In this document: piece after piece, positions 1 through 64,000 of the stretch
How positions within the stretch are numbered: the stretch's first letter is position 1
How the letters are laid out: each line of letters starts with the position of its first letter
Origin: Thermoplasmata archaeon
GTDB lineage: Archaea > Thermoplasmatota > E2 > JACPAO01 > JAHFTW01
Direction: 5' to 3'
NCBI GenBank assembly: GCA_034667725.1
Contig: JAXDQS010000002.1
Span: forward strand, 64,001-128,000
DNA length: 64,000 nucleotides
The notes under the pieces: generated by a model
Database searches by the model: none
The model's input: only the letters and a program-made list of their open reading frames with translations
Told to the model about the DNA's origin: nothing
Translations under genes and position numbers: made by a program

Positions 1-402
1 TCCCGCCTTGAACACTGCCAGCCCGACGCGAAGCGAGGGCTGGCGGGAGTGACGGGCGGCAAGATTTCCCTTGGCTTCTAAGCGAGCAGCAGAATCCGCA
101 GCCGAACGCTTGCCGCCTCGGCCCACTGCGCCGGTCGTCCACGCGAAGCTTCCGTGAGGACTTGCCTGAGCCGTTCACCCTGCGGCCCCCTTGCTTCTAG
201 CCGAACTGGGAACATGCCCCGCCCTCCCGGCCGCGGGGCCCTGGCCCGCCGCGCAAAGCATCCCCCGACTTGCCGCGACCGCCCCGCATATCTTCCACTC
301 GACTAGAACATGTCCACGTTCCTCCTGTAGAAAGCGCCCGGCGGACGGGCGTGTGCACCGTCCACAACGCTTTCAAGCGCACCTTGGAGTCGGCCGCCCG
401 CG

Positions 403-972
403 ATGTTCCTCTTCGAGCTCAACCGCAAAGAAACCCGCGGCGAGGGCGACTTCCCGGTCGTCGGCTACCAGGCCAAGGTGGCCATCTCCGTCGACTTCGG
501 CGGCGTGGACGTTCCCCCCAAGGCCCGCCGGCGCCTGGCGGCTGCGATGCTGCGCGAGATGATGGAGGGCCTCGACGAGGAAGAGCTGGTGGCCGCCAGC
601 CCCGCCGCAGCACTGCACGCGCCCGAGCCGACCCAGAGCCTGATCCAGGCGCAGGAGCCCATCCGGCGCCACGACACCTGGGCCCAGCCGAACGGCCTCG
701 ACCTGCGCATCGTCAAGTCGGCGCACCGCATCATCCAGGAGGTCGCCGAGAAGGGCGTCACCGGCCGCGTCGTGCTGGCCTCCGAGCTGGTGGGCTCCAT
801 CGGCCTGTCCGCCCCGACCATCGGCCGCCTGCTGCGGGAGGGCGAGCCGGCCAACGACTACCTCAAGCAGTTCGTCATGGTGACCCCGACCGGCCGCACC
901 AAGGCGCTCGACCTGACCCCCGCGGGCCGCCTGCTTGCGTCCAAGATTCGCGCCGGCTCGGTCCCCGTCTGA
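403..972 (+). CDS. Hypothetical protein with C-terminal winged-helix DNA-binding domain
   Basis: 189-aa ORF with host-like GC3 codon bias; C-terminus 'ASELVGSIGLSAPTIGRLLR...RTKALDLTPAGR' is HTH/wing-like; TTTCAAG box at 371-377. Confidence 0.7.
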   Translation: MFLFELNRKETRGEGDFPVVGYQAKVAISVDFGGVDVPPKARRRLAAAMLREMMEGLDEEELVAASPAAALHAPEPTQSLIQAQEPIRRHDTWAQPNGLDLRIVKSAHRIIQEVAEKGVTGRVVLASELVGSIGLSAPTIGRLLREGEPANDYLKQFVMVTPTGRTKALDLTPAGRLLASKIRAGSVPV

Positions 973-1397
973 TGCGCCCGAGCCTGAGCCTCGTCACCCT
1001 CGGGGTCGCCGACCTGGAGCGGGCGCGACGGTTCTACGCCAAGCTCGGCTGGGAGACCCGCTCGCCCCCGGGCGGCGGCGTGGTGTTCGTCCCGCTGCGC
1101 GGCGTCGTCCTGGGCCTGTGGCCGCGCACGGAGCTGGCCAAGGACGCGCAGGTCGCGGACACGGCGCCCGGCTTCGGCGGCTTCGCGCTGGCGCACAACT
1201 GCCGCAACGAGGCGGAGGTCGACGCCGTGCTGAAGGAGGCCGTGGCCGCCGGGGCGACCCTCCGCAAGCCGGCGCACAAGGTGTTCTGGGGCGGCTACTC
1301 GGGGTACTTCGCGGACCCGGACGGCCACCTGTGGGAGGTCGCGTTCAACCCGTCCTGGCCGCTGGACGGGGAAGGCAAGGTCGTGCTTCCTCCCTAG
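972..1397 (+). CDS. VOC (glyoxalase/bleomycin-resistance) family protein
   Basis: ATG overlaps the upstream TGA; motifs 'SLVTLGVADLERARRFY' and 'FWGGYSGYFADPDGHLWEVA'. Confidence 0.93.
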   Translation: MRPSLSLVTLGVADLERARRFYAKLGWETRSPPGGGVVFVPLRGVVLGLWPRTELAKDAQVADTAPGFGGFALAHNCRNEAEVDAVLKEAVAAGATLRKPAHKVFWGGYSGYFADPDGHLWEVAFNPSWPLDGEGKVVLPP

Positions 1398-1502
1398 GGG
1401 TGACGCACAGGCCGCCTCCGCTTCGCGCTCGGCGCGCGCCGACGCGCGACCCTTCCCCCTGCCGGCCTGAGGCTTTTTCACGGCGCCCCCCTCCCGCCGC
1501 CC

Positions 1503-2957
1503 ATGGTCCGGGCGCAGCACGCCGCCGAGAGCGGGTCCGACTTCGAGAAGGGGCAGGGCCCCGCCACGCGCACCGAGCGCGACTCCATGGGCCCGATGGA
1601 GGTCCCCATCGACGCGCTGTGGGGCGCGAGCACGCAGCGGGCGGTTCTCAACTTCCCGGTGTCCGGCCTGCGCCTGCCGGAGGAGTTCCTGCGCAGCCTC
1701 GGGCTCGTCAAGTGGGCGTGCGCCCAGGCGAACAAGCAGCTTGGGGTGCTGAAGCCGGAGGTCGCCGACGCCGTGGCCGAGGGCGCGTTCGCCATCTACC
1801 AAGGCGAGCATCTCGAGGAGTTCCCGGTGGACGTGTTCCAGACCGGCTCGGGCACCAGCTCCAACATGAACGCCAACGAGGTCATCGCGCACCTGGCGAC
1901 CCAGCACCTCGGCGAGGCCGTCCACCCCAACGACCACGTCAACTTCGGCCAGTCCTCCAACGACGTCATCCCGACCACGATGCACGTCGCCGCCGTCCTC
2001 CAGGTCGAGCATGAGCTGGTCCCCGCGCTGGAGCACCTGCACGCCTGCCTGGCCCGCAAGGCCCGCGAGTTCGACGACGTCGTCAAGGTCGGCCGCACCC
2101 ACCTCCAGGACGCCGTCCCCATCCGCCTGGGCCAAGAGTTCGGCGGCTACGCCCGCCAGGTCGAGCTGGGCATCGCCCGCGTCCGCGCCACCCTCCCCGG
2201 CCTGCTTGAGCTGGCCCAAGGCGGCACCGCGCTCGGCACCGGCCTCAACGCCCATCCCGACTTCGGCCGCATCGTCGCCGAGAAGCTCCAGGAGGCCACC
2301 GGGTTCGCCTTCGTCGAGGCCAAGGACCACTTCGAGGCCCAGGCCAGCCGCGACGCCTACGTGTTCGCCGCCGGCGCCCTCGACACCGTCGCCGCGAGCC
2401 TCATGAAGATCGCCAACGACGTCCGCCTCATGGCGTCCGGGCCCGACTGCGGCCTCGGCGAGCTCCAGTTGCCCGCCATCCAGCCCGGCAGCAGCATCAT
2501 GCCCGGCAAGGTGAACCCCGTCATCTGCGAGAGCGTCACGATGGTGGCCGCCCACGTCACCGGCAACGACGCCGCGGTGCGAATCGGCGGCCAGTGGGGG
2601 CAGCTCGACCTCAACGTCATGCTCCCGATGATGGCGCACAACCTGCTGGAGTCGATCCGCCTGCTGTCCTCGGCGTCGCGGGTGTTCGCGGACCTCTGCC
2701 TCGACGGCACCACCGCCAACGTCGAGCGCGCCACCGGCAACGTCGAGCGCAGTGTCAGCATGGCCACCGCCCTGAACCCCCTCATCGGCTACGACAAGGC
2801 CGCCAAGATCGCCAAGGCCAGCCAGAAGGAGCGCAAGACGGTGCGCGAGATCGCCTACCGCGACTCCGGCCTCACCCGCGAGCAGGTGGACGAGGCGCTC
2901 GACCCGCGCAAGCAGACCGTGGCCAGCGCCGACCGCGTCGCGCCTGGCGGCGGCTGA
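1503..2957 (+). CDS. fumC: Class II fumarate hydratase
   Basis: Signature GSSIMPGKVNP, plus QTGSGTSSNMN, GRTHLQDA and HPNDHVN. Confidence 0.95.
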   Translation: MVRAQHAAESGSDFEKGQGPATRTERDSMGPMEVPIDALWGASTQRAVLNFPVSGLRLPEEFLRSLGLVKWACAQANKQLGVLKPEVADAVAEGAFAIYQGEHLEEFPVDVFQTGSGTSSNMNANEVIAHLATQHLGEAVHPNDHVNFGQSSNDVIPTTMHVAAVLQVEHELVPALEHLHACLARKAREFDDVVKVGRTHLQDAVPIRLGQEFGGYARQVELGIARVRATLPGLLELAQGGTALGTGLNAHPDFGRIVAEKLQEATGFAFVEAKDHFEAQASRDAYVFAAGALDTVAASLMKIANDVRLMASGPDCGLGELQLPAIQPGSSIMPGKVNPVICESVTMVAAHVTGNDAAVRIGGQWGQLDLNVMLPMMAHNLLESIRLLSSASRVFADLCLDGTTANVERATGNVERSVSMATALNPLIGYDKAAKIAKASQKERKTVREIAYRDSGLTREQVDEALDPRKQTVASADRVAPGGG

Positions 2958-3572
2958 CTAGGCGGCCACGACGGGGTTCTCCAGCGTAGCGACGCCCACC
3001 AGTTCGCAGCGCACCCGCTGGCCCGCGGCAACGGGGCCGACGCCGTCGGGCGTGCCCGTGAGGAGCACGTCGCCGGGCCGCAGGGTCGTCCAGGACGACG
3101 CGTGCGCCAGCAGCGCGCCGACGCCGAAGACCATGTCGCGGGTCTGGCCGTGCTGGCGGACCTGGCCGTCGATGCTCAGGCGCAGCTCCATCTGCTGCAA
3201 GTCCCGCCCATCCCACTCCTGGAACGCTCCCAACGGAAGGAAAGTGTCGTAGCCCTTGGCCTGCGCCCACGGCAGGCCGGCCTTCTTCGCCTTCTCCTGC
3301 AAGTCGCGCGCCGTCAGGTCGTTGGCGACCGTGATGGCGTCGACGCAGCGCAGCGCGGCGGCGGCGTCGAGGCGGCGCGCGGGCTTGCCGAGCCGGACGG
3401 CCAGCTCGACCTCATGATGGACCGGGCCGATGCCGGCGGGCAGCTCGATGGCCTCCCCGTCCGGGATGATGGCGGAGTCCGGCTTCCAGAACCAGATGGG
3501 CGACTCGGGGACCGCGTTGCCCAGCTCGCGGGCGTGCTTGGCGTAGTTGCGGCCGACGGCGAGGACCTTCAT
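2958..3572 (-). CDS. Fumarylacetoacetate hydrolase family protein (FAHD1-like)
   Basis: Starts MKVLAVGRNYAKH; motifs HHEVEL, NDLTARD, AKGYDTF, GDVLLTGTP. Confidence 0.93.
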   Translation of the reverse strand: MKVLAVGRNYAKHARELGNAVPESPIWFWKPDSAIIPDGEAIELPAGIGPVHHEVELAVRLGKPARRLDAAAALRCVDAITVANDLTARDLQEKAKKAGLPWAQAKGYDTFLPLGAFQEWDGRDLQQMELRLSIDGQVRQHGQTRDMVFGVGALLAHASSWTTLRPGDVLLTGTPDGVGPVAAGQRVRCELVGVATLENPVVAA

Positions 3573-4453
3573 GCCTTCACGAGCCGCACGGTGGGCGGGC
3601 CGATCCACGACACGACGAGCGCCTTGACGTCCTCGGGGAAGTCGCCCTTGTCGCGCATCCAGGCGAGGTAGTCGCTGTGGCTGGCCTCGCCGCCGCGCGG
3701 GTCCTTGGTGCAGTTGTGCACGTTCAGGACGGGGCAGTCGCGGTACTTGCCGAAGCCGAACCGGAACACCTTCTGCGGGTCGGCGTAGAAGCGGCGGCCG
3801 TGGTCGAGCCAATCCTTCTGCTCGCGGTCGGGGCGGGCGCGGCGCTCCAGGTTCGCCACCAGCAGGCCCTCCAGCGTCGGCGGCAGCTTCTGGGGGTGGC
3901 GGTCGCGCTGGCGGCGCAGCACCTCGACCGTCGCGGTGGTGTCCGCGAGGCTGCGGTGGGCGCCGTCGAACTCGGCGCCGACGTAGCGCTTGTAGGTCTC
4001 GGCGAGGCTGTGCGAGTTGACGAACGACTCGACGCGCTGGGTGTCGATGCACGGGTGCGACGGCTTGAGGCCGGGCTGGCCGGCGCGTTGCAGTTCGCGG
4101 CTGAGGATTTCCAGGTCGAACTTGTGGTTGTGCGCCACCAGCACGGCGTCCTGCACGAGGGCCTGGACGCGGCCGGCGAAGTGGCGGAACGACGGCTTGC
4201 CGTGCACCATGGCGTCCGTGATCTGGTGGACCTTCACCGAGTCGGCCGGGATGGGGATTTCCGGATGCACCAATTCGGTCCAGGCGCCCAGCTCGCGTAG
4301 CTGGTCGTCGAGCTCGAGGAAGCAGAACTCGATGATGCGCGCCGAGAGCGTGTCGAGGCCGGTCGTCTCCAGGTCGAAGGCCACCACCCGCATCGTGCCC
4401 GGCACGGGGACGAGGGCTTCAGCCGGCGCAGGGGAGGGCAGCGGAGGGTCCAT
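3569..4453 (-). CDS. DEDDh 3'-5' exonuclease (DnaQ-like) with C-terminal FGK-containing extension
   Basis: ExoI FDLETTG, ExoII AHNHKFD, ExoIII AHRSLAD; start may be later (MRVVAFD). Confidence 0.9.
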   Translation of the reverse strand: MDPPLPSPAPAEALVPVPGTMRVVAFDLETTGLDTLSARIIEFCFLELDDQLRELGAWTELVHPEIPIPADSVKVHQITDAMVHGKPSFRHFAGRVQALVQDAVLVAHNHKFDLEILSRELQRAGQPGLKPSHPCIDTQRVESFVNSHSLAETYKRYVGAEFDGAHRSLADTTATVEVLRRQRDRHPQKLPPTLEGLLVANLERRARPDREQKDWLDHGRRFYADPQKVFRFGFGKYRDCPVLNVHNCTKDPRGGEASHSDYLAWMRDKGDFPEDVKALVVSWIGPPTVRLVKA

Positions 4454-4516
4454 GGGCAGCCACCAGGGAGCCTGGGAGCGGAAAAACGGTGCGGTGGCCG
4501 GCCTCGCCAGGCTTGC

Positions 4517-5047
4517 CTAGGCCGAGGGCCCGCCAAGCGCCAAGGACGGCTTGCCGTACTGCACCGTCACCGTGACCGTGAACTCGGACAAGGCCGTGGC
4601 CGGGAACCCGAACGGCGCCACCCTCACCTCCAGCGTTCCGGGAGGGAATGGCCCCTCGAGGTCGGCGTGCAGGGGGTTGCCGCCCAGCCCTTCTTCGCCG
4701 TGGGCCTGCCAGCGGAAGCCCTCGGCGCGGACGCCGTCCGCCTCCAGCACGAGATGGAGAGCCCCCTCCTTCAAGGGGACGTCGAAGAGGCACTCGCATC
4801 CGAAGGTGGCCGCGGGGGAGGCCGCGAACAGGGCGCTGCCGTTGAACTGGTGGCGGACGGTCCGGGATTCCGGGGCGGCTCCAGGAGGGTCGGTCGGGCG
4901 GTAGCGGTCGTCGATGGAGATGGGCTCGGGCTGCGGGGGCTGGGATTCCGGCGCATCGGAGGCAGGCGGGCCCGAGGTCGCCGGGACGCTCCCTTCGTCG
5001 ATGCAGCCGCCCAAGAGAAGCAGGGCCAGGACCAGGAACAAGCGCAT
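4517..5047 (-). CDS. Secreted lipoprotein of unknown function
   Basis: MRLFLVLALLLLGGC lipobox-like N-terminus; TTCAAG box about 24 nt upstream. Confidence 0.7.
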   Translation of the reverse strand: MRLFLVLALLLLGGCIDEGSVPATSGPPASDAPESQPPQPEPISIDDRYRPTDPPGAAPESRTVRHQFNGSALFAASPAATFGCECLFDVPLKEGALHLVLEADGVRAEGFRWQAHGEEGLGGNPLHADLEGPFPPGTLEVRVAPFGFPATALSEFTVTVTVQYGKPSLALGGPSA

Positions 5048-5103
5048 AGGGCCCACGCCGTCGGCGAGGCCTTGAACGCTTTGGCCGCGGCGCCGAAGCT
5101 TGG

Positions 5104-5274
5104 CTACGCCGTCGGGGCGCGCTTGGAGAGGCCGACGCCCAGCAGGACCGCGCCCACCAGGCCAAAGACGCCGCCGTACAGGTAGGAGCCCATCGTGAGC
5201 AGGCCCACGCCGAAGGCCAGCGCGATGCCGCCGGCGATGTAGTACTGCGACGCGGGGTAGACCTTCTTGGCCAT
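5104..5274 (-). CDS. Small two-TM membrane protein (56 aa)
   Basis: Translated by hand: MAKKVYPASQYYIAGGIALAFGVGLLTMGSYLYGGVFGLVGAVLLGVGLSKRAPTA; strong GC3 bias; absent from the ORF track. Confidence 0.7.
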   Translation of the reverse strand: MAKKVYPASQYYIAGGIALAFGVGLLTMGSYLYGGVFGLVGAVLLGVGLSKRAPTA

Positions 5275-5317
5275 GGCGGGCCAGCGGGATCCCGGCGTGA
5301 TAAGGATGACGAACCGG

Positions 5318-7612
5318 CTACTTGCGCTGCCGCAGCAAGTTGAGGGCGCTTCCTGCGCGGAACCACTCCAGCTGGTCCTTGGAGAAGGTGTGGCGGCACT
5401 CGATGCGCTCCTCGCGGCCGTCCTTGTGGCGCAGCACGACGGCCACCGGCTTGCCTGGCGCCATGTCCTTGAGGCCGACGACGCTGACGCGGTCGTCCTC
5501 CTGGACCTTGTCGTAGTCCGCCGGGTTGGCGAACGTCAAGGGCAGCAGGCCCTGCTTCTTCAGGTTCGTCTCGTGGATGCGGGCGAAGCTGCGGCATAGG
5601 ATGGCCCCGGCGCCCAGGTGGCGGGGCTCCATGGCGGCGTGCTCGCGGCTGGAGCCTTCGCCGTAGTTCTGGTCGCCGACGACGACCCACCGCAGGCCCT
5701 TGGCCTTGTAGTGGCGCGCGACCTCGGGGAACAGCTTGGTCTTGCCGTCGAGCTGGTCCTTGCCGCCGCCCGCGGAGCCGGTGAAGGCGTTGATGGCGCC
5801 CAGGAACAGGTTGTTGCTGATGTTGTCGAGGTGGCCGCGGTACTTGAGCCACGGGCCGGCCTGGCTGATGTGGTCCGTGGTGCACTTGCCCTTGGCCTTC
5901 AACAAGACGGGCAGGTCCAGCAGGTCGCCGCCGTCCCATGCCGGGAACGGCTCCAGCAATTGCAGGCGCTCGCTGGCGGGGCTGACCTTGACCTCAACCT
6001 CCTTGGCGGCAGGCGGGGCCAGGTAGCCGCCCGGGTCGGCCACGAAGCCCTTGGCGGGCACTTCGGGGGCCTGCTTGGGCGCAACAAGGCGGAACTTCTT
6101 GCCGTCGGAGCCGGTGAGCTCATCGGTCAAGGGATTGAAGCTGAGGCGGCCGGCGAGGCCGTAGGCGATGGTGATCTCGGGGCTGCCGATGAACGCCAGC
6201 GTGTTGGCCGAGCCGTCGTTGCGCTTCGGGAAGTTGCGGTTGTAAGACGTCACGATGGTGTTCTTGGCCTTCAGGTCCACGTCGGGGCGGTTCCATTGGC
6301 CGATGCAAGGGCCGCAGGCGTTGGCGAGCACGGTGGCGCCCACTTGCTGGAGGGTCTGCATCTGGCCGTCGCGCTGGATGGTGAGGTGGATCTGCTCCGA
6401 GCCGGGGGTCACGAGAAGCGGGGTCTGGACCTTGAGGCCGTGGCGGGCCGCTTGCGCCGCGACGTCGGCGGTGCGCTCCATGTCCTCGTAGCTGGAGTTG
6501 GTGCACGATCCGACTAGGGTCGCGGAGATGTGGTCCGGGTAGCCTTCCTTGGCGACGGCGGCGGCCATCTGCGAGACCGGGCGGGCCAGGTCGGGCGTAT
6601 GCGGGCCGACGAGGTGGGGCTCCAGCGTGGTGAGGTCGATCTCGACGACCTGGTCGAAGAACTTGGCAGGGTCGGCCTCGACCTCGGGGTCCGCGACCAG
6701 CAGCTCGCGGTGGACCTTGGCGGCCAGTCGCGCCAGCTCGGCGCGGCCGGTGGCGGCCAGGTAGGTGTCCATGCGCTCGTCGTGCGGGAACACCGAGGTG
6801 GTGGCGCCCAGCTCCGCGCCCATGTTGCAGATGGTGGCCTTGCCGGTGGCGCTGATGGTGGCGGCGCCGGGGCCGAAGTACTCGATGACCGCGTTGGTGC
6901 CGCCGGCCACCGTCAGGATGCCGCACAGCTTCAGGATGACGTCCTTGGGCGCCGTCCAGCCGGACAGCTTGCCGGTGAGCTTGACGCCGATGATCTTCGG
7001 ATGCAGCACTTCCCATGGGAAGCCCGCCATCACGTCGACCGCGTCCGCGCCGCCGACGCCCGAGGCGAACATGCCCAGGCCGCCGCCGTTCGGAGTGTGC
7101 GAGTCGGTGCCGATGACCATCTGGCCAGGGAAGGCGTACTGCTCCAGCACGACCTGGTGGATGATGCCGGCGCCCGGCTTCCAGAAGCCCATGCCGCACT
7201 TGGCCGCCGCCGTCCGCAGGAAGTCGTAGACCTCCTTGTTCTGGGTGTTGGCCTGCAGGAGGTCGTGCCTGGCGTCGACCTCGGCGGCGATGAGGTGGTC
7301 GCAATGGACCGTCGTCGGCACCGCCGTCTGGGCCTTGCCCGTGGTGAGGAACTGGAGGATGGCCATCTGGGCGGTGGCGTCCTGCATCGTGACCCGGTCG
7401 GGCCGCAGGTCGAGGTAGGCCTTGCCGCGGGCCAAGTCGGCGCCGGCGGGGTCGTCGAGGTGGGAGTAGAGCAGCTTCTCGGTGAGGGTGAGCGGGCGGC
7501 CCAGGCGCCTGCGGACGGTCGTGAGGCGCTTGGCCATCAGCTCGTAGCTGCGGGACACGAACGCGGGGGAGCTGGCGATGGGGTCCTGCGGGACGGTCTG
7601 GGCCATGGCCAT
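5318..7612 (-). CDS. acnA: Aconitate hydratase, mitochondrial-like type
   Basis: [63 protein letters not shown]. Confidence 0.95.
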
Positions 7613-7662
7613 GGGGGTCGGACCCGACCCATCCTTGGCGCTATTTCAAGGGTGGGGTGGGG

Positions 7663-8802
7663 TCAGGCCAACGCCGCCCGCGCGATCAGCATCCGCTGGA
7701 TTTCGCTGGTGCCCTCGTAGATCTCGGTTACCTTGGCGTCGCGCATCAGCCGCTCGACGACGTAGTCCATGGTGTAGCCGTTGCCGCCGTGGACCTGGAC
7801 GGCCTCGCGGGCAACCCAGGTGGCGGCCTCGCTGGCGAACAGCTTGGCGCGGCTGCCCATCTCGGGCGTGAGCGTGCCGGCGTCCTGGGCGGCGGCCGCC
7901 TTCAGGTAGAGCAGGCGGGAGGCCTCGATGCGGACGTCCATGTCGGCGAGCTTCCATTGGATGGCCTGGTTGGTGGCGATGGGCCGGCCGAACTGCTTGC
8001 GCTCCTTGGCGTAGGAGGTGGCTTCGTCAAATCCGCGCTGGGCGATGCCGACGGCCTGGGCTGCGATGGAGATGCGCGAGCCGTTGAGGGTCGCCATGAG
8101 CTGCTTGAACCCGTCGCCGGGCTTGCCGAGGAGGTTGTCCGTGGGCACTTCGAGGTCCACGAACGACAGGCGGGCGGTGTCGGAACCGCACAGGCCCAGC
8201 TTGTGCTCGGCGCCGTCCTTGCGGAAGCCTTTCCAGGAGGCCTCGACCGCGAACAGGCTGATGCCCTTGTGGCCCGCGGCGGGGTCGGTCTTGGCGGCGA
8301 CGATGGCGCTGCCGGCGTGGTTGCCGTTGGTGATGAACACCTTGGAGCCGTTGAGGAGGTAGTGGTCGCCTTGCCGCGTCGCCGTGGTCGCGAGCGCCGC
8401 CACGTCGGAGCCAGCCCCAGGCTCGGTCAGCGCGAAGCAGCCGATCCAGTCGCCGGCGGCCAGCTTGGGGAGGAAGCGCTGCTGCACGTCGGCGCTGCCC
8501 CATTGGACGATGGGCGTGGCCGCGACCGAGGCGTGGACCGCGAGCGTGACGCTGGTCGAGGCGCACGCCCAGGCGATCTCCTCCAGCATGAGGTTGAACG
8601 CCACCTTCGACACCGGGGCGCCGCCGAAGCGCTCGGGGATGGTCGGGCCCGTCATGCCGAGGGCCGCCAGCTCGCCAAACGACTCGGCGGGAAACAGCGA
8701 CTCGCGGTCGATGCGGGCGGCGCGGGGCGCGATGGCGGCGCGGGCGTGCTCGCGCGCCGTCTTCCGGATGAGCGCGTCCTCGTCCCGCAGCCGGAGGTCC
8801 AC
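7663..8802 (-). CDS. Acyl-CoA dehydrogenase
   Basis: FALTEPGAGSD, GSKVFITNG, RKQFGRPI, EIYEGTSEIQR; GTG start inferred. Confidence 0.95.
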   Translation of the reverse strand: MDLRLRDEDALIRKTAREHARAAIAPRAARIDRESLFPAESFGELAALGMTGPTIPERFGGAPVSKVAFNLMLEEIAWACASTSVTLAVHASVAATPIVQWGSADVQQRFLPKLAAGDWIGCFALTEPGAGSDVAALATTATRQGDHYLLNGSKVFITNGNHAGSAIVAAKTDPAAGHKGISLFAVEASWKGFRKDGAEHKLGLCGSDTARLSFVDLEVPTDNLLGKPGDGFKQLMATLNGSRISIAAQAVGIAQRGFDEATSYAKERKQFGRPIATNQAIQWKLADMDVRIEASRLLYLKAAAAQDAGTLTPEMGSRAKLFASEAATWVAREAVQVHGGNGYTMDYVVERLMRDAKVTEIYEGTSEIQRMLIARAALA

Positions 8803-8835
8803 GCGGCGCCCACGAAGCGAAGGGTCTTGGCCGTT

Positions 8836-9780
8836 GTGCCGCTGCCTCCGGCGTTGCCCGGCCCTCCCCGGCGCCTCGTCTTTCCCCTCCCGTTCGCGCT
8901 CGCCACCGCCAACGGCTGGCTGTTTCCCGGCCGCCGTCCCGCCCTGCTGGACTGCGGGCTCGGCGACGCCGCGACGCGCCGCGTCCTGGTGGACGGCGGC
9001 GTGCGGCCCGAAGGCCTCACGCTCCTGGTGTCGCACGGCCACGTGGACCACGCGGGCAACGCGGCGTGGCTGGCGCGCCAGGGGGCGGTGCTGCACGCGC
9101 CGCCGGCGGAGTCGCGGTTCCTGGAGACGTTCCGCGCCGACTCGGTGCGGCGCAACGACGCGTTCGCGCAGGCGATGGCGCGGCACGGCACGCCGCCGGA
9201 CGTGGTGGCGCGGGTGCGCACGGAGGGGGCGGAGATCGACCAGTGGCTGGAGGACACGCCCATCGCGCGGCCCATCCGGGACGGCGAGGTGCTGGAGGTC
9301 GGCGACGGCGAGGCCAAGGTCCACCTGGCGCCGGGGCACACGCCGGGGTCGATGCTGCTGGAGACCGGCGACAACGAGCTGCTCTCCGGCGACACCTTGC
9401 TGGAGCACATCACTTCGAACGCCATCGAGCTGCTGGACGCCGACCGGGGGCGCTACCGGCAGTACCTGGAGACGCTGCGCGGGCTGCGCCGGTTCGCGGG
9501 CTGCCGCGTGCTGCCGGGCCACCACGAGCCGTTCGTGCTGACCGACGAGTTGTTGGACGGGCACTTGGCGAAGCACGCCCGCCGGCAGGGCCGGGTGCTC
9601 GCGGGCCTGGAACGCCCGGCGTCCGCCTGGGAACTCCTGCCGAAAGTGCTGCCGCACCTGGCCCAGGACCAGGTTTTCCTCGGGATGTGCGAGGTCGTGG
9701 GCCACCTGCACGCGCTCGAGCTGGACGGCAAGTGCCGCGCCGTCGGCGGCGACCCTTTGAGGTTCGTCCGAGACGCTTGA
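8836..9780 (+). CDS. MBL-fold metallo-hydrolase
   Basis: SHGHVDHAG, PGHTPG, SGD and PGH motifs; start inferred. Confidence 0.9.
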   Translation: MPLPPALPGPPRRLVFPLPFALATANGWLFPGRRPALLDCGLGDAATRRVLVDGGVRPEGLTLLVSHGHVDHAGNAAWLARQGAVLHAPPAESRFLETFRADSVRRNDAFAQAMARHGTPPDVVARVRTEGAEIDQWLEDTPIARPIRDGEVLEVGDGEAKVHLAPGHTPGSMLLETGDNELLSGDTLLEHITSNAIELLDADRGRYRQYLETLRGLRRFAGCRVLPGHHEPFVLTDELLDGHLAKHARRQGRVLAGLERPASAWELLPKVLPHLAQDQVFLGMCEVVGHLHALELDGKCRAVGGDPLRFVRDA

Positions 9781-9807
9781 TAATCCCTGGAGCCGAGTTG
9801 TTCCACC

Positions 9808-9915
9808 ATGGATGACCTCATGCCGCCGCCGACCCGTCGCGAGCTGGTCGTGACCCTCGGCCTCATGGCCGCCCTCCTCGTCGGCGTCCACTTCGCGCTG
9901 CCCGTCCTGATGTAG
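9808..9915 (+). CDS. Putative 35-aa single-TM peptide
   Basis: MDDLMPPPTRRELVVTLGLMAALLVGVHFALPVLM; GC3-rich codons; TTGATAAT about 25 nt upstream. Confidence 0.5.
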   Translation: MDDLMPPPTRRELVVTLGLMAALLVGVHFALPVLM

Positions 9916-9930
9916 CTGGCCGCGCGCCCT

Positions 9931-9940
9931 ACGCTTTTAA
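9931..9940 (+). promoter_or_regulatory. Archaeal TATA-like box for a probably leaderless eif2g transcript
   Basis: ACGCTTTTAA ending 22 nt before the GTG at 9963. Confidence 0.55.
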
Positions 9941-9962
9941 CGGCCCCTCCGCTGGCCGCGCC

Positions 9963-11264
9963 GTGGCGACGAAGAAGCCGACCGAGGGTGCTGCCAAGAA
10001 GGGCGAGGCGAAGGCCTCCGCCGGCGCGGCGCCCGCGTTCGAGCAGCCTGAGGTCAACATCGGCCTCATCGGCCATGTCGACCACGGCAAGACGACCCTG
10101 ACGAAGGCGCTCTCCGGCAAGTGGACCGACGAGCACTCCGAGGAGATCAAGCGCGGCATCAGCATCAAGCTGGGCTACGCGGACACGACGTTCTACAAGG
10201 GCGCCGACAAGGACGGCAACGTCCTGCACACCACCAAGGCCGACGACCCCCGGCTGGCGGGCGCCCCGACGAAGCTCCGGCGCGTGTCGTTCGTCGACGC
10301 CCCCGGCCACGAGACCCTGATGGCCACGATGCTGTCCGGCGCCGCCTTGATGGACGGAGCCCTGCTGTTGGTGGCCGCCAACGAGAAGTGCCCCCAGCCG
10401 CAGACCAAGGAGCACCTGATGGCGCTGCAGATCGCCGGCGCCCGGAACATCGTCATCGTCCAGAACAAGATCGACCTGGTGGACGAGAAGCGCGCCATCC
10501 AGAACTACGAGGAGATCAAGGCGTTCGTCAAGGGCACCGTGGCGGAGCAGGCGCCCGTCATCCCGATCTCGGCGCACCACGACGTCAACATCAGCGCGCT
10601 CATCGAGGCCATCGAGCGCACCATCCCGACGCCGAAGCACGACCCCAAGGCAGACCCGGTCCTCCTGGTGGCCCGTAGCTTCGACATCAACAAGCCCGGC
10701 ACCCGCCCGGACAAGCTGCGGGGCGGCGTCATGGGCGGCTCGCTGTCGCGCGGCACCATCACGGTCGGCGACGAGATCGAAGTCGTGCCCGGCCTGCGCG
10801 TCGAGGCCCCCGACGGCAAGGCGGTCTACAAGCCCCTGAAGTCGAAGGTGGTGGCGCTGTTCTGCGGCGCCCAGGCGGTCGAGCAGGCCGGCCCGGGCGG
10901 GCTGATTGCCATCGGCACCGAGCTGGACCCGAGCGTCACCAAGGCCGACAACCTGGTGGGCCGCGTCATCGGCCTGTCCGGCAAGCTGCCGCACAGCATC
11001 GACCGCCTCGCCATGCAGGTCACGCTCTTGGAGCGCGTCGTCGGCGCCGAGGACGAGGCCGCCGTCGAGCCGATCAAGGTCAAGGAGCCGCTCATGCTGA
11101 ACGTCGGCACCGCGACCACCGTCGGCCTGGTGCTGAAGTCGGCCAACAACCTGGTGGAGGCGGCCCTCAAGCTCCCGGTCGCCGCCGAGCCGGGCGCCCG
11201 CATCGCCATCAGCCGCCGCGTCGGCGGCCGCTGGCGCCTCATCGGCTACGGCCTGCTGAAGTGA
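9963..11264 (+). CDS. eif2g: Translation initiation factor aIF2 subunit gamma
   Basis: QPEVNIGLIGHVDHGKTT, HSEEIKRGISIKLGY, DAPGHE, QPQTKEH, QNKID, ISRRVGGRWRLIGYG. Confidence 0.97.
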   Translation: MATKKPTEGAAKKGEAKASAGAAPAFEQPEVNIGLIGHVDHGKTTLTKALSGKWTDEHSEEIKRGISIKLGYADTTFYKGADKDGNVLHTTKADDPRLAGAPTKLRRVSFVDAPGHETLMATMLSGAALMDGALLLVAANEKCPQPQTKEHLMALQIAGARNIVIVQNKIDLVDEKRAIQNYEEIKAFVKGTVAEQAPVIPISAHHDVNISALIEAIERTIPTPKHDPKADPVLLVARSFDINKPGTRPDKLRGGVMGGSLSRGTITVGDEIEVVPGLRVEAPDGKAVYKPLKSKVVALFCGAQAVEQAGPGGLIAIGTELDPSVTKADNLVGRVIGLSGKLPHSIDRLAMQVTLLERVVGAEDEAAVEPIKVKEPLMLNVGTATTVGLVLKSANNLVEAALKLPVAAEPGARIAISRRVGGRWRLIGYGLLK

Positions 11265-11271
11265 GGGCGGC

Positions 11272-11661
11272 GTGGTCGTCGTCCCCGTCGTGCTCGACAC
11301 GAACGCCATCCTCCTGCCCTTCACCCAAGGCACCCGCCTGGAGGAGCCGCTGGCCGAGCTCCTGGGCGCCTACGAGCTGCACCTCCCGACCAGCGTCATC
11401 CCCGAGCTGCAACGCCTGAGCGAGAACCAGGGCGCCACCGGCCGCGCCGCCAAGATGGCCCTCAAGTTCTCGGAGCGCTGCGTCCGCGAGCCCACCGGCC
11501 TCATGGGCGACGACGGCATCCTCCAGGTGGCCCGTCGCCTGGGCGCCGTCGTGTTCACCAACGACCGCAAGCTCCAGCTGGAGTGCGTCAAGTCGGGGCT
11601 GCGCGTCCTCGTCGCGCGCGAGCGCGAGGGCATCGGCTGGTACCGCGGCGGCTCCGGCTAG
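11272..11661 (+). CDS. PIN-domain protein (Fcf1/Utp24-like)
   Basis: VVLDTN...E...GDD...FTNDRKL; position downstream of eif2g is a common archaeal arrangement. Confidence 0.88.
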   Translation: MVVVPVVLDTNAILLPFTQGTRLEEPLAELLGAYELHLPTSVIPELQRLSENQGATGRAAKMALKFSERCVREPTGLMGDDGILQVARRLGAVVFTNDRKLQLECVKSGLRVLVAREREGIGWYRGGSG

Positions 11662-11960
11662 GCCTTCTTGGGCTTGGCCTTGGCCGGTTGCGGCCCCACG
11701 CCCAGCAAGCGTTGCGCGGCCCGGCGCCGCAGTTGCGCATCCACCAAGAGCGGCAGCGTCGTCAGGATGCAGAACACCGCCACCGCCCGGAACGCCTCGC
11801 CCTGGAACGCGTACCACATCCCGAAGACGAGCGCCACCAGCACCATCAGCACCGCCACCCGGGCTTCGTTGCGCGCCGACTCCAGCAGGATCTCGGCCTG
11901 CACGGCGGAGTCCAGCTCGGACTCCCCGTAGCGGAACACGGTGCTCCACGGGCGAGCCAC
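11658..11960 (-). CDS. Small two-TM membrane protein
   Basis: Two hydrophobic stretches and a basic tail; start uncertain (11939-12002). Confidence 0.6.
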   Translation of the reverse strand: MARPWSTVFRYGESELDSAVQAEILLESARNEARVAVLMVLVALVFGMWYAFQGEAFRAVAVFCILTTLPLLVDAQLRRRAAQRLLGVGPQPAKAKPKKA

Positions 11961-12033
11961 GCCCGAGGAGCGGCCGCAGGCGCCAAAAGGCCACCGCCTC
12001 AACGGTCAAGGCGGGTCCGCCCCTGGCGCCGGC

Positions 12034-12666
12034 GTGGCCCCGTCGACCCGGCTGCTGTTCTGCCGCCACGGCGAGGTGCAGGCCGACATGGTCGGTTCGT
12101 TCCTCGGGCGCACCGACGCCCCTCTGTCCGACCTCGGCCGCCACCAGGCGGAGGCCATGGGCGCCTACCTCGGGGACGCCCCCATCGACGCGGTGGTCGT
12201 GAGCCCGCTCAAGCGCGCGCTCGACACCGCCGCCCCGCTGGCGCGCGCCCTGCACCAGAAGCTGGAGGTCCGGCGCGAGTTCCGCGAGATGGACTACGGC
12301 GACTGGGACGGCCTGCACTGGCCCCAGATCGAGGGCCGCGACCCGGAGCTGGCGCGCCGCTGGCAGGCGGACCCGCAGGGGCTGTCCTGCCCGGGCGGCG
12401 AGTCGGGCCAGTCGTTCCAGGACCGGGTCGCCGCCGCCTTGGACGGCCTGCTCGCGGAGTTCGCGGGCCGCCAGGTCGCGCTGGTCAGCCACGCCGGCGT
12501 CAACCGCGTCGTGCTGGCCGAGCTGTTGGGCCGACGGTTCGTGGACGCCTTCGTGTTCGTGCAGGACTACGGCTGCGTCAACGCCGCCGCCTGGAGCGAG
12601 CATGGCGGCCACGTCGTCCTGGTGAACTTCGTGCCCGGCCCGAAGGCCGCCCAGACGGGCGACTAG
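12034..12666 (+). CDS. Histidine phosphatase family protein (GpmB/CobC-like)
   Basis: RHGE, SPLKRA, REMDYGDWDG, GGES, VSHAG. Confidence 0.92.
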   Translation: MAPSTRLLFCRHGEVQADMVGSFLGRTDAPLSDLGRHQAEAMGAYLGDAPIDAVVVSPLKRALDTAAPLARALHQKLEVRREFREMDYGDWDGLHWPQIEGRDPELARRWQADPQGLSCPGGESGQSFQDRVAAALDGLLAEFAGRQVALVSHAGVNRVVLAELLGRRFVDAFVFVQDYGCVNAAAWSEHGGHVVLVNFVPGPKAAQTGD

Positions 12667-12773
12667 TCCAGGAGGTCGCGGGCCCGCTCCCGGAACGCCC
12701 GAGGCATCTGGCCCGTGGCCAGCAAGGCGTCGATCAGCTCCAAGGCGCGGCGCAAGCGTTCGGCGTCGGACAT
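12663..12773 (-). CDS. Putative 36-aa helical peptide
   Basis: MSDAERLRRALELIDALLATGQMPRAFRERARDLLD, directly downstream of the methyltransferase. Confidence 0.35.
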   Translation of the reverse strand: MSDAERLRRALELIDALLATGQMPRAFRERARDLLD

Positions 12774-12798
12774 GGCCGGGCGAACGCGGCCGGCGCCA

Positions 12799-14043
12799 TC
12801 AGGCGTGCAGGGCGATGGGTGGAAGGTTCGCCTGGCCCTCGAGGCGGGCGAGGGCGTGTCCCATCCGCTCGACCAGGCCGACGACCAGGGCGTTGCCCAT
12901 GGTGAAGTAGCGCCACCGCTCGGGCATCCCCTCGGTCCAGCCGTCGGGGAAGCCGTCCAGCCGCTCGCACTCCACCGGCGTCAGCACCCGGAGGCGCCCG
13001 GTGCGCGGGTCCTGGATGAGGTGGTTGCTCCGGCTCGGCCCAAGGCCGCCTTCGCCGGTCAGCAGGGTCCGGGCCGGCTGGTCGAGGTGGTCGGGGAACG
13101 GGATGGCCCCCTCGGAGTAGTGGTACTGGTGGCCGTTGGCGGCGACCCGCTGCTCCCGCTTGGCGCCCTTGAGGTACTTCCAGCGGGCCAAGGCCTCCTC
13201 CGGGACGAAGTACTGCCCGGGCACGGCGCGCTCCAGCACCCCCGCCAGCGTGGCCGTGGCCTCCTTGCGGCTGTCGACGCGCCGCGTCCAGACGTCGCGG
13301 CCCGCCATCACGCCGGCGTTCTGGAACTCGCCCACGAACGCATCGCTCAACCGCGACAGCGACCGGGACAGCCGCATCGTGGGCGCCGCCGGCACGGCCA
13401 GGCGGACCTGCGGCGGCACCGCCGGGAACGCCTGCGCAAAGAAGCCGTCGCGGTCGAGGAACGCAGGCGACGCGGCGCCGGCCTGCATCGCGGCGGCCGC
13501 GGCCGTGCGCCGGTGCGCGGCGAACAGGAAGACCCGCCGGCGGCGCTGCGGGGCGCCGTGGTCGGCCGCGTTCAGCACCCGCCACTCCACGGCGTAGCCG
13601 AGGTTCGCGAGGCTGGCCAGCAGGATGGCGAAGTCGCGGCCGCGCTGCCGGGCCGGCGACTTGAGGAGCCGGTCCACGTTCTCCAGCAGCAGGTAGGACG
13701 GGCGGCGGGCGGCCACGATGCGCCGGATCTCCCACCAGAGGACGCCCTTCTTGCCTTGGATGCCGTGCGACTTGTCGAGGGTCGCGGCCACGGAGTAGTC
13801 CTGGCATGGGAAGCCGCCGACCAGGAGGTCGTGCTCCGGGATGTCCTTGGGCTTCACCTGCGCGATGTCGGCGTTGAGGTGGCCGTCGGGGCCGAAATGG
13901 CGGACGTAGCACTCGGAGGCCCACTGGCTGCGCTTGCCCGGCTCCCACTGGTTGCTCCAGACCACCTTGTGGCCGGCCCGCTCCAAGCCGAGGCGGAAGC
14001 CCCCCACGCCAGCGAACAGCTCGGCGACGCGCAGGCCTCCCAT
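12799..14043 (-). CDS. dcm: DNA (cytosine-5)-methyltransferase, resembling the M.Sau3AI family
   Basis: Motifs I FAGVGG, IV GFPCQ, VI ENV, VIII QRRRRVF, IX RVLTPVECERLDGFP, X GNA. Confidence 0.95.
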   Translation of the reverse strand: MGGLRVAELFAGVGGFRLGLERAGHKVVWSNQWEPGKRSQWASECYVRHFGPDGHLNADIAQVKPKDIPEHDLLVGGFPCQDYSVAATLDKSHGIQGKKGVLWWEIRRIVAARRPSYLLLENVDRLLKSPARQRGRDFAILLASLANLGYAVEWRVLNAADHGAPQRRRRVFLFAAHRRTAAAAAMQAGAASPAFLDRDGFFAQAFPAVPPQVRLAVPAAPTMRLSRSLSRLSDAFVGEFQNAGVMAGRDVWTRRVDSRKEATATLAGVLERAVPGQYFVPEEALARWKYLKGAKREQRVAANGHQYHYSEGAIPFPDHLDQPARTLLTGEGGLGPSRSNHLIQDPRTGRLRVLTPVECERLDGFPDGWTEGMPERWRYFTMGNALVVGLVERMGHALARLEGQANLPPIALHA

Positions 14044-14099
14044 CCGGGTGGTGGAACCTATCTCACCGCTTAAGATTCGGCCCCCTCCTGGGTGAAATC

Positions 14100-14591
14100 G
14101 TGGAGGCCGCCCGCCCGAAGCCGCTCATGCACTTCTTCGGGGACGACCCCATCCCCCCGGCACGATCCAGGCAGATGTCCAGGATTCGCGGCCGCGACAC
14201 CGCCCCCGAGCTGGCGCTGCGGCGGGCCCTGTGGAAGGAAGGCGTCCGGTTCCGGGTGAACGTGCGGGACCTGCCCGGCCGCCCCGACATCGCGAGCAAG
14301 AAGGCCAAGGTGGCCGTGTTCGTGGATGGCTGCTTCTGGCACGGCTGCCCCGAGCATTACCGCGCGCCGAGGACGAGGCGGGCATACTGGGAGGAGAAAA
14401 TCAGGCGGAACCAGGAGCGGCGGCGCCAGGTCATGCAGCAGTACCCGCCCGACTGGCAAGCCTTCGAAGTGTTCGAATGCGTCTTGGGCAAGGATTTGCC
14501 GAACATCCAGCGACGCGTGGCGAAATTGTTTGAAGCCCGGCCCAGTTCCCGCAGCCGTGCGCCGGTTCCGCGACCTCCTGGCCCGCGCTGA
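14100..14591 (+). CDS. vsr: Very-short-patch repair endonuclease
   Basis: RSRQMSRIRGRDTAPE, LPGRPDI, FVDGCFWHGCP. Confidence 0.93.
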   Translation: MEAARPKPLMHFFGDDPIPPARSRQMSRIRGRDTAPELALRRALWKEGVRFRVNVRDLPGRPDIASKKAKVAVFVDGCFWHGCPEHYRAPRTRRAYWEEKIRRNQERRRQVMQQYPPDWQAFEVFECVLGKDLPNIQRRVAKLFEARPSSRSRAPVPRPPGPR

Positions 14592-15234
14592 CGCCTTGCA
14601 AGGGGTCCCGTTCGCCGAGCTGGCCGAGGCGCACGGCATCGCCTGGACCGACGAGGCCGCCAAGCGGAAAGGACTCACCGGCCGCATCAGCCAAGCCTGC
14701 CTGGGCGTCCCGGAAAGCCCGGACGAGGAGCCCGACATCCAGGACTACCGCATCGAGCTCAAGGCGTTCCCCGTGAGCGTCGGCCTCAAAGTGCAGGAGA
14801 ACGTCAAGATCCGCACCGTCACCCCCGCCCACGTGCGGACCCAGGTCTGGCCCGAGTCCAGCGTCTTCCGGAAGATGCGGACGGTCCTGTTCATGCCGGT
14901 CGTGAAGCCGGACAAGGCCGACCCGGGGCCGTGGCATTTCCGCAGCCCGTTCATCTGGATGCCCTCCGTGGCCGACGAGCGCCAGATTCAAGCCGACTAC
15001 GAGGCCGTGCGCGCCCTGGTGCTGGCCGGCACCCCCGACCTCGTCTCGTCGGCCGAGCCTCCCGAAGGCCAAGGGACCTACCTCATCGCGAACACCGCCG
15101 GCCGGGACGCCTCCGACCTCACCAACTATGGCACCGAAGCCCAGCCCGTCCTGGGCAAGCGGCGGGCCTGGATGCTCCGCAAGGCGTTCATGCAGAGCCT
15201 GGTCGAGGAGCACGTCCGGTATCGGGCACCTTAG
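14530..15234 (+). CDS. MutH/Sau3AI-family endonuclease (single domain)
   Basis: KGLTG..., PDIQDYRIELK (D...ELK), 'IQADYE', 'KRRAWMLRKAF'; start inferred (TTG 14530 or GTG 14557). Confidence 0.82.
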   Translation: MKPGPVPAAVRRFRDLLARADALQGVPFAELAEAHGIAWTDEAAKRKGLTGRISQACLGVPESPDEEPDIQDYRIELKAFPVSVGLKVQENVKIRTVTPAHVRTQVWPESSVFRKMRTVLFMPVVKPDKADPGPWHFRSPFIWMPSVADERQIQADYEAVRALVLAGTPDLVSSAEPPEGQGTYLIANTAGRDASDLTNYGTEAQPVLGKRRAWMLRKAFMQSLVEEHVRYRAP

Positions 15235-15317
15235 CGCCGGCGCCAGGATTTGAACCTGGAAGGGCGTGGCCCGGCGGTTTTCAAGACCGCTGCCATACCG
15301 GATTAGGCGACGCCGGC
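15235..15317 (-). tRNA. tRNA-Ser(UGA), CCA not encoded
   Basis: Minus strand GCCGGCG acceptor stem; anticodon arm GCGGT-CTTGAAA-ACCGC; long variable arm; T-arm CCAGG-TTCAAAT-CCTGG; G discriminator. Confidence 0.95.
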
Positions 15318-15366
15318 TTCGGGCTGGCGACACGCCGCCGCCACTTGAGCCAAGCGTTCAAGGATT

Positions 15367-15427
15367 GGAGGGCTGAGCGCAGCGAAGCCCTCCGGACCGC
15401 GGGCGACCCGCGGGGCGCAGCCCCCGG
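15367..15427. repeat. REP-like multi-hairpin element, copy A
   Basis: Hairpin GGAGGGCT-GAGCGCAGCGA-AGCCCTCC, then a 30-bp core (15398-15427) identical to 46154-46183. Confidence 0.85.
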
Positions 15428-15513
15428 CTGCCATACCGGATTAGGCGACGCCGGCTTCGCTCCAGCGACCCAGGGCGGCCACTTGAGGCAAGCGTTCCAA
15501 GGATCGGGAGGGC
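15427..15513 (-). repeat. Diverged duplicate of the tRNA-Ser 5' end and its promoter
   Basis: 15427-15459 identical to 15289-15321 (33 bp); similarity resumes over the promoter (CCACTTGAGnCAAGCGTT...GGAGGGC). Confidence 0.9.
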
Positions 15514-15520
15514 CGGCCGC

Positions 15521-17323
15521 TTGCCTCTTGAGCCGACCGCCCCTCCGTCGGGCGTGCACCAGTCGACCGCCTCCCTCAAGGACCTGCTCGCCAAGGCCCA
15601 TCGCGTCGACCACCCGCACCTGCACGGCGACGTGCTGCCTTCCTTCGACTTGGGCGTGGACGGCATCGGCGACCTCCTCGAACGCCGCGCCCGGGAGCAA
15701 CCCGACAAGCCGTTCCTGGTGTTCTACGACGACGACGCGCGCACCCGGTCGGACTGGACGCGGCAGGAGTTCGTGGTGGAGGTCCGCAAGGCCGCGAAGG
15801 TCCTGGAGGACCTCGGCTTGGTGCCTGGCGACCGCATCGCGACGGCGGACGAGTTCAACCACGCCGACACGCTGATCGTCCTATGCGCCGCGTGGGCGTC
15901 GGGCATCGCGGTGGCGCCGCTCAACCTGAAGGAGGACGACGACCGGCTGCGCTACATCCTGGCGCACGCGGAGGTCAAGGCGGTGTTCGCGCGGGACGCG
16001 TGCGCCCCGCGCGTCGGCCCGATCGCGCGCAAGGCAGGGGCGGGGATCGTCGTGTCGTTCGGCGACCAGTGCGTGCGGACGGTCTACGACGCCGAGTGGG
16101 ACGAGATGATGTACAGCGTGCAGGAGGAGCGCGACCTGCCGCCGCAACGCCTGGACACGGAGGCGCTCCTGGTCTACACGTCGGGCACGACGGGCCATCC
16201 CAAGGGCGTGGTGCTGACCCACGAGATGCTCCACGACGCGCACGCCATCGCGGCGCACCACGGCTTCGGGCCGGAGGACGCGTTCATGACGGCGATGCCG
16301 CTGTTCCATGTCAACGCCATCGTGACCACGTGCCTGACGGCGATGTGGTGCGGCGCGTCGGTGGTCTTGAACCGCAAGTGGAAGCCGGCGCTGTTCTGGG
16401 AGCGCGCCTACGCCGAGCAGGTGTCGGCCACCTCGGTCGTGCCTGCGATGCTGAAGGCGCTCACGGACCTGGGCGACGACCTTGCCAAATATCCTGGCCT
16501 GCGGGAGCGGTTCCGGACCGTCATCTGCGGGGCGGGGCAGCTCTACGTGGACGTGGCGGAGGCGTTCACGGCGCGCTTCGGGCTTCGGATCGCGCACGGC
16601 TGGGGCATGAGCGAGACGACCTGCTACTCGTGCTTCCTGCCGGGCGACCTCAGCGCCGCCGATTACCGCACGGCCATCTCCACCCACGGCTTCCCTTCCA
16701 TCGGCGTCCCCATCGTCCACAACCAGATGGGCATCCTCGACCCCAAGACGGGCGAGCCGAAGCCTGCGGGCGTCCTGGGCAAGCCCGTCGGGCACGAATG
16801 CTGGGGCGAGATCGTGGTCGCGGGCCGCAACCTGATGAAGGAGTACTTCCGCAACGACGAGGCCAACGCCAAGACGTTCCAGTTCGGCGTGCTGCAGACC
16901 GGCGACGAGGGCTTCGTGGCGCTGGACGCGAAGGGCCGGCCGTTCTTCTTCATCGTCGGCCGCATCAAGGAGCTGATCGAGCGCGGCGGCGAGATGTTCA
17001 GCACCTTCGAGATCGACACGCTGCTGCGCCAGGTCCCCGGCGTCGAGAACGCGCTGGCCTACGGCTTCAAGTCGCAGAAGCTCGGGCAGGAGATCGGGGC
17101 CGTCGTCGAGCGCAAGCCGGGCGCCCAGCTCACGGAGGCCGAGGTGCAGGCGTGGTTCAAGCGCAAGGGCGTGCCGTGGGAGAAGTCCCCCAAGGTCGTG
17201 AAGTTCGTCGACGCCATCCCCAAGACCGCCACCGGCAAGGACCAGCGCCTCCGGTTCGCGCCGCTGTTCGAGGGGCTCTACGAGACGCAGTTCCGGCCCT
17301 CCGATTCCTGGACGTCGGCCTGA
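15521..17323 (+). CDS. Class I adenylate-forming enzyme (acyl-CoA synthetase-like)
   Basis: YTSGTTGHPKG, GWGMSET, TGD, GRIKELI, PKTATGK; start may be slightly later. Confidence 0.93.
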   Translation: MPLEPTAPPSGVHQSTASLKDLLAKAHRVDHPHLHGDVLPSFDLGVDGIGDLLERRAREQPDKPFLVFYDDDARTRSDWTRQEFVVEVRKAAKVLEDLGLVPGDRIATADEFNHADTLIVLCAAWASGIAVAPLNLKEDDDRLRYILAHAEVKAVFARDACAPRVGPIARKAGAGIVVSFGDQCVRTVYDAEWDEMMYSVQEERDLPPQRLDTEALLVYTSGTTGHPKGVVLTHEMLHDAHAIAAHHGFGPEDAFMTAMPLFHVNAIVTTCLTAMWCGASVVLNRKWKPALFWERAYAEQVSATSVVPAMLKALTDLGDDLAKYPGLRERFRTVICGAGQLYVDVAEAFTARFGLRIAHGWGMSETTCYSCFLPGDLSAADYRTAISTHGFPSIGVPIVHNQMGILDPKTGEPKPAGVLGKPVGHECWGEIVVAGRNLMKEYFRNDEANAKTFQFGVLQTGDEGFVALDAKGRPFFFIVGRIKELIERGGEMFSTFEIDTLLRQVPGVENALAYGFKSQKLGQEIGAVVERKPGAQLTEAEVQAWFKRKGVPWEKSPKVVKFVDAIPKTATGKDQRLRFAPLFEGLYETQFRPSDSWTSA

Positions 17324-17325
17324 GG

Positions 17326-17799
17326 ATGCCCCTCATGCGTTGGCTTGCCGCCGGAGGCTTCCTGCTGGCCGCCTTGGGCATCGCCAGCTCCGCTTCGCTG
17401 TCATGGTCCGCCGAATATTGGTGGTTCGCGGTCGCCTTGGCGGCCACTGCGGCCACGATGCTGCTGCCGGCCCGCGCCCGCAGGTGGGCGGCCGCGGCCA
17501 CGCTCGCCGTCGCCATGCTGGTGTGCATCCGCGTGGCGTGGAGCCGCGTCGGCGGGCCGCTGGGCGCGGACTACGGGGCGCTGGTGCTGCTTGCCGTCTC
17601 GATGGGGGCCGCCGCGCCGTCCGCTTGGCTCGGGCCGCGGCATCTGGGCTTGGCCCTCGTGCCCGGCGCCGCGGCCGGCGTGTGGTGGCTGGTGGTGGAC
17701 GGCGTTGGCGGCTCCACGAGTTTCCTGCCGGCGGACGCCTTGGTGACGGTCGGGCTAGGGCTCGCCGCCTTCGCCCTGCTGCGCGGCGACGGGGCGTGA
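17326..17799 (+). CDS. Multi-pass membrane protein
   Basis: MPLMRWLAAGG..., about 5-6 hydrophobic segments; ATG 3 nt after the upstream stop. Confidence 0.7.
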   Translation: MPLMRWLAAGGFLLAALGIASSASLSWSAEYWWFAVALAATAATMLLPARARRWAAAATLAVAMLVCIRVAWSRVGGPLGADYGALVLLAVSMGAAAPSAWLGPRHLGLALVPGAAAGVWWLVVDGVGGSTSFLPADALVTVGLGLAAFALLRGDGA

Positions 17800-18273
17800 C
17801 ATCCACCACGCCACGGCCACAAGGACAAGGGCGGTCGCCATCAGCCACCATCCGAATCCTGGCATCCCTTCGACGAAGTAGGTGGTGCCCGTGGTCGCCG
17901 ACAGGCGCTCCTGCAAGCCCCAGAACGGGAACTCCAGCGGCCAAAACAGGCACGACGCCAACGCGACCACCTGGGTGGAGGCCACGGCCAAGAGGTCGCG
18001 CCGCCACTTGGCCCACTCGTGCTGCCACGAGGTCGCCGCGATGCGCACCACCAGGATCGGCAGGCCCAGCACGGCCATCACGAGGGTGAAGCGCACGGCG
18101 AGCGCCGCCGCCAGGTCGCCGGGTGTCCACAGGCTCACGGCCCCGAGCGGCTGCTCGCTCTCGGCGTCGCTGAAGGTCAGCACCCACCACGGCAGGAACA
18201 GCGCCGTCACTTGGGCAAGGAGGGCCAGCACGGCCACGAAGCCGGCGCGGCGGTGCCGCAGGGGCGCGTCCAC
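17755..18273 (-). CDS. Four-TM membrane protein
   Basis: 'LFLPWW...GMPGFGWWL' four-TM pattern; GTG start inferred. Confidence 0.65.
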   Translation of the reverse strand: MDAPLRHRRAGFVAVLALLAQVTALFLPWWVLTFSDAESEQPLGAVSLWTPGDLAAALAVRFTLVMAVLGLPILVVRIAATSWQHEWAKWRRDLLAVASTQVVALASCLFWPLEFPFWGLQERLSATTGTTYFVEGMPGFGWWLMATALVLVAVAWWMSRPVAAQQGEGGEP

Positions 18274-18277
18274 GGGC

Positions 18278-18598
18278 TCAGTCCAGCAGGGCCCGCCAGC
18301 GCTTCTGGTGGACCGGGGCGGCGTTGGCGGCGGCCGCGGCGCGCTGCTGCCAGGCCTGCCGGACCATGTCCTGGATGGACGGGTCCACGGTGACCGGCGC
18401 GAAGGCGTGCCAGGGGTCCCCGTCGAAGTGCGCCAACGCCATCGCGAACGTCTGCTCGGAGCGGACCCAGTCGCCGCCCTCGCCGGGGTAGGACACGGAC
18501 TTGACCGCGCGGTAGCCGTCCGCCAAGTGCAGGACCGCGATGCGGCTGCCTTCCGTGGCGGCCTCGAAGACGACCCGCCCCGCGGGCTGGTGGCGCAT
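18278..18598 (-). CDS. Hypothetical protein (106 aa)
   Basis: MRHQPAGRVVFEA...; host-like codon use. Confidence 0.6.
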   Translation of the reverse strand: MRHQPAGRVVFEAATEGSRIAVLHLADGYRAVKSVSYPGEGGDWVRSEQTFAMALAHFDGDPWHAFAPVTVDPSIQDMVRQAWQQRAAAAANAAPVHQKRWRALLD

Positions 18599-18720
18599 AG
18601 GAGGGCACCGTCCAGGGGGTTCAAGCACTTTGGCAGGCGGCCGGCCTCGACAAGCTCCACCGGAACAGCCGCCCACAACCCATATACGGGCCTTTCCTAC
18701 GCGCGGTTGGCCGGTCCCGT

Positions 18721-19464
18721 TTGACGACTGCCCCACCTCCTGCTGCGAGCCGCCCGAAGCCCCCCGTGCTGGAGCCCGTCCAGCGGCTGCCGAGTCGGCG
18801 CGTGCCCCAAGACGCCAACGGCGCCGTCGTGCCGCCCCCGCCCCGCGCCGCCCGCCGCCCGTTCATCAACCTGTGCGGTGACTACCGCTTCCTGCGCGCC
18901 GGCTACTGGGCCTTGGTGGACGCCGAGCTCAACGGCGTGGAGTCGTCGCCGACCCCCATCCAGGCCGCCACCGCCCAGAACGCCGCCGCCTGCCTGCTGG
19001 TGGCGCAGAACTCCGGCATCGAGACGGTGAAGTGGACCGTCGCCCGCAAGCCGCAGGACATCGAGGTCCCGAGCCTGCTGGTCCCGGTCTCCGGCCTCAC
19101 GGATCGCTGCTACGAAGTCAAGTCGACCCGCAGCCGGGCGGCCCAGTGGCGCAGCGCGACCCAGAACGGCACCCGCCCCGCCTTGGCCGTCCAGCTGGAA
19201 GGCGAGCTGCGGAGCCTGCGCATGATCGTCGGCGTCACGGCGCACGAGAACTTCCACCTCGCCTGGGACGTCTGGCGCTCGTTCGGCATCCCGCTTGCGG
19301 AGATCTGGTACGTCGAGGCCGGCGACCCGGACGGGCCGGAAGGCTCCCGTCCGCTGTTCTTGGGCATGGACCCGCTGCCGCTGCACGAACTGACCGAGCG
19401 CGAGCTGCGCCTCTACGAGGAAGTCGCCCAGCGCCCGATGGAAGGCCCGTACGGAGGCCACTGA
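18721..19464 (+). CDS. RimK-like ATP-grasp N-terminal (RLAN) domain protein
   Basis: INLCGDYRFLRAGYWALVDAELNG resembles the RLAN pattern (NLC.sY.Y...GYY.SL.AE.RG); lies directly upstream of an ATP-grasp gene. Confidence 0.75.
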   Translation: MTTAPPPAASRPKPPVLEPVQRLPSRRVPQDANGAVVPPPPRAARRPFINLCGDYRFLRAGYWALVDAELNGVESSPTPIQAATAQNAAACLLVAQNSGIETVKWTVARKPQDIEVPSLLVPVSGLTDRCYEVKSTRSRAAQWRSATQNGTRPALAVQLEGELRSLRMIVGVTAHENFHLAWDVWRSFGIPLAEIWYVEAGDPDGPEGSRPLFLGMDPLPLHELTERELRLYEEVAQRPMEGPYGGH

Positions 19465-19579
19465 ATGGCCCGCGTCGCCAGCATGCGGGGCTCTGCGCGC
19501 CCCGCAAGCATGTCCGGCTGCGCGCGGGGCGCCACGGACCCAGCGGCACCCGAGGTGCGCTGAATGGCCCGCGTCGCCA
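19461..19579. repeat. 20-bp direct repeat (stop/start junction) flanking a 79-bp hairpin-rich insert
   Basis: CTGAATGGCCCGCGTCGCCA at 19461-19480 and 19560-19579. Confidence 0.9.
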
Positions 19580-20490
19580 TCGTTTCCGACTCCTCCAGCC
19601 GGGACCGCGCCGTCGAGCTGGAGGCCATGGAGACCTACGCCATCCAGGCGCCGGACCACGGCCACACCGCCGAGATCATCGACATCGACGACTACGCCCG
19701 CCTCCCCGAGTTCGACGCCGCCTTCCTGCGGCTCGACACCTCGGTGCTGGGCTTGCCGTTCGCCATTTCCCGCTACGCCTGGAAGCTGGGCCTGCGCGTC
19801 GTGGACGACCCCAAGTCGATGCTGACCTGCATGAACAAGGCGCACGTCCATGGCCTGCTGGAGCGCGCCGGCATCCCGACGCCCGAGACGGTCCTGCTGA
19901 CGAAGGCGGGCCGCGAGACGCTGGACGCCGAGGCGCTGTTCGCCGAGCTGGGGACGCCCATCGTGGTCAAGGCCCCGAGCGGGGCGTTCTCCTCCGCGGT
20001 CGAGAAGGCGCATGACGCCAAGGAGCTCAAGACGCTGGTGCGCCGCTTCAGCTTCCAGTCGGACGTCATCCTGCTGCAACGCTACACCCCGAGCACCTAC
20101 GACTGGCGCGTCGGCGTGCTGTGCGGCGACCCGATCTATGCGGCCCGCTACCACATCCCGAAGGGCGGCTGGCGCATCCACGACACCCCCGCCGGCGAGA
20201 ACCGCAAGCAGTGGGCCAAGATCGAGCCGGTGCCGCTCGGCAAGGTGCCCTACGCCGTGATGGAGACCGCGCTTGCCGCCTGCCGCCAGGTGGGCCATTC
20301 GCTCTACGGCGTGGACCTCAAGCAGAAGGAGGACGGCAGCGTCGTCGTCATCGAGATCAACGACAACCCGAACATCGACCCGGGTGGCGAGCTGCCGAAG
20401 AACTCCCCGGTGTTCGGGCAGATCGTCGACAAGATCGCGCGCGCAGGGCCGCGGGGCGACCGCGACCACGGCGGCGTCATCAGGGCCTGA
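19564..20490 (+). CDS. RimK-family ATP-grasp ligase
   Basis: NKAH, PIVVKAPSGAFS, LQRY, YDWRVGVL, YGVDLK, IEINDNP. Confidence 0.92.
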   Translation: MARVAIVSDSSSRDRAVELEAMETYAIQAPDHGHTAEIIDIDDYARLPEFDAAFLRLDTSVLGLPFAISRYAWKLGLRVVDDPKSMLTCMNKAHVHGLLERAGIPTPETVLLTKAGRETLDAEALFAELGTPIVVKAPSGAFSSAVEKAHDAKELKTLVRRFSFQSDVILLQRYTPSTYDWRVGVLCGDPIYAARYHIPKGGWRIHDTPAGENRKQWAKIEPVPLGKVPYAVMETALAACRQVGHSLYGVDLKQKEDGSVVVIEINDNPNIDPGGELPKNSPVFGQIVDKIARAGPRGDRDHGGVIRA

Positions 20491-20638
20491 GGGCACCACC
20501 TCCGTCGTCCCGCTGCAGCGCACGCACTTGGCGCTCGAACGCCTCCAGCGCAAGGCGGCCGGGCTGGATGCCGCGCCGGGCCAGGAACTCCAGGGTGCGG
20601 TCGTCGGAGCGGAAGACCACCCAGGTGCGCTGCGCCAC
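20480..20638 (-). CDS. Putative small RHH/antitoxin-like protein
   Basis: VVFRSDDRTLEFLARRGIQPGRLALEAFERQVRAL fits a strand-helix-helix pattern; start uncertain. Confidence 0.4.
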   Translation of the reverse strand: MAQRTWVVFRSDDRTLEFLARRGIQPGRLALEAFERQVRALQRDDGGGALRP

Positions 20639-20742
20639 GCCTTCCGAAGCCTGCCACGGGACTTGGCCGGCCTCGCCCAGGCCAGGGCCTGTCCGCTTGC
20701 CGCCACCGGAACCCTGCAAGAGTGGCGCCGGCTGCTTGCGCC

Positions 20743-21318
20743 ATGGACGGCATCCGCCGCTCGGTCCGCCTCGCGGTCGGCGCCACGCTCCTGCTGGCGT
20801 TCGCCCTCGTCGTCGCGATGCTGCCGCGCGGAGCCCCTCCAACCCCCCTGCCCATCGAGGGCAAGGGCGGCGGGCCGTTCGCGCTTCCCACGGCCGCCGG
20901 CGTCACCGAGGCCAGCTGGCAAGGGACGCCCGTCCTGGTGTTCCTGGTGCCCGCCGAACGGCTGGAAGGCGTCGACCAGCAACGCGGCGCCGGCGAGGCG
21001 ACCCCGTCGGCGACCGTGCCCGGCCAGCCGGGGCTGCGGCTGTTCGCGCTGTCGGCCAAGTCCACCTACCTCGGCTGCACCGTCGGCCTGCAAGCCGAGC
21101 TCGGCGCCTCCCTCGACATCGAGGACTACGACCTTGACGGCCTGCGCGACGGGCGCGTGCTCGACCCGTGCCACCACGGCCAATGGGACCCGTACCACCG
21201 CGGCGTCCCCGTCGCCGGCCCCGCCCCCGAGCGGCTCGCCGTGCTCGACGCCTCGGTCCAGGACGGCCGCCTGGTCGCCACCGGCTTCGACGGGCCGGTC
21301 GGCCCCGCCCCGCGCTGA
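20743..21318 (+). CDS. Membrane-anchored Rieske-fold protein with degenerate Fe-S motifs
   Basis: N-terminal TM; STYLGC and DPCHHGQWD boxes; GPAPERL. Confidence 0.75.
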   Translation: MDGIRRSVRLAVGATLLLAFALVVAMLPRGAPPTPLPIEGKGGGPFALPTAAGVTEASWQGTPVLVFLVPAERLEGVDQQRGAGEATPSATVPGQPGLRLFALSAKSTYLGCTVGLQAELGASLDIEDYDLDGLRDGRVLDPCHHGQWDPYHRGVPVAGPAPERLAVLDASVQDGRLVATGFDGPVGPAPR

Positions 21319-21366
21319 CCTCCCACGCCGGCAGCTTTTCCCGCGCCGCTTCCATCGCCGGGTTAC

Positions 21367-22011
21367 ATGAAAGTCGGAATCCTCGGCAGCGGCGACGTCG
21401 GACGCATCCTCGGCAACGGCTTCGCGGCCAAAGGCCACGACGTGGTCGTCGGCACCCGCGACCCCAAGGGCCCCAAGGCCAAAGAACTGCAAGGCAAGCT
21501 CCCGAAGGCCAAGGTCGGCACGTTCGCGGACGCCGCCAAGCACGGCGAAGTGCTGGTGCTGTGCGTCCACGGCACCGCGGCGGAGCAGGCGGTCGGGCAG
21601 GCCGGGCCCCAGAACCTGGCCGGCAAGCTCGTCCTCGACACCACCAACCCGCTCGAGTTCGGCCCCAAGGGCGCCCACAAGCCGGCGTCCGTCAAGTCCA
21701 GCCTCATCGAGACCGTCCAGCAGAAGGCCCCGCAGGCCAGGTTCGTCAAGGCCTGGAACTGCACGCCTGGCCCCCAGATGGTGGACCCCAAGTTCAAGGA
21801 AGGCACGGGCGACCAGCTCATCTGCGGCGACGACGCCAAGGCCAAGGAGCAGGCCGCCAAGATTCTGAAGGAGTTCGGCTGGAACACGGTGGACGTCGGC
21901 GACGCCAGCATGGGCCCCTACGTGGAGGGGATGGCCATCGCGGTGATCAACTACGGCGCCAAGACCAACGACTGGGGATGGGGCGTCAAGCTGGTGGGAC
22001 GGAAGGCCTAG
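21367..22011 (+). CDS. F420-dependent NADP oxidoreductase-like NAD(P)-binding protein
   Basis: GILGSGDVG, GTRDP, LDTTNPL, VKAWN, ICGDD. Confidence 0.88.
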   Translation: MKVGILGSGDVGRILGNGFAAKGHDVVVGTRDPKGPKAKELQGKLPKAKVGTFADAAKHGEVLVLCVHGTAAEQAVGQAGPQNLAGKLVLDTTNPLEFGPKGAHKPASVKSSLIETVQQKAPQARFVKAWNCTPGPQMVDPKFKEGTGDQLICGDDAKAKEQAAKILKEFGWNTVDVGDASMGPYVEGMAIAVINYGAKTNDWGWGVKLVGRKA

Positions 22012-22859
22012 CGCCGCGCCGGAATCTCCCCGAACCTTCCCGCCCGGAAGTCCTCGACCGCCTGCACGATCTCGTCGCGCGTCGTCATCACGAACGGCCC
22101 GTACTGGAACACCGGCTCCCTGAGGGGCACGCCAGTCACCAGGATGCCTTCCATCCCTTGCGCGGCGTCGACCCGCAGCTCGGTCCCCTCGGCATCGAGC
22201 ACCGCCAGCTGGCCTGCCTGCACGGGCGACCCGCCCGCCACGCATTGCCCCGCCCAGACGTACAGGAACCCTTCATGCCCCGCCGGGACCGGCAACGTCA
22301 CGCCGCCGTCCGCCAACTGGACGTGCAGGTACTGGATGGGGGTGCGGGTGTCGATGGCCGCCTTCTCGCCCATGAACTCGCCCGCCACGATGCGCACCTT
22401 GCCGCCCGGGACCACGACGGCCGGGATGCCAGCCGACGGAATCTCCTGGTAGCGCGGCGCCATCATCTTGTCCTTCTTCGGCAGGTTGACCCACAGTTGA
22501 AGGCCGTGCAGCGTGCCGCCTTTCTCGCGCAGCGCGCCGCTTGGCATCTCGGAGTGCACGACGCCGCCGCCCGCCGTCATCCACTGGACGTCGCCGGGGC
22601 GCAGGAAGCCGGCGTTGCCGTGCGAGTCGCGGTGCTCGAACTCTCCCTCCAGCAGCATGGTCACCGTCTCGAAGCCGCGGTGCGGGTGGTCGGGGAAGCC
22701 GGCGCGGGCCCCGGGCTCGAACCGGATGGGGCCCATCTCGTCCAGCAGCAGGAACGGGTCGAGCCGGCCGAGGTGCTGGCCCGGGAACGCGCGCCGGACG
22801 ACCATGCCGTCGCCTTCGGGAGTGACCTTGGCATCGACGACGCGGTCGACCTTGCGCAT
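22008..22859 (-). CDS. Pirin family protein
   Basis: DPFLLLD, FPDHPHRGFET, QWMTAGGGVVHSE, GPFVM. Confidence 0.95.
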   Translation of the reverse strand: MRKVDRVVDAKVTPEGDGMVVRRAFPGQHLGRLDPFLLLDEMGPIRFEPGARAGFPDHPHRGFETVTMLLEGEFEHRDSHGNAGFLRPGDVQWMTAGGGVVHSEMPSGALREKGGTLHGLQLWVNLPKKDKMMAPRYQEIPSAGIPAVVVPGGKVRIVAGEFMGEKAAIDTRTPIQYLHVQLADGGVTLPVPAGHEGFLYVWAGQCVAGGSPVQAGQLAVLDAEGTELRVDAAQGMEGILVTGVPLREPVFQYGPFVMTTRDEIVQAVEDFRAGRFGEIPARR

Positions 22860-22906
22860 GCCCAGGCCACCGCAGGCGGCGTCATATCCGTGCTGGCGCG
22901 GGCAGG

Positions 22907-23842
22907 TCAGTGGCCGCGCCGCGGCTTCGGGATGACCGCCGTCGGGCTGGCGCTCGGCGGCCACAGCCGCGCCAGGTCCGCGTCCGGCTCCTGGAGGCTG
23001 CACGAGCCGACGGCGAACGGGATGCCGGCCTTGACGGCGCGCAGCTGGGCAAGGTCCATCCTGTAGGTGCGCCAGGCGATGCCGTTGGTGAAGTCGTAGG
23101 CGTTGGGCTTGTTCTCGCGCAGCATCTCGCGGATGGCGGCGCGGCCGAAGGCGGCGCCGTGGACCTGGCGCAGGCGGAGGGCTGCCGCCGCGTTGACGAA
23201 GCCGTGGCGGTTCTTGTGGCGGGGCTCGAGGATGGGGTGGTGCAGGCCTTGCGTGACCTTGAACGGGATGCGCAGGTGGGCGACGTCCTGGATCAGCGTC
23301 GCAAGCAGCTGCTTGGTGACGGCCTGCTCGCCGGCGCCGCGGACCTTGAGCCCGACGCCGTGCCCAGTGGCCTTGGCTTGGTTCAGGAACGCCAGCGCGT
23401 CGTCGCGTTGCTTGAGCCAGTGCTTGGGGATCCAGGTGGGCTCGACGTAGAGCTGGATGCCGGACAGGGCCTTGGCGGCGGCCAAGAGCGGCGCGGCCGG
23501 GATGGTCTCGGCGTGGGTCTCGAGCGTGACGACGCGGGCATGGTCGCGGGCCTGGTTGAAGCCGTGGACCTCGCGGGCGGCCTCCTCCACCTTCTCGGCC
23601 GAGACGCCGACGACGCAGACGGTGCAAATGCGGTCGCCGAAGCCGGCCTCGACGACAGCCTGGTCGGTGATGTGGTGGAGTTGCGGGTAGGGCACCACCA
23701 TCGCGTTGCCGACGATGCCAGGGCGGATGAGGTCGGACGAGCGCGCGGACTCGCGCAGCGCGGCGCGCAGGTCGAGCTGGGCGGGCGGGAACATGCCGGC
23801 GTAGTCGAACAGGCCCTCGACGAGATGCTCCAGGCCGTTCAT
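22907..23842 (-). CDS. Conserved hypothetical protein of the type often found beside FAH genes
   Basis: GLFDYAGMFPPA, GLKVRG, PFKVTQGLHHP, HGFVN, GSCSLQEP. Confidence 0.75.
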   Translation of the reverse strand: MNGLEHLVEGLFDYAGMFPPAQLDLRAALRESARSSDLIRPGIVGNAMVVPYPQLHHITDQAVVEAGFGDRICTVCVVGVSAEKVEEAAREVHGFNQARDHARVVTLETHAETIPAAPLLAAAKALSGIQLYVEPTWIPKHWLKQRDDALAFLNQAKATGHGVGLKVRGAGEQAVTKQLLATLIQDVAHLRIPFKVTQGLHHPILEPRHKNRHGFVNAAAALRLRQVHGAAFGRAAIREMLRENKPNAYDFTNGIAWRTYRMDLAQLRAVKAGIPFAVGSCSLQEPDADLARLWPPSASPTAVIPKPRRGH

Positions 23843-24816
23843 GCGGGCACGACCTTCTGGTCGATGGCGCCAAAGACGCTGTGGTTGCCGGCAAGCACCT
23901 CGATGCGGACGCGGTCGCCGAACTTCAAGAACGGCGTCGCAGGCTTGCCGGCCTTGAGGGTCTCCAAGGTGCGGACCTCGGCCAGGCAGCCGCAGCCGCG
24001 GGCCTCGTCCTCGTTGGAGACTGTGCCGGCGCCGAGGAGGGTGCCGGCGGGCAGCGGCCGGGTGCGGGCGGCGTGCTCCACGAGCTGGGGGAACGAGAAC
24101 AGCATCTCGCCGCAGTCGGGGGTGCCGATGCTCCTGCCATTCACCGACACGTGAATCGGAAGGTGGAGGCGGCCGTCGCGCCACGCAGGGCCCAGTTCGT
24201 CCGGCGTCACCGCGTACGGCCCCAGGCTGCTCGGCGGCTTGCCCTGGAAGAACCCGAAGCCGGCGGCCAGCTCGCGCGGGATCAGGTTGCGCAGGCTGAC
24301 GTCGTTCATCACGACCAGGAGCTTCACGTGGGCCAGCGCGTCGGCGGCCTTGGTGCCCATGGGGACGTCGTCGAGCAGCACCGCGACCTCGGCCTCCAGG
24401 TCGATGCCGTGCTCCTCCGACGCGGCCGCGACGTCCTGGGTCGGGCCCAGGAGCGGGTCGCCGACCCCTTGGTACATCAGCGGCACCGTCCGCAGGTCCG
24501 CCGGCGGCTCGGCGCCCCGCGCCCGCCGCACCAGGACGATGTGCTGGACGAAGGCGGAGCCGTCCAGCCAGCTCGTGGTGCGCGGCAGCGGCGCGAGGAA
24601 CGTGGCGCCCGCGAGGGGGCGCGACTCCGGCCAGCGGCCTTCCTTGAGCTGGCGCTCGACGCGGCGCAGCTCGGGCTCGGCGGCCCGCCAGTCCTGGAGC
24701 GCGCCCCACAGGCTGGGGGCGATGCTGCGCGGCACTAGGCCGAGCCTGCCGCCGGCCTCGTCCACCACCACGAGGCGCCCGTCGCGGGAGCCGTCGGGGA
24801 GGGTGGCGAGCTTCAC
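23839..24816 (-). CDS. Fumarylacetoacetate hydrolase family protein (aromatic amino-acid catabolism type)
   Basis: RDGRLVVV, DGSAF, PLMYQG, IDLEAEVAV, NDVSLRNLIPRELAAGFGFFQGKP, GTVSN. Confidence 0.92.
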   Translation of the reverse strand: MKLATLPDGSRDGRLVVVDEAGGRLGLVPRSIAPSLWGALQDWRAAEPELRRVERQLKEGRWPESRPLAGATFLAPLPRTTSWLDGSAFVQHIVLVRRARGAEPPADLRTVPLMYQGVGDPLLGPTQDVAAASEEHGIDLEAEVAVLLDDVPMGTKAADALAHVKLLVVMNDVSLRNLIPRELAAGFGFFQGKPPSSLGPYAVTPDELGPAWRDGRLHLPIHVSVNGRSIGTPDCGEMLFSFPQLVEHAARTRPLPAGTLLGAGTVSNEDEARGCGCLAEVRTLETLKAGKPATPFLKFGDRVRIEVLAGNHSVFGAIDQKVVPA

Positions 24817-24888
24817 GCCCGGCACGAGCGGGCGGCTCCAGATAATGGCGTCGTCAGGCGATCGGGGAGCACGAACCGGCGACGGCCT

Positions 24889-24987
24889 TCACTTCCGCCA
24901 CCGCCGCAGGTTCATGGCGCCCCAGATGGCGATGGCCACGAGGGCCAGCAAGAGGACGGCGTAGAGCAGGTCGCCGCCGTCGTCCAC
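24889..24987 (-). CDS. Putative 32-aa single-TM peptide
   Basis: MDDGGDLLYAVLLLALVAIAIWGAMNLRRWRK (acidic start, TM, basic end). Confidence 0.45.
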   Translation of the reverse strand: MDDGGDLLYAVLLLALVAIAIWGAMNLRRWRK

Positions 24988-25073
24988 GGCTTGGCACCCG
25001 GCCGGCGGCCATCAGGCTTGTCGTGCCGTCCCGGAAGGCTTGTGGCAGGCGGGCCCTTCGGCGGGATGTGCCC

Positions 25074-25607
25074 ATGGAGATCCGCCCGGCCTTCGCCCAC
25101 GTCAAGGTCGGCCGGTCCCGCCTCCATGGGCGCGGGCTGTTTGCCGCCCGGGACTTCCGCAAGGGCGACCGCGTCATGGAGTACGGCGGCGAGAAGGTCG
25201 GCAAGCGCGAGGGCACCGTGCGCACCGAGGCCCAGTGGAAGAAGGGCCGCGTCTACACCTTCGAGCTCAACAAGCGCTGGGACATCGACGGCAGCCCCAA
25301 GTGGAACGTCGCCCGCCTGGCCAACTACTCCTGCGACCCTAACTGCGAGTCCGAGAACGACCACGGCCGCCGCATCTGGATCGTCGCCAAGCGCCCGATC
25401 AAGGAAGGCGACGAGATCACCTACGACTACAACTTCAGCTTCGTCGACCCGCCGCCGGTGTGCCAGTGCGGCTCGCCCAAGTGCCGGGGCTACATCGTCG
25501 GCGAGGCCTACCTCAAGGACTTGCGCGCCTGGCTGAAGCGGAAGGGGCTGCCAGGCGGGCCTGGGCTCAAGCGCAGGCGGGCCGCCAAGACGGCGGGGGC
25601 GGCTTGA
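25074..25607 (+). CDS. SET-domain protein-lysine methyltransferase with post-SET motif
   Basis: [40 protein letters not shown]. Confidence 0.92.
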
Positions 25608-27808
25608 CGCTGCACACCTGCCCGATGCACCCCGAGGTCCGCAAGGAGGGGCCCGGCGACTGCCCCGACTGCGGGATGTCGTTGGAGCCCGTGCCGGGCG
25701 GCGCCCGCGCCTCCAAGTGGGTTTGCCCGATGCACCCCGAGGTGGTGGCGGACGGGCCGGGCGACTGCCCCGTCTGTGGGATGGCCTTGGAGCCCGCCGC
25801 CGGCACGGCCGCGGCAAACCCGGAGCTGCGCAGCATGTGGATCCGCTTCTGGGTGGCCGCCATCCTCAGCCTCCCGCTGGCCGCCATGGGGATGGGCGAC
25901 CTGCTCCCCATCCAGGACGTGGGGCCTGCCCTCGGCTGGATCCAGCTTGTCCTTGCGACCCCCGTGGTGCTGTGGTGCGGGTGGCCGTTCCTGGTGCGCG
26001 CCGCGCGGTCCGTCCTCACCTGGCGCCTCAACATGTGGACCCTCATCGGCCTCGGCGTCCTGGTGGCCTACCTGTTCTCGGCCGCGGTGGTGCTGCTGCC
26101 CGACCGCCTGCCGCACGAGCTCCGGCACGAGGGCAGGCTGCCGGTGTACTTCGAGGCCGCCGCGGCCATCGTCGCCTTGGTCCTCCTGGGCCAGGTGATG
26201 GAGCTGCGCGCCCGCGAGCGTGCCGGCTCGGCCTTGCGCGCGCTCTTGGAGCTGGCGCCGCGCACCGCCCACATCGTGCGCCCCGGCGGCGCCGAGGAGG
26301 AGGTCGCGCTGCACCAGGTCGAGAAGGGCTGGGCCCTGCGGGTCCGGCCGGGCGGGCGCGTCCCGGTCGACGGCCGCGTGACCGAAGGCGCCACCGCCGT
26401 GGACGAGTCGATGGTGACGGGCGAGTCGGTGCCGGTGGACAAGCAGCCCGGCGACAAGGTCATCGGCGGCACCGTCAACACCACCGGCTCCATCCTGATG
26501 GTGGCCGAGCGCGTCGGCGCCGACACGGTGCTGGAGCGCATCGTCGCCCAGGTCGCGCAGGCCCAGGCCAGCCGGGCGCCCATCCAGAAGGTCGCCGACC
26601 GGGTGGCGGCCGTCTTCGTCCCCGTCGTGGTCCTCGTGGCCGTGGCCGCGTTCGCGGCTTGGATGCTGTGGGGACCGGAGCCGCGGTTCGCGTACGCCCT
26701 GGTGAGCGCCGTCTCGGTCCTGATCATCGCCTGCCCGTGCGCCTTGGGCCTCGCGACCCCCATGTCCATCATGGTGGCCACCGGCCGCGGCGCCACCATG
26801 GGCATCCTGTTCCGCGACGCCGAGGCGCTGGAACGGCTGACCGACGTGGACACGGTCCTCCTGGACAAGACGGGCACGTTGACCTTGGGCAAGATGCGGC
26901 TGCACACCATCTACCCGACGCCCGGCGTCGTCGAGCGCGAGGCGCTGCGGATGGCGGCGGCGGTCGAGCGCCAAAGCGAGCACCCGATTGCGCAGGCCAT
27001 CGCGGCGGCCGCCCCCGACGCGCCACGCGCCACCGAGTTCCGCAACGTGCCCGGCCAAGGCGTCGTCGGCGTCGTCGAGGGCCGGAAGGTGGCTATCGGC
27101 CATCGCTTCCTGGTCTCGGACGCGGGCGCCACCGTGCCCCTGGACGCCGAGGCAAACGCGGCGTCCATGCGCCGGCTCGGGCTCACGGTCCTCTACCTCG
27201 CGGTGGACGGCGAGCTGTGGGCCGTGCTGGGCGTGGCGGACACCGTCAAGCCGACGTCGCGCGAGGCCGTCGCCAAGCTGCGCGAGCTGCACCTCCAGGT
27301 CCGGATGCTGACGGGCGACAACGCCACCACCGCGAACGCCGTGGCCACCCGCGTCGGCATCCGCGACGTGGACGCCGGCGTCCTGCCCGAGGGCAAGGCC
27401 GAGGTCGTGCGCCGCCTCCAGGCCGAGGGCAAGAAGGTCGCGATGTGCGGCGACGGCGTCAACGACGCGCCCGCGCTGGCGGCCGCGCACGTCGGGATCG
27501 CGATGGGCACCGGCACCGACGCGGCCAAGGAGGTCGCAGGGGTCACCTTGGTCCAGAGCGACGTGGCCGGCCTCGAACGCGCCATCCGGCTGTCGCGCGC
27601 CACATCGGCCAACATCCGGCAGAACCTGTTCTTCGCGTTCGCCTACAACGCAGTCGGCATCCCGCTGGCGGCCGGCGTGCTCTACCCGTTCTTCGGGCTG
27701 CTGCTGTCGCCGATGGTGGCGGCGGCCGCCATGTCCCTGAGCAGCGTGTCGGTCATCGCCAACGCCCTCCGGCTCCGGCACGCCCGCCTCGCCGCCCTGG
27801 GGTCCTAG
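25604..27808 (+). CDS. copA: Cu(I)/Ag-translocating P1B-type ATPase with two CPMHP heavy-metal-binding repeats
   Basis: CPMHPEV...CPxCGM twice, [40 protein letters not shown]. Confidence 0.95.
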
Positions 27809-27814
27809 CCCCGG

Positions 27815-28255
27815 TCAAGCCTTCCCTTTCGGCTTGGCGGCCTTGGCCTTCGCGAACGCGGCCCCGACGGCCGCCTCCAGCGCCTTCGGGTCGCCCTGCA
27901 TCGGGTCGAGCCGGATCCAGCCGAACAGCTTGAACACGGCCCCGTCCGGCGGGCGCAGCGCGAAGCCGGCGGCCTCCAGGCGGGCCTTGTCGGGCGCGTC
28001 GATGCGCAGCTCGACGGCGCCGGGCTCAGGGCCGCCGCGGAACAGCCGCGCGAACTGGTTGCAGCCGACGATGAGGCCGACGTGCTCGGCGCCGAACTCG
28101 CTCTGCAGCTCGGCGCCGTCGGCGGCCGCGACGGCCTGCGCGGCGCGCACCAGGTCCAAGAGCCGGGCCTTGTGCTCCGGCGCGACGGGCGTCCGCTCCA
28201 GCAGGCGCAGCGGCCGGTCGTCGCTGGCGGGCACGGTCGGGGTGTGGTCCATCAT
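27815..28255 (-). CDS. Hypothetical protein (possibly YjbR/MmcQ-like)
   Basis: Overlaps the aminotransferase stop; 'KLFGWIRLDP' resembles the YjbR-type C-terminal motif. Confidence 0.55.
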   Translation of the reverse strand: MMDHTPTVPASDDRPLRLLERTPVAPEHKARLLDLVRAAQAVAAADGAELQSEFGAEHVGLIVGCNQFARLFRGGPEPGAVELRIDAPDKARLEAAGFALRPPDGAVFKLFGWIRLDPMQGDPKALEAAVGAAFAKAKAAKPKGKA

Positions 28256-29436
28256 CCCACCGACCGGAGCTCTTTCTGCCAGGCGCCGAGCCGCCGCAGG
28301 CCTTCGCGGATGCGATCGGGATGGGTTGCGTAGCTGAGACGGACATGGCTGGCGCCCCGGGCGCCGAAGGCGAGGCCGGGCGTCACGGCGACGTCGGCGC
28401 GCTCCAGCATCCCCATGGCAAGCGCGTCGTCCAGGAGCCCGCCCCATTGGCGCGGGTCGAAGCGCGCGAAGCAGTAGAACGCGCCCGCCGGCGTCGGGCA
28501 GGACACGCCGGGCAGGGCGTTGAGGCCCGCCACCATCAGGTCGCGGCGGCGCCGGTACTCGTCCCGCATCGCGGCCACCGAGTCCTGCGGGCCGGCCACG
28601 GCGGCCAGCGCCCCATCCTGGGCGAAGCTGGTGATGTGCGTCAGGCTCTGCGACTGCAGCTTGTCCACCTCGGCGACGGCGGCGTCGGGCGCCACCACCC
28701 AGCCGGTGCGCCAGCCGGTCATCGCGAACGACTTGCTGAGGCCATTCACGGTGAAGGTGCGCTCCCAGCCGCCGGGCAGCGCCGCGGCGCTCACGTGCCG
28801 GCCATCGTAGAGCAGCTTCTGGTAAATCTCGTCCGAGATGACCCACAGGTCGTGGTCGATGGCAAGCTCGACGATGCCGCGCACGTCCTCCGGCGTGTTG
28901 ACGCCGCCCGTCGGGTTGGACGGCGAGTTGAGGATGATGGCCTTGGTCTTCCGGGTGATGCGCTCCGCCACGGCCTCGGGCCGCATCCGGAACCCGTCGT
29001 CCGCCAGGATGGGGACCGGGACCGGCGTCGCGTGCGCCCACTGCACGATCGGCTCGTAGCTGACCCACGCCGGGTCGGGCAGCAGCACCTCGTCGCCCTG
29101 CTGCGTCGTGGCCTGCAGCGACAGGAAGATGCCGTGCTTGGCCGGGGTCACGACGACATGCCGCGCCGTGCACGGGATGCCGTTGTCCTTGCGCTCGGCG
29201 TCCGCGATGGCGGCCCGCAGCTCCGGGATGCCGGCGCCCGGCGTGTACTTGGTGCGGCCGGCGCGCAACGCGGCGATGGCCGCCTCCTTCACGTGCTGCG
29301 GCGTGTCGAAGTCAGGCTCGCCGATGTTGAACGACACCATGTCGATGCCCTTGGCGCGCTTCTGGGCCACCAGGTTGTTCATGGCCACGGTGGCGGAGGC
29401 CGCGATGCGGCGGGTCCGCTCGGCGAAACGTGGCAC
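28252..29436 (-). CDS. Class I PLP-dependent aminotransferase (aspartate aminotransferase-like)
   Basis: GEPDFDTP, NSPSNPTG, SDEIY, NGLSKSFAMTGWR, RLSYA. Confidence 0.95.
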   Translation of the reverse strand: MPRFAERTRRIAASATVAMNNLVAQKRAKGIDMVSFNIGEPDFDTPQHVKEAAIAALRAGRTKYTPGAGIPELRAAIADAERKDNGIPCTARHVVVTPAKHGIFLSLQATTQQGDEVLLPDPAWVSYEPIVQWAHATPVPVPILADDGFRMRPEAVAERITRKTKAIILNSPSNPTGGVNTPEDVRGIVELAIDHDLWVISDEIYQKLLYDGRHVSAAALPGGWERTFTVNGLSKSFAMTGWRTGWVVAPDAAVAEVDKLQSQSLTHITSFAQDGALAAVAGPQDSVAAMRDEYRRRRDLMVAGLNALPGVSCPTPAGAFYCFARFDPRQWGGLLDDALAMGMLERADVAVTPGLAFGARGASHVRLSYATHPDRIREGLRRLGAWQKELRSVG

Positions 29437-29460
29437 GACCGGTCGGAGGCCGGGTCTTGG

Positions 29461-31050
29461 TCAAGAGGGTGTCGTCGGCAGCTCCGGCCGGCGACGGAAC
29501 GGCAGCCGGAGGAACCGCTTCGGCAGCATCCCGAGCAGCACCAGCAGGATGCCGAGGCCGAACAGGATCAAGAGGGGCAACGAGGACCAGTCGATGGCGC
29601 CGCTGCCGGCGGTGCTGGCGGGGACCACGATGCCGGGGTTCGAGAGGTCCAGGTCGCCGCGCACGGGCTCGCTGAGCGAAGGGTGGCTCACCTCGTAGGT
29701 GAAGGGACCGAGGAAGGTCGGCGTCAGGTCGAGGCTTAGGCTGTGCGTGGTGAGCATCGTCTTCGCGTACGTGACGTTGTAGCCGCCCATCTGCGCGATC
29801 GGAGTGCTGTTGCCGGGGGCGTAGACGCGCAGCAGCACGCCGGGCATCGGCAAGCCGTCCGCGCCGGTCACGACGGCCCGGACCGGGACCTGGGCGAGGA
29901 TGGGCATGCCGTTCGGGTTGCGGGCCATGATGCCGCCGTAGTCGTTGTCCATGAGGTCGCCGGCGAAGCGCGAGTCATAGAGGAAGATGGCGTTGGCGCG
30001 GTTGCGCACGAAGGTGTTGTTGGAGGCGGCCAGCAGGCTGTTGTCCTTGCCGAAGATGCCTTGGCGGTGGCCGGTGATGACGGAGTCGCGGATGTCCGCG
30101 ATGGTCCCCATCAGGTAGACGCCGTGGGTCTCCTCGGTGGCGGGAACGGCCGCAGGCTCCAGGCGCAGGCCCTTGGCGTTGATGCGTGGGTAGTCCATAA
30201 CCTGGGGGTTGACCTCGTTGGGCAGGAACTTGCCGTGGACGCCGTCCTGCTTGTAGCCGGTGATGCGCACGTCGTCGAGGTTGGCCACGCCGGAGCCGGC
30301 GACGTACACGCCGATGGAGCCGGCCGAGAGGTCGGAGTCGTGGACCTGGACGGGGCAGCTGTTGACCATCACGGCCTCCGTGATGGCGTGGATGCTGGTC
30401 CGTTCGACCACGAAGTCGCACAAGGTGCGGCCCATGATGCCGAAATGGGAATCGGCCAGGCTCGAGTCGCGGATTTCCATCGGGCCAAGGGCGCCGAGGC
30501 TCATGAAGCCCATGTTGGCGACCTCGGCGCGCTCCAGCAGCACGGAGCCGCCCTGGGCCGCGATCAGCGTGCCGTTGCTGTTGTACAAGTGAATGTCGGC
30601 CAGCTCGGCGCGGCCGGCGACCCGGAGGCCGCCGCCGGGGAAGTAGAGGTTGTTCAGGCCGCTGCCGCGCATGCGCGAGATTTCGGTCCGGGGCTCGCCG
30701 GAGGAGACGATGGTGCCGTTGGCCTCGATCCAGAAGCCATGGGTCTCGTCGATGGTTTCGTCAAGGGCCGTGAGGCGGGTGGCGGCATTGCCGGACGGGC
30801 CGAGCTCCAGCCTGGCGCCCGCCTCGACCAGGATGCGGTGGCCGACGGTGAGTTCGACGCCTTCGAGGCGGAGCGTGGCGGGGGCCTGGACGAGGAGGTC
30901 GTGCGGGATGGTCCTGGCGACGGCCGTCCAGGTCTGGTCCTCGGCGACCACCACGTCGTCGGCCGCCGGCTGGCCCGTGCTGGACGGCGATGGGAGGACG
31001 ACGACGGCCAGCAGCAAGGCGAGGGTCGCGGACTGGAGGGTTTTGTTCAT
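29461..31050 (-). CDS. Secreted right-handed beta-helix protein with C-terminal TM anchor
   Basis: Signal peptide MNKTLQSATLALLLAVV; repeated 'IRDSxI/GI' rungs; C-terminal TM plus basic tail. Confidence 0.78.
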   Translation of the reverse strand: MNKTLQSATLALLLAVVVLPSPSSTGQPAADDVVVAEDQTWTAVARTIPHDLLVQAPATLRLEGVELTVGHRILVEAGARLELGPSGNAATRLTALDETIDETHGFWIEANGTIVSSGEPRTEISRMRGSGLNNLYFPGGGLRVAGRAELADIHLYNSNGTLIAAQGGSVLLERAEVANMGFMSLGALGPMEIRDSSLADSHFGIMGRTLCDFVVERTSIHAITEAVMVNSCPVQVHDSDLSAGSIGVYVAGSGVANLDDVRITGYKQDGVHGKFLPNEVNPQVMDYPRINAKGLRLEPAAVPATEETHGVYLMGTIADIRDSVITGHRQGIFGKDNSLLAASNNTFVRNRANAIFLYDSRFAGDLMDNDYGGIMARNPNGMPILAQVPVRAVVTGADGLPMPGVLLRVYAPGNSTPIAQMGGYNVTYAKTMLTTHSLSLDLTPTFLGPFTYEVSHPSLSEPVRGDLDLSNPGIVVPASTAGSGAIDWSSLPLLILFGLGILLVLLGMLPKRFLRLPFRRRPELPTTPS

Positions 31051-31224
31051 GGAGGCACCCGATAGCACGCTTCGGACCTTTGGGCCATATTCAGTGGTTC
31101 TGGCCGAAGCGGATACATCTACAGGAGTGGAAGGAATTGCGCGTGCTCGCGGGGACGCACCTTGGCTAGGAATCATGGAGCGCAGAAAAGGATGGAAAGA
31201 GGGGGGAAGGGAACTACCGCTGCC

Positions 31225-32001
31225 TTAGTTGTAGGACATCGGGTAGGGGTCGCACTTGTTGGCGAGGGGGGCGATGCTGCCGTTGGGGCCAGCGACCGTG
31301 TAGGTGCCGTACGTGTTGGGCGGGGGGGCCGTGGTCGGGAAGCCGGTGACGTGGCCGCCGTCGATGGTGTACGCGAACTGCTCGTCGTAGACGAACGCGT
31401 CGCCGTTGCCGTCGCCGCAGGTGATGCCGCCGATCTGGGCGGTGAAGGGAACCGGGGCGTTGACCTCGTCCGTCATCTGGATCTGGTACCACTGGCGGGA
31501 GGGCGAGGCGATGATGCCCTGCTCGTCGTCCTCGGCGTCCTTGCAGGCGCCGCCGTCGTAGGCGTTGTAGGCGCCGTTCGAGCGGCCGCCGGTGGCAGCG
31601 CAGGGGGAGCCCGAGAAGCCCGGGTTCATGAAGCACAGGCCGCCCTGGCCGGAGTTGCCGGGGTCGCCGGTCTCGCTGTCAGGGTTGGCCTCGCAAGCCG
31701 TGAAGGCGAAGGCCGAGTCGCCGCCCTCGAAGGCGGGGTCGTCGGTGCAGAGGATGGCCTTGACCTCGGTGATGATGGGGTGGAGGTCCGGAATCATGTT
31801 GATGATGTTACAGAGCGGACCGCCGTTCACGAGGGGGTCGCTAGTGGGGTAGTCCACGCCGATGGCGGCGCCCCAGTGCTGGGGCTCAAGGCCGCTGCCT
31901 GCAGCCACCGAGGTGTTTTCCGTGATGTGGTACGCGTTGCTGGGGAGGGCCATGGCCACGAAGACCAAGGCGATGCCGCCAGCGATCATTTTGCTGTTCA
32001 T
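31225..32001 (-). CDS. Secreted acidic Cys-rich protein of unknown family
   Basis: Signal peptide ending PSNA; 8 Cys; strong codon bias; pyrimidine-rich tract downstream. Confidence 0.75.
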   Translation of the reverse strand: MNSKMIAGGIALVFVAMALPSNAYHITENTSVAAGSGLEPQHWGAAIGVDYPTSDPLVNGGPLCNIINMIPDLHPIITEVKAILCTDDPAFEGGDSAFAFTACEANPDSETGDPGNSGQGGLCFMNPGFSGSPCAATGGRSNGAYNAYDGGACKDAEDDEQGIIASPSRQWYQIQMTDEVNAPVPFTAQIGGITCGDGNGDAFVYDEQFAYTIDGGHVTGFPTTAPPPNTYGTYTVAGPNGSIAPLANKCDPYPMSYN

Positions 32002-32100
32002 TGTGTTCACCAATGCCAAGAGCAGCCCGTCCACGCGGTGCGGGGACAAGCCTCCAGGGCAATCAGGCGCGAATCACCTGCCTCATTGAAGGCTTGCGGC

Positions 32101-32246
32101 CCATGCGGAAACAATCGCTAGCCCAACTGGAAACATCGGGCAAGGGGGGTCGGCTTGCCGAAGGTTGACTGGGGGCCTTCCGGGACATCTGGTTTCCACT
32201 AGAGCCCCAGAAGAACCTGCCGTCCACGGAACCATCGTCGTAGGGG
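32101..32246. promoter_or_regulatory. Cluster of ORB-like boxes
   Basis: CATGCGGAAAC, CCAACTGGAAACATCGGGCAAGGGGGG, inverse CTCTAGTGGAAAC, TCCACGGAAC. Confidence 0.4.
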
Positions 32247-32247
32247 C

Positions 32248-32865
32248 CTAGATGCGCAGGCCTTCCAGCGCCGTCGGCCGCAGCTCGACGGTGACCTCGC
32301 CGCGGCCGGCGTGCTCGAAGCCCAGCGCCGTGGGCGGCTGCGCCGTGGCCGGCTCGTCGCGCGAGTCGAGAATGCGAAGCAGCGCGCTCGTCGGGTAGTA
32401 CGTCTTGAACGGCGGCTCCTCGACCTCCTCCAGCAGGCCCTGCGCCAGCATGGCGTCGACGTACTTGCGGAACACCTTGCGCGTCATGCCGAGCTGGCGG
32501 GTGATGTCGCTCTGGACGAGGCCCGGCTCGCGGCGGACCTTCTGCGCCAGCTCCAGAGTGCGGCCGCGCTGGAGGGCGGCCCAGGCGTCCTGGTCGAAGA
32601 ACTGCATGGTGGCGGGGAACACGGCGGCCCGCTGGCTCGATGACACGACCCGGACCAGGCCAGCCCTGTGCAAGGCGGCCAGGTGGTGGCGCACGGTGGC
32701 CCGGGAGCAGCCGGCCTCGTCGACCAGGCGGCCCTGTAGGATGCCAGGAGAGCGGTGGACAATCTCCAGGATGCCGGCGCGCATGCGGTTCGTCAGGAGG
32801 CGAGCCCGTTGCCGGCCGATGGCGGCAGGGGTGCGCTGGCTCTCCGTGGATTGGGACCCGACCAT
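32248..32865 (-). CDS. Tandem winged-helix transcriptional regulator
   Basis: 'RAGILEIVHRSPGI...TVRHHLAALHRAGLV' and 'REPGLVQSDI...AQGLL'; start uncertain (up to 32997). Confidence 0.8.
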   Translation of the reverse strand: MVGSQSTESQRTPAAIGRQRARLLTNRMRAGILEIVHRSPGILQGRLVDEAGCSRATVRHHLAALHRAGLVRVVSSSQRAAVFPATMQFFDQDAWAALQRGRTLELAQKVRREPGLVQSDITRQLGMTRKVFRKYVDAMLAQGLLEEVEEPPFKTYYPTSALLRILDSRDEPATAQPPTALGFEHAGRGEVTVELRPTALEGLRI

Positions 32866-33054
32866 GCAAGCCGGCCAACGCCAGCCGGTCTTTGAGTGGG
32901 TTTTGGCTGATCGCGGCTCGGTCCAAAAACAGCTCAAGAACCTTGTGCTTGGCGCGACGGTTCCTCCAGGAGTAAGTAGTCGGCCCAAGAAGTTCATGGC
33001 GGTGCTCGCATTAACCAAAAGTCTCAGATAGGGGGAGAGCTTGGAAGCGCTGGT

Positions 33055-35832
33055 GTGATTGTCGTGGGTGCGATTGGTGTTCCAGCAGAGCCTCGCCTTG
33101 TCCTTGGGCGTCGGATGGCCGTCGGCTTGGCTGCCGTGGCCGTCCTTGGCCTGGGGTTGCTGATGTTGGCGCCCGACGCGCAGGCCCAGGGGGCCGCCAT
33201 CAACACGCCGTTCATCCAGGTGGGCTTGCACCCCAACGGCGACTTCCGCTACATTTGCGGCAGCACTTGCCCGCCCATCTGCAACGACAACGCCGTCCGC
33301 ATCCTGTACCACCTTGCCGGCGGCGCCGGCGACTGCAACCTGAACATCGCCGGCTATTGGGGCGTCTCCTTCACTAATCCCACCTACGGCCTTCGGACTG
33401 CCACCTGCTCGTCCTACGATTCGGGCAACGGCGTCTGCGCCCCCTTCATTTCGCCGCCTGCCACGATGGCCTCAACCGGGTTCAGCTACACGGGGGCCGT
33501 CGGCAGCGCCACCTCGGTCACCGCCAACAACCGCTTGTCGGCGCCCGGGGACCCGGTCTCGCCATTGATCATCCAGCACGTCCTCACGCCCTCGACCAGC
33601 GCCAACCTCGCTAGGGCCGACGTCACCATCACGAACACGGACCCCAGCGGCACGTTCTCGGACATCCACTACCGCCGCACCTTTGCCTTCACCGAGATGC
33701 GTCACCCCCCCGGCGCTCCCCCCCCCGGCGGTCCTACGGTCCAGTCGTTGAGCACGAACACCAAGCTCTGGATTGAAGGCGACTACCCGCCCCCCTCCAC
33801 CCTGCGGTGCACCTCGAACGTGGGCTTCGCTCATGGTGCCCCGCAAACCAATTGCGTCAACGGCCTCCCGGACTTCCTTCATGGGTCCAACACCGCCCGC
33901 TGCGAGGATGATGGCCGCCTGTCTACCCACCCGAACCCGCCTATCCCGCCCGGCGCGGTCCCGGCCGGCCCGCCTACGGTCTCCCCCGTCCCTGGCCCCG
34001 GCACCGCGACCCTCGGGCTGGCCGTTCCCTGGACCGCCGGGCCCACCGGCTACGTCGACTGCGGCCAAGGCGCCCTGTTCGAGTTCGCCCTCGGCAGCCT
34101 CGGCCCTGGCGAGAGTCTGAGCTTCACCATCTTCCTGGGCGGCGTCATGGCCACCGGATCGGTCCCGGACGCCCTCAACGACGCCCGCGACATCCTGCGC
34201 AGCGTCGGCGCCGAGTTCTGGTCCATCGCCGAGCCGGCCACGGTGTCGAACACGACCTGGGCCACCTCGATGGTCGGCTTCCACGGCCTGTACCGCCCCG
34301 CGCCCACCGTCACCTGGAGCACCACCATCCCTGGCTGGACCGTTCCGGCCCCGTTCACGCCGGGCGTCACTGTGTGCCTAGGCGAGGCGGCGACCTTCAG
34401 CGACACCTACGTCCACACCTCCTACCCCATCGCCAGCTCGGAGTGGGATTTCGAGACCGACGGCACGGTGGACGCGACCTTCCCCGGCTCCGGCACGCCC
34501 AGCCACACCTACCCCGCCGTCGGCAGCTACACGGTCACCGTCAACGTCGAGGACACCGCCGGCTGGACCGGCACCGGGACCGCCACCGTCGTCGTCAAGC
34601 AATGCCGGCTGCCCCCCGTGGCCTCGTTCATCGCAAGCGGCGGCGCCAACTGCATCGACAGCCGCGTGCTGTTCGACGCCAGCGCCTCCTACGACCCCGA
34701 CGGCGGCCCGCTGACCTACACTTGGAACTTCGGCGACGGCTCCGCCAACGGCACCGGCGTCACGGTGTTCCACCAGTACCTCAACGACAACCCGCTCACC
34801 GTCACGCTGACCGTGCTCGACAACGAGGGCGTCACAGGTGTGGCCACCATGCCGTACCCGCCGCCGGGCGACCCCAACTGTCTGCCGAACCTGGACCCTC
34901 TCCCCGAGGTCTGGGTGTCGCCGGGCGAGGTCTTCACCGTCCAGCTGCACGCCGTCGACTCCGACGGCCCAGGGCTGTCCTTCGAAGGCGCCGCCACCTT
35001 GGGCGGCACCGTGAACAGCCTCGTCGTGACGCCGCCGCCCACCCAATGGGAGGCGAACGGCGACTTCGTCTTCACCGTCCCCGGCTGGCCGGCAGGCCGC
35101 TACGAACTGCCGTTCCGCGCCTTCGACGGCATCGCCTACGACCAGGAAATCCTGGTGCTGCGCGTCCGCGGCATCGTGGAGGACACCGACAGCGACGGCG
35201 TGGCGGACCCCGCCGACAACTGCCCAGGCATCGTGAACCTCGACCAGGCCGACGGCGACAAGAACGGCGTCGGCGACGCCTGCCAAGGGCCCGACGGCAA
35301 GACCATCGACTTCGACGGCGACGGCGTCCCCGACACCTCTGACCTGTGCCCCACGGTCCCGAACCCGGACCAGCAGGACACGGACCTGGACGGCATCGGC
35401 GACGCCTGCGAACGCCTCGGCCTGCCTAACGACGCCGACGCCGACGGCTGGCTCGACGTGGTCGACAACTGCCCCGCCCGCCCCAACGAGGACCAGAAAG
35501 ACCTGGACAAAGACGGCGCCGGCGACCTGTGCGACCCCGACGCGGACGGCGACCACGTGTCCGACGTCGGCAAGAACGCCGACAACTGCCTGCGCCTCCC
35601 CAACCCCGACCAGCTGGACGCCGACCAGGACGGCGAGGGCAACGCCTGCGACCAGGCGACCGACCAGCCCCCGACCGGGCTGGCGGAGCGCAAGCGCCCG
35701 CTCGGCGACCTGCAGGACCCCTCCAGCCGCTCGTTCCTGCTGCTGGTGGGAATCGGGCCGGCCGTGCTGGCGGGCGTGCTGCTGCTGGCGCTGTGGCGCA
35801 GGAAGCGGAAGGAGCAGGAACGGCAACCGTAG
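33055..35832 (+). CDS. Large surface protein with two PKD domains, thrombospondin type-3 Ca-binding repeats and a C-terminal TM
   Basis: WDFETDG...SHTY and FDASASYDPDG...WNFGDG; repeated DxDxDGxxDxxDNCP...NPDQ; TM followed by RRKRK. Confidence 0.9.
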   Translation: MIVVGAIGVPAEPRLVLGRRMAVGLAAVAVLGLGLLMLAPDAQAQGAAINTPFIQVGLHPNGDFRYICGSTCPPICNDNAVRILYHLAGGAGDCNLNIAGYWGVSFTNPTYGLRTATCSSYDSGNGVCAPFISPPATMASTGFSYTGAVGSATSVTANNRLSAPGDPVSPLIIQHVLTPSTSANLARADVTITNTDPSGTFSDIHYRRTFAFTEMRHPPGAPPPGGPTVQSLSTNTKLWIEGDYPPPSTLRCTSNVGFAHGAPQTNCVNGLPDFLHGSNTARCEDDGRLSTHPNPPIPPGAVPAGPPTVSPVPGPGTATLGLAVPWTAGPTGYVDCGQGALFEFALGSLGPGESLSFTIFLGGVMATGSVPDALNDARDILRSVGAEFWSIAEPATVSNTTWATSMVGFHGLYRPAPTVTWSTTIPGWTVPAPFTPGVTVCLGEAATFSDTYVHTSYPIASSEWDFETDGTVDATFPGSGTPSHTYPAVGSYTVTVNVEDTAGWTGTGTATVVVKQCRLPPVASFIASGGANCIDSRVLFDASASYDPDGGPLTYTWNFGDGSANGTGVTVFHQYLNDNPLTVTLTVLDNEGVTGVATMPYPPPGDPNCLPNLDPLPEVWVSPGEVFTVQLHAVDSDGPGLSFEGAATLGGTVNSLVVTPPPTQWEANGDFVFTVPGWPAGRYELPFRAFDGIAYDQEILVLRVRGIVEDTDSDGVADPADNCPGIVNLDQADGDKNGVGDACQGPDGKTIDFDGDGVPDTSDLCPTVPNPDQQDTDLDGIGDACERLGLPNDADADGWLDVVDNCPARPNEDQKDLDKDGAGDLCDPDADGDHVSDVGKNADNCLRLPNPDQLDADQDGEGNACDQATDQPPTGLAERKRPLGDLQDPSSRSFLLLVGIGPAVLAGVLLLALWRRKRKEQERQP

Positions 35833-35835
35833 CGC

Positions 35836-36853
35836 GTGCCCCGGCCGCCCGACGCCCTGCACCCTAAGGACGCCCTCCGTCTCGTCCGGCTGCTCAAGCG
35901 CCAACTACCGCCCGACGGCTTGCGTCGCCATGACCCGCACCCGTTGGCCCAGGACATCGCCGAGAGCGAGAGGCTGTTCCACACCGTCGGCAATCCTGGC
36001 TTCCGGGTTCCTGAGGCAATGCTTCGCGCCTGCGTCCTGGCGAGGGCCCTTGAGACGCTGGCGAAAGCCGGTGCGCCGCACCTCGCGTCCCGCGTCGCGC
36101 GGCTGGCGGGCCCCGCGGCCGAATACCAAGCCACGCGGTTCGAGTTGCTGAAAGCCGCGCATGACGCGCGCCGCGGCATGGCCGTCCGCTTCATTCCTGA
36201 AGGCGCCGGCAGGGACGCACGACTTCGACGTCCAAGGCGCCAGCCGGTTCCACGTCGAGTCAAGCGGTTGGAGCCACAGACGCCGTCCTGTTGCAGCATG
36301 ATGGCGGACTTCGAGCGCATCCAGGGGGAGGGGCTGGCCTGCTCAGTCCGCATCTGCTCCGAGGCGCTTCTCACGGACGCCGCGCGGGCGCCAATCGCGG
36401 CGGCGGCAAAGGCGGCCATGGCGGAGCGGCGCGCCGGCGCGTTCGAGGTGCAGCCAGGCATCCAGGCCGAACTGGCTTGGGAGCCGTCGAGGGAGACGCC
36501 GCCCCGCTCATCAGGGGCCGCGCCGTCGTCGAGCTGAAGCCTTCCGGCGACGGCCGGCTGGAGGTCCGCCGTGTCTTCCGCTCGGAAATCCAATGCTCCC
36601 AGGCCCAAGACCGCACCCGGGCCGCCTGGGAGCTGCTGGAGAGGGCGGCGGAGCAGTTGCCCCTGGACGGCCCCGGCCTCGTGGTCCTGTCCATCACGGG
36701 CATGCCGAAGGACGGCGGGCGGCGGAGCTGGAGCGGCGGGTGGTCGCCAAGCTCGGCCGCAGGCCGCACTGTCTCCGCATGGAGGTGCTCAACCCGCTCG
36801 CCCGCGTGGCCGCCACGACGGAGATGCTGCCGTTGGAGCCAGGGGACAGCTAG
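35836..36853 (+). pseudogene. Frameshifted PD-(D/E)xK nuclease-like gene
   Basis: FELL...GMAVRFIPE in frame 1; THDFDV...HVE-KR in a shifted frame (36215-36267); AAEQLPLDGPGLVVLSI in a further frame. Confidence 0.6.
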
Positions 36854-36901
36854 GTGGCCAGAAGAGGGTAGGAAAAGGGGGGAAGGAAACGCTCGCCGCG
36901 C

Positions 36902-39067
36902 CTACCGGACCAGGTATCCGCCGTAGCTCACGATCAAGCCCGCGAACACCAGGGCCACCGTGTTGATGACCTTGATCAGGGCGTTGATGGACGGGCCGGC
37001 GGTGTCCTTGTAGGGATCGCCGACGGTGTCGCCGACGACGGCTGCCTTGTGGGCGTCGGAGCCCTTGCGGCCTTGCTTCTCGAGGAGCTTCTTGGCGTTG
37101 TCCCAGGCGCCGCCGCCGTTGGACATCGACAGGGCCAGCATGAGGCCGGACGCCAGCACGCCGATCAGCAGGCCGCCGAGGGCCAGCGGGCCCCACAGGA
37201 AGCCGACGACCAGGGGGGCGCTGACGGCGAGGATGCCGGGCAGGGCCATCTCCTTGAGGGCGGCCTTGGTGACGATGTCGACGCAGGCGCCGTACTGGGG
37301 CTTGCCGGTGCCTTCCATGATGCCGGGAATCTCGCGGAACTGGCGGCGGACCTCCTCGATGATGGCGCCGGCGGCCTTGCCGACCGCCTTCATGAGGTAG
37401 CTGCTGAACAGGAACGGCAGCATGGCGCCGATCAGGAGGCCGATGAGCACGAGCGAGTTGTCCAGGGCGAACGCGATGCTTTGGTTGGCGCCGGTTCCGA
37501 GGTACTCGAAGTGGAACTTCTGCGACAGCGGCGAGCCTTCAGGGGCGAGGACACTCAGGCGGTGGCTGTAGTCGGCGAACAGCGCGAGGGCGGCCAGCGC
37601 CGCGGAGCCGATGGCGTAGCCCTTCGTGACGGCCTTGGTGGTGTTGCCCACGGCGTCGAGCGCGTCGGTGGTCTCGCGGACCTCAGCGGGCTGGTGCGAC
37701 ATCTCGGCGATACCGCCGGCGTTGTCGGTGATGGGCCCGTAGGTGTCCATGGCGACGATCATGCCGGTGACGGACAGCATGGCGACCGCCGCGATGGCGA
37801 TGCCGTAGAGGCCGGCGAGCTGGTAGGCCGCGAACATGGCGACCGCGATCACGAGGACCGTGTAGAACGTCGAGTGCATGCCGACGGCGAGGCCGGAGAT
37901 GATGTTCGTGGCCGGGCCGGTCTCGGACGCCTTGGCGATCTCCTGGACGGGCTTGTACTTGGTCGCCGTGTAGATCTCCGTGATGACCATCATGAGGACC
38001 ATCACCGAGATGCCGACGAGGGTGGCCAGGAACATGCTCAGGGGCGTGACCATCGTGTTGGCGCTGACGCCGTTGAGGACGCTGAAGTCGATGCCCTTGA
38101 ACACGTAGTCCGTGACGAACCAGAAGCCGATGGCGGCCAGGGCGGCGGAGGCGTAGACGCCCTTGTACAAGGCGCCCATGATGTCGCCGTTCTTGCCGAG
38201 GCGGACGAAGAAGACGCCCAGGATGCTCGCCACGATGGCCACGGCGCCCAGAAGCAGCGGGTAGGTCACGAACGCCGCCGCGCCCGGCGCCAGCAGGAAG
38301 CCCAGGAGCAGGGCCGCGATGACGGTCACGGCGTACGTCTCGAACAGGTCGGCGCCCATGCCGGCGCAGTCGCCGACGTTGTCGCCCACGTTGTCCGCGA
38401 TGACGGCCGGGTTGCGCGGGTCGTCCTCGGGGATGCCCGCCTCGACCTTGCCCACCAGGTCCGCGCCGACGTCGGCGGCCTTGGTGTAGATGCCGCCGCC
38501 GACACGGGCGAACAGCGAGATGAGCGAGGCGCCGAAGGCGAAGCCGATGAGGGGCTCGACCACGTTGGGCTGGACGTTCGCGGCGTACCCGTTGTTGAAC
38601 AGGTAGTAGAAGCCCGACACGCCCAAGAGCGCGAGGCCGGCGACCGCCAGGCCCGCCACCGCGCCGCCGTTGAAGGCGATGCGCAGCGCGGGGGCGAGGC
38701 CGTTGCGGGCCGCCTCCGCGACGCGGACGTTGGAGCGCACCGAGATGTGCATGCCGATGTAGCCGGAGGCGGCGGAGAACAGGGCGCCCACGATGAAGCA
38801 CACCGTCGTCCACAGCCACTTGGCCTTGTCCTCGGCGGTGTCCTGGAACGCCCAGATGGCGACGAACACGGCCACCAGGCCGACGGCCACGAAGGCGATG
38901 GTGCGGTACTGGCGGTTCATGTAGGCCAGCGCACCCTCCTTCACGGCGTTCGAGATCTCGATCATCTTGGCGTCGGTCGGACGCTTGGCAAGGATGCCGC
39001 GGGCGATGACGCCGGCGGCGGCGAGCGCGAGCAGGCCCGCCAGGGGGGCAAGGATGGTCAGGTCCAT
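36902..39067 (-). CDS. hppA: Membrane proton-translocating pyrophosphatase (K+-independent type)
   Basis: [51 protein letters not shown]. Confidence 0.96.
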
Positions 39068-39079
39068 CGGGTCACCGTT

Positions 39080-39727
39080 CTAGAGGCTGGCCTCGAAGTC
39101 GTCAACGGACTTGCCGAACGCGGCGCGGTCGGCGAGCTCGCCACGGGCGACCAGGATCTCGCGCGCCAGCAGCCAGTACACGAGGGCCAGGCTGCGGCGG
39201 CCCTTGTTGTTGGAGGGCACGACGATGTCCAGGTTCTTGGTCTCGTTGTTGGAGTCGACGAGGCCGATGATGGGGACCTTGATGTTCATGGCCTCGCGCA
39301 TGGCCTGCGCGTCGCCGAGCGGGTCGGTCAGGACCAGCACCTCGGGCTCCATGAAGTTGGGCGTGATCGGGTTGGTCAGGCTGCCCGGCATGAAGCGGCC
39401 GGCGATGGCGGTGGCGCCGACGGCCTTGGCGGCCTCCTTGACCGGCTTCTGGCCGTATTGGCGCTGGCTCACGAACAGGATGCGGCTCGGCTCGTACTTG
39501 GCCAGGAACTGCGCGACCTTGCGGATTTGCGCGTCGGTCTTGGCGACGTCGAGCACGAACAGGCCGTCGTTGCGGACCCGGAAGATGTACGGCTTCATGT
39601 CCGCCGTCTTGTGCTGCGTGCCGATGTGGACGCCCGACGTGAGGTACTCCTCCTCCGGGACCAGCAGTTCGGTGCCCGGCGCGGCGCTCGAGGCCTGCTG
39701 GGTGTCAAGGAAGGTTTCGTCGCTCAC
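39080..39727 (-). CDS. rps2: 30S ribosomal protein uS2 (archaeal type)
   Basis: YLTSGVHIGT, GRFMPGSLTNP, PSNNKGRRSLALVYWLLAREIL. Confidence 0.97.
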   Translation of the reverse strand: MSDETFLDTQQASSAAPGTELLVPEEEYLTSGVHIGTQHKTADMKPYIFRVRNDGLFVLDVAKTDAQIRKVAQFLAKYEPSRILFVSQRQYGQKPVKEAAKAVGATAIAGRFMPGSLTNPITPNFMEPEVLVLTDPLGDAQAMREAMNIKVPIIGLVDSNNETKNLDIVVPSNNKGRRSLALVYWLLAREILVARGELADRAAFGKSVDDFEASL

Positions 39728-39915
39728 TGTTTCACCTGGTGGGTCTTGCTGCGCTTGACGGTGAGGGGGATGGCGTTGGCGTCGTACTCCAGCATGGCCA
39801 CCCGGACGGGGTTGCGCACGTCGGCGGGGATCTCGATCAGGGGCGGGGCGCCCATGGAGACCTGCAGGGCACGGGCGCCGACGATGCGGGCCTTCTCGAA
39901 ACGGGTGTAGTCCAA
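39724..39915 (-). CDS. rpoK: DNA-directed RNA polymerase subunit K (Rpo6)
   Basis: YTRFEKARIVGARALQVSMGAP...IPLTVKR. Confidence 0.97.
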   Translation of the reverse strand: MDYTRFEKARIVGARALQVSMGAPPLIEIPADVRNPVRVAMLEYDANAIPLTVKRSKTHQVKQ

Positions 39916-40184
39916 GCCATCACCTCACCGGGGTCCCAAAGGCACCCGGCGTCGGGTGCGGGACGAAGGCGGGGATATAAACGGTTGCCCCGGCCGATGG
40001 GCGCGGCTGGCTAGGCAAGATCGGAGTCGCTGCCACCCCGGCCTGTGGAAAGGCCTTGGGTCGCCATGCCGCCTGCGCGGCATCTGCTCCTTGAGGCAAG
40101 CCAGCCGGCGATGGGGCATAAGGGCTGTGGTCAGGCGCAAGAAAAGGGAGAATGAGGGGAAGGCGGGAAAGGGGGATGTTCAGT

Positions 40185-42224
40185 TCAGCATCCCGTCGTC
40201 GGCGTCGCGTTCGGCCAGACGTACCCGCCCGACTTGTCCGCCTCGCTGCCGCTCAGGGCTTCGAACGTGACCACGGTGCCCGGCGGGATGTACGTGCCGA
40301 GGGTCCACTTGCCCCACTGCGCATTGTACACCATGTCGGCGGGGTCGCTGTTGCAGTTGCCCAGGTAGGCCCACACGATGTTGACCTCCTTGTTGCCGGT
40401 CACGACGACCTCGGCCCAGTGGTCGTTGCCCTTGACGCCGCTGAAGGTGGCGTCGAAGGTGCTGGTCCCGGAGGGGCAGGCGACCTTGGTAGCGTCCGTG
40501 TTGGGCGCCGGAATCCAGCGGTAGCAGTCGCTCAGGTCGGTGGCGCCGGTGCTGCTGGTGGCGCGGAACTGCACGATGGTCCCTTGCACGATGTGGTCGG
40601 AGCGCCCGTAGCCGCCCCAGCTCTGCTTGACCATGGGTTGCCACGGGCCGCCGTTGAGCCGGACGTCGACGGCCGCGATGGTCTTTCCATTGCCGTTGAC
40701 GCTGGCCTGCACCCACCACTCGTTGCCGCGGACGCCGGTGAAGGTGGCGTCGAAGGTGGCCGCCGCGGTCTGGAACCGCTGGACCCAGGTGGTGTCGTCG
40801 GCCGAGTTGTAGGCCATGGCGAACGCCTCGCGGACGCCGTCGCGGTCGCCGTCGCCCACGATGAGGCGGGTGCCGTAGAACGGCATCGTGCCCAGGAGCT
40901 GGCTGGTCCACGCCGTGCTGCCTTTGCGCACCAGGTAGACCTTGTCCCAGGCAAGGACGTAGAGCTCCTGGCGGCCGTCGTTGTCGGCGTCGCCTAGGAA
41001 CAGGTCGTTGACGACGTCCGTGAACGACGTGGCGGTCTCGCGGGTCCAGACGCCGTTGACGCGCCGGAAGATCTCCAGCGTGCTGCCGGTCATGGTGGCG
41101 ATCTCGCCCTTGCCGTCGCCGTCCACGTCGCCCGCGACGACGGGGCCGGGGCTGTTGCTGGGCGCGCCGACGTAGACCGTCTGCCAGGCGCCGCCCACGA
41201 ACTCCACCATGTGGATGTCGCTCGTGCTGTAGGCGGGGCCGTAGCCGGCCACCGAGACGACCAGCTCGGGCTGGCCGTCGGCGTCGCCGTCGCCGACCCA
41301 AGCGTGGATGGCCGAGGACTGCACCGCGACGCCGTCGATGGTCATAATGCGGGTGTTGCCGGCGAAGTAGCCGAGCTTCCAGGCGGCGGCGTTGCCGTCG
41401 GCGTCCATGCCGACCGCGTAGAGGTCGAGCTTGCCGTCGCGGTCCACGTCCCCGATGGTGACGGCCTCGAGGAAGGTGCCCGGCAGCTCGGCCAGGAGCG
41501 TCTCCTGGTAGGCGAACTCGCCAGTGCGGACGTACCGGAACACCTGGCTGCCGCCGAGGGTGTCGGAGTAGCGGGCGCCGTAGACCTCGGCCTTGCCGTT
41601 GGCGTCCAGGTCCCCTGCCGCGACCGCGGACCAGTCGTCCCGCGCGGACACCGCGAACGAGGTGTCGCCGCGCAGATGGAACAGGGCGATGGTGGTCGCC
41701 ACGTAGAGGTCGCCGCGGCGGTCGCCGTCCGTGTCTCCGGTGGTGGCGTCCATGGTCATGCGGGACGAGATGGTGAACGTGTCCTGGGTCCAGGTCGCCG
41801 GGGGCGGGGGCGGCGGCGGAGGGGGCGGGGGCGGCGTGGTGCCGCATTGCTCGGCGCCGGCCGGATGCGTGAAGGGGCAACTGGTGACGACGCCCGCCGC
41901 CGTCGTGGCCCGGAAGGTCACGCGGTGGCCGGACTCGACGTGGTAACTCAGCGCCCACGAGCCCCATTCCGGATGGTTCGTCATGGCGGCCCACGGCCCG
42001 CCGTCGTCCATCACTTCCACTTTGGAGACCGGGCTGGTGCTGGTGACGATGGCCTCGACCCACCACTCGTTGCCGCCGGCCTTGTCCCTGAACGTGACCG
42101 TGCCGCCGCCGGGAAGCGGCTGCGCATGGTTGGCGGCCACTCCCGGGGCAAGGCACAGCCCGAGGAACAGGCTGAAACCTACGGCCGCCGCGAACGCAGG
42201 TAGGCGGCGAGATTGCTCGAGCAT
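40185..42224 (-). CDS. Secreted FG-GAP/VCBS-repeat protein with three expansin/CBM63-like Trp-rich modules
   Basis: Signal peptide; GDxDxDG repeats; three copies of 'GNEWWV...W..M....WG.W/Y...G..V.FRA'; poly-Pro linker. Confidence 0.8.
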   Translation of the reverse strand: MLEQSRRLPAFAAAVGFSLFLGLCLAPGVAANHAQPLPGGGTVTFRDKAGGNEWWVEAIVTSTSPVSKVEVMDDGGPWAAMTNHPEWGSWALSYHVESGHRVTFRATTAAGVVTSCPFTHPAGAEQCGTTPPPPPPPPPPPPATWTQDTFTISSRMTMDATTGDTDGDRRGDLYVATTIALFHLRGDTSFAVSARDDWSAVAAGDLDANGKAEVYGARYSDTLGGSQVFRYVRTGEFAYQETLLAELPGTFLEAVTIGDVDRDGKLDLYAVGMDADGNAAAWKLGYFAGNTRIMTIDGVAVQSSAIHAWVGDGDADGQPELVVSVAGYGPAYSTSDIHMVEFVGGAWQTVYVGAPSNSPGPVVAGDVDGDGKGEIATMTGSTLEIFRRVNGVWTRETATSFTDVVNDLFLGDADNDGRQELYVLAWDKVYLVRKGSTAWTSQLLGTMPFYGTRLIVGDGDRDGVREAFAMAYNSADDTTWVQRFQTAAATFDATFTGVRGNEWWVQASVNGNGKTIAAVDVRLNGGPWQPMVKQSWGGYGRSDHIVQGTIVQFRATSSTGATDLSDCYRWIPAPNTDATKVACPSGTSTFDATFSGVKGNDHWAEVVVTGNKEVNIVWAYLGNCNSDPADMVYNAQWGKWTLGTYIPPGTVVTFEALSGSEADKSGGYVWPNATPTTGC

Positions 42225-42488
42225 GCTGGACGCTCGGGGACGCGAAGGCAAAAAACGCCCCATTTAGGCAGAGGACTTGTCCACTTCCGGGGGCCGCGGA
42301 ATGCGCGGCGGGCTTCTCAGGCGAGCCGGCGGCGGCGAGGGGATGGGGATTGAAGGGCCCCCGCCCGAAGGCGGAGGCCCTGCCAGCCGGACAAGAAAAG
42401 GGCCGCGGCCGGGTCCGGGCTTGGCCCGGCAAGAGCGCCAACGTGGGCCGCCATGTAAGTCTAAGCCCCGCGGCCGGGTCCGCGCGGC

Positions 42489-43244
42489 GTGGACGCGGCC
42501 ACGCTCGCCCTGCTGGCAGCGGCCGGGTTCCTCGCCGCCTTCATCGACTCGCAGGTGGGCGGGGGCGGCGTCATCAGCCTCCCGGCGCTGATCGCCGCTG
42601 GCCTGCCGCCCCATCTTGCCCTTGGCACCAACAAGCTGGCCGGCACCGGCTCGGCGCTCATGGCGTCGTTCAACTACGCCCGGCGCGGCCTGGTGCCGTG
42701 GCGGCTGGCGCTGCCATTGGGCGCCCTGAGCTTTGTCGCGGCGTTCGCCGGCGTGGAGCTGGCGCTCGCGGTCGATGGGCGCCTCGTGCTCTACGCGGTG
42801 CTCGGCGTCATGGCGGCGATGACGCTCTACACCGTCCGCCGGCCGCGTTTCGGCGCCGACGACCGCCCCGGCGCGACCTCGGACCTGCAGCTGCTCGGCA
42901 TGGGGCTGTCCTGCATCGCCATCGGGCTCTACGACGGCTTCCTTGGGCCGGGCACCGGCTCGTTCCTGCTGTTCGCGGTCGTCGGCTGGCTCGGCATCGG
43001 CTTCCGCCGCGCCGCCGCCCTCGGCCGCGTGTTGAACCTCGCGTCGAACCTGGCCGCGCTGGCGCTGTTCGTCGCGCACGGCATGGTGGCGTGGCAGCCC
43101 GGCCTCGTCATGCTGGCGGCCATGCTGGGGGGAGCCTACGTAGGCAGCCACGTCGCGATCCGGCACGGCGACCGCTACCTCAAGCCGCTGTTCGTCGGCG
43201 TGACGCTGGTGCTGATGGCGCGCATTCTGTGGGGGCTGGCCTAG
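42489..43244 (+). CDS. TSUP (TauE/SafE) family transporter
   Basis: FIDSQVGGGGVISLP, ALGTNK, YDGFLGPGTGSF. Confidence 0.93.
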   Translation: MDAATLALLAAAGFLAAFIDSQVGGGGVISLPALIAAGLPPHLALGTNKLAGTGSALMASFNYARRGLVPWRLALPLGALSFVAAFAGVELALAVDGRLVLYAVLGVMAAMTLYTVRRPRFGADDRPGATSDLQLLGMGLSCIAIGLYDGFLGPGTGSFLLFAVVGWLGIGFRRAAALGRVLNLASNLAALALFVAHGMVAWQPGLVMLAAMLGGAYVGSHVAIRHGDRYLKPLFVGVTLVLMARILWGLA

Positions 43245-43288
43245 CTAGAAAAACGTTCAAGCACGGCCCGCTTGCCTCGCCTGAGCCC

Positions 43289-44572
43289 ATGCCTGTCAAG
43301 CCCACCCCGGACGCGGAGTATTCCTGGAACAAGCCGGACTTCTTCGCGAGCTCCGTGCAGCAGGTCCAGCCGACGAAGGACGTCGTCAAGCTCATCGACA
43401 TGATGCGCGACACCTCGGCGCAGGGCCGCCAGCTCGGCATGGTGTGCGACATCCTGCGCCGCGCCTTGGAGGACCCCGAGCGCCCGACCGTCGTGCTGGC
43501 CACCGCGGGCACCCTAATCTCGACCGGGATGCGCGACCTGTTCGTCAAGATGATGGAGGCCGGCTTCATCGACGCCTGGGTCTCGACCGGCGGCTGCATC
43601 GACGACGACCTCTACATCTCGCTCGGCGGCCCCGTCGGCATCGGCCGCCCCTCCATCGACAACCTGCTGCTGCGCGAGCACATGATCGACCGGCTGTACG
43701 ACTCCTACATCGACGAGGACTTCCTGCGCGCCTGCGACGGCTACATCTCCTACATGGCGGACGACCCCCGCATCGCCGGCCCCCGCACCAGCCGCGAGTT
43801 CACCTACTTCCTCGGCCAGGCCATCCGCGACCGCCGCCGCTACAACGACCTCACGCCCCAGAACGACGGCGTGCTGGCCGCCGTCAACCGCTTCGAGGTC
43901 CCGCTCTGGCTCCCCGCCCTCACCGACTGCTCGATGGGCATCGGCCTCTGCATCAACCACTGGCGCCACACCCGCGCCGGCACCAAGAAGACGTTCTTCC
44001 ACGACCCCGTCGCCGACAACTGGGAAATCACCCAGATGAAGGGCAACAGCAAGAAGTCGTGCGTCATCTACCTCGGCGGCGGCGTGCCCAAGAACTTCGT
44101 CAACGACTGCGAGGTCGTCTGCGAGACCACCGAGTACACCGACCGCGAAGGCCACGAGTACGCCGTCAACATCACGATGGACCGCCCGGAGTTCAACGGC
44201 CTCTCCGGCAGCACGCTGGAGGAGGCGCAGGCGTGGGGCAAGATCCACCGCGACGCCACCAAGGCCACCTGCTACGCCGACGTCCTTCTGGCCTGGCCCA
44301 TCGTCGCCAACTACCTGCTCGCGACCTGCAAGCCCCGCAAGCTGCTCCGGCCCAAGTGGCAAGGCAACGAGCTGGTCGAGATGGGCGGCCGCGCCATCGG
44401 ACGCCGCGACGGCGAGTTCGCCGAGGCCCCCGCCCCCTTCACGCCGGGCACCGGCAAGGCGAAGGGCAAGGCCAAGACCGTCGGCGCCAAGAACGGCAAG
44501 GCCAAGGGCGAGAAGGCCAAGCCCATCGTCCACGGCAAGCCCGGCAAGAAGGTCACGGTCAAGAGCCGGTAG
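43289..44572 (+). CDS. Deoxyhypusine synthase-family enzyme (DHS or DHS-like homospermidine synthase)
   Basis: VSTG, IDRLYDSY, PALTDCSMG, GGGVPKNF, GLSGSTLEEAQAWGK (catalytic Lys present); Lys-rich tail. Confidence 0.9.
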   Translation: MPVKPTPDAEYSWNKPDFFASSVQQVQPTKDVVKLIDMMRDTSAQGRQLGMVCDILRRALEDPERPTVVLATAGTLISTGMRDLFVKMMEAGFIDAWVSTGGCIDDDLYISLGGPVGIGRPSIDNLLLREHMIDRLYDSYIDEDFLRACDGYISYMADDPRIAGPRTSREFTYFLGQAIRDRRRYNDLTPQNDGVLAAVNRFEVPLWLPALTDCSMGIGLCINHWRHTRAGTKKTFFHDPVADNWEITQMKGNSKKSCVIYLGGGVPKNFVNDCEVVCETTEYTDREGHEYAVNITMDRPEFNGLSGSTLEEAQAWGKIHRDATKATCYADVLLAWPIVANYLLATCKPRKLLRPKWQGNELVEMGGRAIGRRDGEFAEAPAPFTPGTGKAKGKAKTVGAKNGKAKGEKAKPIVHGKPGKKVTVKSR

Positions 44573-44622
44573 CCCCGAGGTCGCTGCCGCAAGCTTGAGG
44601 TGAGCGCGGCCCATCCGTCGGC

Positions 44623-45252
44623 GTGCGCGTCCGACTGGCGGCCTGGGGCGCCGCGGCCCTCGCGGTCAACGCCGTCTCCTACCTCCCGCCCATCCGGGAG
44701 ACCGTGTTCCACTCGATCCTCAGCCTGTTCGGGTTCGCCGGCTACCTGCTGTTGAGCTTCGACCCGCCAGTGCGCACGCGCCTCCAGTTCCGCTTCCTCG
44801 TGGCCGGCGCCATCGTGGGAGTGGCCGGCTTCCTGGCCGTGAGCCAGTCGTGGCACGTCGTGGCCCACGCCTTCGGGTCGGGGTGCGCCGTCGCGTTCCT
44901 CGCGCTCCCCCTCTGGCTGTTCGCGCGCTCCGAGCGCTTCGTGTTCGTGGCGGCCGGCGCCGTCGCGGTCGCCGCCAAGTTCCTCGACGGCACGGCGGGC
45001 GAGCTGGCCTCCTACGCCGGCTTCGGCGCCGCGGCACTCGCCACCGCCTTGTGCGCCATGCGCCTGGCCAACCCCGGCGGCACCGTGATACCGGCCCGCA
45101 AGCCGCCCCGCATGGTGTGGGGCCGCGACATCATGACCCTCACGGACGACCAGAAGGCCCAGCGGCTTGCTGCGCTGGACGCCCGCTTCGAGGCCGGCGA
45201 GATTCCGGAACACGTCTACTGGGACCGCCGCCAAGAGATCGAGTCGCGCTGA
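44623..45252 (+). CDS. Membrane protein with C-terminal SHOCT-like domain
   Basis: About 6 TM segments; 'LAALDARFEAGEIPEHVYWDRRQEI'. Confidence 0.75.
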   Translation: MRVRLAAWGAAALAVNAVSYLPPIRETVFHSILSLFGFAGYLLLSFDPPVRTRLQFRFLVAGAIVGVAGFLAVSQSWHVVAHAFGSGCAVAFLALPLWLFARSERFVFVAAGAVAVAAKFLDGTAGELASYAGFGAAALATALCAMRLANPGGTVIPARKPPRMVWGRDIMTLTDDQKAQRLAALDARFEAGEIPEHVYWDRRQEIESR

Positions 45253-45290
45253 GCGACACGCACAAGAGCGGGGCCGGGCTCGATGGCGCG

Positions 45291-46109
45291 TTGGAGACAG
45301 AACGGCGCGAGCCCCAGCTCCTCGACCTGCCCATGGTCAAGCAGGGCCGCGCCGACCGCCTGAAGGCCGCCGGCATCGACACCGTGGACAAGCTGTGGAA
45401 GGCCGACCTGGGCAAGCTGGCGGCCGACCCGGCGTTCGCCACCGACGACGGCCTCCTGGGGCAGCTCCCTCTCCTGCAAGGCTACGCCGAGGCGCACGCC
45501 AAGGGCGCCGCCATCGTGTACGCGGCCGACGAGCGGCTGTTCCAGCTCAAGGAGCCCGTGCTGCACCTCGACCTGGAGTTCGACGGCCCCGCCTCCGAGA
45601 TTTTCCTGTGGGGCTACCTCGACCACGCGACCGGGCGCATCGAGCAGCACTTCGACCACACCCGCCACGGCCAAGAGCGCCTGCTGCGCGAGTTCCAGCA
45701 GCGCTGCCGCGACATCGACCCCACCGTCGTGACCTGGGGCGGCACCTCCAGCGACCTGGTGCAGCTGCGCCGCGCCTGCGACAAATACAAGATGGACACG
45801 GCGTGGATCCGCAAGGTCCGTTGGCTGGACTTGCAGACCCAGGTGGTCTACACGGGCAACCCAGAGACCCAGCGCATCTACCTGCCCGTCCGGAACTTCA
45901 GCAGCGACACGGTGGCCAAGCACTTCGGCTACGAGAAGCCCCGGCTGCGCATCAAGGACGGCTTCGCGGCGCTCAAGATCTACCAGGCGTACAAGCGCGC
46001 GCCCCGGGAAGGCATCAAGCGCGACCTGTGCGAGTACAACGCCGAGGACATCAAGCACACCAAGCTGATCTTGGACGGCGTGCGCGAGTTGATGCGGCCG
46101 CTGATCTAA
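45291..46109 (+). CDS. RNase H-like (YprB/TM0106-type) nuclease with N-terminal HhH-like segment
   Basis: LPMVKQGRADRLKAAGI; HLDLE; WLDL; YNAEDI; TTG start inferred. Confidence 0.82.
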   Translation: METERREPQLLDLPMVKQGRADRLKAAGIDTVDKLWKADLGKLAADPAFATDDGLLGQLPLLQGYAEAHAKGAAIVYAADERLFQLKEPVLHLDLEFDGPASEIFLWGYLDHATGRIEQHFDHTRHGQERLLREFQQRCRDIDPTVVTWGGTSSDLVQLRRACDKYKMDTAWIRKVRWLDLQTQVVYTGNPETQRIYLPVRNFSSDTVAKHFGYEKPRLRIKDGFAALKIYQAYKRAPREGIKRDLCEYNAEDIKHTKLILDGVRELMRPLI

Positions 46110-46121
46110 GACGGCAGTGAT

Positions 46122-46183
46122 GGCCCCCCGAGCGCAGCGAGCGGGGGCCCTAGCGCGGGCGACCCGCGGGGCGCAGCCCCCGG
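46122..46183. repeat. REP-like multi-hairpin element, copy B
   Basis: GGCCCCCC-GAGCGCAGCGAGC-GGGGGCC hairpin plus the 30-bp core identical to 15398-15427. Confidence 0.85.
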
Positions 46184-46219
46184 GATGGCGTCCGGGAACT
46201 GATGCGGCCGCTGATGTGA
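46184..46219 (+). repeat. Synonymously diverged duplicate of the last 12 codons of the upstream nuclease gene
   Basis: Encodes DGVRELMRPLM* versus DGVRELMRPLI* at 46074-46109; 7 of 36 nt differ. Confidence 0.9.
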
Positions 46220-46281
46220 CCAAAAACCGGCGCGTGCCGGTGGCCTTGCCGTTCAAATCCAGGCCGGCCGTTGGCGTCCCG

Positions 46282-46995
46282 ATGAAGGTCCTCGCCTTGC
46301 TCTTAGTCCTGGCCGTCCCGCTGGCGGCGGCCACGGACACTGCCGTCCTGACGTTCGAGTCGGTCCCGGTCGCGAAGCTGGTGGTGGACGACGCCCGGTC
46401 GGAGGCGGAGTCGACGTTCCTGCGCCGCAGCGCCGACGCCCTTGGCGACCGCGACGGCATGGTGTCCCAGGAGGAGGCGGACCAGGCGGCCACGATCGCG
46501 CGCCCGACGGTGGAGCGCGAGATGGACAAGCAGGTGCGCGGCGGCAACCTCACGCTCGACGGCCAGCTGCCGGCCACGGCGGCGCTCAAGGTCTTCACGC
46601 TCTCCAACATGACGGGGCCGGTCGAGCGGCCGGACCCCGTGGTGGCGCACGCGGAGGTCAGCATCCTGTTCGGCGTCAACGCCGGCGCCAACCATACGCT
46701 GTTCAGCCGGGTCCGCCCGGCCACCGGCCAGTACAACACGACCATCTGGCTGCCGCCGGGCTACGAAACGGTGGACGGGGCCCGGTCGCTCCAGTTCAAC
46801 GTCACCGGGGAGAGCGAGGGCGCGACCATTCCGTTCCGGCTCCCGCCCGTCGTCAGCCACGACGACGAGGGCCACGCGGCGCCCGCCGGCGGGCTCGGCC
46901 TCGGGTTGTGGGCGGTGGCCTTGGCGCTCGCGGGCCGCCGCCTCACCGCACCGGCGCCAGCATCGGCGGCGGCAACTCGACGCCGTGACGGCTGA
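46282..46995 (+). CDS. Secreted protein with EF-hand-like loop and PGF-CTERM-like C-terminus
   Basis: Signal peptide; DRDGMVSQEE; APAGG + TM + RR. Confidence 0.7.
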   Translation: MKVLALLLVLAVPLAAATDTAVLTFESVPVAKLVVDDARSEAESTFLRRSADALGDRDGMVSQEEADQAATIARPTVEREMDKQVRGGNLTLDGQLPATAALKVFTLSNMTGPVERPDPVVAHAEVSILFGVNAGANHTLFSRVRPATGQYNTTIWLPPGYETVDGARSLQFNVTGESEGATIPFRLPPVVSHDDEGHAAPAGGLGLGLWAVALALAGRRLTAPAPASAAATRRRDG

Positions 46996-48385
46996 ACCGG
47001 TCGAGCACGGCCGCGCGCAGGTCGGACGCGACGTCGCCGCGGTCGGCGATGTCGGCGATCCAGACGGTGAGCACGACGTCCAGGGTGGGGCCGACGCGGG
47101 CGAACGCCACGTGGGGCTCCATCTCGCCGCCGTGCAGCACCTTCGGGTGGGCGTTGGCTGCCTCCAGCATGGCGTCGCGGCTCTTGGCGAAGCCGGAGGC
47201 GCTGGTGACGCTGGCCTCGACCTTGACCTTGCAGCGCCGGTCGGGCTTGACAAGGTTGACGACGCGGCGGCTGGCGAGCTGGTTGTTCGGGACGATGATC
47301 ATCTCATGGTTGCCCGGGTGGTAGAGGCGGGTGCTGCGGAGGCCGATGCGGCGCACGACGCAGGCCTCGCCCGACTCCAGGACGATGTCGTCGCCCTCGC
47401 GGAACGGCTGGTCGACCAGGAGGAAGATGCCGCCGAAGAAGTTGGACAGCGTGTCCTGGGCGGCGAACGCGATGACGGTGGTCACGAGAACGCCGCCGGC
47501 CGCGAAGTAGGTGAGGTCGATGCCGAAGGTGGAGATGGCGTAGAACAGGCCGCCGAGGACGATGAAGACGCCGCCGATCTTCTCCAGCACGGGCAAGAGG
47601 CGTTGGTCCACGCCGCGGCCGGTGCGCCCGGCGACCCGGCGGCCGTAGATCAAGAGGACTTCGTGCCACAGCCGGTACAGGATGTACACGACGCACGCCG
47701 CCACGAAGACGACGTAGAGCCGGTCGAGCAGGGCGAACAGCCAGTCGGGCAGGTCGAAGGCGCCGAGGCTCTGCTTGACACCGAAGGCGAACAGGATGGC
47801 AAACAGCGGGCCGCCGAGGATCGCCACGACGGCGTCGTCAGCGGTGGTGCGGGTGCGGCGGGTCGCGACGCGCAACAGCGGGCCGACGAGCACTCGCACG
47901 ACGTAGGCGATGGCGAGCCACGCCACGACGTCGAGCAGGAACACGCCGGCGACCCCGTCGAACGGCGCCGGCAGCGGGTTCTTCCAGGTGTCCAGCACCA
48001 AGGTGTGCCCGGTCGCCGCCACGGTCGCGGTCGCGCGCAGGGTAATGGCCTGCCCGTCGGTCACGGCCAGCACCTGCAGCGTCACCTCGACGCGCCGCGG
48101 CGTCGGATGCTCGGCCGCTTGCAGGCGCACCAGGAACGTGGTCGACTCGCCGCCCGCCAGCCGCGCCTCCGGCGGCGTCACGGTGGCGGTCCAGTCGCTG
48201 CCGGCCGGCAGCTCGACGGTGGCCAACGCCAGCGTGTCGTTGCGGCCGGGCTCCGTGCTGAAGGTCCATGCCAGCGTGGTCTCGCTGCCTGGCGCCGCCT
48301 CGGCGTCGGCCGGCGCGCGCAGCTCAAGGGCCGCGGCCGGGGCGGCCATGGCCAGCAGCACGGCAAGCAGCAGCAGGGTGCGCAC
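46943..48385 (-). CDS. MscS-family mechanosensitive channel with N-terminal extracellular Ig-like domain
   Basis: AFAAQDTLSNFFGG, DQPFREGD, IGLRSTR, IVPNNQL. Confidence 0.92.
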   Translation of the reverse strand: MRTLLLLAVLLAMAAPAAALELRAPADAEAAPGSETTLAWTFSTEPGRNDTLALATVELPAGSDWTATVTPPEARLAGGESTTFLVRLQAAEHPTPRRVEVTLQVLAVTDGQAITLRATATVAATGHTLVLDTWKNPLPAPFDGVAGVFLLDVVAWLAIAYVVRVLVGPLLRVATRRTRTTADDAVVAILGGPLFAILFAFGVKQSLGAFDLPDWLFALLDRLYVVFVAACVVYILYRLWHEVLLIYGRRVAGRTGRGVDQRLLPVLEKIGGVFIVLGGLFYAISTFGIDLTYFAAGGVLVTTVIAFAAQDTLSNFFGGIFLLVDQPFREGDDIVLESGEACVVRRIGLRSTRLYHPGNHEMIIVPNNQLASRRVVNLVKPDRRCKVKVEASVTSASGFAKSRDAMLEAANAHPKVLHGGEMEPHVAFARVGPTLDVVLTVWIADIADRGDVASDLRAAVLDRFSRHGVELPPPMLAPVR

Positions 48386-48408
48386 GGCGGAGCCAAGGCG
48401 CAGGCGGC

Positions 48409-49065
48409 TTAGGCCTTCTGCACGGGTTCACACCGGCCGTCCACGAGGCGCCAGGCGCGGTCGGCCAGCCGCGCCGCCTCATCCTCGTCGTGCGTGACCC
48501 AGAGGGCCGCGACCTTGCGCTCCGCCAAGATGCGCTTGACCTCGTCGCCGAGCGCCTGCCGCAGCGGCCGGTCGAGGCTCGCCAGCGGCTCGTCCAGCAG
48601 CAGCGCGCGCGGCCGGGCGGCCAGCGCACGGGCGAGGGCGACGCGCGACCGCTGGCCGCCCGACAGCTCGTCGACGCGGGCGCCGGCCTTGTCCGCGAGG
48701 CCGACGGTGTCCAGGAGGCGGCGGACCTCGGCGGCGCGGTCACGGCGCGGCACGCCGGCGTACGGCATCGGGAAGCCGACGTTGCCCGCGACCGTGAGGT
48801 GCGGGAACAGCGCAGGTTCCTGGAACATCAGGCCGATGCGGCGCCGGTGGGCGGGCAGGGCGGTGACGTCGGCGCCGTCGAGCAGGACCTGGCCGGCGTC
48901 GGGGTGCTCCAGGCCGGCGAGCAGGCGCAAGAGGGTGGACTTGCCAGAGCCGCTGGGGCCCAGGAGGAAGCCGGACTCGCCGGCGGGGACCTCCAGGCTT
49001 GCGCTGTCGAGGGTCGGCGGCCAGCCGGGATAGGTGAAGCGCAGCCCCACGGCGCGCAGGCTCAT
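48409..49065 (-). CDS. thiQ: ABC transporter ATP-binding subunit (thiamine)
   Basis: GPSGSGKST, LFPHLTV, LSGGQ, LLLDEP; operon context. Confidence 0.88.
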   Translation of the reverse strand: MSLRAVGLRFTYPGWPPTLDSASLEVPAGESGFLLGPSGSGKSTLLRLLAGLEHPDAGQVLLDGADVTALPAHRRRIGLMFQEPALFPHLTVAGNVGFPMPYAGVPRRDRAAEVRRLLDTVGLADKAGARVDELSGGQRSRVALARALAARPRALLLDEPLASLDRPLRQALGDEVKRILAERKVAALWVTHDEDEAARLADRAWRLVDGRCEPVQKA

Positions 49066-50609
49066 GCGTTCGGCCTCCGCGGCAGGGCGGCGCGCTCGAC
49101 GGCAACGAGGGCCAAGGCGGCGAGGACGGCGAGCAGGCCGGCGAGCGCGACGGCGCGGGCGTGCAGCAGCGGGTCGAACGGGCCGTCGAGGCGGGCGATC
49201 CACAGGCCGAGGCCGGCGGTGTCGGTGGTGGCCAGCATGACGCTGGCGCCGAAGTCGCCCAGGCTCAGGGTCATGCTGAAGCCCGCGGCGGCCGCGAGCG
49301 GGCGGGCCAGCAACGGCAGATGCAGGCGGGCCGCTATGGAGCGCGGCGGGGCGCCGAGGGTGGCGGCGGCCTGCTCCAGCCGGAGGTCGCGCGCGTCCCA
49401 GGCGGGCAGCAGCGCGCGCGCCACGAACGGGAACACGACGACGGTGTGCGCGAGCAGCAGGATCCAAAGGGTCCCGGTGATGGGCAGCGGACTGGAGCGG
49501 CCGAAGGCGAGCAGGAAGCCGAGGCCGACGAGGATCGGACTGGCCGCCATCGGCAGGCTGGCGGTGGCCTCCGCGGCGCGGCGCAGCCAGGTCGGCAAGC
49601 TGCGGGCGCCGTAGGCGATGCACGCGCACAGCAGCAGGGCAAGGGCGGTGCTGCCGACGGCGTAGAGCAGGCTCACGCCGACGGCGTTGCCGAGGTCGAA
49701 CCCGCCGGGGCTTTCGAGGAGGGCTTGCCAGGGAGCGAGGCTCCACGCGCCGCGCAGCCGGAAGCCGCCCACCAGGACGGCGGCGAGGGGGGCCAGCAGC
49801 AGCAGGGTCGCGCCCCAGGTCAAGGCCGTGGCGACGAATGCGCGCGGGCGGGGCCGGGCGGGCTCGGCGGGCAGCGGCCGGCGGCGCAGCAGCAGGGCGC
49901 CCAGCAGCAGCACGGCGTTGCAGGCCAGTTGCAGCAGGCCGAGCGCGGCGGCACGGGCCGGGTCCGGGTCGAGTCCTACCTGGGCCGACAGCACGGTCTC
50001 CAGCGTGCGCACCTTGTCGGCGCCCAACAGCAGCACCGTGCCGTAGCTGCTGAAGGTGAACAGGAACACCAGCAGCGCGATGGCGGCGACGCCGGGGGCC
50101 AAGAGCGGCAGCGCGACGCGGCGGCGGGCCTGGGCGGGGCTGGCGCCGAGGACCTGGGCGGCTTCTTCGAGGCGGCGCGGGCGGGCGTCGAGCTGGGCCG
50201 CGAGCATCCGCGCCGTGAAGCCGGCGTTGTAGTAGGCGTGCGCGACCACGACGGCGCCGAGCGCCCCGCCCGCCGCGAGCAGCTGCGGGACGGTGAGCTG
50301 GAGGCCGAACACCACCACGAACACCGGCATCACGAACGGGGCGGCCAGCAGGGCGAGCTGGAGCCGCGGCGCCCGGATGGCGTGGCGGTGGTGCAGCCAG
50401 GCAAGCGGGACGGCGACGGCGAACGCGAGCAGCGTGCTCAGGATGGCCTGCCAGGCCGCGACCCGCAGCGTGGCCTGGACGTAGGGGCCGGCCAGCCAGT
50501 CGAGGGCGTCGGGGGCGAGCCCGTGCCCGAGCAGGCCGGCCAACGGCCAGACCGCAAGGACGGCGAGCGCGAGGGCCGGGACCGCGAGCAGCAGCCGAGT
50601 CCGCCGCAT
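49062..50609 (-). CDS. thiP: ABC transporter permease, duplicated (thiamine)
   Basis: Two EAA loops (LEEAAQVLGA, LEQAAATLGA). Confidence 0.85.
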   Translation of the reverse strand: MRRTRLLLAVPALALAVLAVWPLAGLLGHGLAPDALDWLAGPYVQATLRVAAWQAILSTLLAFAVAVPLAWLHHRHAIRAPRLQLALLAAPFVMPVFVVVFGLQLTVPQLLAAGGALGAVVVAHAYYNAGFTARMLAAQLDARPRRLEEAAQVLGASPAQARRRVALPLLAPGVAAIALLVFLFTFSSYGTVLLLGADKVRTLETVLSAQVGLDPDPARAAALGLLQLACNAVLLLGALLLRRRPLPAEPARPRPRAFVATALTWGATLLLLAPLAAVLVGGFRLRGAWSLAPWQALLESPGGFDLGNAVGVSLLYAVGSTALALLLCACIAYGARSLPTWLRRAAEATASLPMAASPILVGLGFLLAFGRSSPLPITGTLWILLLAHTVVVFPFVARALLPAWDARDLRLEQAAATLGAPPRSIAARLHLPLLARPLAAAAGFSMTLSLGDFGASVMLATTDTAGLGLWIARLDGPFDPLLHARAVALAGLLAVLAALALVAVERAALPRRPNA

Positions 50610-50613
50610 CCGG

Positions 50614-51813
50614 CTACAGCCTGCAGTTGAGGGCGGTGTCCTCGTAGAGGGCGGTCCACTCCTTCAGCCAGCGCTCCAGGTTGGCGTCGATGGTGGCGCG
50701 CTGGATGCGGGCGGGGCGGAAGCTGCCGGGGCTGGGGTCCACGCCCTTGTAGGTGGACGCGACCTCGATGCCCTCGACCACGGGATAGACGGCGTCGTGC
50801 GGGGCGGCCAGCTCCTGGAAGAAGTCGGTGAGCGTGAACTCGATCCACGCCTGCGCCGCCGGGCGGTTGTCGGTGCCCTTGACGATGGCCATGGTCTGGA
50901 TCTGGTGCCAGGTGGCGTTGTCCTCGAGGACGACGGTGGCGAGGTCGTCGCGCTCGCGGCCGTAGAAGTGCTCGTAGGCGGGCGACTCGGTGTACGAGGT
51001 CACGATGGGGTAGTCGCCGGCGCCGCCGTTGGAGGGGCCGTAGCCGCCGCTGAAGTGCTGCTCGTAGGCCGAGGTCCAGTCGGGGGTCACGAGGACGCAG
51101 CCGGCGACGTCGCCGTCCTGGTCGCGGTCGGTGTCGCGGCCGGTGAACAGGTCGCGCCAGTAGGACTTCCAGGAGTAGGCGCCGGGGCTGCCGGGCTGCT
51201 CCTCGCCGTACTTGGCGACGGTGACGAGCAGGAACGCCAGGCCGGGGCTCGACGTGCGCGGGTCCTGGGTCACGAACTTCTCGGCGTGGGCGCGCACCTC
51301 GGCCAGCGTGTTGACGCCGGGCGCCCCGGCCTCGTCCACGTTGATGGCGACGTAGCCGTGGTCGACGGGGGTGGCGTAGCCGGTGGTGTCGAAGCGGTAG
51401 GCGGGCGCGACCCGGTTGGCCATCTGGGCCGTGTAGCGCTCCAGCACGCCCAGGCGGATGGCGCGGCCCAGCAGCGCGTTGTCGATGCCATAGATGACGT
51501 CGTACTGCCCTGGGGACGCGGTGGTGAGCTTGTTGAGGGCGCGGCCGGCGTCCTCGCCTTCCTCGCGCTTGACCTCGACGCCGGTCAGCAGCTCGAACTG
51601 GCGGGCGGCCGCGGTGAAGGCATCGTCCGCGAACGCGCCGTTGTCCAGGATGGTGATGGTGCCGTTCAGCCGGGGCCAGCCGTCGGCGTCGCGGCCGGTG
51701 CCGTCCTTGCGGAAGCGCTCGAAGTCGGCAAGCGAGCCGGGCTCGGGCGTGGGCGTGTTGCAGCCGGCCAAGGTGGTCAGCAGGAGCAGGGCGGTCAGGG
51801 CGAGGGCTTTCAT
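50614..51813 (-). CDS. thiB: Thiamine ABC transporter substrate-binding lipoprotein
   Basis: LAGC lipobox; GIDN, DPRTSSPGLAFL, WTSAY, SYTESPAY. Confidence 0.88.
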   Translation of the reverse strand: MKALALTALLLLTTLAGCNTPTPEPGSLADFERFRKDGTGRDADGWPRLNGTITILDNGAFADDAFTAAARQFELLTGVEVKREEGEDAGRALNKLTTASPGQYDVIYGIDNALLGRAIRLGVLERYTAQMANRVAPAYRFDTTGYATPVDHGYVAINVDEAGAPGVNTLAEVRAHAEKFVTQDPRTSSPGLAFLLVTVAKYGEEQPGSPGAYSWKSYWRDLFTGRDTDRDQDGDVAGCVLVTPDWTSAYEQHFSGGYGPSNGGAGDYPIVTSYTESPAYEHFYGRERDDLATVVLEDNATWHQIQTMAIVKGTDNRPAAQAWIEFTLTDFFQELAAPHDAVYPVVEGIEVASTYKGVDPSPGSFRPARIQRATIDANLERWLKEWTALYEDTALNCRL

Positions 51814-52619
51814 GGGTTCACCAAACGTTCGTGCAGCTTGAGGATGGCGCCCGCCGCCGCACGGGCGTCGCGGGCCGGGATGTAGAGGCAGGGCTCGATG
51901 CCGACGGCACCCGGGTCGTGCAGCGCCTGCGCCAGCGGCGCGCGGCAGGCCCGCCGGAAGGCGGCCTCCGCGTCGCCGTCGCGGTCGGCGGTGTCGCGCT
52001 CCAGCGCGGCCACCGCCCAGCCCAGCCGCCGCGCGGCGGACGCGACGTCCGCGCCGCCGCGGACGCTGGCGAGCGCGTGCAGGCCTGCGCCGCCCTCCTG
52101 CGCCCGGAGGGCGAGGAGGCAGCGGGCGAGGTGGCCGGAGGCGCCGAAGGCGGGCGGCGCGGGGCTGACGACCCGCCCGCCGGCCTCGACCAGGCGGCCG
52201 GGGAAGCTTGCGACCGCGGCCGGGCCGTCGGCGTCGGGGCGGGCGCGGGCGACGTTGAGGCCGATCTGGGGCATGAGCCGCAGCGGCGGGTCGGCCAGCA
52301 GCAGGCGCTCGGCGGCCAGCAGGTCCTGGAGGGCGTCGGCGCCGGCGCCGGGACGGACGAGCGCGATGGTGTCGCAGGAGGTGGCGGCGCCGGATCCGGG
52401 CTGCTTCAGCTCGGCCACCAGCTCGTCGGCGAGGCGGCGGACCAGCGGGTCGTCGGCCGGCGCGGGGGCGGCCAGGTGCCGGGAGACCATGGCTTGGCTC
52501 AAGCCCAAGGCCTGGGCGATGCGGGCCTGGCTCCAGCCGGCGGCCGCGAGGTGGTGGGCTGCCGCTGCCCGCACGCGCGGGAACACCGCGTCGGCGAGGT
52601 GGAAGCAGGCGGGCAGCAC
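51810..52619 (-). CDS. ThiR-like regulator (HTH plus ThiN thiamine-phosphate-binding domain)
   Basis: GWSQARIAQALGLSQAMVSRHL; PQIGLN, FPGRL, PAFGASGHLA, DPGAVGIEP; heads the thiBPQ operon. Confidence 0.85.
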   Translation of the reverse strand: MLPACFHLADAVFPRVRAAAAHHLAAAGWSQARIAQALGLSQAMVSRHLAAPAPADDPLVRRLADELVAELKQPGSGAATSCDTIALVRPGAGADALQDLLAAERLLLADPPLRLMPQIGLNVARARPDADGPAAVASFPGRLVEAGGRVVSPAPPAFGASGHLARCLLALRAQEGGAGLHALASVRGGADVASAARRLGWAVAALERDTADRDGDAEAAFRRACRAPLAQALHDPGAVGIEPCLYIPARDARAAAGAILKLHERLVNP

Positions 52620-52684
52620 GCGGGCGGCGAGCGGGTCGCCCTATAATTGCCGAATGGCGGGGAATGAGTCGGTAATAACCGGGC

Positions 52685-53548
52685 TCAGGCGGCCACGGCG
52701 GCCGGCTGGGGCGCGGTGGGGGCGACCAGGCCCTTCATGCTGTCCACGGCGCGGCGGCCAAGGGGGGTCGCGATGTAGGCGCCGCCGTCGATGGGCAGCT
52801 CCTCGACCAGGCCGAACTCCACCAGCTTCCGCAGGTGCCAGCGGGCGGTGCCGACGTGCAGGCCAAGCTCGTGGGCCAGCTTCGAGGCGGATTGGCCGGA
52901 CTGGAGCGCGATGCGCTCGAACAGCTGGCGGGCGTTGTCGTTCTGGAGGGCCGCGGTGGCGCGGCTGACCTTCTTGACCTCGATGCCGCCCTCGGTCGGG
53001 TAGAACACGCGGTAGCCGTTGGCACGCTCGGAATGCACCAGCTCGGCGGACTCCAGCTTGCGGATGTGCCACAGGATGCTGGAGGTCTTCATCGCGAACT
53101 CCTCGCTGAGCTTCTTGAGGTGGACGCCCGGGTTGCCCTTGATGAAGCCGTAGAGCATCGCGCGCTGCGGGTTCTTGAGCGCCTCCTTGGGGCTGATGTA
53201 GCGGGTAACAAGGCCGAAGGCGGTGACGCCCAGGCCGGCGACGGAAAGGGTGACGAGGCTCGCCATGGCGGAGTCGTCGCGGAACGCGGCGCGCACCTGG
53301 TCGGCCCAGCCGCCGTCGTCGCCCTTGCCGGGGTCCGTCACGGGCGGGGCCTCCTCCTCGGGCTCCTGGGGGAACAGCAGCGGGTTTGCCGCCTGGCCGG
53401 GGTCCTGGACCGCGGCGTTGGGGTCGTTGGCGACCGTGACGACGACCGTGTGCGCGCCATCCACGATCTGGTCCGGCGACGTGCCGCCCGCGGACACCGC
53501 GGCAGCCACCGCAAGGAGGGACGCGAGGAGTGCGACCAAGACGCGCAT
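52685..53548 (-). CDS. Membrane-anchored tandem winged-helix regulator
   Basis: Signal peptide, short acidic ectodomain, TM, then NPGVH...WHIRKLE and ARWHLRKLVEFGLV wHTH units. Confidence 0.85.
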   Translation of the reverse strand: MRVLVALLASLLAVAAAVSAGGTSPDQIVDGAHTVVVTVANDPNAAVQDPGQAANPLLFPQEPEEEAPPVTDPGKGDDGGWADQVRAAFRDDSAMASLVTLSVAGLGVTAFGLVTRYISPKEALKNPQRAMLYGFIKGNPGVHLKKLSEEFAMKTSSILWHIRKLESAELVHSERANGYRVFYPTEGGIEVKKVSRATAALQNDNARQLFERIALQSGQSASKLAHELGLHVGTARWHLRKLVEFGLVEELPIDGGAYIATPLGRRAVDSMKGLVAPTAPQPAAVAA

Positions 53549-53577
53549 ACGGTGCCAAAGTCCCCGGGTGGCGTTAT

Positions 53578-54273
53578 CTACGTTGTGGAGGGGGCCTCGC
53601 GGTCCGGTGGGCCCAGCCCGGTGGCCGTGATGCGGAACTTCTCGGAGCGGCCGTCCTCGATGCTGCGGTGCTTGATGACGGTGGCCCGGCGGGTGCCGTC
53701 GGGGCGCTTCTCGAACCGCACCAAGGCCTTGACCAAGTGCTCCATGACGCGGCGGGCGAACGGCTGGGTCGCGTCCTCGCCGCCGTAGACCTGGCCGGTG
53801 ACCAGGACGGGGACGTGCTGCTGGCGGGCGAAGCCGCTGAGGTGGTGCAGCTGCTTGTAGAGGCTGCGGGCGGCGTCCTTCTCCGCGTCCCCGCCGGCGT
53901 CGATGTGGAGGCGGTAGTGCATGTTGATGGAGTCCACCACGATCAAGCCCAGATCCGGGACCCGGATGGCGTTGGTCACCAGCCGCTCCTGCTCGTCGAT
54001 GGTGTACGGCGTGAAGAACAGGATGCGGCCCAAGAGCTCCTCCAGCTCGGCGCCCTCGTGAGGGGCGAACACCTGGCGCAGGCGGACCATGCTGACGCCC
54101 TCGGTGTCCACATAGGCGATGCGCTTGCCCTGCAAGGCGGCCTCGCGCGCGCACTGGAGCGCCAGGTTGGTCTTGCCGGATCCGCCCTCCCCGAAGACCA
54201 AGGTGATGGCGTCGCGCTCCAGGCCGCCGTCGAGGAGGTGGTCCAGGGGCGAGGCGGTCGCCAGGTACTCCAC
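53578..54273 (-). CDS. radB: DNA repair/recombination protein RadB
   Basis: GEGGSGKTN, YVDTEG, IVVDS, diagnostic C-terminal KHR; no N-terminal RadA domain. Confidence 0.93.
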   Translation of the reverse strand: MEYLATASPLDHLLDGGLERDAITLVFGEGGSGKTNLALQCAREAALQGKRIAYVDTEGVSMVRLRQVFAPHEGAELEELLGRILFFTPYTIDEQERLVTNAIRVPDLGLIVVDSINMHYRLHIDAGGDAEKDAARSLYKQLHHLSGFARQQHVPVLVTGQVYGGEDATQPFARRVMEHLVKALVRFEKRPDGTRRATVIKHRSIEDGRSEKFRITATGLGPPDREAPSTT

Positions 54274-54368
54274 GCGGCGCGCAAGGCGGGCGGCGGGCTA
54301 AAGCCGATGGGACGGGCGTTCTCCTGCCCTACAATCCACCGAACGCACTCCACCCACCGAAAACGAAG

Positions 54369-55604
54369 TCAGAGCCGCAGGGCCTCAAGCTCGGCCGGAT
54401 GCACGTGCCGCGCCTTGGTCGCGATGAAGCCCCGCTTGGCGTCGGGGTCGGCCTCGGCGGCGACCACGATCGCCGCGTCGGCCTCCAGCGCCCGGGCGGC
54501 GGCCAGCACCTGCGCGGCCACGGCGGCGTCCAGCCGGGCGGGGGCGTAGCCCAGCACCCGCTGGGGGTAGGCGCCGGCCCGCTCGCCGGCCAAGTCCACT
54601 TGGAAATACCCCGTCGGGGGCTGCACCAGGACGTCGTAGCCGCACCGCTCCAGCGCCGCCTTGAGGGCGGCCAGCTCGGGGCGGGCGAGGATCGGCTTCG
54701 GGGCTTCGACGGCCACGGCCGGGGTCGGGGCCGCCTCCAGGGGCGGCAGGCCGAGCTCGGCGCGCTCGGCAGGGTTGCACACCGGTGGCAGCGCGTCGAG
54801 GTGCGCCAGCATCGCCTCGCGGTCGTCGCCCAGCGCCAGGTCGCGCAGCCGCCGCAGCGGCGCGGTGGCGATGCGCTGGGGAGGGCCGTCGGGGATGGAG
54901 GTTGGCGGGGCGCGCGACCGGGTTGGTGGAGGGGAAGCCAAGGGGTCCGGGACCGGCCGCAGGGCGTGCTCCTTGGCCACGATCTCGGCGGCAAGGCGGC
55001 GGCGCTCCTCCTGCTCGCGGTGGCGGGCGGCGAGGTCCTGGAAGAACAGGTCGGCGTCGATGCGCACCTCGTCCTTGTCGGCGATGACGTAGACGGCGCG
55101 CACGTCGCTGTAGGGCTTGCTGCCGGACTGGGGGGCGATCGCGGCCGTCGGGCCCAGCAGGTCGGCCTCCTCCAGCTGCTGGACGCTGGCGCAGGGGACG
55201 CGGACGGCCATGCGCACGAGCTTGCGGGGGTCCTCGGCGGCCTTCCAGAGGCGGTGCTCGCCCGGCTTCAATTCGGCGCGCAGGCGGGCGCACTGGATTC
55301 GGTCGAACTGGACGCGGGCGGCCATGAGGTCCTGCAGCGGCGTGACCGGGACCATGTGCGTGGAGCGGTGGCCCACGAGCAGCAGGTTGGAGGTGCCGGC
55401 GACGTCGGCGGGCGCCAGGACTTGGACGGCCTCCTCGAGGTCGTTGACGATGTCGGGCTCGTCGCGGGGGACGCGGACGACGAGGATGCGGTGGCCGTCC
55501 TGCTCCCACAGGTGCGAGCCGTAGCGGGGCTCCAGCTGGTCCTTGAGGCGGGCCAGCTCGACGCCGGGCAACGGGAGCGGCTGGGTCCGGCGGGTGGTCG
55601 GCAT
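54369..55604 (-). CDS. Hypothetical protein with coiled coil and C-terminal degenerate Mrr/REase-like domain
   Basis: 'LERCGYDV...QVDLAGER...ADAAIVVA'; lacks (E/Q)xK. Confidence 0.6.
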   Translation of the reverse strand: MPTTRRTQPLPLPGVELARLKDQLEPRYGSHLWEQDGHRILVVRVPRDEPDIVNDLEEAVQVLAPADVAGTSNLLLVGHRSTHMVPVTPLQDLMAARVQFDRIQCARLRAELKPGEHRLWKAAEDPRKLVRMAVRVPCASVQQLEEADLLGPTAAIAPQSGSKPYSDVRAVYVIADKDEVRIDADLFFQDLAARHREQEERRRLAAEIVAKEHALRPVPDPLASPPPTRSRAPPTSIPDGPPQRIATAPLRRLRDLALGDDREAMLAHLDALPPVCNPAERAELGLPPLEAAPTPAVAVEAPKPILARPELAALKAALERCGYDVLVQPPTGYFQVDLAGERAGAYPQRVLGYAPARLDAAVAAQVLAAARALEADAAIVVAAEADPDAKRGFIATKARHVHPAELEALRL

Positions 55605-55685
55605 GGCAGGTTCTTCAGCAACGGCCTGAGGAAAACGGTTGCCAATTCGCCTTGCCGCCAGCGGAGGGCTTCGCCCCGCGGCGGG

Positions 55686-55769
55686 ACCACGGATTGCACG
55701 GATGCCACGGATCACGAAGCATGGTCAACATGCGAGTCCATCATCCGTGCAATCCGTGTCATCCGTGGT
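55686..55769. repeat. Inverted repeat built from 3+3 nine-bp CACGGAT units
   Basis: ACCACGGATTGCACGGATGCCACGGAT (55686-55712) and ATCCGTGCAATCCGTGTCATCCGTGGT (55743-55769). Confidence 0.9.
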
Positions 55770-55810
55770 TTGGCAGCGGATGAAAAAGAACCAAAACCGA
55801 GCCCGCCAGA

Positions 55811-56010
55811 CCCCCGCCCCCTCATTTCGCCTGGACTGTCGCCAATGCTGGATGGATGGTTTTTCTTCCTTCCTTTGGAGTCAACAGTCTCCGCTGGTTC
55901 GAATCCTTCTGTCAAGATAAGGTTTGGGAGAAGAACGGCGGCGAGGCGAACCCAACGGAACCAATCCGCCGAAGGAAACGCCTTCCATGCGAACCCAAGG
56001 GGTGGGGGGT
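55811..56010. promoter_or_regulatory. Candidate replication origin: inverted ORB-like boxes around an AT-richer spacer
   Basis: Minus: GTCCAGGCGAAATGAGGGGGCGGGGG, CTCCAAAGGAAG, CCAGCGGAGAC; plus: CCAACGGAAC, TTCCATGCGAACCCAAGGGGTGGGGGG. Confidence 0.5.
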
Positions 56011-56145
56011 GCCCAGAATCCAAGGGCCATTCATCGACTCAAGCCGGCGGGTCCACGGGCAATCGTCCAAACGCCCGTCCAAAGCCCCAGCCCGACGCCC
56101 ACGGCCCTGGGTTCCTTTGACGACACGCCCAGCCTGTCCCCCATC

Positions 56146-57756
56146 CTAGCCGTGGCGCCGCTCGCCGGCCGTCCACGCCGACCGCACCTTCAGGCTCGCC
56201 GCGTCCTCCAGGTCGCCGTCCAGCACCACGAAGTCCGCCCATTTGCCGCGCTCCAGCGACCCGATCTCCTTCTCCCAATGCAGGCTCCAGGCGCTCCACC
56301 AAGTGTAATGCCAGATGGCCTCCGCCGGCGCCATCCGTTGTGCAGGGTCATGATGGGCTTGCGCCGCCCGGATCCCCAAGAGCGGCCCCGGCGGCATCCC
56401 GTCGCTCCCGAACGCCAGGCTCACCCCAGCCTCCAGCAGCGTCCGGAACCGGTTGTTGAGCCCCACCCGCTGCGCCCCCAGCCGCTCCTCGTACATGCCG
56501 CCCTTCGAGGACCAGGCGCCGACGAAGTTGGGCTGGCTGCTTGCCACCACCCCGAGCCGGGCGGTCTCCCGCAGCTGCTCGTCGTGGTGGACCTCGTAGT
56601 GCTCGATGCGGTGCCGCAGCCTGCCGCCGTCCCCCGGCAGCCCCGCGAACCCTTCCAGCGCCTGGTCGATGGCGGCGTCCCCGATGGCGTGGGCATGGAC
56701 CTGCATCCCCGCGGCGGCCGCCCGCCCGAACAGCCGGTGGACGTCGGCGTCGCCCCAGTTCAGCGTCCCCTGCGGGTGCGGGTGCCCGACGCAGCCGTGC
56801 CGCGACCGCCCCGCCTCGCCGCCGCAGTCCGCCGCCAGCCCGGCCGGCGCGTCCAGGTAGGGAGCGCGCAGGGCCGCCGTCCGGCCGCCCAAGGACCCGT
56901 CCAGGAACACCTTCAGCCCGCCGTCGCGCAGCCAGGGGGACCGGACCCGCCCGGTCTGGAACCCCGCCCCAATCTCGTTCTCCAACTGCTGGACGTACAC
57001 GGACGACGCGACCCGCAGCCGCAGCGTCCCGGCCGCCGCCGCCCGCAACAACGCCTCGCGATAGGGGGCCTGCGAGTAGTCGCCGACCGCCGTGATGCCG
57101 AGGGCCAGCGACTTGTCGGTCGCCAGCGCCAGCGCGCGGTCCAATCCCGCAGGCGGGACGGGCAGCACCTCGTTGAGGTAGAGGCTGGCGTCCTCCAGCA
57201 GCAACCCGGTCTCGGAATCCACAAGGTCGTCCTTGTCCCAGCGGGCCCGCACCATCGGCAGCGCGGCCGACCCCGCCACCGCGACGTGCCCGCAGACGCG
57301 CCGCAGCACGATGGGCCTGGCGGCCATCCCTGCCTGGGCGGCCGCGCGGTCCACGTCGGCGCGCGTGGGGCGCTCGCGCCTGGGCCAGCCCGACTCGTCC
57401 CACAGCTCCGCGATGACGGGGTCCGTGCCGGGATGGGCCTCCAGCCAAGCCCGGACGCGGGCGAGCGCGTCCTCCTTCGAGGTGGCGGCCGACAGGTCGG
57501 GCCGGGTGGTCTTGACGCCGATGTGCAGGAAATGGGTGTGCGCGTCGACGAAGCCGGGGATCACGATGGCGTCGCCCAGGTCCTCGACCGTCCAGCCGCG
57601 GGCGGCCGCCGCCGTCCGGACCTCCTTGGCCTTCCCGACCGCCACGATGCGGCCGGCCTCCCACGCCAGGCCCTCGGCCTCGGCCCGCCAGCCGTCGGGG
57701 CCGCCGGGCATCGGGCGGACCCGGGCGAGCAGGGCACCGGAGGCGGGGCTGGGCAT
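56146..57756 (-). CDS. Amidohydrolase (YtcJ-like)
   Basis: PGFVDAHTH, KVFLDGSLGGRTA, HAIGDAA, RHRIEH, FGSD, GKWADFVVL. Confidence 0.93.
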   Translation of the reverse strand: MPSPASGALLARVRPMPGGPDGWRAEAEGLAWEAGRIVAVGKAKEVRTAAAARGWTVEDLGDAIVIPGFVDAHTHFLHIGVKTTRPDLSAATSKEDALARVRAWLEAHPGTDPVIAELWDESGWPRRERPTRADVDRAAAQAGMAARPIVLRRVCGHVAVAGSAALPMVRARWDKDDLVDSETGLLLEDASLYLNEVLPVPPAGLDRALALATDKSLALGITAVGDYSQAPYREALLRAAAAGTLRLRVASSVYVQQLENEIGAGFQTGRVRSPWLRDGGLKVFLDGSLGGRTAALRAPYLDAPAGLAADCGGEAGRSRHGCVGHPHPQGTLNWGDADVHRLFGRAAAAGMQVHAHAIGDAAIDQALEGFAGLPGDGGRLRHRIEHYEVHHDEQLRETARLGVVASSQPNFVGAWSSKGGMYEERLGAQRVGLNNRFRTLLEAGVSLAFGSDGMPPGPLLGIRAAQAHHDPAQRMAPAEAIWHYTWWSAWSLHWEKEIGSLERGKWADFVVLDGDLEDAASLKVRSAWTAGERRHG

Positions 57757-57809
57757 GGCCCGCCCAACCGTCCGGGCATCATGACCCGTTCCGTTCCGCT
57801 TATGCTAGC

Positions 57810-58033
57810 CTCCACCCGAAACGGAGGTGTCCCGCCGGCGCGACCAGCGATCGAGGCCAACGCTGCCCAGAAACCGCCAATGCGTCCCCCCAGTTGTTTC
57901 CGCTGGAGCCCCCCAGGAGGAGTGTTACCAGCCCTGCCTTCGCGTGTTGCGCGAAATAGGAGGGGCACTTGCGTGCGCCTGGCCCCAATGTTACCAGTTG
58001 GGGCATAAACCCCCCCAGGTTTGTCGCGAACCC
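57810..58033. promoter_or_regulatory. Cluster of ORB-like boxes upstream of nrdJ
   Basis: CTCCACCCGAAACGGAGG (+), CTCCAGCGGAAACAACTGGGGGG (-), two CTGGTAACA...GGGG boxes (-), GCGCGAAATAGGAGGGG (+). Confidence 0.55.
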
Positions 58034-58153
58034 CGTGCGGCTTTGTCGCGCGGGGCCTGGCCTCACCGCTGGGATGGGATGCCATTCGGGAATGACGCGG
58101 GACGTTGGACGGACCCCCGCAGCGACCCTCTCCGTCCGCCTCAGAGGCTGTTC

Positions 58154-61435
<3,282 letters not shown>

Positions 61436-61538
61436 GCCAGTGATCCCCGCGACCTCCCACGCGGGCAGCCTCCCTCCTCCTTCTTTTCCATCCTTTTTCC
61501 CCCGCCAGCTTCAAGACGGGCCACGCCTGGGCAGGCGC

Positions 61539-61988
61539 ATGCGCTCCGTCCTTCTTGCCGCCGTCCTTGCCGCGCTCCTGTCCGGCTGCACGTCCCCCGA
61601 GCCGCCCGCCCAGCAGGACCCGGCGCCGCCCCCAGGCCCCGACCCGCTCTGGCTGCAGGACCACGAGTTCTTCCGCGCCGACTATACGGCCTCCGCGGCC
61701 GGCGACGCAGTCCTGGAGGTCGAGGTCCCCGCCAACGCCACGGATATCCGGTATGGCGCCACCCGCATCATAGACAACCTCCTGGTGCCCGGCTTCGCGG
61801 TCGAGCTGGAAGGCTGCGGCCGTGACATGCCCGACACCAACGACACCAGCGTCGGGATTGGCGTCTTCACAACTGGGGGCCTGCTGTGCGACGAGCTTGC
61901 GCCCGGCGTGCGCGCCTTGCGCATCACGGCGCCCATGAAGCCCGAGGTCGGCGAGGTCTTCCTCACGGCGCGGGTCCGGGTCCAGTAG
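61539..61988 (+). CDS. Secreted lipoprotein of unknown function
   Basis: MRSVLLAAVLAALLSGC lipobox; TTCAAG box about 24 nt upstream. Confidence 0.7.
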   Translation: MRSVLLAAVLAALLSGCTSPEPPAQQDPAPPPGPDPLWLQDHEFFRADYTASAAGDAVLEVEVPANATDIRYGATRIIDNLLVPGFAVELEGCGRDMPDTNDTSVGIGVFTTGGLLCDELAPGVRALRITAPMKPEVGEVFLTARVRVQ

Positions 61989-63624
61989 GCCGGCGCCGCC
62001 GCGCCACCAGCACCGCCAGCCCCACCGCCAGGAACGCCATGCCTGCCGCGGGGCTCGCCTGCGGCGGCGCCGTGTAGCCGACGACGTCGATGGCGTCGTC
62101 GCCGCTGTCGGCGACCCCGTCGCCGTCCAGGTCGGTCTCCTGGTCGTTGGCAACTCCGTCGCCGTCCAGGTCCGCGTCCTGGCCGTTGTCGACCCCGTCG
62201 CCGTCCAGGTCCGCGTCCTGCGCGTCCGGCGTGCCGTCCTGGTCCAGGTCGGGCGCGCTGGGGGCGACGTCGGCCGTCGCGAACAGGCCGCGGCCGCCCA
62301 CTTGGCGGTAGAGGCGGGCCGCCTGGTCGCGGTAGCCGGCCTGGGCGGCGGCGTCGGTGGCGCAGGCGCCGGTGCAGCCGTCGGCGAAGCCGATGTGGAC
62401 GCGGCCCTTCGAGTCGATCTTCATGTCGTTGAAGTCCAGGAGGTTGCGGCAGGTGCCGCTGGAGTCCACGACGGAGTCGAACACGCCGCCGCGCTGGACG
62501 GGGTCGTCGGAGACCCGGGCGACCGTCCAGGTCTGGCCGGCGTCGTAGCTGAAGGCGGTGTAGTAGCGCCACACCAGCTCCTCCTGCCGCTCGTCGCAGG
62601 CGTAGATCTTGTTCGAGCGCAGGTAGTCGAGGTCGGCGCCGGGGCCGCCCTCCAGCCCGAGGAAGCTCACGGCCACGCGGTCGTCGTCGCCGGCCTCGAG
62701 GTTGGTGAAGGCGCCGGCGACCACGGGCGGGTCGTGCAGGGCGCCGAGGTCGAGCCACTTGGACGGGGCGGTGTGGTTGGCGCCGAGGGTCTCCCAGGTG
62801 GCGCCTTCGTCCTTGGAGAGCGCGACGTGGACGCCGTGCTCGGAGGCCATGGCGTAGTAGAGCCAGCCGCCGGGGCGGGAGAACTGGAGGGCGGGGTCGA
62901 AGCCGTTGCTCCATTTGCCGGTGCCGGGGATCGGGTGCGAGGCCCAGGTGACGCCGCCGTCCGTGGAGGCGATGAAGCCGTGGTCGTTGCCGCAGTTGCC
63001 GACCGGGACGGCCACCATGCCGGTCGCGCGCGACACGCGGATGTGGCCGTGGAAGCCGCCGCAGGGGCCGGGGACGTCCTGGAACGGCAGGAAGGTCTGG
63101 CCGCCGTCGACGCTGCGGGCGCAACTGATGGGGCCGCCCTGGCCGCAGTAGTAGGCCACGTGCGGATGGGTGGGCGAGGCGGGGAGGACGCCCGCGGGCG
63201 GGCCGGTGCCGATGGACTGGTGGTCGAAGTTGAGGCCCGAGCACATGTTGGCGCTTGGCGTCCAGGTCTCGCCGTCGTCGTCGCTGACCATCATCTCGCT
63301 GCACGGCCCGAGCAGGCCGCCGGCGAAAATCCGGCCGGTGTCGGGGTCGGCCCAGAGCATGGGGTCGATGTTGAGGGGCACCTGGTAGGGCGGGGTCACG
63401 TCCACCCAGGTGGGGGTGTCGCCTTCCCAGGTCGCGCGCAGCGTGGTGGCCAGGCTGTGGAAGAACACATGGTCCGTGTTCCAGGGGATGCCGATGGTGG
63501 GCTCGGGCGCGGAGTCCACGGGCACCTGGAGCTCCACGAACTGGGCGGGGCCGGGCTCCCCGAACGCGGCGGCGACGGAGGGGGCGGCAAGCAGCAGGAG
63601 GGCCGCGGCGGCAAGGACGCGCAT
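61963..63624 (-). CDS. Secreted BNR/Asp-box (sialidase-like) beta-propeller protein with TSP3-like repeats and PGF-CTERM-like tail
   Basis: SDDDGETW, SVDGGQTF, STDGGVTW, SKDEGATW, SYDAGQTW; four DLDxDG repeats; SPAAG + TM + RRRR. Confidence 0.87.
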   Translation of the reverse strand: MRVLAAAALLLLAAPSVAAAFGEPGPAQFVELQVPVDSAPEPTIGIPWNTDHVFFHSLATTLRATWEGDTPTWVDVTPPYQVPLNIDPMLWADPDTGRIFAGGLLGPCSEMMVSDDDGETWTPSANMCSGLNFDHQSIGTGPPAGVLPASPTHPHVAYYCGQGGPISCARSVDGGQTFLPFQDVPGPCGGFHGHIRVSRATGMVAVPVGNCGNDHGFIASTDGGVTWASHPIPGTGKWSNGFDPALQFSRPGGWLYYAMASEHGVHVALSKDEGATWETLGANHTAPSKWLDLGALHDPPVVAGAFTNLEAGDDDRVAVSFLGLEGGPGADLDYLRSNKIYACDERQEELVWRYYTAFSYDAGQTWTVARVSDDPVQRGGVFDSVVDSSGTCRNLLDFNDMKIDSKGRVHIGFADGCTGACATDAAAQAGYRDQAARLYRQVGGRGLFATADVAPSAPDLDQDGTPDAQDADLDGDGVDNGQDADLDGDGVANDQETDLDGDGVADSGDDAIDVVGYTAPPQASPAAGMAFLAVGLAVLVARRRRPTGPGPAP

Positions 63625-63753
63625 CGCGGGGGACGGGGCAGGGACGTTCCTAAGGGTTGCGTCGGGCATGTCTCGAAGCGGCGGCCGGCTGCCGAGCCTT
63701 GCCACGCCTTGCGCGGGCAACCGTCAAGTCCTGGGCGGTCGATGACCCCACTG

Positions 63754-64000
63754 ATGGCGTCCAACGCGTCCAACCTGCCCCCGGTCTTCCTCGACGGCCA
63801 GCGCGTGTTCCTGCAAGGCGACCCCTGCCCGCCGGTGGCCAAGATCCTTGAGGCCGGCGGCAAGTCCTCGGACCAGGTCGAGGTCGTCCGCGTCAAGGGC
63901 CAGAGCGACAGCCGCGTCCTGCCGTTGCGGCTGTGGGACACCATCGACCGGACCCGCGAGTCCTCGGAGGGCGTCCACCTCAAGTCCGTCCCCAAGCCGA
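63754..64000 (+). CDS. Hypothetical protein, truncated by the window end (possibly beta-grasp fold)
   Basis: MASNASNLPPVFLDGQRVFL... open to 64000; not in the ORF track. Confidence 0.55.
   Translation, partial: MASNASNLPPVFLDGQRVFLQGDPCPPVAKILEAGGKSSDQVEVVRVKGQSDSRVLPLRLWDTIDRTRESSEGVHLKSVPKP

Follow-up and report, generated by a model that had tools for sequence, protein, structure and literature searches.

The window, the whole 64,000-nucleotide stretch of DNA analysed here, contains a putative nuclease gene that is followed by a short gene-less cassette and then by a second, slightly different copy of the gene's own 3' end. How does a gene come to have two unlike ends, separated by an element that encodes nothing? 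The initial annotation of this DNA proposed that the element had brought a homologous gene end from another strain and displaced the resident end. The proposal is examined here at the focal locus, elsewhere in the source genome (G000, about 71% GC) and in the other genomes compared (G004, G005 and so on). Judging from archaeal markers and the names of homologues, the source is probably a member of the Thermoplasmatota.

Two gene ends around a cassette

The features of the locus are listed in Table 1. The start of the host gene may lie up to about 50 nt farther upstream than position 45333. The gene matches TIGR03491 below the cut-off of that family, and orthologues are present in 29 of the 31 other genomes of the organism's family.

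Copy A encodes DGVRELMRPLI and copy B DGVRELMRPLM, each followed by a stop codon. An exact recount agrees with the initial annotation: the copies differ at exactly 7 of 36 nucleotides, six of the differences being silent (including TAA/TGA) and the seventh changing I to M. Compared with the synonymous-site share of these codons, this proportion of silent changes has p=0.0017. The spacer between the copies is 74 nt long and cannot hold a nuclease gene, so the element is indeed too small to encode an enzyme, as had been stated.

Table 1. Features of the focal locus, other units in the window and duplication-free repeats of the source genome. Window positions unless a contig of G000 is named.
Feature	Position	Strand	Remarks
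End of a three-copy array behind the gene that ends just before the window	1..128	+	Contains the reverse complement of the arm start
tRNA-Ser, hit by the cassette at 15289..15513	15234-15317	-	
Related cassette, 30-nt core identical	15289..15513	+	Duplicates the tRNA-Ser 5' end and promoter
Third unit, gene-start replacement	19461..19579	-	Exact 20-nt stop/start-overlap duplication around a minus-strand hairpin cassette
Host gene, RNase_H_2 / RecB-like putative nuclease	45333..46109	+	258 aa; PF13482, E 5e-14
Copy A, working gene end	46074..46109	+	In frame with the gene; putative element-borne arm from 46079 (Y-class signature)
Gene-less cassette	46110..46188	+	Conserved from 46113
Hairpin X	46122..46149	+	Variable GC stem, conserved GA-GC-GCA-GC-GA cap; GNA triloop, likely tandem G.A pairs
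Middle hairpin	46154..46168	+	Predicted fold, 3-nt loop; common to four genome copies
Hairpin Y	46168..46180	+	5-bp G/C stem, GNA triloop; 3' landmark of the element
Element tail, ends GG	46181..46188	+	Putative 3' junction 46188/46189, matching target position 46078/46079
Copy B, non-translated second gene end	46184..46219	+	Putative displaced resident end from 46189
Duplication-free GNA-hairpin repeats, G000	C1:4700, 203101, 207991; C6:11129; C5:182233		
Duplication-free GNA-hairpin repeats, G000	C10:4857, 22788, 109099, 127968, 138272, 296694, 457937		

Empty and otherwise filled sites in relatives

Comparison with orthologues, suggested earlier as a check, did reveal empty sites. The sister species (85% nucleotide identity, gene order kept) has one gene end, which is followed directly by the intergenic DNA found behind copy B here, and 17 of the 19 readable family orthologues of the host gene lack the duplication. 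In G005 this gene end is occupied by a different, independent cassette, which lies between synonymous ends that form a 63-nt pair of their own.

The same comparison was expected to show which of the two copies matches the relatives, and it does not do so. The sister allele differs from the focal copies at 5 and 7 positions; being about equally far from both, it gives no pointer to the foreign copy. Codon usage shows no asymmetry between the copies (35 vs 30), and an AT shift or a less host-like composition of copy A, suggested by single cases, had no overall support. Both copies encode RPL(I/M/V), a tail specific to the species group, and therefore any donor must have been a close relative. 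No case of the same arm-plus-cassette unit in two species was caught, and searches including a JGI scan found no circles, strain-level alleles or polymorphic strains. The proposal of a foreign end that displaced the resident one is partly supported, by the coding evolution of both copies, the empty sister site, the recurrent layout of the units and the co-variation in the secY-type class (below); the distances and codon usage at the focal locus do not tell which copy would be foreign.

The cassette as a probable single-strand structure

The cassettes appear to fold as single-stranded DNA. The stem of hairpin X varies in sequence, and across 13 family members 85 of its 91 pairs are Watson-Crick, compared with 56 in partner shuffles; most of the exceptions are G.T pairs, which are workable on this strand only. 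Hairpin Y is found in 26 genome copies (2 for the reversed control), and all four bases occur at the N of its loop. The GNA triloop is a stable DNA structure, and the four loop bases fit it. The middle hairpin can form in place of hairpin Y's outer stem. The counts of C-GNA-G mini-hairpins on the two strands are 114 and 4, in a sample of units whose detection itself partly used these motifs. The folding energy of the spacer alone is ordinary for its GC content (z=0.49) and hence uninformative, so that the evidence for structure is the covariation and the strand bias. The earlier description of a multi-hairpin element is borne out by these two and not by an unusual folding energy. The cassette has no match in Rfam.

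Read in cassette orientation, 29 of the 33 units have the working copy upstream, the antisense tRNA-Ser start among them, and two have it on the other side. Gene starts and promoters are replaced from the antisense strand in two units of the window (15289-15513 and 19461-19579), showing that the unit is not a copy of a host transcript.

Several other repeats were seen alongside the units. A 120-200-nt GNA-hairpin repeat family occupies 12 sites in G000, all intergenic and without gene-end duplication (Table 1). A second, unrelated tandem repeat family has a period of about 115 nt and a recurring CACAGA-rich motif (G000 C10:118900-149400 and 394500-394800). At G000 C2:2473-3677 two tandem glutamine-amidotransferase-like paralogues are each followed by the same 37-nt hairpin stretch. 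Several small contigs of the source genome (C14-C26), one carrying a transposase-like ORF, look bacterial and probably represent contamination of the bin. G156, from another family of the phylum, has 178 copies of hairpin Y, many of which form REPIN-like inverted pairs 50-130 nt apart (for example L315-L321).

Distribution of the units

The arrangement of a gene end, a cassette and a second gene end recurs throughout the genome. In a genome-wide comparison, a downstream copy with a score of at least 40 was found for 29 gene ends, whereas a control with shuffled partners gave 2. Curation gave 33 units in the source genome, 8 at tRNAs and 25 at protein genes. The targets include secY, the DNA polymerase II small subunit, aCPSF1 and NusA. 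The arms, that is the duplicated ends, are 15-95 nt long, and the periods are 72-249 nt. Units are present across the genus and the family; secY units were found in 11 of 29 genomes sampled.

In 24 coding units (21 from the source genome and 3 from relatives, units from related genomes not being fully independent) the copies differ at 80 synonymous and 15 non-synonymous nucleotides (p about 1e-35), corresponding to pS 0.36, pN 0.02 and pN/pS of about 0.06. The silent bias over these units implies that both copies were coding at some time, in agreement with the earlier conclusion for the focal pair. Some older downstream copies show decay.

A genome search with the 30-mer core, also proposed earlier, gave a mixed answer: related cassettes at other genes share the layout with its duplications, whereas solo copies of the core exist without duplication. 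Near-identical cassettes occur at unrelated genes, and the focal cassette is 97% identical over 70 nt to the one behind the DNA polymerase II small-subunit gene (contig C9). The exact core has no match in other GTDB genomes, and the cassette patterns have none in viral contigs, plasmids or a JGI scan.

Some targets carry arrays, in which several synonymous ends are stacked, each with its own, different cassette. Behind secY (G000 C5:1-330 and C8:7330-7850; L342, L341) there are at least four synonymous ends that use all three stop codons, and this array interrupts the assembly. The tRNA-Ser gene is a favoured target within the genus: G004, G006, G008, G011 and G012 all carry cassettes at its 5' or 3' end. 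Behind tRNA-Ser in G004 (L252, contig C31) lies a tandem array with a third layout, in which the 16 nt that immediately precede the arm start are repeated in direct orientation within the cassette. In two species (L073 in G005 and L300 in G009) independent cassettes have duplicated the start of one and the same gene, which seems to encode an ABCE1-like ATPase.

Junctions of the focal class

The two copies diverge in a graded way behind hairpin Y. The mismatch is about 70% at positions 1-4, 30-43% at positions 5-12 and 10% or less from position 15. At positions 8-12 an A upstream is paired with a G downstream in 17 of 30 units and the reverse is found in 1, a count that includes six later-fetched, held-out units. 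These profiles suggest that the element ends 8-10 nt behind hairpin Y with a G, and that the target would be cut after (G)A or (G)G. A purine preference is evident at the junction; a four-base rule was not seen.

At the focal locus, the first five nucleotides of copy B (46184-46188) would accordingly be read as element tail, in which case the true arms differ at 6 positions, 5 of them silent. The mobile unit would then span 46079-46188, about 110 nt. An internal complement to the arm is present in 2 of 30 units of this class, which is the chance level, and a long guide in the focal class was rejected on this ground.

Arm and cassette in the secY-type class

A sister class of units, without hairpin Y and typified by secY, does carry such a complement. 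In 23 of its 35 units an internal segment of 10-15 nt, mostly 45-60 nt from the 3' end of the cassette, is complementary to the first bases of the arm. Of the 18 cases in which the two copies differ, 15 have a complement that matches the upstream copy (p=0.008, with units not fully independent), and at secY the complement follows synonymous changes across several species. Arm and cassette evolve together in this class, and copy A is tied to the cassette there.

Search for a mobilising enzyme

The initial annotation called for a search for an HUH/RAYT (Y1) nuclease flanked by the same hairpins. None was found, either for Y1 (PF01797) in the 32 family genomes, which are 65-94% complete (6 of 14 control genomes matched), or for RAYT (NF047646) in G000, in which RT and DUF559 were not found either. 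Y1 transposase was not detected in the hairpin-Y-rich G156. The profile PF04986 matched no control genome and is uninformative. No cassette-linked gene came from PF01797 (own genome, family and repeat-rich genomes), NF047646, PF00078, PF04480, PF01541 or PF00589.

The one GIY-YIG match in G000 lies in a long frame and is probably UvrC, and the small GIY-YIG genes of the family have no cassettes nearby. The one PF00589 integrase match in G000 is beside tRNA-Pro and unrelated to the units, and 30 integrase loci in the family are without cassettes. A scan of G000 for the HUH motif and low-GC islands gave no candidate. The neighbours of hairpin Y (131 bacterial ORFs) are ordinary genes, and the ORFs between paired repeats in G156, G066, G086 and G017 look ordinary. 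Among about 60 units no enzyme-bearing version was seen. The GNA-hairpin module links the units to intergenic repeats that abound in bacteria, and for these repeats, too, the search gave no mobilising enzyme.

Proposed mechanism and alternatives

We propose that the unit, a gene-end copy together with its hairpin cassette, moves as folded single-stranded DNA between close lineages, inserts at the homologous site and displaces the resident end, the enzyme being encoded elsewhere. This reading is given a probability of about 0.58. GNA-hairpin cassettes, of which solo copies are observed, would land alone in intergenic DNA, often behind genes. Excision would cut 8-10 nt behind hairpin Y, and a second cut inside the gene end, at a comparable (G)A or (G)G site lying 25-95 nt upstream, would capture the arm. 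Upon reaching a related lineage, the unit would insert at the homologous site of an empty allele, where the arm would restore the reading frame, tRNA end or promoter while the resident end is pushed downstream. Repeated rounds of this process would build the observed arrays of synonymous ends. In the secY-type class the internal complement, by pairing with the arm start, could keep the ends joined and direct the unit to its cognate target. For the focal class, the likeliest route to the target would be pairing by the arm itself. Copy A of the focal locus would, by this mechanism, be of foreign origin.

A more far-reaching form of the proposal is that the units are a widespread class of protein-less, DNA-guided homing elements. 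The arm, with the internal 10-15-nt complement in one class, would specify an essential-gene end; the enzyme would fall outside the tested Y1, Y2, RT, GIY-YIG and integrase families; and gene ends and promoters would be exchanged continually between related lineages. We advance this extension tentatively and consider it somewhat doubtful.

The best-surviving alternative does without dedicated targeting. A REP-like repeat might insert with a long target duplication and spread passively, while ordinary homologous recombination with relatives swaps the gene body and copy A, with copy B as the downstream arm. Allelic exchange needs no enzyme, both copies come from the same species group, and intergenic copies of hairpin Y are common in many bacteria, very few of them accompanied by gene-end duplications. 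The graded homology behind hairpin Y fits variable crossovers, and a homologous crossover with a drifting 5' arm would give a similar gradient. Passive exchange nevertheless leaves three observations unexplained: the A-to-G signature at a fixed distance, the internal complement that tracks copy A at synonymous sites, and the stacked arrays with a different cassette for each end. Moreover, the focal cassette is nearly identical to one at another gene, while the focal arms differ by 19%. Such a passive origin is judged unlikely.

Another reading, rather improbable, sees the units as what is left of larger integrative or homing elements after collapse: an integrase or nuclease gene would have been lost, and an attL arm would remain together with the ends of the element and the displaced gene end. 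The anatomy is that of tRNA and gene-end islands and of the WHO and mitochondrial mobile-ORF elements (PMC7282813, PMC3630166), and eight units do lie at tRNAs. Deletion remnants do not account for the tight range of periods, for near-identical cassettes at unrelated genes, or for the lack of any enzyme-bearing version and of cassettes at the family's integrase and small GIY-YIG loci.

A process like that of diversity-generating retroelements, in which copy B would serve as the template for error-prone rewriting of the gene end, is very improbable. Gene end, GNA-loop hairpin and second copy superficially resemble VR, hairpin and TR. However, copy B has an A at only 13 of 131 differing sites, the changes are silent and not diversifying, the genome has no detected RT, and tRNAs and promoters are also targets. 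Least probable of all, and close to negligible, is an assembly chimera of two strains: the source is a metagenome-assembled genome with a few contaminant small contigs, but the 20.8-kb locus is identical base for base in a second assembly (possibly of the same sample), the same anatomy recurs in about 20 independently assembled genomes, and a chimera would not put a structured cassette between the copies.

Relation to known systems

Tyrosine-integrase islands insert in tRNA and gene ends through attP, regenerate the target end and leave a displaced copy. The units share with them targets in the tRNA T-arm and tandem arrays and, by the proposed mechanism, would also share the regenerated end and the displaced copy behind the element. 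They differ in having neither integrase nor cargo and in their single-strand hairpin architecture. The comparison with attP-like replacement made in the initial annotation is only partly apt, the sampled tyrosine-integrase loci being without cassettes.

The WHO homing elements at FBA1 in Torulaspora and Lachancea encode an endonuclease, bring their own gene 3' end and displace the native one (PMC7282813), and mobile ORFs of fungal mitochondria likewise encode endonucleases and are associated with carboxy-terminal duplications (PMC3630166). Both supply their own copy of a gene 3' end, displace the native end and form arrays by repeated rounds (PMC7282813, PMC3630166), as the units would by the proposed mechanism. 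The anatomy and the silent divergence of the units agree with such a replacement, and an element origin of copy A has support in the secY-type class but not at the focal locus. The WHO elements and mobile ORFs rely on a double-strand break made in a single target gene (PMC7282813, PMC3630166), whereas the cassette units are 70-250 nt long, encode nothing, occupy dozens of genes and replace gene starts also.

The build of the cassettes is closer to that of IS200/IS605 elements and the gene-less PATEs (PMC6006769, PMC3119063), in which the hairpins are likewise subterminal and specific to one strand, the junction lies a short and fixed way from a hairpin, and the element end resembles the target; one cassette class also recalls them in its guide-like pairing. 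PATEs neither duplicate their target nor carry the end of a host gene (PMC6006769, PMC3119063), in contrast to the 15-95-nt arms of the units, which are read as captured arms and not as a true target duplication. The IS200/IS605 guide is 4 nt long, compared with a target-specific pairing segment of 10-15 nt here, and the 32 family genomes yielded no Y1.

REP/REPIN sequences with RAYT (PMC8266576) and the Ssn/NTS system (PMC11893778) are similar in being short, intergenic single-strand hairpins in many copies, and hairpin Y is itself arranged in REPIN-like inverted pairs in G156. REPs, however, do not replace gene ends (PMC8266576), and the cassettes have neither the GTAG (GT(A/G)G) foot in the alignment nor a repeat-flanked RAYT. 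Unlike Ssn/NTS, they have no single-domain GIY-YIG gene flanked by the repeat. The units thus resemble WHO elements and mobile ORFs in outcome, and IS200/IS605, PATE and REP in build, and differ from each in a defining feature. A literature search, with most subscription journals outside its coverage, found no published description of gene-end-replacing hairpin cassettes, in line with the initial annotation, which did not recognise it as a described system.

If the units move as proposed, a gene-less element of about 100 bases can live at the ends of essential genes (secY, the DNA polymerase II subunit, aCPSF1, NusA and tRNAs) because it provides the end or promoter that they would otherwise lack. 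This would be an unrecognised route by which gene termini are swapped between lineages. The internal complement, in its co-variation with the arm, points to a natural form of DNA-guided insertion whose targets are long and specific, and the enzyme responsible would be of interest for genome engineering.
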